From a virus: a stretch of DNA of 38,286 bases. Below are positions 1 to 38,286 of the stretch, in pieces; positions within the stretch are counted from its first letter, which is position 1, and each line of letters starts with the position of its first letter. The translations under genes and the position numbers were made by a program. Under the pieces are notes generated by a model that worked only from the letters and a program-made list of their open reading frames with translations, searched no databases and was not told where the DNA came from. Where the stretch lies: IMG/VR virus record IMGVR_UViG_3300045988_086281; one strand, 5' to 3'.

Positions 1-120
1 TCCTGTGTTGTAGTTTCCTGTGTTTCTGTTTCCTGTGTTTCTGTTTCCTGTGTTGCTGTCTCCTGTGTTGTAGTATCCTGTGTTTCTGTTTCCTGTGTTG
101 AACAATCCAGTATTTCCAGA
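1..120 (-). repeat. 15-bp tandem repeat (tcctgtgtt + 6 variable nt), 8 units; coding, one pentapeptide per unit
   Basis: Units read directly at 1, 16, 31, 46, 61, 76, 91 and 106. Each is in frame and encodes xxNTG. Confidence 0.95.
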
Positions 121-420
121 ATGTAATCCTTTTAAATAATCAAGCTCTTCTCCAGTTATCTCTCTTACAATCTTGATATGGTTACTACCAAACTTTTTAT
201 AATTATTATCGTGGATTTCTTCTCCCAAAACTTCAATTTCGCAGTAACGATTATTACTAGTAACAGGATAAAAATCATGTACATTACGTAACGTGTCACA
301 ATAATGAAAAACTTTATCACTACAAAGTTCTAGTTTTTTTGAATCAATCTTATACTCTTTACCAATCTCAAATTGAAAACCTCTACAACGTAAGTTTTTA
401 TCAAATCCTTTAATTTTCAT
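1..420 (-). CDS. Pentapeptide-repeat protein, N-terminal part (the gene wraps around the window ends and continues at 38231 down to 37641)
   Basis: ATG at 418-420 preceded by AAAGGAA. Translation MKIKGFDKNLRCRGFQFEIGKEYK...HYCD..., then SGNTG LFNTG NRNTG YYNTG DSNTG repeats running off base 1. The frame is continuous with 37641..38286 once the 55-bp overlap is removed. Confidence 0.8.
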   Translation of the reverse strand, partial: MKIKGFDKNLRCRGFQFEIGKEYKIDSKKLELCSDKVFHYCDTLRNVHDFYPVTSNNRYCEIEVLGEEIHDNNYKKFGSNHIKIVREITGEELDYLKGLHSGNTGLFNTGNRNTGYYNTGDSNTGNRNTGNRNTGNYNTG

Positions 421-488
421 TTAGATCATTCCTTTCAAATTTATTTTCTTATCTTCCGTACTTTCATGTTTTATCCGATATGTACTAT

Positions 489-719
489 CTATTTTGTCCA
501 ATTCCAAATAACAAACTCGTCATTTACTACCGTTACGTATTTATTAAATACTTCTTTTGATAAATGGCGTTTCCAGATACCTAAAGGAACATTTGTGATA
601 GCCTGTACTGTATATTCTGGAGCACCAAAGTACCATGATTTTTTTCTGGCATACTCTGGCATTTTTGCGTGTGCTATAGCAGCTTTACGAATAACATCTA
701 AAACTTCATAATATGTCAT
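489..719 (-). CDS. Hypothetical protein (76 aa, MTYYEVLDVIRK...)
   Basis: I shortened the tracked ORF to the ATG at 717-719, which has a GGAGA RBS and directly abuts the stop of the upstream gene at 721-723. Confidence 0.55.
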   Translation of the reverse strand: MTYYEVLDVIRKAAIAHAKMPEYARKKSWYFGAPEYTVQAITNVPLGIWKRHLSKEVFNKYVTVVNDEFVIWNWTK

Positions 720-720
720 A

Positions 721-1416
721 TTAATTCTCCTTTCCGAAATTATTTTCAAATAATTTTTGTTCATTTTCGTAACCTTTAGTATTTGCTGCAACTTCTACTA
801 CATCAACTTCTTCCACATATTTCACATTTTCTTCAACATACTCTTCAGCTTCTTCAAAGTCATCAGATGATTCTTCTACCTCATCTTCATATTCTGGATC
901 ACATTCATCACAAAAAGTCTCAATATCCGTATATACCATACATCCGCATGGTTTCTCATACAGGAATGTTTCGTCTTCTTCTTCACTTGGCATTTCTAAT
1001 ACTTCTTCACCAGTTTCAATATCCTCTTCGGATTCTTCGATGTAATCTGGATCACATTCTGGGCAATAGTTTCCTTCCACGCATCCACAATCTTTTATTT
1101 CATACTCTTCTGCATCATCAAATAACTCGTCATCTTCGGATTCTTCTTCTACTTCTTCCTCGTAAATCTCACCATCTTCGAATGGAATGAACTCTTCTGT
1201 TTCTTCAACATATTCTCTGTAGTCAAAATCAGTTTCATCATATGCGGTTTCTTCCGCTTCTTCTTCCTCTGTGATCTCAACCGTTGTGTAACATTCCTCG
1301 CCGTTTTCATCGTAATATAATTGTGGTTCCTCGGCTGCTAATACTGTTGTGTTCCCAGCTGTTAAAGTTAATACTGTTACCATTGCTACTATTTTTACTA
1401 AATTTGTTTTTCTCAT
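721..1416 (-). CDS. Secreted, extremely acidic (E/D-rich) protein with a duplicated CGC...CxEC-DP-[DE]-Y cysteine motif
   Basis: N-terminal Sec-type signal MRKTNLVKIVAMVTVLTLTAGNTTVLA|AEE. The remainder is dominated by Glu/Asp. Two motif copies: DCGCVEGNYCPECDPDY and PCGCMVYTDIETFCDECDPEY. Confidence 0.7.
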   Translation of the reverse strand: MRKTNLVKIVAMVTVLTLTAGNTTVLAAEEPQLYYDENGEECYTTVEITEEEEAEETAYDETDFDYREYVEETEEFIPFEDGEIYEEEVEEESEDDELFDDAEEYEIKDCGCVEGNYCPECDPDYIEESEEDIETGEEVLEMPSEEEDETFLYEKPCGCMVYTDIETFCDECDPEYEDEVEESSDDFEEAEEYVEENVKYVEEVDVVEVAANTKGYENEQKLFENNFGKEN

Positions 1417-1542
1417 AATTCATATCTCCTTTTTTAAACTCATATTTTTGATTTTAAGCTACTTTTCTGCCTTGCTCTAGGTAATATCATATGTACTTTT
1501 AAAACCTCTCTATTTCGATTCTGTGATGTTACACGATAGGTT

Positions 1543-2280
1543 CTAGCTGTTTACTTTCCCTGCCCATTGTTCCGCCATTGCTTTAGCTATTCCTGGAAAT
1601 GTCTTGCTTCTTACTTTTGCAGTTCTTGGATCATTCCATGATAGTATCTTCCCATTCTCGTCAGTAACATGCCATGCTGGACCTGAAAAAGATGTACTCT
1701 TATTCTTGTAATCGGCCTTTATAATATTTGGCTCAACAACTTCTGTTGGTTTTAGCAAAGGAAGTCCTTTAATCCACAAACATGTTTTTTTTCTTGCTTT
1801 ATCTCCATATTCGTATGGTTGAATATGTTGAGATGGCTTAATAGGTAAATTATATTTTTCTGATAAATCATAGAACCATTGATTAACATAATCTCCACTA
1901 ATTATATTTACTGGATTTTCTATTGATATTCTGTCGCAATCTGCTTCTAGAAACTTGCAAAAGAAATCTATAGCTTCTCTTTGCCTTCCATCTTTACGTT
2001 TCTTTTCAAAATGTCTTGCTCCACTTACTGCAAGATGTGTACATGGAGGAAATGCAATTAACATATCCCATTTACCATTGATATCATGATGTGAGCCATC
2101 CATTGTTTTAAAATTACAATTTCCATTTAACAGTGGTAACACATCCTGCATAATATGCCATTCTTCATGTCCTCCACTGCACTCTAAAATGTCACAACTA
2201 TAAGCTTCATGTCCTAATTTCCTTAACTCTATTGTTACTGCTTGGCTTTCTTCACATGCTACTAATATTTTCATTTTCAT
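1543..2280 (-). CDS. Putative DNA cytosine-C5 methyltransferase-like protein (atypical N-terminus)
   Basis: FPPCTHLAVSG (PC motif IV-like), SIENPVN (ENV motif VI-like), and a C-terminal KTFPGIAKAMAEQW (motif X-like). There is no canonical FxGxG motif I and no clear RBS. Confidence 0.5.
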   Translation of the reverse strand: MKMKILVACEESQAVTIELRKLGHEAYSCDILECSGGHEEWHIMQDVLPLLNGNCNFKTMDGSHHDINGKWDMLIAFPPCTHLAVSGARHFEKKRKDGRQREAIDFFCKFLEADCDRISIENPVNIISGDYVNQWFYDLSEKYNLPIKPSQHIQPYEYGDKARKKTCLWIKGLPLLKPTEVVEPNIIKADYKNKSTSFSGPAWHVTDENGKILSWNDPRTAKVRSKTFPGIAKAMAEQWAGKVNS

Positions 2281-2341
2281 TACTTAGAGTAAAGACATCT
2301 TTAGCGGTCGACCAAACCTCTTACTCCTTTCATGTTTTTTA

Positions 2342-2527
2342 TTATTTAATCTGTTCTAGCTGCCATCCATAAATGGGTATATAATCCTCATAGAATCCAT
2401 CAAACTGCACATTCAACGGTTTACGTCTAACATCACGAAAGAATGTCACGGCGTATAGATTATCTCGTTCGTCTGGTTCAACTCGTAGGATTTTACGTAC
2501 TGTGCAAGTTTCTCCAACTCCGATCAC
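2342..2527 (-). CDS. Hypothetical protein (61 aa, GTG start)
   Basis: Tracked ORF. The start codon is GTG, with GAGGA upstream. Confidence 0.4.
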   Translation of the reverse strand: MIGVGETCTVRKILRVEPDERDNLYAVTFFRDVRRKPLNVQFDGFYEDYIPIYGWQLEQIK

Positions 2528-2546
2528 TAAATCCTCTTCATAGGCA

Positions 2547-2696
2547 TTACTCCTTTCTATCTCTTATTGTTGAAACACAACCATTCACAACTTTAACTGG
2601 CAACACTACCTGTTCGATAAATCCATATTTGTAAGGTAGTAAATTCGGTTTATCATCTTTTGTAGACTTGTATGTAAGACCTTGTTTTGATTTCAT
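2547..2696 (-). CDS. Hypothetical small protein (49 aa, MKSKQGLTYKSTKDDK...)
   Basis: I translated this by hand. Its ATG overlaps the methyltransferase stop (TAATG coupling). It is below the size cutoff of the ORF track. Confidence 0.35.
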   Translation of the reverse strand: MKSKQGLTYKSTKDDKPNLLPYKYGFIEQVVLPVKVVNGCVSTIRDRKE

Positions 2697-3493
2697 TATT
2701 TTCCTCCTAACCAACTATCTATTGTTAATTGATTTGAAGAATAATTAAGCATTTCTTCTTTTGCTCTTTTGTAAAATTCCTTAGAAATTTCAAATCCATA
2801 TGAATTTCTATTTAATTCCATACAAGCTCTTAACGTTGAACCGCTTCCGGCGCAAGGATCAATTACTACATCTCCTTCATCTGTAAAAATTTCTACCAAT
2901 TTTTTAATCACATTCACTGGTTTTTGTGCTGGATGAATCTTCGGATATTCTTTTTGGCTATCTCTTTTCCATTCAAACCAATTAAATACCATATGGCCAT
3001 TATTTCTGAATTTAGGTAATTTGTTTCTGTAAAGAACTAATGCATATTCAGTAGCACCGCATACTCTCATGTTTGCTTTTAACACTTGAGGAGAATAGTT
3101 TTTGCAAAATATTAATGGAATGTTATGTTTGAATCCATACTTTTCAGCATATTTTATTACTGTCTGAATTTGTTCAAACGAACAAAATACAATCATACAT
3201 GGAGCATCTGAACTTTTCCCTCTACCATTACTTTTATCTGGTTCTTTTTTTAAAAGCCTATTACAAAAATGAAAATATTCGGCAATGTTAAAATTAAAGT
3301 CTGTATTAAATGCTGCTTTCTTAGCTAATTTACTTTCACCATTCTTGTTATCTCCTCCAACATACCACATTGGATTAGAACCATAAAAATTATTTCCAAT
3401 ATTGTACGGTATATCAGCTATTACTAATTGAGCTTTTGGTATACCATATCGCTTGAAGTTTTGAAAATTATCATTAAATAATTCTGTTTTCAT
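2696..3493 (-). CDS. DNA methyltransferase, N6-adenine/N4-cytosine (beta class, N6_N4_Mtase-like)
   Basis: The catalytic motif VIADIPYN (a DPPY variant) precedes the SAM motif VIDPCAGSGST. This is the beta-class motif order. Confidence 0.85.
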   Translation of the reverse strand: MKTELFNDNFQNFKRYGIPKAQLVIADIPYNIGNNFYGSNPMWYVGGDNKNGESKLAKKAAFNTDFNFNIAEYFHFCNRLLKKEPDKSNGRGKSSDAPCMIVFCSFEQIQTVIKYAEKYGFKHNIPLIFCKNYSPQVLKANMRVCGATEYALVLYRNKLPKFRNNGHMVFNWFEWKRDSQKEYPKIHPAQKPVNVIKKLVEIFTDEGDVVIDPCAGSGSTLRACMELNRNSYGFEISKEFYKRAKEEMLNYSSNQLTIDSWLGGK

Positions 3494-3496
3494 TTT

Positions 3497-3751
3497 TCAC
3501 GCTCCTAACCATTCATCAATACTAATCTGGTGTACATCCTTTACAATCGGCATCCACCACTTACCACAAAAACAATCTTCCAACAAGTCGTCGTTTCCAA
3601 TCCAACAAGGAATCCATCCTGTGTTATATTCGCTAAAATAATATGTGTGTTTGCTTTTGCATCCGTACTGATAACAGATTCCTACTTGTCGTTTTCTTGA
3701 CCTGTCCAAATTAGCGCAATTACTACAATTTTGTTTAAACGGTTCATCCAT
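3497..3751 (-). CDS. Cys-rich hypothetical protein (84 aa)
   Basis: Tracked ORF, tightly packed in the operon. Contains CSNC and other Cys pairs. Confidence 0.5.
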   Translation of the reverse strand: MDEPFKQNCSNCANLDRSRKRQVGICYQYGCKSKHTYYFSEYNTGWIPCWIGNDDLLEDCFCGKWWMPIVKDVHQISIDEWLGA

Positions 3752-3754
3752 GAC

Positions 3755-4042
3755 TTATGCCTTTCCGCTTCTTCTGTCATTAATCCGCCCAAGCTCTCTA
3801 TGTATCTTGTAGTTAATCGAAGCTTGTACATCTTCTTCGCAGTCCATTAAGTAAATAACATGATCTAGCAGCAACTTAACGTCTCCAATTTCTTCAAACA
3901 GATGTCGCTTTGTTACAGTTCCGCAACCGTAACGCTGGCATTTAGAAATAGCCTGGATTAACTCGGCTGATTCTTCGATTAGTTGTTTTAGTTGTTTCTC
4001 TAGCCCGTATGTATCTGCAATGTATTGATTGTTTTCGTTCAT
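3755..4042 (-). CDS. MazG-like nucleotide pyrophosphohydrolase
   Basis: LIEESAELIQA and LFEEIGDVKLLLDHV are the EExxE / EExxD helices typical of small phage MazG domains. Confidence 0.75.
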   Translation of the reverse strand: MNENNQYIADTYGLEKQLKQLIEESAELIQAISKCQRYGCGTVTKRHLFEEIGDVKLLLDHVIYLMDCEEDVQASINYKIHRELGRINDRRSGKA

Positions 4043-4131
4043 TTGTATTTACCCCCATTTCACATGATTTCTAAATTTAGTTGTGTACCTGTCCCACTCT
4101 TCTAGCAGCGTGTCATGAACTATATTGTCAT

Positions 4132-4320
4132 TTACCTTAACTGTTTGCTTTGGTTCGATTCTCTCAATGTAATACCGATTAAGGACCAACGTGTGTTTTT
4201 TGATACTTGATACACGTATTGATTTGCCATATTAAACAGTTTTGCTATTTGACTGATTATCATTGGTTCTGATCTGGTATTCTCTTTTGTATCAACCACT
4301 ACAAACTTGATATAGTCCAT
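4132..4320 (-). CDS. Hypothetical protein (62 aa)
   Basis: Tracked ORF, operon context only. Confidence 0.4.
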   Translation of the reverse strand: MDYIKFVVVDTKENTRSEPMIISQIAKLFNMANQYVYQVSKNTRWSLIGITLRESNQSKQLR

Positions 4321-4321
4321 T

Positions 4322-4681
4322 CTAATCCTCCTTAATTAGTCTGGCGTAATTCCAATCAACCAATCTTTTACTATTATTTGATGTGCCTTTAATCGGAAAG
4401 CAATAAATAATTCTATTGAAGAAAGTAGCAAAATTTCTTCTTTCCCATACTTCGCCATCATCACTAACCTCAATCAGTGTATCAATTTCTACATTACTCC
4501 AGTCAATTGGTTCGATGTATTCAGTAAAATTAGCAAATAGCAACAAATTATATCCTATTAGTGATGTCTCCCAATTCTTGTCTATTTTAGATTTATAATA
4601 TAAATATCTTTTATCATTTACTTTGTAGTAAAGTTCATCATATGTATAAATCTTCCCAGGTTCTAATTCAAATATTTTCAT
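4322..4681 (-). CDS. Hypothetical protein (119 aa)
   Basis: Tracked ORF that abuts both neighbours. Confidence 0.55.
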   Translation of the reverse strand: MKIFELEPGKIYTYDELYYKVNDKRYLYYKSKIDKNWETSLIGYNLLLFANFTEYIEPIDWSNVEIDTLIEVSDDGEVWERRNFATFFNRIIYCFPIKGTSNNSKRLVDWNYARLIKED

Positions 4682-4876
4682 TTAATCAACCTCTCTCTTT
4701 TTTAAATTCCACACATTCTTGTGCCTATGTCTTATTGCTCCACCCCTGGATATTACATCATTCTTTTGCCGGTTATATTCATTTGCTTTTCTACACTCAT
4801 TAGCATATTCTATGTACTCTTTGCAGTTAGCGTGGCAAGTTATATTTCTGTTTTGGCATTTGTAACACGGATTCAT
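4682..4876 (-). CDS. Cys-rich hypothetical protein (64 aa)
   Basis: MNPCYKCQNRNITCHANCKEY. Abuts the downstream gene. Confidence 0.5.
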   Translation of the reverse strand: MNPCYKCQNRNITCHANCKEYIEYANECRKANEYNRQKNDVISRGGAIRHRHKNVWNLKKREVD

Positions 4877-4894
4877 CCTATCACCTTCTTATCA

Positions 4895-5446
4895 TCATTC
4901 ACCTATTAGCTTTCTATCTGTAGTCCCGATTCCTTTTGCCACAAACATATCTAAAACGTCCTTTGGAATCTTGCTTTCTTCCTCTTCTTGCTTTTGTATT
5001 GCTCGGAATGTCCTCATAAAGTTAGATGCAATTACGTTCTGTATGGAATCTATATCCGTCTGCGCCCATTCTCGCAATATAGTCGGATTTCCAACAGCTC
5101 TTTGAATAGTATAATCCAGCTTGTTAAATTCTTTCTCTGAATTATAATTGCTATTGCAAATTGCCTTGTAAACTTTAGCCCAAGCTTCTTGCTCGGTCAT
5201 CTTTTTCTCTGATATTGCGATTTTCTTAATTGTGTTTAATCCATTGATTAGTTGGCCTATGCTTGGAGCAAAACCACCATTTTCAGATTTAATATAGCTC
5301 TTTAGTGATATTGCTATTTCTTGGTATGTATAATCGCTAAGCATATCCGTCCAAACATCAACCATAAACCCTAAGTCATTTGGCTTAAAATTTGGATATG
5401 TAGTTACGACTATCATCACAATCTTTTTGGCTTCTTCTCTGGTCAC
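4895..5446 (-). CDS. G39P-like replicative helicase loader/inhibitor family protein
   Basis: GTG start with a GGAGG RBS. The sequence VVTTYPNFKPNDLGFMVDVWTDMLSDYTYQEIAISLKSY...FAPSIGQLIN resembles the SPP1 G39P family. It lies directly downstream of the replisome organizer. Confidence 0.6.
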   Translation of the reverse strand: MTREEAKKIVMIVVTTYPNFKPNDLGFMVDVWTDMLSDYTYQEIAISLKSYIKSENGGFAPSIGQLINGLNTIKKIAISEKKMTEQEAWAKVYKAICNSNYNSEKEFNKLDYTIQRAVGNPTILREWAQTDIDSIQNVIASNFMRTFRAIQKQEEEESKIPKDVLDMFVAKGIGTTDRKLIGE

Positions 5447-5457
5447 TTAAACACCTC

Positions 5458-6207
5458 CTAAATATTATCCCAATCAATCTTAGGACCAAACCCTGTAATC
5501 TTATCGTCTTTAGTGGTATTGTTTTTAACCGGATAAATATCTTTCCAGTTATTAATGATCGATTGTTCCAGCATTGCTATAGCTTCATCATTAGGCAACT
5601 TATTGATCTTGTTAATCATCATCATAATTGCTCTTTCTGTCATAGCCCCATTTTTTAGTTTCTTTCTCATAGCAATAAAATCTAAAAAAGTTTTATTAAG
5701 AGTTTCATCATTCGGAAAATAACAAGCTGTTTGAGCGTTAGCGAGTGATTTTTTGCTCTCTTTTGACCTATCCTTACCTAACTCTATCCTATCCTTACCT
5801 ATACTATCCTTACCTAACCTAACCTGGGTATCCATTTGGTATACCACATGGTTGTCACTTGGTATACCAACGGTATACGAACCATTGTCTTTTTCTAGCA
5901 ATAATTGCTTTTCATCCTTGTAAACAGTCTCTTTGTATCTGTCATTTCTGATATAGTTATGTATTTTCCAATGCTTGATAACAACTATTCCACTATCAAA
6001 TGGAATAATAAAATTTTTAAGAGATAATAATCTTAAATCATCATCAGATGCGCCTATCATTCTTTGAATTTTTCTTGGATTATTAATAAACCCATCATCA
6101 TCTGCCCTCATACTTAAGTGAAAATAAAGTGATTGTGCGCTTAGTGGCATATCAAGAAATGCATCTGAATCTATGATTGTTTTAGCAAACATCCTTCGTT
6201 CGGCCAT
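5458..6207 (-). CDS. Phage replisome organizer (N-terminal Phage_rep_org_N-like domain, DnaD-like C-terminus)
   Basis: RMFAKTIIDSDAFLDMPLSAQSLYFHLSMRADDDGFINNPRKI...VVIKHWKIHNYIRNDRY is the characteristic N-terminal domain. Confidence 0.8.
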   Translation of the reverse strand: MAERRMFAKTIIDSDAFLDMPLSAQSLYFHLSMRADDDGFINNPRKIQRMIGASDDDLRLLSLKNFIIPFDSGIVVIKHWKIHNYIRNDRYKETVYKDEKQLLLEKDNGSYTVGIPSDNHVVYQMDTQVRLGKDSIGKDRIELGKDRSKESKKSLANAQTACYFPNDETLNKTFLDFIAMRKKLKNGAMTERAIMMMINKINKLPNDEAIAMLEQSIINNWKDIYPVKNNTTKDDKITGFGPKIDWDNI

Positions 6208-6219
6208 ATCGGTATCTCC

Positions 6220-6375
6220 TTACTTAATTCTCTGTAACTCACTAGCCGGATATCGTACAACGTTGCCTATCTTGATTGGAACTAGTATCCCTTTTTTCTT
6301 CCAGTTAATTAATGTATTTCTTGTTACTCCCAGTTTTTCCATAACATCCTGTACTGTGTAATACTCTTTTTCCAT
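6220..6375 (-). CDS. Excisionase/MerR-type HTH DNA-binding protein (51 aa)
   Basis: Hand translation MEKEYYTVQDVMEKLGVTRNTLINWKKKGILVPIKIGNVVRYPASELQRIK. AAGGAG RBS. First gene after the promoter region. Confidence 0.7.
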   Translation of the reverse strand: MEKEYYTVQDVMEKLGVTRNTLINWKKKGILVPIKIGNVVRYPASELQRIK

Positions 6376-6427
6376 GTTTTTCACTCCTTTTAATATGCTT
6401 TAATATCTCTTCGTTTTGTACAAGCTT

Positions 6428-6456
6428 ATTGTAGCTCTTTGTAATAGCTTTGTCAA
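6428..6456 (-). promoter_or_regulatory. Sigma-A-type promoter for the replication operon (TTGACA-17-TACAAT on the minus strand)
   Basis: tgtcaa at 6451-6456 and attgta at 6428-6433 on the plus strand, with a 17-bp spacer. Confidence 0.55.
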
Positions 6457-6471
6457 GCTTTTATAATAACA

Positions 6472-6500
6472 TTGACAAAAAAAATTTTTGCTTATATAAT
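6472..6500 (+). promoter_or_regulatory. Consensus sigma-A promoter (TTGACA-17-TATAAT) driving the plus-strand RHH gene
   Basis: TTGACA at 6472-6477 and TATAAT at 6495-6500, with an exact 17-bp spacer. Confidence 0.65.
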
Positions 6501-6522
6501 TCAATTACTGGAGGTGTAATAA

Positions 6523-6684
6523 TTGGGTGATATATCAGCAAATAATGAACGATTCGTAATTATAATTGATAAAGAAATTAAATCTAAGTTTTCACAAATA
6601 GCTAAAAACGAAGGTAGATCAGCAAGTAACCTGGCTGCCAAATTAATTAAAGATTATGTGGAACAAATCGAGGGCAAAAATTAA
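6523..6684 (+). CDS. Ribbon-helix-helix (CopG/Arc-like) DNA-binding protein (53 aa, TTG start)
   Basis: GGAGGTG RBS, then TTG. RFVIIIDKEIKSKFSQIAKNEGRSASNLAAKLIKDYV is a beta-strand/helix/helix RHH pattern. Confidence 0.65.
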   Translation: MGDISANNERFVIIIDKEIKSKFSQIAKNEGRSASNLAAKLIKDYVEQIEGKN

Positions 6685-6699
6685 ATGCCCTCTTTTTTT
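6670..6699 (+). terminator. Intrinsic terminator for the RHH gene
   Basis: Stem gagggca (6670-6676) pairs with tgccctc (6686-6692), followed by a T7 run at 6693-6699. It overlaps the 3' end of the convergent ERCC4 gene. Confidence 0.7.
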
Positions 6700-7202
6700 A
6701 AGTGTTCCTTTAACTCTCTTACAAGTATCTGCTCTATAATTTTTCCACTTACTTCCCATTCGCATAGGATTGGAATCATATTGTATCTTGGTATCCAAGC
6801 TATTATACTTGCAAATAAGGCCGCAGGATTATACTTACTGTCATAATGCCCCTCAATCAGATCCTTCCAAGTAGCCTTTTCGACTAGCAAATAAATCTTA
6901 CAGCCTTTCTCTTTTGCGCGTTCAAATTCAGCTATGAACCGTTTTCTTTGTGTTCCAAAGCACATACATAATTCTTCTAGATTCATTTTCCTCTCGATTA
7001 CTACGTTGGCAGCAAAGTCGCATTCTAAACCACCAGGTAGCGTATATCGGCAGGAATAATCTCCATAGGATAAAGTTGTGCGTTCAAAGCTATGTTTAAA
7101 TTGTCCAACTCGTTTATGGTACCGTGGACACGGCTGTTCTCTATTGTCCACGGTGATTACCATACTCTCTAGTATTTCGTCAATCTCTAAATCGTTTAAC
7201 AT
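6681..7202 (-). CDS. ERCC4 (XPF/Mus81)-type structure-specific nuclease
   Basis: YGDYSCRY followed by VVIERKMNLEEL matches the GDY...ERK catalytic signature. Confidence 0.7.
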   Translation of the reverse strand: MLNDLEIDEILESMVITVDNREQPCPRYHKRVGQFKHSFERTTLSYGDYSCRYTLPGGLECDFAANVVIERKMNLEELCMCFGTQRKRFIAEFERAKEKGCKIYLLVEKATWKDLIEGHYDSKYNPAALFASIIAWIPRYNMIPILCEWEVSGKIIEQILVRELKEHLKKEGI

Positions 7203-7212
7203 TGTCTACCTC

Positions 7213-7803
7213 CTAATTGAAAGGTAAATTTTCCGCGCTTAAATCAACATCCATCCATGTATCAATTGGCTTTGCGATATCTGGGCTGATATTTCTAACA
7301 ATTTCCTTATCCTCTGGCACTTTAAAACGGCCTTCTCTGATTGTATTAACAGATCTAAATCCCTTACACTTAGTAGACCATGCATAATCGCCATTGTTCT
7401 TTTGATATTCTTCACGGCCAAATACGCAGCCAATGCTTTTTCCAACGAAACTTTTAGCGAAATCATTCCCCCAAACAACATGCCATCCTACGTTTGATTC
7501 TGTTACATTCTCGATAAATGTCTTTAACTGGCGGTTTGTATTTCCGTCTTTATCCAGCACCATGATGTATGCAGTTCCACTAAATGGCCACTTCTTATCT
7601 TCTCTGGTATCATCGTTATATTCCTTTGTGAACCGCAGGCTTTCTGGGCCTTCTGCGATATCTACATACACCGTCAACATATCGTTGTTATTACGACTCT
7701 TTCCTTCCTTTACTCCCTTGATAATACAAACATATCCTCCTGGAGTTAATGGCTCAAAATCTGTCATTACCTTGGTTTCATCATATCCTTGTGGTTTTTG
7801 CAT
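7213..7803 (-). CDS. DUF669-family phage protein (recombination-module partner)
   Basis: N-terminal FEPLTPGGYVCIIKGVKE pattern. It sits after the AAA_24 ATPase. Confidence 0.6.
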   Translation of the reverse strand: MQKPQGYDETKVMTDFEPLTPGGYVCIIKGVKEGKSRNNNDMLTVYVDIAEGPESLRFTKEYNDDTREDKKWPFSGTAYIMVLDKDGNTNRQLKTFIENVTESNVGWHVVWGNDFAKSFVGKSIGCVFGREEYQKNNGDYAWSTKCKGFRSVNTIREGRFKVPEDKEIVRNISPDIAKPIDTWMDVDLSAENLPFN

Positions 7804-7817
7804 AGTGTTAATCCTCC

Positions 7818-8459
7818 TTAAAATTCATCCAGTGCTTCTAACACTGTTACAATATCATTTGGTATCATTAATGTTTCAAATGCCCCCATTGGAGACTTTG
7901 CTGTACTGTTATTCGATTGCGTTTCGAAAACATACGAATCATCAATCTTTTTCGATAATAATACAGTTGTAAATTTACTTTCTAGCGAAATCTTATCTAA
8001 TTTTCGCCCACTAGTTTTAATCCTAGTAAATGTATATCCTAGGTCATTAGTCTCTGTTTGCGTATGTGCAATAAAGACAACATTTAAATCATCACGTACG
8101 GTCAATGCATACTCTACTATGTCGTAAACATACCCTGCCAAATCTGTCCATTTGTCGTAGTTCTTATTGGAACGACTGCGCATTTCTTCGCCAATCATAA
8201 TACCGTTTAGTGTATCAATAACAACTGTTTTGATATGTTTTGCATTCTTATTTATGTTATCTAGGTATTTCATTACCATTGTCGGGAAGTTTCCCTTGTA
8301 GTAATTCTTGTTTTCTACATTGTACTGTTTGCGCCATCCCTTCCAAGATAGCCCTTTTAAGTCGCAGTCGATATAAAACGTAGTGGATGGATCTAAATTC
8401 CTGCATGATGTAGTTTTACCAGATCCACTCTCTCCCATGATACATACTACTTGGCTCAT
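7818..8459 (-). CDS. Sak4-like / AAA_24 RecA-fold ATPase
   Basis: Walker A IMGESGSGKTTS and Walker B-like VVIDTLN. Sits between the Gp157 and DUF669 genes. Confidence 0.75.
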   Translation of the reverse strand: MSQVVCIMGESGSGKTTSCRNLDPSTTFYIDCDLKGLSWKGWRKQYNVENKNYYKGNFPTMVMKYLDNINKNAKHIKTVVIDTLNGIMIGEEMRSRSNKNYDKWTDLAGYVYDIVEYALTVRDDLNVVFIAHTQTETNDLGYTFTRIKTSGRKLDKISLESKFTTVLLSKKIDDSYVFETQSNNSTAKSPMGAFETLMIPNDIVTVLEALDEF

Positions 8460-8467
8460 TTAATCAC

Positions 8468-8932
8468 CTACTTTATTTGAATATTTTGCTTTACTTCAAG
8501 TTCTGCGCCTGTTACAGCAATACCATCTTTAAGTGCTTTTTTCACTAATGTTTTGTTAATCGTTGGATCATTGTATACTAGATATTTTTCTGGCACTAAT
8601 GCTGCATTGTTTATTTTTACTGAATCTGATTTACGATAACTGATATTTACTCTTGTAGTCTTAAATTTATTGCCTTGTAGTGCATATGTAAGCCATTCTT
8701 TAAGATTTCCTGCTTTAGCCAAAGAACTACGTTCTAATTGTTCAAAACGCTTCTTTTCAGCTTTATACTGTTCTGCATCTGAAAGCAAATTACGGTACCA
8801 TAAAGCCACGTTTTCTATTTTGGTATCTCGTTCCATTTCAAGCTGTGATAGTCGTTCTTCGTCAAGAATCTCGCCTGTTTCCTGGTCAATACAATTTAAG
8901 ATTTCACTGTCAATTTCGTACAATTTAGCCAT
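8468..8932 (-). CDS. Siphovirus Gp157-family protein
   Basis: MAKLYEIDSEILNCIDQETGEILDEE...ENVALWYRNL...AEKKRFE is the typical Gp157 pattern. I placed the start at the Met of MAKLYEI. Confidence 0.7.
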   Translation of the reverse strand: MAKLYEIDSEILNCIDQETGEILDEERLSQLEMERDTKIENVALWYRNLLSDAEQYKAEKKRFEQLERSSLAKAGNLKEWLTYALQGNKFKTTRVNISYRKSDSVKINNAALVPEKYLVYNDPTINKTLVKKALKDGIAVTGAELEVKQNIQIK

Positions 8933-9215
8933 TGCTTTCTCTTCCTTTCTTGTCCACACCAAACGCGTCGTAGATTAAATCAAATACATTTGCTACGTAT
9001 TCCAATTGACTTGTAAACATTACATAGCTTGTCCCCTCGATGTTATCATAGCTATCACTATGTAATTCTTCAAAAAATACATTTACAACTTTAGAATCAT
9101 CAGATGATTTTGTAACAATTCCATATTGACCAATTTCAATATTTGTTGATTTATCATCTTTATCTAATTCAATAACCTTTACAATATCACCTTGCGTTAG
9201 TTTCAAACTTACCAC
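8925..9215 (-). CDS. Hypothetical protein (start uncertain: GTG 9215 or TTG 9206)
   Basis: Tracked ORF, operon context only. Confidence 0.45.
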   Translation of the reverse strand: MVSLKLTQGDIVKVIELDKDDKSTNIEIGQYGIVTKSSDDSKVVNVFFEELHSDSYDNIEGTSYVMFTSQLEYVANVFDLIYDAFGVDKKGRESNG

Positions 9216-9459
9216 ACTCCTCTACTGGCTCAAAATCATTCCAACAGGTAAAGCAAATATGCATTCCTGCGTTTTCACGTAAATTAGTAGTTTCGCCGCA
9301 AATTGAACAACATGTTTTTACTGGCTTAATGAAAATTCCATCATCATAGCAGAAAATCTCGACAGGATCGTTTGGTTTAATTCCTAATGTTTTACGAAAC
9401 TCTTTAGGTAATGTAGCCCTACCTAATAGGTCAATCTTTCTTTCTATTCCTCTAACCAT
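9187..9459 (-). CDS. AbrB/MazE/SpoVT-type DNA-binding domain fused to a Cys4 zinc-ribbon
   Basis: KIDLLGRATLPKEFRKTLGIKPNDPVEIF (SpoVT-AbrB swapped-hairpin motif), then CCSICGE...CFTCW. Confidence 0.7.
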   Translation of the reverse strand: MVRGIERKIDLLGRATLPKEFRKTLGIKPNDPVEIFCYDDGIFIKPVKTCCSICGETTNLRENAGMHICFTCWNDFEPVEECGKFETNAR

Positions 9460-9628
9460 ATTGTTTCCCTCCTAACACCATAAAGTTATCGAATCCCCAC
9501 CAGCACTTATAAGGATTGCGGCTACTATCTACTAATACAACAGCTCGTCTGTGTTCATTGTCAAAGTCAATAATTGTCCCTGTGTTACCTTGTTCGTGTA
9601 ATACTCTATCTCCATTTTTAAATCCCAT
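9452..9628 (-). CDS. Hypothetical protein (58 aa, MGFKNGDRVLHEQGNTGTIIDF...)
   Basis: I translated this by hand. G-rich RBS (AGGGGGGG). Overlaps the next start by 8 nt. Confidence 0.5.
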   Translation of the reverse strand: MGFKNGDRVLHEQGNTGTIIDFDNEHRRAVVLVDSSRNPYKCWWGFDNFMVLGGKQYG

Positions 9629-9640
9629 AATTATCCCCCC

Positions 9641-9829
9641 CTATTTTAATCTATCTTCAATTTTCACCTGGATAGCTGATAAAACTCCATTAACAATAAC
9701 TGCAGCACATACTTTTTCAATGCATTTAATCAATTCAATGTGACCTGTAAAGCAATCAACCATCATTAGTATTGTGTATAAGAAAACGATTATCATTAGC
9801 ATGGTTAAGATGTTATAAATCGTTTTCAT
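9641..9829 (-). CDS. Small membrane protein (62 aa)
   Basis: Hydrophobic N-terminal segment ILTMLMIIVFLYTILMMV. Its ATG overlaps the stop of the upstream ORF (ATGA). Confidence 0.5.
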   Translation of the reverse strand: MKTIYNILTMLMIIVFLYTILMMVDCFTGHIELIKCIEKVCAAVIVNGVLSAIQVKIEDRLK

Positions 9830-10170
9830 TTAGATTTACCTCCTTTATATACTCTGTTGCCGAATATATAATCTTCTTGCTTGCGCTGTTTACCAAGTAA
9901 TTGCGTTAGTTTGTTTATTACATCTGCATTTTGCTTTTCATTAAAGAAATTAACTACTTCTTGATACTGTAGTGTAATATCTTTATTTTCCCTTCTGGTT
10001 TTCCTACTGTCTCTAAGTTTTGTAGCTGCTTTACATCGTTCTTTGTAGTTTTCAGCTAGTTCGATTTCGTGTAGTAAAGGTTGTAATAATTTGTCTTGTT
10101 CATTAACTGCACTGTAAGCTATTGAGTATTGTGATCTAGCAGTATTTACAAATGATAGAAATTGTTCAAT
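9826..10170 (-). CDS. 114-codon open frame with no ATG/GTG/TTG (possible ATT start at 10168-10170, or a decayed gene)
   Basis: I translated every codon by hand. The frame opens directly after a TAA (10171-10173) and ends in an ATGA overlap with the next gene. The only start-like codon is ATT. Confidence 0.4.
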   Translation of the reverse strand: MEQFLSFVNTARSQYSIAYSAVNEQDKLLQPLLHEIELAENYKERCKAATKLRDSRKTRRENKDITLQYQEVVNFFNEKQNADVINKLTQLLGKQRKQEDYIFGNRVYKGGKSK

Positions 10171-10174
10171 TTAC

Positions 10175-10303
10175 TCACTCGGCTTCATCAAAATCAACCT
10201 CCTTCACTAATGCTACCAAATGACCGTTTTCAATAACTGCTTTAAAGTCTCTAGCTTCATATATGTACATATCTTCAACCGTTACCCTATCCATGTAGTT
10301 CAT
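10175..10303 (-). CDS. Hypothetical small protein (42 aa)
   Basis: I translated this by hand. ATGA-type overlap with the upstream small ORF. Confidence 0.35.
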   Translation of the reverse strand: MNYMDRVTVEDMYIYEARDFKAVIENGHLVALVKEVDFDEAE

Positions 10304-10434
10304 TATCTGCTACCTCCTTTTCTATTCTTTCTTTCACATCTAGGGCAGATATAATAAGCAGAATTTTCTCTTCTGGAAACGTTCCATTTCAAATCACACA
10401 AGCAACAAGTTTTATAAACTGGATCATATTTCAT
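10303..10434 (-). CDS. Small zinc-ribbon protein (43 aa, CCLC...CPRC)
   Basis: Hand translation MKYDPVYKTCCLCDLKWNVSRRENSAYYICPRCERKNRKGGSR. Confidence 0.4.
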   Translation of the reverse strand: MKYDPVYKTCCLCDLKWNVSRRENSAYYICPRCERKNRKGGSR

Positions 10435-10436
10435 AA

Positions 10437-10739
10437 TCAATGCCCCCTATACTTACTTTTTAATTCTTTAGCGGTTAACGAGATAATGAGTCTTGCTGCA
10501 CTAGCAACATCGTAAGTTTCATTATTCATCATAAAATATTTAATATCTTCTGGATCCATCATGTTGTAATAGATAAATTCGTCTGAATCAAACAACTGGA
10601 TAATATCATTTGTGTGTTCGCGGTACTCTGGAAATGGCATCCGTTCATCAATCAATTCACAATCTTTAAGGAATACTCCAGCTCGCCCATCTTTAAGGTA
10701 AACCATGTCGCCGTCGTAAAGGATAGGTAAATTCGTCAT
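10437..10739 (-). CDS. Hypothetical protein (100 aa)
   Basis: Tracked ORF that abuts its neighbours. Confidence 0.55.
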   Translation of the reverse strand: MTNLPILYDGDMVYLKDGRAGVFLKDCELIDERMPFPEYREHTNDIIQLFDSDEFIYYNMMDPEDIKYFMMNNETYDVASAARLIISLTAKELKSKYRGH

Positions 10740-10740
10740 G

Positions 10741-11037
10741 TCACTTTACCTCCTTAGGATTACGGCTTCTAAAGCACCACCAACGCATATCTTCATGATT
10801 ATATAACTTGTAATACCAGTGATGCTCAGTTGTCCAAAGAAGCGTTCTAAATAATGCAGGATTTGCAACCATCCATCCAAGTACTTCATATGTATCAATA
10901 TGAAAATATTTTAATCCGTCAATTTCATCATAGTTCATAGCTTGTACTTCTTTGTCGATTGTATAACTGTTACATGTTTTTAAAATCATTCTTGCCATAT
11001 TAGGCACCCACCTTATTTGATATTTGCTACTTCGCAT
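10741..11037 (-). CDS. Hypothetical protein (98 aa)
   Basis: Tracked ORF, the first gene after the Cro-like gene. Confidence 0.55.
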   Translation of the reverse strand: MRSSKYQIRWVPNMARMILKTCNSYTIDKEVQAMNYDEIDGLKYFHIDTYEVLGWMVANPALFRTLLWTTEHHWYYKLYNHEDMRWWCFRSRNPKEVK

Positions 11038-11053
11038 ATCATCCGGTGTATTC

Positions 11054-11072
11054 CAGTTGCGAAACTGTAACT
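11054..11072. promoter_or_regulatory. Operator copy 3 (CAGTTGCGAAACTGTAACT), just downstream of the Cro-like gene
   Basis: Near-identical to the copies at 11318 and 11386. Contains the inverted repeat CAGTT-N4-AACTG. Confidence 0.6.
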
Positions 11073-11295
11073 ATTGTCTAAAAAAAAGATCTTCCATAGT
11101 TAAAGTTGGCCTTCCTTTTGAAATAAGTACTTTATTAATTTCTTTATGTATTTTTAGCCCTTCTTCTAACGAAAAAGCAACTTGTCCATTTTCTTTTGTT
11201 GAGTAATTGCTTTGAGTCTGTCCAATTAAGTTAGCCAAATCTTTTTGGCGAATTCCACAAATGGCCCTTGCAATCTTTAGTTCTTCATATTTCAT
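11071..11295 (-). CDS. XRE-family HTH regulator, Cro-like (lytic side of the switch)
   Basis: IRQKDLANLIGQTQSNYSTKENG is an HTH_3 motif. It is divergent from the CI-like/integrase pair. AGGAG RBS. Confidence 0.75.
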   Translation of the reverse strand: MKYEELKIARAICGIRQKDLANLIGQTQSNYSTKENGQVAFSLEEGLKIHKEINKVLISKGRPTLTMEDLFFRQ

Positions 11296-11317
11296 TTAAT
11301 TTCACTCCTTTCTATTT

Positions 11318-11336
11318 CAGTTACGAAACTGTAACT
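11318..11336. promoter_or_regulatory. Operator copy 2 (CAGTTACGAAACTGTAACT), between the leftward promoter and the Cro-like RBS
   Basis: The repeat was read directly. The leftward promoter is TTGACA (11373-11378, minus) -17- TATATT (11350-11355, minus). Confidence 0.6.
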
Positions 11337-11385
11337 TGTTTATGTATATAATATAACATATAAAAAATAGCTTGTCAATATATTT

Positions 11386-11417
11386 CAGTTGCGAAATTGA
11401 AATTTTTTTTATATAAT
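11386..11417 (+). promoter_or_regulatory. Operator copy 1 (CAGTTGCGAAATTG) overlapping the -35 of the rightward promoter (TTGCGA-17-TATAAT)
   Basis: -35 at 11389-11394 and -10 at 11412-11417. The operator spans 11386-11399. Confidence 0.55.
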
Positions 11418-11440
11418 AAATAAGCAAGGAGGTGAAACAA

Positions 11441-11665
11441 ATGTATGATTTTAAAAACAGAATGATAAAGTTACAAGAAATGAGTGGATTGAATCAGCAA
11501 GGATTTGCAGAACTATGCGGAGTGAGCAAAGCAACTATGTCTAGATATCAAAGTGGAAAGATGAATCCTAGTTTAGATCAAGCGTTAGATATAGCGAAAA
11601 AGTGTAATGTTACCCTCGATTGGATAGCAGGATATGGAAAACTTGATTTACCAGAAAGGAGATAA
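11441..11665 (+). CDS. XRE-family HTH regulator, CI-like (short; no peptidase domain)
   Basis: AAGGAGG RBS 8 nt before the ATG at 11441. LNQQGFAELCGVSKATMSRYQSG is an HTH motif. Co-oriented with the integrase and directly upstream of it. Confidence 0.7.
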   Translation: MYDFKNRMIKLQEMSGLNQQGFAELCGVSKATMSRYQSGKMNPSLDQALDIAKKCNVTLDWIAGYGKLDLPERR

Positions 11666-11668
11666 AGA

Positions 11669-12751
11669 ATGGACTATACTGTATATCAGAGAAAAAGTGA
11701 TAATAAATGGGTAGGATGCTTTTATTACAGGGATGAAAGAAACAAAAGAAAGTCTATCGTTGCATATGGCAAAACAGAACGTGAAGCAACTAAGAAAATA
11801 AGAGAAAAGATATACTTATATGAAAGTGGAAGTTTAAGCACTACTACATCCAGGGAAACTTTAATTGGATTTTTAAACGACTATATAAATAAAAACTCTG
11901 GAGATAAAGGAAAACAGTGGGCTAGTACAACGGTAGAGTTGTACCGGTCCTATGTTGACCAACATTTAAAACCTTACTTTAAAGATAAGAAACTAAATAA
12001 ACTAAAACCAATCGACTTAGATGACTATTACGAATACAAATTAGAAGCGGGACTATCAGGAAATACAGTAATCAAGTTGCATAAGTTTCTGAATGCTGCG
12101 TTTAACTATGGAGTAAAAAAAGATTTAATGGAATCAAATCCATGTTTGAAAGCTACTGCTCCTAAGACAACCGACTACAAGCCAAACATCTATGAACCAG
12201 AACAATTCAATGCATTATGGCAACATGTAAAAGATAAATACGACAGAGTACCTATTGCTTTAGGAGCAGGATGCGGTCTGAGACGTGGTGAAATATTTGG
12301 ATTGAAATGGTCAGATATAGACTTCGAAAATAATACGATAACAATAGAACGTACCAAGACAAGACTTAGAAGCAATATAGAAAAATCACCTAAAACGGAA
12401 CAATCTAACAGGACAATCATTGCTCCGGATTATGTAATTAATGTACTACGTGATTATAAACGTGAAAAACAAGTGTTTAATATTGAAAACTACATTATGG
12501 AAGTAAAACCAGATTATTACTCGAAACGATTTAAGTATCTCCTGGAACGGTTTAAACTACCTCCAACAAGGTTACATGATTTACGTCACTACAATGCTAC
12601 TCTTATGATGATTGCAGGAGTACCAGATAAAATTGCTGCGGATCGTCTTGGCCATAAAGATACTACCATGTTAAAGAAGGTTTACCAACATACTCAGAAG
12701 TCTATGGATAAAATTGCTAGTGAAAAAATTAATGAATTATTAGCAAAATAA
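11669..12751 (+). CDS. int: Tyrosine site-specific integrase
   Basis: GLRRGEIFGLKWSDID (catalytic Arg box), HDLRHYNAT, and LGHKDTTMLKKVYQH (H-x-x-R ... Y). An attP lies immediately downstream. Confidence 0.9.
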   Translation: MDYTVYQRKSDNKWVGCFYYRDERNKRKSIVAYGKTEREATKKIREKIYLYESGSLSTTTSRETLIGFLNDYINKNSGDKGKQWASTTVELYRSYVDQHLKPYFKDKKLNKLKPIDLDDYYEYKLEAGLSGNTVIKLHKFLNAAFNYGVKKDLMESNPCLKATAPKTTDYKPNIYEPEQFNALWQHVKDKYDRVPIALGAGCGLRRGEIFGLKWSDIDFENNTITIERTKTRLRSNIEKSPKTEQSNRTIIAPDYVINVLRDYKREKQVFNIENYIMEVKPDYYSKRFKYLLERFKLPPTRLHDLRHYNATLMMIAGVPDKIAADRLGHKDTTMLKKVYQHTQKSMDKIASEKINELLAK

Positions 12752-12761
12752 AAAAGGATTA

Positions 12762-13053
12762 TGACTACACCACTAGCCACAATCCAAACTTGACTACATT
12801 TTTGACTACATTCAGTTAGCAAAATATAACAAGTAGCCTCAAACGCTTATGCAGTCGACGGGACTTGAACCCGTACGTCCTAACGGACACAAGATCCTTA
12901 GTCTTGCATATATGGAATTTAGTAACACCGCTGATTTACTGCAAAGTATTGATTTTACTGTGCTTTGCAGTATAAGGTACATATAAGTTTCTTCTATTAA
13001 ACATATGTTTAATATGCCGTTTTAATTAGATTTGACTACACTTTTTGACTACA
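12762..13053. mobile_element. attP: a tRNA-derived core flanked by five direct TGACTACA arm-type repeats
   Basis: TGACTACA at 12762, 12791, 12803, 13033 and 13046, all in the same orientation. The core is the tRNA fragment at 12850-12908. Confidence 0.7.
12850..12908 (-). other. 3' portion of a class-II (Leu-like) tRNA: anticodon arm, long variable arm, T-arm and 3' acceptor strand. Not a complete gene.
   Basis: Minus strand reads CAAGA-CUAAGGA-UCUUG, GUCC-GUUA-GGAC, ACGGG-UUCAAGU-CCCGU, CGACUGC-A. There is no matching 5' acceptor strand or D-arm upstream. Confidence 0.75.
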
Positions 13054-13228
13054 TATTGCTCAAAAGTTTTATTGCATCTGAAAAGCCCTTTTTGTAACAT
13101 ATCTCTTCCGCATAAGTTCTGACATACAACTCATCATTACATGTTTTTTCTAGCTTGATAAAATCTTCATTTTCAGCTTCGGCTATTTGGCACCTCTTCA
13201 TAACATATTCTTCAAAATCTTTGTTCAT
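13049..13228 (-). CDS. Hypothetical small protein (59 aa, MNKDFEEYVMKRCQIAEAENEDF...KKGFSDAIKLLSNM)
   Basis: I translated this by hand. Strong GGGGGTGG RBS. Upstream promoter TTGACA (13311-13316, minus) -17- TAAAAT. Confidence 0.55.
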   Translation of the reverse strand: MNKDFEEYVMKRCQIAEAENEDFIKLEKTCNDELYVRTYAEEICYKKGFSDAIKLLSNM

Positions 13229-13393
13229 ATGCCACCCCCATAAAATGTATTATGATGTTACAATATATGGATATTTGCTATATAAATATTTTATTTGACA
13301 TGTAAAAAAATGTCAATGCGTTATCTATAATATGTATTTAATAATCTTTTTTTTCACGTAAATATGGCCGCCACGAATGACGGCCCACTATTA

Positions 13394-13663
13394 CTATTTA
13401 GGTTGTATAATGCTATCTCCAGCATTTAATAATTGCTTCATTCCTAATCTCATACCGTATTGGCTATTGGATAAATCAAATAATGCTTCAATGATCTGGA
13501 ATGGTTGCAGTAATTCATAAATTGTCTTGTCGCGAATTGATAAATCAAAATTACTTCCATCGCCATCTAATGATACAATCTTTACCGCTGCATAAGGAGT
13601 ATGATCTTTCTGCATTTCTTTCATTTCAACCTTCGTTACCATTGCCTGCTTTTTAAATAACAT
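13394..13663 (-). CDS. Hypothetical 89-aa protein downstream of Rep (a small ssDNA-binding role is pure speculation)
   Basis: The ATG at 13661-13663 has an AAGGAGAG RBS and starts directly after the Rep stop codon (13665-13667). Confidence 0.55.
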   Translation of the reverse strand: MLFKKQAMVTKVEMKEMQKDHTPYAAVKIVSLDGDGSNFDLSIRDKTIYELLQPFQIIEALFDLSNSQYGMRLGMKQLLNAGDSIIQPK

Positions 13664-13664
13664 A

Positions 13665-14486
13665 CTATCTCTCCTTTTCATACATATCAAAATAATTAAC
13701 GTTGCTATTCACTTCTTTAAAACCATTCTTATAATTAATATGATAATTACTCATATAGTGGATATCGTACCACTCTGAAAATTCCTGTATTATATCGATA
13801 TTGTCACATAACTGGTAACATGTAGATACTGTTGGTTTTAACAAATTACGACTGTATCCGTAGCATCTGTTTCCCTGTAAGTCTAATTTATATAAATCCT
13901 CTACCAAGTACACAGATACATATAACCCTACGTTTGTATTTCCTTCCTGAGATAAATCACGTATATCTACCCATCCATGTTCCCAAAACACTTCTCTAAA
14001 ATAGTTTTCAAAATCTTTTTGCTCCTGTGGCTTTAATTGTCTGCTTTTCGCTGTTTTAACTGGAACTGGAATATTACATAGCATATGATAATGGATCGCA
14101 CCACGGCCTTGATATTCTAATACGTACAGATATTTCATTCCAGGCCAAAACCTCTGCATCATACGAATACAATTAGATAAATCGACCTTGCTTAATGATA
14201 TATCTTGCATATTCTCTTTGTATGTTAAACTGATAAAAGTAGTTAGATCAGGATTACAATTTACAAGTCGTATAATCTGATTACGTGCTTTATTTAATGT
14301 CTCTCTTCTATTCTTCTCCACTTTTGCACCGCCGCCTTTACCATTTCTTCCAGACTGGTTGTTACCCTTTCTCCCTATTACCTGCGGCAATCCATAACGG
14401 TACACTTCCAATCTGTCTCGACTTTGGACAAACTTTATATTGTACTTATTTTCCAACGTCGTATGTATATCCTGTTCCAATTTCAT
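13665..14486 (-). CDS. Rolling-circle replication initiator / HUH endonuclease (two-tyrosine type)
   Basis: Motif 1 TFISLTY, motif 2 GAIHYHMLCN (HUH), motif 3 GLYVSVYLVED (YxxxY), in the canonical order and spacing. Confidence 0.75.
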   Translation of the reverse strand: MKLEQDIHTTLENKYNIKFVQSRDRLEVYRYGLPQVIGRKGNNQSGRNGKGGGAKVEKNRRETLNKARNQIIRLVNCNPDLTTFISLTYKENMQDISLSKVDLSNCIRMMQRFWPGMKYLYVLEYQGRGAIHYHMLCNIPVPVKTAKSRQLKPQEQKDFENYFREVFWEHGWVDIRDLSQEGNTNVGLYVSVYLVEDLYKLDLQGNRCYGYSRNLLKPTVSTCYQLCDNIDIIQEFSEWYDIHYMSNYHINYKNGFKEVNSNVNYFDMYEKER

Positions 14487-15186
14487 CTGTTATATAGTAA
14501 AATTGGCGGTTACACAGGTATAAATCTTCTGGTGCCTTACCTAATACTACCTTATAAGCACTTTCGTCTAGCATCTTAAAACATACTCTTATATTATATA
14601 AATGTTTATTATTTACAATTTCTTTCTCTGCACATTGCGTGATAGCAATAACATAGATGTTTTTATGGCTACCTACTGCAAGTAGTTGCGTGATTAGATC
14701 CATGATTTTCTTTCCACTACCGCTTTTGATTAATGCCAATATCTCGTCAATAACTACATATATTGGCTCATTGTTTTCCTGAATTTCAACCAGCTTTTGC
14801 AGCACAACCTCAATCTCTTTGATGTCATTAATTCTTTCACATTTAACGCATGGAAAATCTCGCTTATCTGTATTTAACAGAATTACGTTCTTATTTTGGA
14901 TAGAATACTCTATCATTTTTGTTTTACCCTGTCTTGATAGTCCACAAACTAATACATGCGGCATTCTTTGCATATCAGCAATAATTGGTTTACGATAACC
15001 TCCGAATTGTTTATAACCTAATACAAGTTCATGTGAGCTTATTACAGGCTCTTCTATTGATACCCTGTATTCTTCTTCTAATGTAGCTTTATAATAGCTC
15101 CTAACGTCCTTTACTGCTTCGATTATGCCATATCCAGCGTATCCAACGATTCCAGCTCCTAACATAGTGAATAATTCGTTTACCAT
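14446..15186 (-). CDS. Minimal FtsK/SpoIIIE-family DNA translocase ATPase with one N-terminal transmembrane helix
   Basis: TM helix MLGAGIVGYAGYGIIEAV. MPHVLVCGLSRQGKT (Walker A), IYVVIDEILAL (Walker B), VIAITQ, and NIRVCFKM (RxxF arginine-finger region). Confidence 0.75.
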   Translation of the reverse strand: MVNELFTMLGAGIVGYAGYGIIEAVKDVRSYYKATLEEEYRVSIEEPVISSHELVLGYKQFGGYRKPIIADMQRMPHVLVCGLSRQGKTKMIEYSIQNKNVILLNTDKRDFPCVKCERINDIKEIEVVLQKLVEIQENNEPIYVVIDEILALIKSGSGKKIMDLITQLLAVGSHKNIYVIAITQCAEKEIVNNKHLYNIRVCFKMLDESAYKVVLGKAPEDLYLCNRQFYYITDEIGTGYTYDVGK

Positions 15187-15262
15187 AAAACCAACTCTTT
15201 ATTGTTGTTTGATATATTCTATGTTCATTTACGTAATTTGATACCAATTACGTGAAATATTT

Positions 15263-15424
15263 TTATTTTTTATTTGATAACATTTTTTCATACAGAACTT
15301 TCTTTATAAAATCCTGTGCTCTCAATATACCTCTTTCATTTTCTATCCAGTCATAAAGCTGCTGATCCGTTTCATTATCACGATAATTAATAGTATGCTT
15401 TTTTCTTTTTTCATCGCCTATCAT
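15263..15424 (-). CDS. Small regulator-like protein heading the Rep/FtsK cassette (53 aa)
   Basis: Hand translation MIGDEKRKKHTINYRDNETDQQLYDWIENERGILRAQDFIKKVLYEKMLSNKK. GGGGTG RBS. TATAAT (minus) at 15469-15474, with a TTACGTAA box at 15457-15464. Confidence 0.5.
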   Translation of the reverse strand: MIGDEKRKKHTINYRDNETDQQLYDWIENERGILRAQDFIKKVLYEKMLSNKK

Positions 15425-15701
15425 ATTATCACCCCTTTATACATATATATGATAAATTACGTAATTTTATTATAGTTTACGAAGATAATCACGTTTAAAT
15501 AGCTTCTATCAAGTTTTGCTCCGTCCTACTCCTTCTACGTCTTAGATTCCCTTCGCTACTGCCATTTATTCACCCTCCCAGTCTGCGACTGTGAGTGCGC
15601 ATAAACAACATTCGCTACGGTATATCTGCGCCTACGAAGAAGTATGCCATCGCATACATAATGTTGCTATGTAATTTGATAGTTTAGGAGGAATAAAAGC
15701 A

Positions 15702-15833
15702 ATGAGTAATTATCATAATAAGATTAGAAATGATTATAGACGCATAAAAAGACAACGCATTGAACTATTAAAGGCTAGAATTGGATTTGGATTTATCGTG
15801 TTTGTGATGTGTTTATTCTATTTCTTTGGATAA
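15702..15833 (+). CDS. Small membrane peptide (43 aa: basic N-terminus, hydrophobic C-terminus)
   Basis: AGGAGG RBS 8 nt upstream. MSNYHNKIRNDYRRIKRQRIELLKARIGFGFIVFVMCLFYFFG. Convergent with the endolysin gene. Confidence 0.5.
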   Translation: MSNYHNKIRNDYRRIKRQRIELLKARIGFGFIVFVMCLFYFFG

Positions 15834-15910
15834 GCTATTTCCGAATTAAATAGATAATATAGATTTTAATATGCAATTCGTTTAAAAAAATGCAAGTACA
15901 AATAAAAAAT

Positions 15911-15938
15911 AGCCCCAATGGAATAATCCAAAGGGGCT
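15911..15938. terminator. Bidirectional intrinsic terminator between the small plus-strand ORF and the endolysin
   Basis: Stem agcccc pairs with ggggct, with an A-run upstream and a T-rich tract downstream. The T-run is stronger when read on the minus strand. Confidence 0.7.
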
Positions 15939-15943
15939 TTAAT

Positions 15944-16702
15944 TTATGCAGCAAGCGATTTAATTGTCTTGGTTCCTACCGTACCTAGGCGCTTAATCTT
16001 AAGTTCTGTATGAGACTTCTGGTAAGCTACAACAGCAGCATACGTTTTCGAGCCAAATTCTCCATCTACCTTAAGGTTAGCACCGTTTTTGTTAAGTTCA
16101 TATTGCAGCCACTTAACATCTTCGCCTTTGTCTCCTTTTTTGAGTTCTCTTGTTGGCTTTTTATATGGATTGGTTTTCTCCATAGCTTTTTTAACGTCTT
16201 TACGGAAGTCATCCATATCTTTCCCATACTTAGGGAACCAATGCATAACATCTGCATGATTAGATCCATAGCCTAACTTATGAGCTTCACAATGGCAAAC
16301 AATATCATCACTATCAATCTTGTATTCTTTACAGATTTCCGCAAATACTTCTACCGCTTTGTTATAGCAGTCAGTAAAGTATTCTTTGTCCTTCAAATCA
16401 TCTTCTGCAATCTCAACCTGGATAGCACAACTGTTATAGGAACCTTTGCTACCTTTGCCAACTCCGGCGGCTTTTTTCGTAAATGGAAGTAATTGAACAA
16501 ATTCAACATTTCCGTCCTTGTCTTTACCGATAACCCCATGAACGGAATTTCTAGCTGTTTTACTATTCCAACTATTGGTCCATCTACTTAAATTAGGATT
16601 ATTGCATCCTGTGCTATGTAATACCATCTTTGTTGGTTTGATTGTTCCATAGTTATAAAATGGATTCAACTTGCATAACATTTGTTTGAAATTCAATCCC
16701 AT
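15944..16702 (-). CDS. Endolysin: N-acetylmuramoyl-L-alanine amidase (Amidase_2/PGRP-like) with a C-terminal PG_binding_1 domain
   Basis: MVLHSTG...VHGVIG...CHCEAH Zn-amidase pattern. C-terminal KGDKGEDVKWLQYELNKNGANLKVDGEFGSKTYAAVVAYQ. Confidence 0.85.
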   Translation of the reverse strand: MGLNFKQMLCKLNPFYNYGTIKPTKMVLHSTGCNNPNLSRWTNSWNSKTARNSVHGVIGKDKDGNVEFVQLLPFTKKAAGVGKGSKGSYNSCAIQVEIAEDDLKDKEYFTDCYNKAVEVFAEICKEYKIDSDDIVCHCEAHKLGYGSNHADVMHWFPKYGKDMDDFRKDVKKAMEKTNPYKKPTRELKKGDKGEDVKWLQYELNKNGANLKVDGEFGSKTYAAVVAYQKSHTELKIKRLGTVGTKTIKSLAA

Positions 16703-16911
16703 TACTCTTCACCTTCCTTAATCTCTGGAAGCCCTGCTACGCTAGTTAATAATGATAAAACCCCAGCCAATGCGCTAGCTGATACCACCATAATCAAATC
16801 AACTTCACCAAGTACACTAGCTGTTCCGATTGTCGCTACTGCTGTTTGTGCTACTGTTTTTACCACCCTCACTCCAGCTGCCTTTAACCAAGTTTTCATT
16901 TTTTTGTTCAT
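16702..16911 (-). CDS. Holin (phiLC3/LL-H-like family)
   Basis: TWLKAAGVRVVKTVAQTAVATIG plus a second TM helix and an acidic tail. Lies directly upstream of the endolysin. Confidence 0.8.
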   Translation of the reverse strand: MNKKMKTWLKAAGVRVVKTVAQTAVATIGTASVLGEVDLIMVVSASALAGVLSLLTSVAGLPEIKEGEE

Positions 16912-17207
16912 TATTCTTCATCCTTTCTTCCACTTAGTAAATTAATTTGTTTCCATGCGCTTTTAAGACTTTCATCGATCCTAGCAAGTTCCACTGTGTG
17001 CCTGCTTGATACTTCTTTTATATCTTTCATGTCGTCTCTTATGCTGTTTACATTTGATTGTATGTTTTCAAGTTTTACAATAACTGTTGTTAATTGTATT
17101 GATTCTTCTCGTGTCTCTTTTTTGAAATTTGTTTTTACTGCGTAAACTAGACTTCCTAACGCTACTAATACAGATAATGCGCTAATAACATATGATATGT
17201 TAATCAT
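16911..17207 (-). CDS. Membrane-anchored coiled-coil protein of the lysis cassette (XhlA-like?)
   Basis: N-terminal TM helix VISALSVLVALGSLVYAV, then a coiled coil. Position is upstream of the holin. Confidence 0.5.
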   Translation of the reverse strand: MINISYVISALSVLVALGSLVYAVKTNFKKETREESIQLTTVIVKLENIQSNVNSIRDDMKDIKEVSSRHTVELARIDESLKSAWKQINLLSGRKDEE

Positions 17208-17245
17208 TTGTTTCCCCTTTCTATTTTACAATCTTTTGTATATAT

Positions 17246-17278
17246 TAAAAAGAGCAATAAGCATTAGCCTACTGCTCT
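17246..17278 (-). terminator. Intrinsic terminator ending the tail operon
   Basis: On the minus strand, AGAGCA...TGCTCT hairpin followed by TTTTTAAT. Confidence 0.55.
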
Positions 17279-17285
17279 AATTCTG

Positions 17286-17417
17286 TTACTCGGTAACTAA
17301 TTCTTCATATCCTGCATCAATTAAAATCTCTTTTACTTGTTCCTTAAGTAATCTAGGTACTTGTGCATAAGTTTTCTTACCTAACATGATTTGATTTGCC
17401 CATAACATCGCCATCAT
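17286..17417 (-). CDS. XkdX-like small phage protein (43 aa)
   Basis: Hand translation MMAMLWANQIMLGKKTYAQVPRLLKEQVKEILIDAGYEELVTE. Typical position after the tail-fibre genes. Confidence 0.5.
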   Translation of the reverse strand: MMAMLWANQIMLGKKTYAQVPRLLKEQVKEILIDAGYEELVTE

Positions 17418-17432
17418 TGTTACACATCCTTT

Positions 17433-17594
17433 CTATTGGTATACTATTTCTGACATTTCAAGTAAACATGCCGTTAAATCATCTATTTGTTGCTGTAATT
17501 CTTCCTCTTTTGTTGGCACATATTCTATCGCATTAAGTTCGTCAATTTCTTCTTGAGTCATCTCAATATAGACTCCATTTACATATTTTTTCAT
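17433..17594 (-). CDS. Hypothetical small protein (53 aa)
   Basis: Hand translation MKKYVNGVYIEMTQEEIDELNAIEYVPTKEEELQQQIDDLTACLLEMSEIVYQ. Confidence 0.4.
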   Translation of the reverse strand: MKKYVNGVYIEMTQEEIDELNAIEYVPTKEEELQQQIDDLTACLLEMSEIVYQ

Positions 17595-17604
17595 TTATTA
17601 ACAC

Positions 17605-19206
17605 CTACCTTGCATAAATTTGTATAAGAGTACCCGCTCCAAACGGATTCTGAGTGTCTGTTCCATATCTTGGATTATATTCCGCAAAGTTTCTGCATAG
17701 CAATACTTGTTTAGCAGCACCTCCGATAACCTGCCATCCAGTAGAAAATTGGGTTGTTGATTCTAGAAAATAAAAGTCGCTACTAATTATTCTGATTGCA
17801 CAAAAATGTTTTGCAAAAGACGTATCATTTCCTATTAGTCCCGTTTTATATGCTGAAGAACCATATCCACCTTTTGTTTGATAATCTACAGTGTCTCTAT
17901 AATTACAGTATCCATCTATTCTTATTGTACCAGTACCAGTTGCATTAACAGAACCCTTTGCAAATAAGTCTATGAAAAAATATTTGTATCCTTGTTGATA
18001 TAGTTCATTTATTGGTAGATATATCATTTGAGTATCTTCTGTAATAGAGATTGTTTGTACTAATGAACAATCAGCTATATTACTATCCGAAGAACCGCTA
18101 CCACTTGTCCCATCTTCCCCATCATTAATAGTGATTACTTCAGTATGTGTAGCATCTTGAATATTTAAAGTAGTTACTTTTCCTGTCTTAGATGATGTAA
18201 CAATAGGACTAAATCCATCTGTGCCATTAGTACCGTCTGTACCATTAGTTCCATTAGTACCGTTAGTACCATCATTAATAGTAATTGTTTCTGTATGTGT
18301 AGCATCTGTTATGGAAAGAGTAGTTACACCATCAACTTTAGAAGATGTTACTGTAGGTGATACTCCATCTGTACCATCTTGTCCGTCAACACCATTAGTA
18401 ATAGTAGGTTTATCTGTTAAATCATTATAACTATGTGTATGCGTACTATCTGCCTTATTACTTAAAGCAGTATTCATAGCAGTAGTAGTAACATATCCAC
18501 TTAAGTCAACATCCCCTCCACTAAGAGAAGCATTAGCAATAGCAGTAGATACTTGCTCTGCTGTTTGATAATTAGAATCATTTGTTAAATCACTTACTTT
18601 AGTAGGAATTGTAGGAGTTCCAGTAATATCACTATATGCGTGTGTATGATTAACACTAGCATATTCAGTATGTGTATGTGTAGCGGTAGCATAACCGCTA
18701 AGGTCAATAGCTGCAATAGCAGTATCAACATATGTTTTCATTTCTGTTTCAGTAATTCCTGCTTGTACAGGATTTTCTGTTAAGTATTTATCTACAGCAG
18801 TAGCAATTTGTTCATCTGTTACTGTTCCAGATTGTAATGAATCAATCTTAGAGATAATTTGTTCGTAGATATTTTGTGTTGGAACTTCGGCATCCGTAGA
18901 CTCGCCGTAACAAGATGGCTTCAAGAATACCGCAGCATTAATAGTGGTATTCAAACTTCCACCAAACACGCCTACATTGAAACGGAAATAGTCTAATACT
19001 TCTACAGGAACTAAGCACTGATTGTTTGTAATTAGCTGCTTATATTTCTTACCGCGGCTAGTAAATATCGCTGTGTTCGTCTGATCCTGCCATTCATCAC
19101 TAAATGTAAATCTAACGTATATTTTATTTTTACTGTAAGTTATTACATCTGGTTGGTTTGTTACTGTAATTTTTTGGCCTTCTACTTTTAGATCAATATA
19201 ATACAT
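17605..19206 (-). CDS. Receptor-binding tail fibre / baseplate upper protein-like (BppU-like N-terminus, HxH fibre repeats, collagen-like tract)
   Basis: The start is moved to the ATG at 19204-19206 because the tracked GTG lies inside the AAGGTGGTG RBS. Contains HTHTEYASVNHTHAYSDITG and STHTHSYNDLTDKPT repeats and (GTN/GTD)x6. Confidence 0.75.
   Translation of the reverse strand: MYYIDLKVEGQKITVTNQPDVITYSKNKIYVRFTFSDEWQDQTNTAIFTSRGKKYKQLITNNQCLVPVEVLDYFRFNVGVFGGSLNTTINAAVFLKPSCYGESTDAEVPTQNIYEQIISKIDSLQSGTVTDEQIATAVDKYLTENPVQAGITETEMKTYVDTAIAAIDLSGYATATHTHTEYASVNHTHAYSDITGTPTIPTKVSDLTNDSNYQTAEQVSTAIANASLSGGDVDLSGYVTTTAMNTALSNKADSTHTHSYNDLTDKPTITNGVDGQDGTDGVSPTVTSSKVDGVTTLSITDATHTETITINDGTNGTNGTNGTDGTNGTDGFSPIVTSSKTGKVTTLNIQDATHTEVITINDGEDGTSGSGSSDSNIADCSLVQTISITEDTQMIYLPINELYQQGYKYFFIDLFAKGSVNATGTGTIRIDGYCNYRDTVDYQTKGGYGSSAYKTGLIGNDTSFAKHFCAIRIISSDFYFLESTTQFSTGWQVIGGAAKQVLLCRNFAEYNPRYGTDTQNPFGAGTLIQIYAR
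18214..18270 (-). repeat. 9-bp periodic collagen-like tract (GTNGTNGTNGTDGTNGTDG), flanked by an imperfect duplication of about 100 bp (about 18118-18213 and 18271-18369)
   Basis: The two copies encode KVTTLNIQDATHTEVITINDG and GVTTLSITDATHTETITINDG. Confidence 0.85.
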
Positions 19207-19282
19207 ATATATCACCACCTTATTTTTAACTTCACCACATATATTTTTGTTAATTTAATCTGCATTCTGGTCCCCACCGACT

Positions 19283-19471
19283 TCATTGTTGAATGCTCTT
19301 CCCGATTCCGAAGAATCTCCGCCAAGCCAGCACGGCTCTACTTGTAGTCACCTCTGCTACGTTCATGCCTAGAGTATTTGCTAAGAAATTCTTGTTGCTT
19401 TCTTCATTTATCAATTTCATACTCTGCCCTTCGACTGAAAACTTAGCAATTTTATTTACTATTTCTGCCAT
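19283..19471 (-). CDS. Hypothetical protein (62 aa)
   Basis: Tracked ORF. Its ATG overlaps the 3' end of the Tal gene. Confidence 0.4.
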   Translation of the reverse strand: MAEIVNKIAKFSVEGQSMKLINEESNKNFLANTLGMNVAEVTTSRAVLAWRRFFGIGKSIQQ

Positions 19472-22400
19472 GACTCAATTACCTCTTTTAGTTGATTGAT
19501 TTGATCTTGCATATTATTAATTTTTGTTTGCAATTCATCATTCTTTTTCCTGTTATACCAGTTCATTAATACATTCAATTCGTCATAACGTAAATTATAC
19601 ATTTCATAATTATTTCCGTTATCATCTTGCCATGTGTCTATACACACTAATCCGTATTCATCTAATGAAATTTCGCATTCTGCCATCGCTTCTACTACTT
19701 CCTGCGCTACTGCACCACTATGAAATCTATCAGAAGTACCATCGTTGTATTTAAACAACTGTAGATCTATCATGCTTGCAAGGTTATAATATCTATCATC
19801 AAATGCTGTAAAGCTGTTCTTAACATTTCGATCAGAAGTGGTTATTACACCGCTCGAATTATAAACTGTGTTAAAATATCCATAATTCCAACGATTAGAT
19901 GCTAAGCCAATTGTTTTAGCATCAGCATCAGAAGTTGATAATATTCTGTTAAACCTTCCGTCCGTACCATAAATTGGTCTGCTTATTTCAAATCCGATAT
20001 CAGCAATAAATGTTATATACCCTGATGTTCCATTAAAATTAGTTCCTTCATAAAAAGCAAGCTCGCTAGGCAATAATGATACACAACCATTTGGGCCTTT
20101 TATTGAATATGAAGTGGATTCATATTCTGTTAATTCGGTTATTGTAAATCCCTCGTACATATCAATCTTGTAGCTATCTGTCTGAGAAGTAAATGATGTT
20201 GCAGTAACACTACCAGTAATAACTGCATCCTTGGAATATAGCTGTCCATTAGACCTAAAATATGCTTTCCAATCATTATCATACATAATGCCAAAAACTG
20301 GATTATATGGATTTCCGTTAGCTGCTGTGTAAAAATCATTATTAAGAAGCACATATCCAACTTTGCCGTCTCCCATTGTTTTTGAACTATAAATTCTGGT
20401 CGCATCTGTTTCCCATCCACCTATTTTACACGTTCCGTCTGAATTAACTATTAGTCCATTATTTACGTTAACGTATCCGTTCAAATTGATTTTTTCAGCT
20501 GTAATAGTAATAGCGTTATACCATTGCTGTATTAATGAATTTACACCGTCTTTATCTACCTTTGTCGATATGCTATCCGATGTTTGAGTAAGAATAGATT
20601 CTTTCGTTGTGTTTAAATCATCATATGTAACCCTTGACGATATTTCATTTGATAGTTGAGTTATAACTGACTGCTTTGCTTCTGTTAATTGATCCTGCGT
20701 AACTTTTGATTCAATTTGGTTTGACAAAATTGTTACTTGCGCCGATATTTTCTTATCAACAGAATCTTCGCTTACTTTCATTTCAATTCTGCCTTTTGCA
20801 AGTGATATTTGTGTCATGCACTCAGTTAATACTCCATCGATAACCTCTTCGCTGAGCATCCCAGTAACAAACCCCTCAATGTCTCCAACTTTTGACATCA
20901 TGTTACTGTATGCGCTTTCCAACAAAGTTCTGTTCTTTTCTATCTTGTCTGCTATTTCCATATCTGCTTTGACTTGCAGATCTTGCAGAGAATATCCGAT
21001 GTTCCCGAAATTAAGCAACACGATTCTTTCACTAATACAGTCATACTCGATAAGATTCAATTTTGTATCTAAATCAACACCAAGTTTTGCATTTTTTACA
21101 ATGATTTCATCGCCAACTGATACACCTTGAATAATTGAATCAATTTCATAAGAAACCATTGGATACTTATATTTATCCAAGTGTTTCTGTGCTAATACTT
21201 CCAATTCTTCCTTTATTGCTTCATCTAAAGTATTTTTTACTGTTTGCGAATCCGTTGTTAAAGTTGATATTTTGCTTTCGTAATTTGCAGAGTTTTCTTG
21301 CTCAATAGATATTTTACTATTTAGTTCATATATTTCTTCTTCTATTTCGTATATATCTTCATACTTATCGTTTATTTCGTCAATCATGCTTTCTTTATCG
21401 TCAATTGTATCATCGGCATTGCAATAATCTATAATAAGATTATTACTTATTTTAAGCCCATACTCTTTCAGTAATGAAAACAATTCTGTAATGTCGTACT
21501 TTGTGATATCATCTATTGAAGCAAAATCATCAGTTTTTTGTTCCTGTAATTTGGTCTTCTTTGTCGTATATGTCGTTATTTTCTTTTTTACTTCACTTAA
21601 TTTAGTTTTATACGACTTCAAATCTTTCTTCTGTTCATCGATTGTTTTCTTTAATGCTTTTGCTTTTTCTTTATATTTTTTTGTTATGTACGTCTTGTAT
21701 AGATCCTGATTTGTTTCGATTGAGCTTTCCAAATACGAAATTTTTGTTTCATATGTTGTTTTTTTCTTATTTAAACTACTTAATTTCTTATTGTTGTAGC
21801 TAATCCCTTTATTCAATGCATCTATGCACATATTGTAAATTTCTTGTCGTGTAGCATAGCTTTCCGTTAGCATCTGTCTATATTTTTCTTTTATATACTC
21901 AACTTCGGAAATTAATGCATTATATTCGTCTATTTTTTCTGCAAGTTCTTGCTGATAGTTCCCTATATTATTGATAGACTTAGCATTATCATTCTCTGTA
22001 TCGTCAATTTCTTTTAATAACGAATTGTATTCATCTAGCAGCAATTGATAGTATTCAATATTTTCCAAATCAAATTCAACGTGTTTTGTATATATCTTAC
22101 CATATAAAGTATTATCTTCGAGATATTCCGAATCTATGCAATATTCCGTATCATTAAAAATTGCAGTAGGATATAACTTAGTAACTAGATTATCTATGCT
22201 ACAATACTCATTCATTAAAGAAAGATTTTTGCCATACTCAACAGTACGCTGACTTTTTTCTCCGACTGTGCTGCTTAACGAAACAGAATAGTTGTCTCTA
22301 GTCAAATAAAGATTATGGCTAGTTATCAATGCGTTAATCACTTCAAACAGGGTATTATAATGTATCTCAATATTTACATTATCGGTGCAACTAGAAGAAA

Positions 22401-22773
22401 TCGAAAATTGACAAGTTTCCGTTGTTCCGTTCGTTATGTTTACTATTGCATCAGAAAATGTTTCGTTATCAATTATCAAGTCTTTAATAAGAAAATCATT
22501 AGAATCATAAAACACGTGCCATGCTTTAAAATAAGTATAGTTTTCCATCGTCTCTGAATAGCTAATTCTAAAACCCTGCCATGATCCGTTGTAATAAACA
22601 GAAACAATAGAACGCTGAGGTAAGTATCTTACATTCTCATTACTTACCTCTAATTCCAAATAAAAGTCTCCGTTTAATTCATCGTGTACAAGTGCTTTAT
22701 GGCAAGAAATAATATAATCGCCGTTTGTTGTAAAAACAGTATCATTTTCTTTAAATACTTTTACTATATCCAT
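19459..22773 (-). CDS. Tail-associated protein (Tal-like N-terminus, long K/E/N-rich coiled coil, C-terminal peptidase_S74 intramolecular-chaperone domain)
   Basis: MDIVKVFKENDTVFTTNGDYII...ELNGDFYLELEV (minor structural protein N-terminus). C-terminal TSDRNVKNSF...FKYNDGTSDRFHSGAVAQEV. Confidence 0.8.
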   Translation of the reverse strand: MDIVKVFKENDTVFTTNGDYIISCHKALVHDELNGDFYLELEVSNENVRYLPQRSIVSVYYNGSWQGFRISYSETMENYTYFKAWHVFYDSNDFLIKDLIIDNETFSDAIVNITNGTTETCQFSISSSCTDNVNIEIHYNTLFEVINALITSHNLYLTRDNYSVSLSSTVGEKSQRTVEYGKNLSLMNEYCSIDNLVTKLYPTAIFNDTEYCIDSEYLEDNTLYGKIYTKHVEFDLENIEYYQLLLDEYNSLLKEIDDTENDNAKSINNIGNYQQELAEKIDEYNALISEVEYIKEKYRQMLTESYATRQEIYNMCIDALNKGISYNNKKLSSLNKKKTTYETKISYLESSIETNQDLYKTYITKKYKEKAKALKKTIDEQKKDLKSYKTKLSEVKKKITTYTTKKTKLQEQKTDDFASIDDITKYDITELFSLLKEYGLKISNNLIIDYCNADDTIDDKESMIDEINDKYEDIYEIEEEIYELNSKISIEQENSANYESKISTLTTDSQTVKNTLDEAIKEELEVLAQKHLDKYKYPMVSYEIDSIIQGVSVGDEIIVKNAKLGVDLDTKLNLIEYDCISERIVLLNFGNIGYSLQDLQVKADMEIADKIEKNRTLLESAYSNMMSKVGDIEGFVTGMLSEEVIDGVLTECMTQISLAKGRIEMKVSEDSVDKKISAQVTILSNQIESKVTQDQLTEAKQSVITQLSNEISSRVTYDDLNTTKESILTQTSDSISTKVDKDGVNSLIQQWYNAITITAEKINLNGYVNVNNGLIVNSDGTCKIGGWETDATRIYSSKTMGDGKVGYVLLNNDFYTAANGNPYNPVFGIMYDNDWKAYFRSNGQLYSKDAVITGSVTATSFTSQTDSYKIDMYEGFTITELTEYESTSYSIKGPNGCVSLLPSELAFYEGTNFNGTSGYITFIADIGFEISRPIYGTDGRFNRILSTSDADAKTIGLASNRWNYGYFNTVYNSSGVITTSDRNVKNSFTAFDDRYYNLASMIDLQLFKYNDGTSDRFHSGAVAQEVVEAMAECEISLDEYGLVCIDTWQDDNGNNYEMYNLRYDELNVLMNWYNRKKNDELQTKINNMQDQINQLKEVIESWQK

Positions 22774-23441
22774 CTTGCACCTACCTTTATCTCCCACGAT
22801 GTTGCTCCAGTAACAGTAATTTCGTTGTCACCTGGATTAAGTTCAATATTCCAAAAATCGCCGCTTATCTTTCTATTTTGCAATGTACCATCTTTATGGC
22901 ATTCCATATTTAATGTATCAACTGTAATATAACTATCAATTCCTGCTATGCTAAACGATTCATTTCCGTTAATTGATACAGTTACATTTGATCCATAAAA
23001 TTTAAATATTGGTTTACATGGAGCGTTTCCTTCGTTCGTAATTGTTTTGTTTCCTGTAAATGTAAGTGTGCTTTCATTGACTAAGTATTTATAAGGCTGA
23101 CATAACATTGCAATTGTAGCTTGTTTAAAATTTCGGAGTCTTTCATAGCTTTGTTGTGCTAAAAATCTAACATTATAATACTTATCTGGTTCATCGCTTG
23201 TAATTAATTTTCCCTCTCCTTGTAACCAGCCGATTACATTATTTAATAAAGATTTATTTTTCATTCCAATTACGATGCTTTTTTCATATGCCGTATACCC
23301 TAAATCATATATTTCAGTTCTATTTGAACCTTGGATATCATATCGTTCATACATTTTAGGTGGCTGCACAATAGGAGGTAAAGATTGCACGATAATTCCC
23401 ATATCTCTGCTATCTATATCATTAAATATAAAATAACTCAT
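22764..23441 (-). CDS. Distal tail protein (Dit, Sipho_tail-like)
   Basis: MSYFIFNDIDSRDMGIIVQSLPPIVQPPKMYERYDIQG. Sits between the tape measure and Tal genes. Confidence 0.8.
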   Translation of the reverse strand: MSYFIFNDIDSRDMGIIVQSLPPIVQPPKMYERYDIQGSNRTEIYDLGYTAYEKSIVIGMKNKSLLNNVIGWLQGEGKLITSDEPDKYYNVRFLAQQSYERLRNFKQATIAMLCQPYKYLVNESTLTFTGNKTITNEGNAPCKPIFKFYGSNVTVSINGNESFSIAGIDSYITVDTLNMECHKDGTLQNRKISGDFWNIELNPGDNEITVTGATSWEIKVGARWI

Positions 23442-26400
23442 TAAAATCTCGACCTCCTTATCGTAGTTTCAACCATACGTGCAATTCCATCTTGACCAAC
23501 TTCAAATTTCATACCGCTTAATGCAGATACAAGAGATTTTGTAATAGATGTTCCATCGATATTAACATTGGATACATTTGTTTGGTATATCCCTGTCGAT
23601 AGTCCTTGCATTGAACCAGCTGATAATGCTGTTGCTGCACTTTTTACTGATTCTATTTTGTCTTTAAAACCAAGACTAATACCATCGCCAAAATTCCAAC
23701 CAATTTCTTTTCGTGCCCTTCTTGACGGGGAATTGATATCTAATTCTTTTTTTGCTGCCGCCATTGCTGCACTTGCTACTGCTCTCGCTTCATTTACAAT
23801 TGCCGCTCTTCTATTTGCAATACCAGTGCTAATACCTCTACTAAAATCAGATCCTAAACTTTGGCCTCCTGATGACCATTTATTTGTGTCTGCTTCTAAA
23901 GTATTGATTAATTCACGTTCCAGTTTTACAATATCATCTGACATATCTCCGATTTGTGTTTTAGCAGCTTTTGCTACTGCTTTGTTTTTTTCTTCCCACG
24001 TTTTTTCGTATGCTTTTAATTCTTTTTCTGTCATAGAAGCAAGCGTTTTTACTTCGGATGCACTATCAATGCCCATTCCTTTTAGTTCATTGACAAAATC
24101 TTCTGAACACGTTTTTGAAATCTTTTCAATATTTTCAGACCATTCATTAATTCCGTCTACTTGATCCTGGAGGTTATTTTTTAATGTTTCTTTTGATACA
24201 TCTGCCGAACCGCCCCATTCATCAAATAATCCAATCTGATTATTAATTGATTCCTCGGCCTTTTGGTACATTTCCTCGTAGCTTTTCTTAATTTCTTCAA
24301 CACCTTGTTTGAAATTTTCTTTCATGTTACTAACTTTTTCATCAAATGATTGCGTATCTGTTTTATCTAGTTCTTCTTGAAAATTTGATACTACGTTGGT
24401 TGTTTCATCGAATGCCGTTTGTGTTTCATTTAAAGTATTTGCAGCATCGTCATATGATTTCCTTGCTTCTTCTACTTTATCTTTAGCGGCAAGTATTTCT
24501 TCTCCTAGCAAATATTGGCTGTTGGATAACTCTGTATTTACAACTCCATTTTCTATCGTTTGCTCTTCGATTAATTCCATATTCCGATTGTATTCAGCCT
24601 GTTTTTCATTTAAGATATTAGTTGCATCTTGTAAGGTACTGTATGCATCTGCTTGCGCCATTGTTGCACTCGCTACATTGTCAGCACTATCTTTTAATCT
24701 GTCTTGATACGCTTCCATTAATGCCATATCGGCAGCACTTTGAATAACGTTATCAACTGCTGACCGTTGTAAATTAAGTTTTCCTGTTACTTCATCGATT
24801 GTTAAACCCAAATCAGGATACATTTCATTCAATTCAGAAACAAGCACTTTCATTTTAGTTTTTTCTTCGTTGGATAAATTTTCTTGTCCAGCAAGACTAT
24901 ACAAATTATCCGCTAATGTTTTAGCTGCAATTGCATTTCCTTCAATAGATGACTTGCTATCGTCAAATTTAGTTTTACTATCTGCCATTGATTGTTTTAT
25001 GTCATTTACTTTTTGATTTGTACTTTCAATTCTCTTATCTAGCTCAGCAAATTCGTCATTTGTATCCGAAGTAGATGAAGCAAACGCGATCAATGCTGCT
25101 GTCACACCGGCTACAGCTCCAATAACAATGCCCCATGGAGTAGACGACATAACTGCGTTGAATAATCCTTGTTCTGCTGTTGCCGCCATTATTGTTGTTT
25201 TCAATGTCATGAATCCGGTAACCATATTTGATATACCTGTTATTGCCTTATCCACAACTAGCGCTGTTCCGATTCCACTTAATAAACCTATTGCAACATC
25301 TGCGTTTTCTACAATAAATTCAATTCCAGATATAATTGCGCTAAAACAATTTGCCGCTGCTTGTGCTATAGTATCGAAACTATTACTTAAATCACCATCT
25401 GCTATTCGTGATGTAAATTCTTGCACCTTAGAATTAACAGAATCAAAACTATACTCAAACGGTTCCTTAAATTTAATGATTACATTTCTTTTAAGGCTTT
25501 CTAGTGAGCTTTCCAGGTCGTTATATCTGATATTGTTAATATCCTCTAAAGTTGTAGCTGTTGTAGAAACTGCACCATTTATATTCATTAAACTTGCAAT
25601 TGCATCTACTCCTAAATCTTCAAACATAGTACCAAACATGGTAACTCCAAGCGTATATTGCTCTGTTACATCGTCCATATTGAGCAATGCTTGTATTACT
25701 TCCTGGCTTGCTTGTTGTGCTGCATCTCCACCCTCATTAAACTTTTCTTTCAACGCATCTGCGCTAAATCCTAATTGTTCGAACGCTTCATCAGCAGTGC
25801 CATCTTTTACTCTAATCCCGAACTCTTTCACTGCATCGCCAAGCTTATCTACGCTGAATGTTCCATTTTCAGCACCGTTTATAAGCATATTAAACATTTC
25901 TTCTGAATCATAACCGAGTTGTTTAAAATGTACTGAATACTCATTTATTGTATCTAGTAAATCACCATTTTTATCTAGTCCTTGTTGTGCTCCTTGTGCA
26001 AGTAACGTGTATGCTTCTTTTGAAGATATCCCAAACTGGTCCATCAACATTTTTACTGATCGAATCTGTTCTTGTGTATCAAATCCAAACGTATCTCGCA
26101 TCATGATTGCGTATGTACTTGCTTCTTCTAATCCAGATGCATCAATATCGCCAATGTTTTGTTTAATAGTCGACATTGTTTCACTAATATCTCCCATTGA
26201 TTCACCAAAATTATTGGAATATATATTTTGCATTATCTGGTCAAATTCTTCTAAACTATCTGCACTTGTTCCTGTTTTCGCCGCAAACTCATTCAATGCT
26301 TGTGTGCCCTCGAGTGATACATCAAGTATGCTTTCTTTCAATTGTCCAAATGCATCAGCTATTGAACTAATTCCTTCACGTATTGCCATTGATAACAGGT

Positions 26401-26875
26401 TGGCTTTTAATGCATCGCCAAATACATCTAAACCGCTTTCAGCATCCTGTACCGATTTTCCAAATTCATTGATACTTGATGCTGTTCCGTCCATGCTACT
26501 CTCTGCTTCTGACAAATACTTTTTGTTTTGTTTTAATTCTGCATCTAAATTATTTAAGTCTGTAAGTGCATAATTAAGCTTTGTTTGCCATTCTTTTACT
26601 TTATCAGAGTTTTCTCCGTATTTTTCTTTTACATCTTCTAATGCACCTTTTAGCAATTGCACTTTCTTTTTTTGCTCTTCGAATTGTTTCTCTAACACAG
26701 ATTGCTTTGCCCTGAGTGCATCCATTGAGTTAGCATTGTCTTTATATTCAGAATTAACAAGCTTCATTTCGCTACGCATTGTAGACATAGACTTATTGAT
26801 CTGTGATATCGCTTTCCGATAATCGCTTTCACCTTCAAGTACAATTTTCCCACCAATTGCTTTGTTTCCAGCCAT
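23441..26875 (-). CDS. Tape measure protein (1144 aa)
   Basis: Size, coiled-coil content, a central hydrophobic glycine-rich segment, and position after the chaperone genes. Confidence 0.9.
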   Translation of the reverse strand: MAGNKAIGGKIVLEGESDYRKAISQINKSMSTMRSEMKLVNSEYKDNANSMDALRAKQSVLEKQFEEQKKKVQLLKGALEDVKEKYGENSDKVKEWQTKLNYALTDLNNLDAELKQNKKYLSEAESSMDGTASSINEFGKSVQDAESGLDVFGDALKANLLSMAIREGISSIADAFGQLKESILDVSLEGTQALNEFAAKTGTSADSLEEFDQIMQNIYSNNFGESMGDISETMSTIKQNIGDIDASGLEEASTYAIMMRDTFGFDTQEQIRSVKMLMDQFGISSKEAYTLLAQGAQQGLDKNGDLLDTINEYSVHFKQLGYDSEEMFNMLINGAENGTFSVDKLGDAVKEFGIRVKDGTADEAFEQLGFSADALKEKFNEGGDAAQQASQEVIQALLNMDDVTEQYTLGVTMFGTMFEDLGVDAIASLMNINGAVSTTATTLEDINNIRYNDLESSLESLKRNVIIKFKEPFEYSFDSVNSKVQEFTSRIADGDLSNSFDTIAQAAANCFSAIISGIEFIVENADVAIGLLSGIGTALVVDKAITGISNMVTGFMTLKTTIMAATAEQGLFNAVMSSTPWGIVIGAVAGVTAALIAFASSTSDTNDEFAELDKRIESTNQKVNDIKQSMADSKTKFDDSKSSIEGNAIAAKTLADNLYSLAGQENLSNEEKTKMKVLVSELNEMYPDLGLTIDEVTGKLNLQRSAVDNVIQSAADMALMEAYQDRLKDSADNVASATMAQADAYSTLQDATNILNEKQAEYNRNMELIEEQTIENGVVNTELSNSQYLLGEEILAAKDKVEEARKSYDDAANTLNETQTAFDETTNVVSNFQEELDKTDTQSFDEKVSNMKENFKQGVEEIKKSYEEMYQKAEESINNQIGLFDEWGGSADVSKETLKNNLQDQVDGINEWSENIEKISKTCSEDFVNELKGMGIDSASEVKTLASMTEKELKAYEKTWEEKNKAVAKAAKTQIGDMSDDIVKLERELINTLEADTNKWSSGGQSLGSDFSRGISTGIANRRAAIVNEARAVASAAMAAAKKELDINSPSRRARKEIGWNFGDGISLGFKDKIESVKSAATALSAGSMQGLSTGIYQTNVSNVNIDGTSITKSLVSALSGMKFEVGQDGIARMVETTIRRSRF

Positions 26876-26889
26876 ATTCTCACCACCTT

Positions 26890-27090
26890 TTAAAACGGTA
26901 TAACATCGTCTATAGTTAATGGAGCTTGATATTTTCCGTTGATTTTTAAGTACATAATATATAATTCAAAGAATTTTCTGTAAGTCATTCGCCATATTTC
27001 ATGCTCGGTACGATTTAGCATTGTTGTACCGACACAAATAACCCACGTTATATCTAATTTTTCACGTTTATTTTCTACTGGGAGTGTCGT
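26890..27090 (-). CDS. Frameshift extension of the tail assembly chaperone (gpT-like part), in the +1 frame relative to 27068..27439
   Basis: Open frame TTLPVENKREKLDITWVICVGTTMLNRTEHEIWRMTYRKFFELYIMYLKINGKYQAPLTIDDVIPF with no RBS or start of its own. It overlaps the chaperone 3' end and stops 12 nt before the tape measure ATG. Confidence 0.55.
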   Translation of the reverse strand, partial: TTLPVENKREKLDITWVICVGTTMLNRTEHEIWRMTYRKFFELYIMYLKINGKYQAPLTIDDVIPF

Positions 27091-27439
27091 CTATTTCACT
27101 TTTTTTAGGTAAACTGTTGATAATCCCATCGAGCAAAGCATTTGAAACATTATATAAATTGTTGAATGTTAGCATATATCCTATTTCTTCTTCTGTTTTT
27201 AATGGTTTATTTGATTTATTAACGAAATTGCTATGGTTTATACTGTCATTAATCATCACTGTAAGTATTCCTTTAACGACTTTTATTACTTTTCGTTTGT
27301 TATCAAATTGTTCGATTAAATCTTGCAATGTACAATCGAATCTATCTTGTAGCGTATCAATTACATTTATGTTGAAACTTAACTCAAATTCTTCGCCATT
27401 CAATTCGATTTTTATACTATCTGGATTCATATCACTCAC
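27068..27439 (-). CDS. Tail assembly chaperone (gpG-like)
   Basis: Sits between the major tail and tape measure genes. GTG start 7 nt after GGAGG. Confidence 0.7.
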   Translation of the reverse strand: MSDMNPDSIKIELNGEEFELSFNINVIDTLQDRFDCTLQDLIEQFDNKRKVIKVVKGILTVMINDSINHSNFVNKSNKPLKTEEEIGYMLTFNNLYNVSNALLDGIINSLPKKSEIDDTPSRK

Positions 27440-27493
27440 TGTAATTCCTCCTAAAAAAAGAGATAGGCTTTGGCACCTACCTCTCTTAATTTA

Positions 27494-28054
27494 TTAAGCA
27501 GCTGTGATTCTTGCTTTTTCATCTAACCAAGATTTTGCATCTGCTTCTGTATCAAAAGTTTTTTCCACTTTCCAAATACTAGCAACATCAACCATGATTG
27601 TTCCTTCAATCGTAGGTGTTTGGAATGCAACTGTTTCACCTTTTGTTTCTACCGATTCGTTAGGTTCGCCAAATTGTACTTTTTGAAGCCAAATTGCCCT
27701 GAATGTCTTTTTGTTATTAACTAATTTTGTAGCATAAAATCCTACCCCAACGTAAGGCGCAACGTCTGAACTTTTTGATGTTACTTCACTAGACGTTTCG
27801 TCTTGCGTATGGCCAAGTAAACTACATAAAACAGTATCTGTTAAATTATCTACACCTAATGTAATTTTACCGTTTTTAAATGATCTATCAGATTCTGCTA
27901 CTGCATCATCCGCATATAATTTCGTATCATTGGACTCAATTGAAAAGTCAGCTTTAATTGCTTTACCAATTACAAATCCATCCGCAAACGTACTAGCAGT
28001 TGCTGATTCTGTGCTTTTTGCTGCCACTAAATATTTCAACCCAATTGTTGCCAT
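27494..28054 (-). CDS. Major tail protein (phi13-like family)
   Basis: MATIGLKYLVAAKS...KLYADDAVAES...GKITLGVDNL pattern, and position. Confidence 0.8.
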   Translation of the reverse strand: MATIGLKYLVAAKSTESATASTFADGFVIGKAIKADFSIESNDTKLYADDAVAESDRSFKNGKITLGVDNLTDTVLCSLLGHTQDETSSEVTSKSSDVAPYVGVGFYATKLVNNKKTFRAIWLQKVQFGEPNESVETKGETVAFQTPTIEGTIMVDVASIWKVEKTFDTEADAKSWLDEKARITAA

Positions 28055-28059
28055 ATTTT

Positions 28060-28395
28060 CTACCTTCCTTCACTATATTCTACCGTGAAAACGGTGTGCT
28101 TTTTGTCTATGTCATCTTCTTCAAATGTCATTATAGATGTAACAAAAAAAGAGATAGACTCGAGATAATCCCTAATCGTTCTCTTTAATGATTGATAATT
28201 CATTGTTGATGGCGTGAATAGATGTATTTGTAAATATGCTGTATCTTGCAATACTTCATTGTCTGCAAATAAAGAAGGTTTTTCATCCTCATAATTGAAT
28301 GTAAGATACGATTCATTTTCTCCTTTGTAAGTGTCTTGTGCAATGTCTAAATCAACCTCATTAGCCAATGCTGTCATATATTTTGTTGCATCCAT
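28060..28395 (-). CDS. Tail terminator / tail-completion protein (putative)
   Basis: Assigned by position. The start is set at the ATG 28393-28395, which has a GGTGG RBS. Confidence 0.5.
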   Translation of the reverse strand: MDATKYMTALANEVDLDIAQDTYKGENESYLTFNYEDEKPSLFADNEVLQDTAYLQIHLFTPSTMNYQSLKRTIRDYLESISFFVTSIMTFEEDDIDKKHTVFTVEYSEGR

Positions 28396-28396
28396 T

Positions 28397-28855
28397 TTAA
28401 CCACCAACTTTCTTATCATAAAAATCTTGCATTAATTGTAGTGCTTTTGATTCTACTGCATTTGTTGCACGTTGTATTGTTGGTATAGCCGGCTGATTAT
28501 GTAGTCCATATTCTATAATCATTAGTTTAAATGCATTTGACATTTTATATTTCCTATGTGTCTTTACGTTATGGCCATTCCTTGCAACGTAATAATTTCT
28601 AGAATATCCTTTAGGACCTACGAATACTAAAAATGCCCCATTTACACATTTTGTAGCTTTTCTAGCACTTATAGAATCAATCAATTCACCAGTCGACCTA
28701 TCTTTATGTCGTATCGCTGAGCTAACTTCTTTTTTCATGCTTTCTTCTAGCAATGGCGCCGCTTCATTAAGCATATCCAGGCACAGCTGTTCAGAATCGG
28801 TTTGTAATAATTCTTTCATAAAATCATTCGGGATTTCAACTTGCCATTCAGCCAT
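28397..28855 (-). CDS. HK97 gp10-family head-tail joining protein
   Basis: C-terminal LMIIEYGLHNQPAIP pattern. The start ATG at 28853-28855 overlaps the upstream stop (TAATG). Confidence 0.65.
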   Translation of the reverse strand: MAEWQVEIPNDFMKELLQTDSEQLCLDMLNEAAPLLEESMKKEVSSAIRHKDRSTGELIDSISARKATKCVNGAFLVFVGPKGYSRNYYVARNGHNVKTHRKYKMSNAFKLMIIEYGLHNQPAIPTIQRATNAVESKALQLMQDFYDKKVGG

Positions 28856-29184
28856 TACACCAACTCCTTCATGCAACACCAAATCTCATCGTATTCATTG
28901 CTTTCGTAGTAATTATTAACATAAATAATATTATGCAGTTTTCCTTTGTACTCTATAAACATATCTGTTGTAATTTCACCGTTATGTCTCACAAAGAACC
29001 TTGTATTGATTTCTCTAAAATCAGCGTTAGAACGAATAATTTCAGATCCTACAATGTGACTTACTTTAGCAAAACACGAACGGTAAACTTCTTGTGTATC
29101 TTGATATACCAAATTTTCATCTTGCGTTTTTGTAATCTTTATTATCTTTATAGGGCATCTAAACTCTCCAGGGTTAATATTCAT
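28855..29184 (-). CDS. Head closure / head-tail adaptor protein (Phage_H_T_join-like)
   Basis: CPIKIIK...DENLVYQD...CFAKV...FFVRHNGEIT...IEYKGKLHNIIYV pattern. Confidence 0.7.
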   Translation of the reverse strand: MNINPGEFRCPIKIIKITKTQDENLVYQDTQEVYRSCFAKVSHIVGSEIIRSNADFREINTRFFVRHNGEITTDMFIEYKGKLHNIIYVNNYYESNEYDEIWCCMKELV

Positions 29185-29195
29185 ACATACACCCC

Positions 29196-29483
29196 CTACA
29201 AAAAGTTTACTCTATGCATGTCTAATACAGATTGTACTACTAAATTAACGTTATCTTTATCAACAAACATTGATCTGTTGTCGTATAGATGTTGGCATAA
29301 AACCATGTAGGCTATGTAAATATCGTCATATTGGTTTAATTCAAGTTCCGTTAATCCAGTATAATGCATGATGTAATTTTTAGTAGCTGCCATAATTGCG
29401 TTAATTTGCTCGTCATAATACCAACCATCTTCCAGCCTTAAATACTCTACTACATCAGCTATTCCAATTTCACTTATTTTCAT
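29196..29483 (-). CDS. gp6-like head-tail connector protein
   Basis: ADVVEYLRLEDG...INAIMAATKNYIMHYTGL pattern. Confidence 0.7.
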   Translation of the reverse strand: MKISEIGIADVVEYLRLEDGWYYDEQINAIMAATKNYIMHYTGLTELELNQYDDIYIAYMVLCQHLYDNRSMFVDKDNVNLVVQSVLDMHRVNFL

Positions 29484-29531
29484 TTCTCACCTACTTTCTT
29501 ACAGCGGAGCGTATCGCTACGCCCCTATGTA

Positions 29532-30692
29532 TTAAGATGCTTTCTGTACTAATACAGCTAATTTCTGGTTGTCAGTAACCTTAGAGTCAAATTCAAACCA
29601 GGAAACAACACCCATAGCATGCATTGTTGCGTATTTTTCCATAAGGATCTGAATAGAGATATTCTCTCTCATGTTTACGGAAAGCCCGCTAAGATCACCG
29701 TATAATACAGATTTGTTTCCAGCTGCAACCGTTGGCATATTATCAGATACGAATACAGGTTTTCCTAACAGTCTGTAAGGGAATTCGCTAGTATAGTCAT
29801 CTTGTAAAGCGTATTTTCCATCAATTTTTAACTTTTTAACAAGTGTAAATGTTGTAGGGTTCATGATCCAACATGCATTTCCTTGATATACTTGCTTGAT
29901 TTTGGATTGTAATTCAACCAATTCATCAGTTGTAATAGCTGTTGCACTTGCAGTAGTAAGTGTATTTGTACAATCAAGTGCTCCTGTAGCTTTTCCACTT
30001 GTACCAACAAGTAATTCTTTTTCGATAAATTCTGCGATTTTCTTAGACATTTCAGATACAACAAAACTTACTACGTCAACCTGAGCGTTATTAGCCACAG
30101 ATCTACCAATAAGAGTTAAAGCACCTACTAAGTATCCACCTAAATCGATACTAGTAAATTTACCAGTATCAGCGGTAAGTTCGGTAAATTCTTCTGAATA
30201 TGCTACAGTAATATCATGAGTAGTATTAGCTAATCCCCATACTGGAACTTTTAATGTACCTTCTACGCTGTACATAGTTACTCTTTGAAGGATTGGGCAA
30301 ACATCCTTTACTTCTGTGATGATTCTGTTTGCAATCGTTGTAGGAATAACAGCACCATTGTTACTCATTGTTAAATTTTGCTCTCCAGCACGTTGTTCTA
30401 CATAAGCTCCTGCTTCTTTGCGAATGTAGTTTGCGAACGCTCTTTCTTCAAGCTGTTCCGTTGTTAACGTTTCTTTGTTTTCTTGCATTGGTTTTCTCCC
30501 TTCTAATTTTCTTGCACGTTCTTCTGCAGCAATGGAATCATCAACTAATTTGATTTTGCCTTCTAATTCTGAGAATTGTTTATTTTCATCCTCATTAAAT
30601 GCTCTTTCTTCTTTTTCAATTCCATCAAGCAATTGCTGCATCTGTTCTTGTAAGTCTGCTCGTTGTTCTTCTAGATACTTTAAGTTCTTCAT
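29532..30692 (-). CDS. Major capsid protein, HK97 fold, with an N-terminal coiled-coil delta-like domain
   Basis: The ATG at 30690-30692 follows AGGAGGAAGAGGT. Coiled-coil N-terminus. Lies downstream of the prohead protease. Confidence 0.9.
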   Translation of the reverse strand: MKNLKYLEEQRADLQEQMQQLLDGIEKEERAFNEDENKQFSELEGKIKLVDDSIAAEERARKLEGRKPMQENKETLTTEQLEERAFANYIRKEAGAYVEQRAGEQNLTMSNNGAVIPTTIANRIITEVKDVCPILQRVTMYSVEGTLKVPVWGLANTTHDITVAYSEEFTELTADTGKFTSIDLGGYLVGALTLIGRSVANNAQVDVVSFVVSEMSKKIAEFIEKELLVGTSGKATGALDCTNTLTTASATAITTDELVELQSKIKQVYQGNACWIMNPTTFTLVKKLKIDGKYALQDDYTSEFPYRLLGKPVFVSDNMPTVAAGNKSVLYGDLSGLSVNMRENISIQILMEKYATMHAMGVVSWFEFDSKVTDNQKLAVLVQKAS

Positions 30693-30729
30693 ACCTCTTC
30701 CTCCTTTTTTGTGCATAAAAATAAGCCGC

Positions 30730-31320
30730 CTATTTAGCGACTTTTAAGCGATTTATTCTATTGTGGTACTCTTTATAATCTGGTTTCTTAGGTGTTTCAA
30801 CCATATTTTCTACAACTGCTCTTACTTCATTGCTCCTATGCTCTGTCATAACTTCATCTGCTCTCATTTCAATAGATGTAGCACGATAGCAAGGTGTCAT
30901 AGTGCTATCAATTATGGATACTTCTTTTAAGTCTAAATCACTAATTTTTCTAAGTGGCAATTCATCTGTTCTCTGTTCAACCTGATCCACTGCATTCGTG
31001 AATCCAAAACTCCAGCCACGCAATTCATTGTTTCTAGCTTTTTCAATTACTTCTGCATCTGTAATTTCTGCGACTGCTCTTAACCCAATTGCATCTTCCC
31101 AAAGTTCTAAGTTGCCATCCTTTGTCGAGCCTAGCTTTCTGTCACTATTATGATTCAATAATATATCAACATTTTCCGCTCTTTGTAATGCACCATCAAA
31201 AGCTCTTTCCTGTATAACTTCTATTGCTTTTCCATATGGAGTTAAAACAGGTCTAGATTGTCTTTCTACTGCGTTTACATATCCGTCAATAATAACTTTG
31301 TCACCTCTAATCTCTATTCT
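30730..31320 (-). CDS. HK97-family prohead protease
   Basis: MRIEIRGDKVIIDGYVNAVERQSRPV...LLNHNSDRKLGST pattern, between the portal and capsid genes. Confidence 0.85.
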   Translation of the reverse strand, partial: RIEIRGDKVIIDGYVNAVERQSRPVLTPYGKAIEVIQERAFDGALQRAENVDILLNHNSDRKLGSTKDGNLELWEDAIGLRAVAEITDAEVIEKARNNELRGWSFGFTNAVDQVEQRTDELPLRKISDLDLKEVSIIDSTMTPCYRATSIEMRADEVMTEHRSNEVRAVVENMVETPKKPDYKEYHNRINRLKVAK

Positions 31321-32584
31321 CATTTGTCTCACCACCTTTCAGATCGTCAATTTTAGCAGTTCCACCAGTATTAGGAGTATAAATCTCTTTTGTTTTTGGA
31401 TTATATAACACATCTGCAAGACCTAATTTAACAAATTCAAGACCCAAACTAGGCAAATCTTCTTCGTATCTAACTTCATCAATTGTCATAATGTTTGATT
31501 CAATGCCCATTTTGTACGCTTCGAAACGCTCTTTAATATCGCCTTTTAGCAATTCTTTTGTATCAAAAGCAAAATAATAGAACGGTTTCCCGTCCTCAAC
31601 ATTAAATTCTTTTTCTTTTTCCAGCAGATAATCTTTGTTTAAAGCGCATTGAATATCATACATAATTGGAACCGCTGCTAACCTAACCATTCTTCCAATT
31701 TCTTTGTTTGGTGTTATCGATGCTGAACCGCCTTCAAGCAGATTAGGCGATATATGAAATATCTTTCCTATCTCTTTTGCGTTTGTCGTCTTATTTTCAT
31801 TTAGCTGCATTTCAACCAATGTATTAGATGCTTCTTTGAAGTCAATCCCTTTATTGAGTACAACAACATTCTCAGAATTATTAGAGTATAGTCTTTTAAA
31901 TGCCTTTTTAAGTTGGTCCATGGCTTCTTTACTAAGTCCGGTTTCTGATTTTAAAAAGCCTTTTTTGTTTCCACCTTTTTTTACAATATTTTCTTCAAAC
32001 ACAAGCGAGTTATACGCAACCGATAATATATTACTATGTTCTGTTACGATACTTGTTCCGCTTGCTCCGTCTTTCGAATTTCTAAGAATCTTAATAAAAT
32101 CATAAGGTTTGTATCCTTCTCCTCTTACCATAATATCGAAATCTTTAAATATTGGATCAGTATTAGGAATGATAGATATTTCATTTTCTTTTATGTAATG
32201 GAGTGATTTTACTTTTCCTCGAGCTTTATTAATATAAATATAAGCACCTTTCCCTAGAAAATAATCTTCTACTACGGCTTTCCACATATCATTAGCGTTT
32301 AGTGTGTCTCCTGTTTCATCGTTTAGTAGCTTAACTCTTACATCGTCTTTTACTTCTTCTACTGCTCCATTTTCACTTTTGTACATTTTAATTGGAGTAC
32401 TAGCAATAACCTGTCCCAATATCGTAATTGCGCTAGCTACCGTTGGGATTTGTAATGCTTTTCTACGATCCATATCTGTGCTTTCCAGGAATGCACTAAG
32501 CAGAACGTTATCTATTTCAGTTTCAACTGTAACTTCTGCTCTATCTTCCGTTACTCCGAATAATAATTCTTTCCAAAATCCCAT
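31307..32584 (-). CDS. Portal protein (HK97 family)
   Basis: Size, position after TerL, and portal-like sequence. Confidence 0.9.
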   Translation of the reverse strand: MGFWKELLFGVTEDRAEVTVETEIDNVLLSAFLESTDMDRRKALQIPTVASAITILGQVIASTPIKMYKSENGAVEEVKDDVRVKLLNDETGDTLNANDMWKAVVEDYFLGKGAYIYINKARGKVKSLHYIKENEISIIPNTDPIFKDFDIMVRGEGYKPYDFIKILRNSKDGASGTSIVTEHSNILSVAYNSLVFEENIVKKGGNKKGFLKSETGLSKEAMDQLKKAFKRLYSNNSENVVVLNKGIDFKEASNTLVEMQLNENKTTNAKEIGKIFHISPNLLEGGSASITPNKEIGRMVRLAAVPIMYDIQCALNKDYLLEKEKEFNVEDGKPFYYFAFDTKELLKGDIKERFEAYKMGIESNIMTIDEVRYEEDLPSLGLEFVKLGLADVLYNPKTKEIYTPNTGGTAKIDDLKGGETNENRD

Positions 32585-32596
32585 GTTCTCACCTCC

Positions 32597-34291
32597 TTAG
32601 AATTGGCATACAAAGTCATTATTGTATAACATATTCTGTTCTAGTAAATATACTGCATTTATTAAAGCAACTACCATATCTACCTTGCCTTCTGATTTTT
32701 TCTTGTTGACATATTTATTAAGGTTAGTATCTTCTGTACATCTGGCATTTTGGAAATTGATTTCTAACATTAAATTTTCATCATATACAAACTTATGTTC
32801 CAAGATATGCTCCTTTAATAGCTTAGTAGGGCTATGTAACACACTAGAATGTTGCTTTATTTCAACACATTCATAACCCTCTGCTTCTAATTTCTGTACA
32901 GTACTAATCGCATTATAACGGTCATATCCTATCTGTACGATTTCTACACCGTACTTTTGCTGCAGTTCCATTGCAACTTTCTCTACAAAACTATAGTCTA
33001 TAACCTCATTACCACATGCAAAACATACTTTATTCTGTATTAGCTTGCGATAATCTACTTGCTCACGCTTTGTTTTAATCTCTACTTTATCATTCGGTAT
33101 GAACCCGAACACTTTAGCGTAAATAATTCCGTCTTCTTCTGTAACCATAGCTAGTGCAGTGTTATCATCCGTCATAGATAAGTCAAGTCCTAACCATACT
33201 CTCTTACCTCTCCAGAAAGCTAAATCTTCTTTTCTTCTACACTCCCTGACTTTATTAATATCAACATATCCTTCAACACCAAGCCCTTTATACTTAATAT
33301 TGTTATGCTTACAAAGGTAATTCTCGCGCTTATTCTCATATAGAACCGCCATAGTCCTCATATCTTTAATTGCATCGAATATGTAATCATGATCCACTGC
33401 AACAGGATTCGATTGATAAATAACATCATCCACTGTCATCCACTTATCGTCTGTTATCAAGTAATCGTCCGGTTCGTACAGTAACGAAAATCTGCGTTTA
33501 TTATCAATTAGTCCGTCTAGCGTTTTCTTAGATATGTCTATTTCGTCTATCATTACGTTTAAGTCATTAGGATATTGAGTAGATATGATGATACCCAATT
33601 TATTAAACAATGTAATTTGTGATGAACGCATGGCTTCAACTGGGTAGGCATCCATGGCTCCTGCTTCATCAGCTAAGAAGATATTAGCCATTTTACCATC
33701 CATTTTATCGTCGCTATATGCAAGCGGTGTATACTCGCTTTCTGTTAATAAGCATCTAACCTCATTACGCAACGTTTTGAACACTGGCTCCAATTCATCA
33801 CACAGTAACGGACTACTCTTAATTATCTTTCTTATAGCAATTTGTAACTCTTTTGATAGTTTTAAGTCTGGTGCAACCGAAAAGAAACGACTAAATTTAG
33901 GTTCTGTAAGCATCCCAATAATAAAAATAACTGCACTGTTAAAAGTCTTGAAATTCTTACGACTTATCTCTAACAAAGCAGTTATATAATAACGAATATT
34001 CGGTTTTTCTTTCATTTTTGTACAAAATACAGAAGTAATAAAGAACCAGGCATAACGCTCCAATCCTTTATCCATCGGGCATTGTAAGTCTGGATGAACC
34101 ATTAGTTTTAGTATTTTAAGAATTTTCTCATATGTCTTCTCATCGATAACAGCTTCTTCACTTTTTCCGTCTGCTATGTCTTTCCATGATTGGCATTGTT
34201 TTTTTACGTAAGAAGGTACTTTACTACCAGCTTCATTTAGTACCCACTCGCAATATTTATATGCTACGCTTTCTTTTATCAATCTAATCAC
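32597..34291 (-). CDS. terL: Terminase large subunit (Terminase_1-like)
   Basis: IFLADEAGAM (Walker B) and C-terminal nuclease fold motifs. Overlaps TerS. Confidence 0.9.
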   Translation of the reverse strand: MIRLIKESVAYKYCEWVLNEAGSKVPSYVKKQCQSWKDIADGKSEEAVIDEKTYEKILKILKLMVHPDLQCPMDKGLERYAWFFITSVFCTKMKEKPNIRYYITALLEISRKNFKTFNSAVIFIIGMLTEPKFSRFFSVAPDLKLSKELQIAIRKIIKSSPLLCDELEPVFKTLRNEVRCLLTESEYTPLAYSDDKMDGKMANIFLADEAGAMDAYPVEAMRSSQITLFNKLGIIISTQYPNDLNVMIDEIDISKKTLDGLIDNKRRFSLLYEPDDYLITDDKWMTVDDVIYQSNPVAVDHDYIFDAIKDMRTMAVLYENKRENYLCKHNNIKYKGLGVEGYVDINKVRECRRKEDLAFWRGKRVWLGLDLSMTDDNTALAMVTEEDGIIYAKVFGFIPNDKVEIKTKREQVDYRKLIQNKVCFACGNEVIDYSFVEKVAMELQQKYGVEIVQIGYDRYNAISTVQKLEAEGYECVEIKQHSSVLHSPTKLLKEHILEHKFVYDENLMLEINFQNARCTEDTNLNKYVNKKKSEGKVDMVVALINAVYLLEQNMLYNNDFVCQF

Positions 34292-34832
34292 CAGCCAATG
34301 CTTCTAACAGTGGATTTACTTTCTTCTCTTCTTTTTTTGGTACGTTTCTTAGTGCAGATGCGATAGTCATAACACATTCTTTTTCAATGTCAAGTAGCAT
34401 CTTCCGTTTTGTCTGGACCTGTTTGTCTAAATTAATAGCTGCCTGAGATATTTTAGCAAGTTCAGATGTGATCAACATCATTTCCCTTTCGTCTAGTTCC
34501 ATATCGTCAAGCTTTTCTTCCAACTTTTCAATACTAGAATACATCTTTTCTCTAAGCCTAACAAACTCAATACATTCAGCCTGCATCAAGCAATACCTGT
34601 TAATGATAGGCTCATACATTGAATCACTTTTATCGATGGTATCAAGCAGTTTTGAAACTCTTAGGAATTCCTTATGCGCTGCAATGTTGTTTTTAACTTC
34701 ATCGCGTTCTTTCAAAGGAATTGATGTTAGAAGTGCTTTTTCACCTTGTTCACGTTGTATTAATTCTTTTTTAGTTCTGTGCGCTACCTTTTCAGATTTT
34801 ATAACTGATACTGGTTTTGGTGGTCTGCTCAT
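34284..34832 (-). CDS. terS: Terminase small subunit (P27 family)
   Basis: MSRPPKPVSVIKSEKVAHRTKKE N-terminus. AAAGGAG RBS before the ATG at 34830-34832. Confidence 0.8.
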   Translation of the reverse strand: MSRPPKPVSVIKSEKVAHRTKKELIQREQGEKALLTSIPLKERDEVKNNIAAHKEFLRVSKLLDTIDKSDSMYEPIINRYCLMQAECIEFVRLREKMYSSIEKLEEKLDDMELDEREMMLITSELAKISQAAINLDKQVQTKRKMLLDIEKECVMTIASALRNVPKKEEKKVNPLLEALAGD

Positions 34833-34908
34833 AGCATCAACTCCTTTCAAGTTCTATTTTGGGAACAATTAGTAAATGAATCCTCGCGGTAGGTGTTAGC
34901 AATGTCTA

Positions 34909-34924
34909 ACGAAAATATTTTCGT
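34909..34924. promoter_or_regulatory. 16-bp perfect palindrome ACGAAAATATTTTCGT in the HNH-terS intergenic region (candidate packaging/cos-associated site)
   Basis: The palindrome was read directly. It sits 77 bp upstream of the terS start. Confidence 0.35.
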
Positions 34925-34978
34925 AGCACCGGGGGGATAATTTAAAAATAATTATTCGATTATATTTAACCAATTCGT

Positions 34979-35362
34979 TTAATATTTACTGTTGTTTCTT
35001 CTTTGAATACTATCAGATACTAAATCAAATAAATATTTTCTGCTAATTTTATTTGATTCTGCTTGTTCGTGATGGAAACTGCAAACTGTAATGAGGTTAG
35101 TGTCATCCTCTCTCCTAGAGTAGTCCTCGGTTAGTGGTACGATATGATGAACAGATAAGTTTTCTGTTGTTACTTTGTGCTTAGCCAAGCATACCTGGCA
35201 TACCCTACCGTCCCTGTCTTGTATACCCTGTCTCTTTTTGCGCCACACTGACGTGTTTCTAAATGTAACATTGTCATCATATTTTTTCTTCTTTGTAGGT
35301 CTACGTCCACAATCTACCATGCTATCATGGATTCTTCCGCAATACTTACATGACTTTAACAT
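34979..35362 (-). CDS. HNH endonuclease (packaging-associated)
   Basis: HHIVPLTED...NLITVCSFHHEQAE plus CxxC pairs. Adjacent to the terminase genes. Confidence 0.85.
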   Translation of the reverse strand: MLKSCKYCGRIHDSMVDCGRRPTKKKKYDDNVTFRNTSVWRKKRQGIQDRDGRVCQVCLAKHKVTTENLSVHHIVPLTEDYSRREDDTNLITVCSFHHEQAESNKISRKYLFDLVSDSIQRRNNSKY

Positions 35363-35470
35363 TTTATCCCGCCCCGATCCCTATACATTCGTATCCTTCC
35401 TTGCGCCCAGCGCATCTACTAGCACTCACCCCTGTGCGTTCGGTGCATATATTTAGGCTATATGCGTGCA

Positions 35471-35497
35471 ATAAAAAAGAGAAGTAGCTTTTCTCTA
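35471..35497 (-). terminator. Intrinsic terminator between the late-regulator gene and the packaging operon
   Basis: On the minus strand, AGAGAA-aagctac-TTCTCT followed by TTTTTTATT. Confidence 0.65.
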
Positions 35498-35550
35498 CCT
35501 CTCTCGATGGTATTATAATAGCACATTGACATGTCCTGTGAGTACCAAAC

Positions 35551-35958
35551 TTATATCTTTTTATCAAGCAAATAATAAAATCTCCTTCTCCGTTCGTAAA
35601 ATGTATTACGACTACACGGCATGTCCATTACTGTAACTAGATAATTAAATCCAACATGCTCTTCTGTAACTGCTTTTATTATGTACCGGTATAGCTCGGA
35701 ATCTGTTTCTATTGCCGTCTGCTCTATTAGTTCGCATTTACTTTGTAACTCTGATCGTCTGATTGCTAGCCGCTCGGTTGCGCTACTATTACTGTGAGTT
35801 AAAGGCATGTCGGTAATTTCAACTGACTTAACTGTGCTTGTCTTATAATTTAACTCATCAATCCATGATTGGTATTGTAAGCAAAAGTAATATAGTTCCC
35901 TGTATCTAAACTTGTTTATTCCATACTTTTTTCCTAAGTCTCTTACGTTTGGCATCAT
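35551..35958 (-). CDS. RinA/ArpU-like late-gene transcriptional activator (putative)
   Basis: Size, position upstream of the packaging genes, and YRELYYFCLQY...HSNSSATERLA...CSRNTFYERRRRFYYLL layout. Confidence 0.5.
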   Translation of the reverse strand: MMPNVRDLGKKYGINKFRYRELYYFCLQYQSWIDELNYKTSTVKSVEITDMPLTHSNSSATERLAIRRSELQSKCELIEQTAIETDSELYRYIIKAVTEEHVGFNYLVTVMDMPCSRNTFYERRRRFYYLLDKKI

Positions 35959-36527
35959 TTAACCTCCCTAGTACATTTATAACTACATACATAATATTTT
36001 CTGTGTGTTCTATTATTATAAAGTTTATATACCCATTGACCTGGATCAGATATATAAAACACTTTTCTGCATACTGGACAATAAAATTCTCCTTCTCGCA
36101 GTATTGCTATATCATCTTCATTTGGTATAAATAGTTTTATTTTATGTTTAGCCTGTCTCTGCTTAATTTCTGTTTCGTCTGTTTTACATTGATGGATTCT
36201 ACGTCCTCTTCCTCGCATAGGATTGTAGATATTGTTTCGTTTAGCTGTATTATGTACTGTCGCTTTTGTAACATGTAATTGTTCTGCAATTTCTTTAATT
36301 GAATATTCATTGCTCATGTATAGTTCTTTAAACTTTTCCATGTCAATATACTTTTTGCCATCAAAATTCCCTGTTTCTTTTTTATACTCTTGTATGATGT
36401 GGCTTACTATCATTCTGTTCAGATGCAGTTCTTTTACAATTAAGTCGTATTTTAATCCATCTTTGTATAATCTTATTACCTCTTCTTTGTGCTTTGAATA
36501 ATCATAATTAGTAAGATCAGCCGCCAT
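35955..36527 (-). CDS. DNA-binding protein with two HTH-like segments and a C-terminal Cys4 motif
   Basis: The ATG at 36525-36527 follows AAGGAGG. DLIVKELHLNRMIVSHII and SIKEIAEQLHVTKATVHN, then CPVC...CSYKC. Confidence 0.55.
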   Translation of the reverse strand: MAADLTNYDYSKHKEEVIRLYKDGLKYDLIVKELHLNRMIVSHIIQEYKKETGNFDGKKYIDMEKFKELYMSNEYSIKEIAEQLHVTKATVHNTAKRNNIYNPMRGRGRRIHQCKTDETEIKQRQAKHKIKLFIPNEDDIAILREGEFYCPVCRKVFYISDPGQWVYKLYNNRTHRKYYVCSYKCTREVK

Positions 36528-36528
36528 A

Positions 36529-36843
36529 TCATTCCTCCTTAAACTCAACCTCTAATCCAATTTCATCCTTTAGATACTGTTTTACATCTTCAATCGTAAA
36601 ATCCTGGTTGCCCATATCCTCGTAGCGTTTCATCATCTCGTTATAGAACTTTTCAAACTTACTCTTAGGTGACTTTTCCCAGTGTGAATCTCTAAGGCAC
36701 ATAATCGGTATCAATATCATCTTTGCGAATACTTGTTGCTCTATCTCACGTTCATACTGCTTAGCATATTGTTTAATTCTAAGTTGGTCATTAAGAGTTA
36801 ATCCTTTTTGTTTTAACTGGTGTGGGTTGTATTTTTTATGCAT
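36529..36843 (-). CDS. Hypothetical protein (104 aa)
   Basis: Tracked ORF that abuts its neighbours. Confidence 0.55.
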   Translation of the reverse strand: MHKKYNPHQLKQKGLTLNDQLRIKQYAKQYEREIEQQVFAKMILIPIMCLRDSHWEKSPKSKFEKFYNEMMKRYEDMGNQDFTIEDVKQYLKDEIGLEVEFKEE

Positions 36844-37080
36844 TTACTTATCATCCTCCCACTTAATAAATAAAATCTTGCATAGAAATTTTGCTAGAAA
36901 ATCTGTGTTTTTAATTAATATAATAAGTGTAATAACGCAAGAAATAGGCCCAAGTATAAACATTAATATAGTTGTTCCAACATATTCTTTTATATCAATA
37001 TATGTATTTTCCCTAGTAGCAGCAAAACACGATACCCATCCACATAGTAACCATACGATAATACACAATGCTATAATCAT
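36844..37080 (-). CDS. Small membrane protein (78 aa, two TM helices)
   Basis: Hydrophobic segments IIALCIIVWLLCGWVSCF and ILMFILGPISCVITLIILI. Confidence 0.5.
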   Translation of the reverse strand: MIIALCIIVWLLCGWVSCFAATRENTYIDIKEYVGTTILMFILGPISCVITLIILIKNTDFLAKFLCKILFIKWEDDK

Positions 37081-37239
37081 TTATTCCACCTCCACACTAT
37101 AATACCAATCGTTATTAGTATTCTCTTTATTCAAATCCTTACAAATCGCATCTGCCAGCCATTCATCTGGAATCCTGCTTAGTCCGTCTACTATGTAATC
37201 CTTGGATGGATCAGTTGTGTTGTGTTTGACGATTTTCAT
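37081..37239 (-). CDS. Hypothetical small protein (52 aa)
   Basis: I translated this by hand. AGGAGG RBS. Confidence 0.45.
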   Translation of the reverse strand: MKIVKHNTTDPSKDYIVDGLSRIPDEWLADAICKDLNKENTNNDWYYSVEVE

Positions 37240-37277
37240 TTGACTACCTCCTGTTTGCTAATTTACTGTATAGTTGA

Positions 37278-37544
37278 CTAATCTTCTTCACTTTCTCCTA
37301 CTTTCTCTACGTACTCTTCCTTTGTAATTGAAGTTAAATGTCCTGGAAATGCTTTTAACATATTAGCTACGTCTTCTCGCATCTTTTCAGTAAATTCCAT
37401 TACTTGTTCTTCTGTTACTTCTTTATAACATCCAAGTTCAAATCCATATTCAACATACGCAGGGCATTTATTCCCTTCCTCGTCGAATGCAAATCCTTCT
37501 CCAGCATCAACTTCATAAAAGCATTCTATTTTATTCACTAACAT
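37278..37544 (-). CDS. Hypothetical acidic protein (88 aa)
   Basis: The start is moved to the ATG at 37542-37544, 7 nt after GGAGG. Confidence 0.5.
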   Translation of the reverse strand: MLVNKIECFYEVDAGEGFAFDEEGNKCPAYVEYGFELGCYKEVTEEQVMEFTEKMREDVANMLKAFPGHLTSITKEEYVEKVGESEED

Positions 37545-37640
37545 TTTTCGTTTCCTCCAATTCATCAACTAAATCACCAATTTTCTAACTATTTTTATCT
37601 TCCGTGCTTTAAGCCATTAATCATTTGCATACAATACCAT

Positions 37641-38286
37641 CTACTTTTCTACATCAATCCCTGTAATTTCCTTGAAAATATCTGCGTCAAAGTTAGGAAT
37701 GTCTTTAATAATATCCTTTTCTTCATCCGTAAGATCTTCCCACCATTCTTTATAGCATTCAGAAGTATCACGTTTTCTAAGATATCCTCCAGTTGTTTTA
37801 TATGATGGATATTTTTTCTTTTCTTCTTCTGTCATTCCTGACGCAGCAATCCACTCAACTGTCTCAAAACATATTCTATCCATAATACTTCTTGCTTCTG
37901 AATTTAACCAATCCATATAAGTAATATCCGAATCCTTATTAAACATCTTAATTTTTGAGTTTTTTGTATTAAAACATCCTGTGTTGTAGTCTCCTATGTT
38001 GAAATCTCCTGTGTTGTAGTCTCCTATGTTGAAATCTCCTGTGTTGTAGTCTCCTATGTTGAAATCTCCTGTGTTGTAGTCTCCTATGTTGAAATCTCCT
38101 GTGTTGAAATATCCTGTGTTGTAGTTTCCTGTGTTGTAGTTTCCTGTGTTTCTGTTTCCTGTGTTTCTGTTTCCTGTGTTGTAGTATCCTGTGTTGAAAT
38201 ATCCTGTGTTGTAGTTTCCTGTGTTGAAATATCCTGTGTTGTAGTTTCCTGTGTTTCTGTTTCCTGTGTTTCTGTTTCCTGTGTTG
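37641..38286 (-). CDS. Pentapeptide-repeat protein, C-terminal part (17 repeat units plus a 112-aa C-terminal domain); same gene as 1..420
   Basis: The repeat frame at 37977-38286 reads straight through ...NTGCFNTKNSKIK into the tracked ORF 37641..37946, with no stop codon between. Confidence 0.8.
   Translation of the reverse strand, partial: NTGNRNTGNRNTGNYNTGYFNTGNYNTGYFNTGYYNTGNRNTGNRNTGNYNTGNYNTGYFNTGDFNIGDYNTGDFNIGDYNTGDFNIGDYNTGDFNIGDYNTGCFNTKNSKIKMFNKDSDITYMDWLNSEARSIMDRICFETVEWIAASGMTEEEKKKYPSYKTTGGYLRKRDTSECYKEWWEDLTDEEKDIIKDIPNFDADIFKEITGIDVEK
37977..38286 (-). repeat. 15-bp tandem repeat array, including four perfect 30-bp super-units at 37977-38096
   Basis: Units start every 15 bp from 37977. 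(tcctgtgttgtagtc tcctatgttgaaatc) x4 encodes (DFNIG DYNTG) x4. Confidence 0.95.

Follow-up and report, generated by a model that had tools for sequence, protein, structure and literature searches.

The segment at positions 13394-15480 of the 38,286-nt window (the whole stretch of DNA analyzed, IMG/VR record IMGVR_UViG_3300045988_086281) is a self-contained, actively maintained DNA-processing module that stands apart from the replication genes of the phage carrying it. It comprises a small regulator, an FtsK-type ATPase, a rolling-circle initiator (Rep), and a protein of about 85 residues, and all Clostridium-clade loci examined conserve this triad-plus-regulator arrangement. The module circulates, turning up on Clostridium plasmids, in chromosomal islets, and, in temperate siphophages, in the accessory slot that lies after the lysis genes and beside att. 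By analogy with known mobile elements, single-stranded DNA made by Rep may be passed to the membrane ATPase for export or mobilization, a reading to which we assign a probability of about 40%.

The module resides in a temperate tailed phage

The source of the window is a temperate tailed phage with a Clostridium-like host. The terminase, portal, major head protein, and tape measure are all present, and profile searches also found an HTH repressor, a holin, and an amidase endolysin (15944-16702). The lysogeny module includes a tyrosine integrase (11669-12751, plus strand; Pfam PF00589, 5.7e-20; phrog_1, 8.2e-68), which is the sole recombinase near the cassette. A replication-recombination module of DnaD-like, G39P, Sak4, and Gam genes is separate from the cassette, as a sequence-only reading of the window had maintained. 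That reading had also described a cassette of five minus-strand genes between attP and the lysis genes; the location holds, and an ORF check recovered all five genes on that strand and at the positions assigned to them.

The attP region (12752-13060, unstranded) contains a tRNA-like 3' half (approximately 12849-12905, minus strand) flanked by the arm-type repeats TTGACTACA(T/C)TTTTTGACTACAT at 12790-12811 and 13032-13054 (repeats D8 and D9). It gives a weak T-arm-like Rfam match and is 80% identical to the corresponding region of locus L009, where ARAGORN calls a tRNA-Leu. A tRNA gene lies 119 to 458 nt past the module in the integrated relatives L023, L026, and L029. Every contig of the source phage looks like an ordinary phage assembly, a circle of about 38 kb that includes the integrase and attP. 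The cassette is fixed in this phage, being present in 10 of 10 places displayed among the 23 contigs that carry an identical endolysin. No direct repeats beyond chance were found at the cassette borders (longest common word, 10 nt; shuffle mean, 9.6), in agreement with the earlier inspection by eye, and we reject the notion of a self-bounded insertion.

The suggestion that the cassette has its own promoter regions fared unevenly. Promoter-like sites in the region number 17 against 18.1 expected, no excess over chance; an 11/12 match (TTGACA-17-TAAAAT, 13316 to 13288) does precede the gene for an acidic 59-aa protein (13049-13228, minus strand), consistent with its separate promotion. The same gene does not belong to the conserved module; its only homologue found is in the related phage L009, inside an int-attP segment common to both phages.

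Rep and the ATPase

The 273-aa protein (13665-14486, minus strand), whose gene overlaps that of the ATPase by 41 nt, is an HUH rolling-circle initiator of the pHT926/PF23343 family. It matches Pfam PF23343 (REP_ORF2-G2P) with 58.3 bits (gathering cut-off, 27.8; 9.8e-16) and phrog_3419, "rolling circle DNA replication initiation," at 7.6e-24. The three motifs quoted from inspection, FISLTY, HYHML, and YVSVY, are all in the sequence, and F84, L87, T88, H132, H134, Y189, and Y193 are invariant across 30 homologues, including both catalytic tyrosines within YVSVY (YxxxY). Conservation of N16, K18, R25, and E27 indicates that the long start is real. The protein matches Reps of 1.5- to 7-kb rolling-circle replicating (RCR) plasmids, and the Rep of pHT926 scores 1.4e-37 against the Rep-family HMM. 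Reps of the inovirus "bajarodino virus" are 32% identical, and the RepSA profile is matched below threshold (17.5 bits, E 0.0024; cut-off, 34).

The 246-aa protein (14446-15186, minus strand) is an FtsK/TcpA-type P-loop ATPase reduced to the motor core. Its assignment to the FtsK type, made initially from motifs, is upheld by Pfam PF01580 FtsK_SpoIIIE (27.4 bits; gathering cut-off, 24), by phrog_1358 "FtsK/SpoIIIE-like" (4.8e-16), by a structural model, and by the invariance of the motor residues G82, G87, K88, D147, E148, Q184, and R200 across 14 homologues. The motifs themselves (PHVLVCGLSRQGKT, YVVIDE, AITQ, and RVCF) are all present. A profile search of PDB retrieves the FtsK motor (5.9e-10), including the PIIxDxxxxPHxLVxG...GK signature, and the best Foldseek matches of the AlphaFold2 model (pLDDT 80) are the pCW3 conjugation protein TcpA (6o1y; 3.8e-10, TM 0.60) and FtsK (6t8g). 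The RecA-like fold and the Walker A, Walker B, and arginine motifs are shared with these motors (6o1y, 6t8g, 2iut; Foldseek E ~4e-10, TM ~0.6), but identity is only 17-19%, and the FtsK alpha and gamma domains and the TcpA N-terminal double transmembrane and interaction regions are absent. A single N-terminal transmembrane helix had been proposed; the N terminus is weakly hydrophobic (maximum 19-residue Kyte-Doolittle hydropathy, 1.31) and is modeled with low confidence as a long helix (residues 2-45), which lends the proposal slight support, and two clear transmembrane segments are lacking. PADLOC reports a partial match to mad8 (3.3e-9 over 80 residues).

Small proteins and control sequences

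The gene after Rep, of about 85 codons, is an obligate third member of the module that the sequence-only reading had not recognized as such. In the window it encodes 89 aa (13394-13663, minus strand); the mechanical ORF list begins it at a TTG farther upstream, for 98 aa, and the conserved start yields 89. The gene begins after a 1-nt gap and so abuts Rep as described previously. Every Clostridium-clade locus has a homologue beside Rep (hmmsearch, 2e-22 to 5e-35; alignment), with pN of 0.31-0.40 and pS of 0.67-0.76. The protein has no Pfam, PDB, or hhalign match and no detectable similarity to the single-stranded DNA-binding protein of the Clostridium filamentous phage CAK1 (CAK1_03), and its structure model is unusable (pLDDT 46). 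We propose, as a suggestion only, that it could be a single-strand-binding or processivity accessory.

At the other end, a 53-aa presumed regulator (15263-15424, minus strand) is identified from its ORF and from position-matched homologues in L009, L010, L013, L022, L025, and L029; other module loci have a homologue of the CAK1_02 regulator in this slot. The 53-aa protein has no Pfam, PHROG, NCBIfam, or PDB match. Upstream lies a control region (15425-15480, minus strand) with the palindrome AAATTACGTAATTT (approximately 15454-15467) and the inverted and direct repeats D3, D12, I11, and I18, for which we infer an operator role. The motif TTACGTRAW is matched nine times in the window (seven distinct sites) against 1.75 matches expected, and four distinct sites are in or beside the cassette. 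The regulator-ATPase spacer (15187-15262, minus strand) holds two further TTACGT(A/G)A motifs (15228-15237 and 15248-15256) and is about 78% conserved with L013, which carries the motif there too. Just 3' of the 89-aa gene (13351-13390, minus strand), a GC-rich hairpin, GGCCGCCAcgaaTGACGGCC (approximately 13367-13388), accompanies a fourth TTACGTGAA motif (13353-13361) that is also found directly 3' of the equivalent gene in L010 and L024; this stretch is a candidate terminator, operator, or nick site.

The spacer between the module and the endolysin (15470-15943, unstranded) is seen only in the source phage lineage and lies outside the conserved module. It contains 230 nt of GC-richer noncoding DNA (single-stranded fold, z = -2.4), a 43-aa ORF with a very hydrophobic C terminus (15702-15833, plus strand), and a bidirectional terminator hairpin.

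The module recurs at one slot in unrelated prophages

In each Clostridium-clade locus recovered (L009-L031 and L055), the genes for the ATPase, Rep, and the ~85-aa protein lie side by side. Three further loci (L069-L071) show a matching layout in their gene tables, with an ATPase-sized gene, Rep, and a gene of about 84 codons, and their ATPases are confirmed by alignment. Module genes have pN of 0.13-0.40 against pS of 0.67-1.0; nonsynonymous differences amount to 0.13-0.35 per site where synonymous sites are saturated at 0.7-0.9. This purifying selection, together with the invariant catalytic residues, argues that the module is no decaying remnant, contrary to an earlier suggestion of a captured inovirus or RCR-plasmid leftover.

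The recurrence of the module at a matching slot in many unrelated prophages had also been missed. In at least 10 different prophage backbones it sits at the att-proximal end directly after the endolysin (within ~3.5 kb), whether this is an Amidase_2 (window lineage, L009, L013), a Peptidase M15 (L010), a Phage_lysozyme (L029), an Amidase_3 (L024, L026, L031), or a GH25 enzyme (L019, L071). It is the final element before host DNA in L013 (feoB) and L020 (miaB-mutS) and before tRNA genes in L023, L026, and L029. Neighbors in several prophages include Hachiman (L070), Abi_2 (L069), a PemK toxin (L010), and a DNA methyltransferase (L019). No module, even among the variants with a larger FtsK gene, showed type IV secretion genes nearby.

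Relatives on plasmids, in a filamentous phage, and in integrative elements

Kinship with plasmids, suspected from the outset, is evident. C. perfringens plasmids of 9.5 to 15.5 kb (e.g., NZ_CP102299.1, NZ_CP102418.1, and NZ_CP075907.1) carry the same four genes in identical order. The first encodes 56 aa and the last 85 aa; between them, the ATPase shares 34-37% and the Rep 38-42% identity with its counterpart in the phage. All four are annotated only as hypothetical proteins, and the ATPase differs in being longer (~320 aa). They also carry a ParA/RHH pair, a small recombinase, and a NikA-like protein. The Rep family with its three motifs extends to pHT926 of Brevibacillus (1786 bp; sole Rep) and to pFN1-type plasmids of Fusobacterium (~5 kb), but there Rep identity is only 26-32%, and both the ATPase and the 85-aa partner are missing.

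The filamentous phage CAK1 (OX639564.1) encodes an ATPase homologue that had escaped notice: CAK1_11, an FtsK-domain "putative assembly-export protein," is 40.5% identical over 210 aligned residues (BLASTP E 6e-51; 41% in the multiple alignment). The circular gene order of CAK1 is ATPase, small ORF, Rep (CAK1_01), regulator (CAK1_02), and single-stranded DNA-binding protein, an order that parallels the module, with the ATPase upstream of Rep and, in CAK1, a small DNA-binding protein after Rep. Homologues of CAK1_02 occur in many modules. CAK1 differs in possessing Zot-like, coat, and adsorption genes and a Rep of another family.

In Firmicute integrative mobilizable and conjugative elements (IMEs and ICEs), the gene for an RCR-type relaxase follows the one for the coupling protein, tcpA (PMC5357655), and this published order substantiates the proposed kinship with IMEs at the level of architecture. 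The pairing is reported for 83 IMEs, including the PHA00330-type Rep class and one tRNA-Leu element (PMC5357655; PMC5704250). Streptococcal IME_Class_3, e.g., IME_SpnA45_tRNAleu (Coluzzi et al. 2017, PMC5357655; Guedon et al. 2017, PMC5704250), likewise has an FtsK-related ATPase gene immediately upstream of a rolling-circle initiator-like gene, a tyrosine integrase, a tRNA-type integration site, and no type IV secretion system of its own. Plasmid Reps cited for the class include that of pHT926, which is of the same family as the phage Rep, and by way of pHT926 the phage module is a putative member of the class. IME_Class_3 elements are small islands, whereas the att-bounded element here is a complete 38-kb siphophage with an obligatory ~85-aa third gene and a shorter ATPase (246 aa) that lacks two clear transmembrane segments; the function of the IME_Class_3 module is itself merely predicted (PMC5357655).

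What the module may do

Four observations lead us to favor export of Rep-made DNA over replication alone. Reps of the same family act alone in plasmids of 1.5 to 2 kb, yet in Clostridia they are strictly coupled to the ATPase. The ATPase-upstream-of-Rep order matches that of tcpA and RCR-type relaxases in Firmicute IMEs and ICEs, the closest structural match is the coupling protein TcpA of pCW3, and CAK1, which is obliged to export single-stranded DNA, retains the ATPase homologue beside a Zot-like gene and upstream of Rep. Several points count against export. No nick site or oriT was identified, and no module has type IV secretion genes nearby. In length the ATPase falls far below pCW3 TcpA; it is also without two clear transmembrane segments, and its sequence profile is nearer to FtsK, a double-stranded DNA pump, than to TcpA. 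The relaxase activity of such Reps in IMEs is merely predicted in the literature (PMC5357655). MOB-suite types the module-bearing C. perfringens plasmids as nonmobilizable, and the NikA-like and weakly tyrosine-recombinase-like proteins on them could be the real mobilization genes. In several prophages, the module also has defense and toxin-antitoxin genes around it.

The main rival is an auxiliary plasmid-type replicon, possible but on balance unlikely, in which Rep and the 89-aa protein would copy the excised phage circle in rolling-circle mode, e.g., as an episome or for amplification, and the FtsK-like ATPase would be there for segregation or for dealing with multimers instead of export. 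The family does supply the sole Rep of pHT926 and of 1540-bp Geobacillus and 1618-bp C. cadaveris plasmids (all within 1.5-2 kb), and the module is the only recognizable replication function of the 13.9-kb C. perfringens plasmid NZ_CP102299.1, where it stands beside the ParA/RHH pair. Copy-control arrangements of RCR plasmids resemble a small regulator with palindromic sites upstream, as found here, and the 230-nt noncoding stretch (z = -2.4) could be a single-strand origin. The phage, however, already has a complete replication module, its contigs are ordinary circular assemblies, and its 38 kb is large for a rolling-circle replicon, a type normally confined to small genomes; replication also leaves the strict ATPase coupling in at least 25 loci unexplained. 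We give little credence to superinfection exclusion or defense, whereby Rep and the ATPase would interfere, e.g., by nicking or titrating DNA, with RCR plasmids, IMEs, or CAK1-like filamentous phages that enter the cell and have related origins. The accessory slot is where exclusion and defense genes collect, as the Hachiman, Abi_2, PemK, and methyltransferase neighbors illustrate, and the partial mad8 match points the same way, but none of 5027 PADLOC models is matched in full, the complete nick-join catalytic set with both tyrosines is conserved, and occurrence on plasmids and of the ATPase in a filamentous phage makes a core replication or transfer role more natural.

Still less credence attaches to a filamentous-phage origin, in which the module would correspond to the half of a CAK1-type inovirus that handles replication and export, being either a captured leftover or a satellite-like unit whose phage-derived single-stranded DNA is packaged by a coresident filamentous helper. 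The ATPase identity, the parallel gene order, and the CAK1_02 homologues all fit, and Rep falls in PF23343, a family named for plectrovirus and inovirus Reps, and matches Inoviridae from rodent feces. Searches of the modules and their surroundings with all CAK1 proteins (phmmer) and with Pfam, however, found no Zot/pI, coat, or adsorption homologue, which rejects a complete inovirus; the CAK1 Rep is of a different family (E 0.008, motif only), and purifying selection excludes a decaying remnant. The CAK1 ATPase, the sole inovirus member among 21 representatives, nests within the diversity of the plasmid and prophage module ATPases; that CAK1 captured it is no less likely than the opposite course. 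Hardly any credence remains for transfer of the kind known from actinomycete elements (AICEs), with the ATPase alone pumping double-stranded phage DNA into a neighbor as TraB does and Rep merely rereplicating it. On paper, an integrase, a Rep, an FtsK-like ATPase, and a small regulator resemble the pSAM2-type gene set, as the sequence-only reading had stressed, and the weak RepSA match (0.0024) and the lack of type IV secretion genes with any module are compatible with it. We reject the module as an AICE: RepSA scores 17.5 bits against a cut-off of 34, the motor-core ATPase has no room for a TraB-like C-terminal DNA-recognition domain, Spd, Nudix, and Kor-type genes are absent, and close relatives are all from low-GC Clostridia. 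The TraB mechanism is restricted to mycelial Actinobacteria (review, PMC5704250), and the hosts here are unicellular low-GC Firmicutes.

Export or mobilization of Rep-made single-stranded DNA, as modeled on Firmicute IMEs and ICEs and on RCR plasmids mobilized by ICEs, would begin when the regulator frees the promoter and Rep nicks the excised phage circle at a cognate site, remaining covalently attached. Rolling-circle unwinding, assisted by the 89-aa protein, would yield single-stranded DNA, and a hexameric membrane ATPase would take up the Rep-DNA complex and pump it outward, most likely through a mating channel from a coresident conjugative element. In the recipient, the phage integrase would insert the recircularized copy at the tRNA att site. 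Because the module is also found on small Clostridium plasmids and, in part, in a filamentous phage, the phage may have a second, nonvirion means of DNA copying or export. If this is true, the prophage could spread independently of virions and of the phage receptor.

Predicted HUH initiator and minimal FtsK-type ATPase of the cassette

Profile comparison bears out the sequence-only reading of the 273-aa protein as a rolling-circle initiator with the HUH motifs in order. The protein scores 58.3 bits against PF23343 (REP_ORF2-G2P; cut-off, 27.8) and matches PHROG 3419, "rolling circle DNA replication initiation." Residues F84, L87, and T88 of motif 1 (FxxLTY), H132 and H134, and Y189 and Y193 of the YxxxY motif (YVSVY) are invariant in 30 aligned homologs, and the predicted protein is an intact two-tyrosine HUH initiator. 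By sequence, this Rep falls within the pHT926/PF23343 HUH family; the Rep of pHT926, a rolling-circle plasmid of Brevibacillus, matches the family HMM at 1.4e-37. Family members with 26 to 35% identity are the sole Rep of 1.5- to 7-kb rolling-circle plasmids, including pHT926 (1,786 bp), and identity reaches 32% with the Reps of 4- to 8-kb Inoviridae from rodent feces. The Rep homologs form more than 100 clusters at 90% identity, and the named ones all come from Clostridium species.

The 246-aa protein had been read as an FtsK/SpoIIIE ATPase, an assignment supported by a score of 27.4 bits against PF01580 (FtsK_SpoIIIE; cut-off, 24). G82, G87, and K88 of Walker A, D147 and E148 of Walker B, Q184, and R200 show no variation across 14 homologs. 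When the PDB was searched with the family profile, the FtsK motor was matched at 5.9e-10, with the alignment extending over the FtsK signature that precedes the P-loop. An AlphaFold2 model (pLDDT of 80) matches chains of the FtsK motor and of TcpA, the conjugation coupling protein of plasmid pCW3, with a Foldseek probability of 1.0 and a TM score of ~0.6, and the modeled fold is that of a RecA-like motor. The PDB profile alignments span only FtsK residues ~195 to 233 and 345 to 437, and the alpha subdomain and the gamma (sequence-recognition) domain of bona fide FtsK, SpoIIIE, and TraB are absent, with ~200 residues left past the N-terminal helix. The single N-terminal transmembrane helix proposed earlier is only weakly indicated, by one weakly hydrophobic, Gly-rich segment (hydropathy, 1.31), and the number of predicted transmembrane segments varies from 0 to 2 among homologs. 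TcpA of pCW3 has two transmembrane domains as its N-terminal anchor. Sequence comparison places the short 246-aa ATPase closer to FtsK than to TcpA. It consists of a single FtsK-like domain whose gene lies directly upstream of the Rep gene, which is the arrangement by which PMC5357655 recognizes the TcpA type. It represents a minimal form of the FtsK/SpoIIIE family, TcpA-like in architecture, and its conserved residues are those of an intact predicted FtsK-type motor.

Placement of the cassette in the phage genome

A 15-nt tandem repeat (consensus, TCCTGTGTTGYWGTY), with ~27 copies in total, covers both ends of the ~38.3-kb window (37977 to 38286 and 1 to 100). Because the first 55 nt are identical to the last 55 nt, the window represents a circular assembly cut within the repeat. 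All five minus-strand open reading frames (ORFs) described between 13049 and 15424 were recovered, and the backbone is as previously stated, with genes for a tyrosine integrase, repressor, holin, amidase endolysin, terminase, portal, capsid, and tape measure, together with a separate replication-recombination module (DnaD-like/G39P/Sak4/Gam). The att-bounded element is a full siphophage carrying terminase, portal, capsid, tail, and lysis genes. Integrase, attP, Rep, and ATPase all lie on one circle, on which no oriT was identified.

Within the cassette, the Rep gene overlaps the ATPase gene by 41 nt, and homology to a related phage, L009, sets the cassette borders at 13445 to 15265. The 59-aa ORF that had been counted with these genes is present but belongs with the attP side and not with the conserved unit. 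No bounding repeats rise above chance, in agreement with the earlier inspection by eye, and the module has no recombinase of its own. At attP, arm-type repeats TTGACTACA(T/C)TTTTTGACTACAT lie on either side of a tRNA-like 3' half (12790 to 13054). ARAGORN makes no call in the window and identifies a complete tRNA-Leu with anticodon aag at the homologous attP of L009 (12919 to 12999); an RNA-family search of the window site returned a subthreshold T-arm-like match alone.

On the other side of the cassette, a plus-strand 43-aa ORF (15702 to 15833) is equipped with an AGGAGG ribosome-binding site; the encoded peptide, basic in its N-terminal half and very hydrophobic in its C-terminal half, could be a small membrane toxin. 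The ORF is preceded by ~230 nt of GC-richer noncoding DNA (the two together spanning 15470 to 15833), the minus strand of which folds as ssDNA (z = -2.4) and could be a single-strand origin. Both the ORF and the noncoding stretch occur only in the lineage of the window phage. Elsewhere in this genome, the early region encodes two DNA methyltransferases (1543 to 2280 and 2696 to 3493; phrog_757 and phrog_67). On one contig of the window phage (L006, 703 to 5428), a truncated tail-fiber gene is joined directly to an Fe-hydrogenase gene, which may stem from chimeric assembly, from a deletion in a variant phage, or from a boundary with host DNA.

Conservation and distribution of the module

A homolog scan with one genome per species yielded 40 loci. 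The ATPase, Rep, and ~85-aa protein genes are adjacent in every Clostridium-clade locus, and all relatives come from Clostridia or Bacillota. The common gene order is a small regulator, the ATPase (225 to 320 aa), Rep, and the 85-aa protein; a minority order, which includes the 16.4-kb plasmid of Clostridium sp. HCS.1, runs Rep, 85-aa protein, and then a larger FtsK-like protein (441 to 486 aa). No type IV secretion system (T4SS) genes were seen in the flanks of any module locus, the variants and the plasmid encoding the larger FtsK-like protein included. Between the window and its relatives, nonsynonymous differences amount to 0.13 to 0.40 per site while synonymous sites are saturated. The module genes are therefore kept by selection, and we rejected a functionless or decaying remnant, a remnant having been among the earlier options.

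Among the matches listed, the cassette is present at 10 of 10 places (23 contigs with an identical endolysin were read), and it is fixed in the window phage lineage. Modules with 30 to 78% protein identity lie within ~3.5 kb downstream of the endolysin gene in at least 10 different prophage backbones, where they form the final block ahead of host genes or a tRNA gene. The endolysins beside them are unrelated (Amidase_2, Amidase_3, peptidase M15, phage lysozyme, and GH25). Given this recurrent postendolysin slot and the lack of both bounding repeats and a dedicated recombinase, the module behaves as an exchangeable accessory ("moron-slot") unit and not as a nested integrated element. We also rejected a role as the ordinary replication initiator of the phage, on the grounds of the separate replication module and the occurrence in unrelated backbones. 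When the cassette and the late region were compared by megablast with 50,697 phage records, nothing matched; an integrase search of IMG/VR for a cassette-free relative gave no confirmed match, and NCBIfam gave nothing above cut-off. The literature searched contains no account of the module in tailed prophages or of the conserved third gene.

Several neighboring genes recur or stand out at these loci. Five of them (L022, 8321 to 9034; L025, 6616 to 7317; L055, 6165 to 7091; L069, 4884 to 5693; and L070, 3332 to 4279) have, a few genes upstream of the module, a gene resembling sigma-70 in its regions 2 and 4. Defense- or toxin-type genes adjoin the module in other prophages, namely, Hachiman (HamA plus helicase; L070, 10159 to 14045), Abi_2 (L069, 9769 to 10746), a PemK toxin (L010, 8293 to 9051), and a D12 adenine methyltransferase (L019, 6898 to 7698). 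The module-bearing C. perfringens plasmid NZ_CP102299.1 (L067) also encodes a NikA-like 96-aa protein (2870 to 3160) and a 380-aa protein with weak tyrosine-recombinase similarity (5155 to 6297); the latter recalls the atypical relaxase of pCW3, and the plasmid may carry a separate mobilization system.

Partner proteins and control motifs

The 89-aa ORF of the window belongs to the ~85-aa protein family found beside Rep and sits right after Rep, the position of the ssDNA-binding protein in inoviruses. A word-based homolog search with the 89-aa protein recovered one near-identical cluster. Neither Pfam (queried with 14 family members) nor a PDB profile search gave a match, and hhalign detected no similarity to M13 gVp (sequence entered by hand) or to CAK1_03, the ssDNA-binding protein of the filamentous Clostridium phage CAK1; a two-sequence structure model has a pLDDT of 46, too low for a fold to be read from it. 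The 53-aa protein has no match in the PDB and, by its sequence pattern, leaves the impression of a ribbon-helix-helix protein. Across loci, the regulator slot holds either a homolog of this protein or a homolog of CAK1_02, the CAK1 regulator.

Palindromic TTACGTAA-type motifs cluster around the module, which accounts for 4 of the 7 distinct window sites (9 matches versus 1.75 expected). The T(T/C)ACGT(A/G)A motif adjoins the module in the window and at three comparison loci (L010, L013, and L024) and is missing from most others. At four loci, a promoter-like motif (GGAAAC..., then GCATACATATAAA) is located 49 to 207 nt upstream of the ATPase gene (L017, ~5395 to 5470; L020, ~7412 to 7487; L029, ~8640 to 8700; and L031, ~3005 to 3065); it is absent from the window subgroup, which has the TTACGTAA palindromes instead. 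No conserved hairpin is common to all module loci, and a k-mer search of the module flanks for a common nick site returned subgroup-specific motifs only.

Candidate roles of the module

An ATPase gene next to that of a rolling-circle Rep is found in plasmids, in IME-like arrangements, and in a secreted filamentous phage. The trait shared by these contexts is the making of ssDNA and its passage across a membrane, and we therefore favor, with a probability of roughly 0.4 and by analogy, a DNA-processing-and-export (mobilization) device. Rep alone suffices for replication in tiny plasmids of its family, yet Clostridia invariably add a membrane-type pump, which argues for a function beyond replication. 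In Firmicute IMEs and ICEs, the gene for the FtsK-like coupling protein, tcpA, lies upstream of a rolling-circle-type relaxase gene (PMC5357655, PMC5704250), and one IME class has a relaxase with a PHA00330 domain, otherwise known from plasmid and viral Reps, with pHT926 among its references (PMC5357655). The cassette is probably related to such TcpA-plus-RCR-relaxase modules and, by analogy, would work like them. Rep would nick and remain attached to the DNA, with the 89-aa protein helping on the displaced strand. The ATPase would hand the Rep-DNA complex over to a channel, for which a conjugation pore of a helper is the most plausible candidate, and the last step, establishment in the recipient, would fall to the phage integrase. 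Against export, neither a nick site nor a T4SS context was found, the ATPase is short and nearer to FtsK, and the IME precedent for such relaxases is itself a prediction (PMC5357655). The whole element was rejected as an IME because it is a full siphophage, and IMEs are small nonphage elements without a transfer apparatus of their own.

Among the other readings, an auxiliary plasmid-type replicon is possible, if doubtful: Clostridium perfringens plasmids of 9.5 to 15.5 kb bear the whole four-gene module as their only recognizable replication function, and the ever-present pump weighs on the other side. We consider an exclusion or defense role, which had been raised from the same parts list, unlikely; the defense models returned a partial mad8 match only. 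AICE-like transfer by the pump alone is very improbable. The combination of Rep, FtsK-type pump, and integrase had suggested a likeness to pSAM2, which did not hold up, and the element is not an AICE: the RepSA profile (PF20199) scores 17.5 bits against Rep (cut-off, 34) and covers only 30 residues around the HUH motif, the ATPase has no match to plasmid_TraB of NCBIfam, Spd and Nudix/Kor genes are not in the cassette, and the hosts are low-GC organisms.

A role or origin linked to filamentous phages is, in our estimate, slightly less likely than defense. In its favor, the ATPase is 41% identical (E value of 6e-51) to CAK1_11, the FtsK-domain ATPase of CAK1, whose gene in the circular CAK1 genome follows a Zot-like gene and precedes Rep. 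As to the direction of exchange, in a neighbor-joining tree of 21 ATPase representatives, CAK1, the only inovirus among them, falls inside the plasmid, prophage, and islet versions, with closest relatives at 57 to 60% identity. The CAK1 Rep, in contrast, belongs to a different family from the window Rep, phmmer with the CAK1 structural and Zot proteins found no match in 54 loci, and Pfam and PHROGs revealed no Zot/pI, coat, or adsorption proteins in the cassette. Since it is without Zot or coat genes, the cassette is not an inovirus, and a complete integrated inovirus was rejected for want of CAK1 structural and Zot homologs. Clostridium ihumii carries two chromosomal copies of the module with no adjoining endolysin (L017, 4283 to 7379, and L020, 6397 to 9412), each with a DUF3862 lipoprotein gene in front of it; the ATPases that they encode are the nearest relatives of CAK1_11 (58 to 60% identity). 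In a Christensenella metagenome-assembled genome (L036, 4163 to 11621), a distant relative of Rep lies between a tyrosine integrase, which follows it, and a preceding set made up of several small one-transmembrane-segment proteins, a protein of 473 aa, and a P-loop protein of 317 aa, a layout that looks like that of an integrated Gram-positive inovirus.

Extending the export reading, we tentatively propose that clostridial temperate siphophages may be dual mode, making virions and also exporting ssDNA copies of their genomes through the Rep/~85-aa/FtsK-type-pump device, which would then be the part so far missing for DNA export in CAK1 and other Gram-positive filamentous phages. Export would use a conjugation pore or a filamentous-phage assembly site supplied by a helper, or else a way out by the pump alone that is so far unknown in Firmicutes.

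Implications for clostridial prophages

As far as sequence comparison can tell, the module is real, widespread, and suggestive. Even on a conservative reading, it defines an unannotated and widespread three-gene family (ATPase, Rep, and ~85-aa protein) now labeled "hypothetical" in genomes and plasmids. It is also a testable candidate for the role of FtsK/TcpA-like proteins on small Firmicute plasmids and IMEs, as well as for the means by which CAK1, a filamentous phage of a Gram-positive host, carries its DNA through the envelope. Should the module export or mobilize DNA, clostridial tailed prophages could reach receptor-less cells without lysis, and the boundary between phage, IME, and plasmid would blur, with consequences for how prophage-borne genes spread in gut clostridia.
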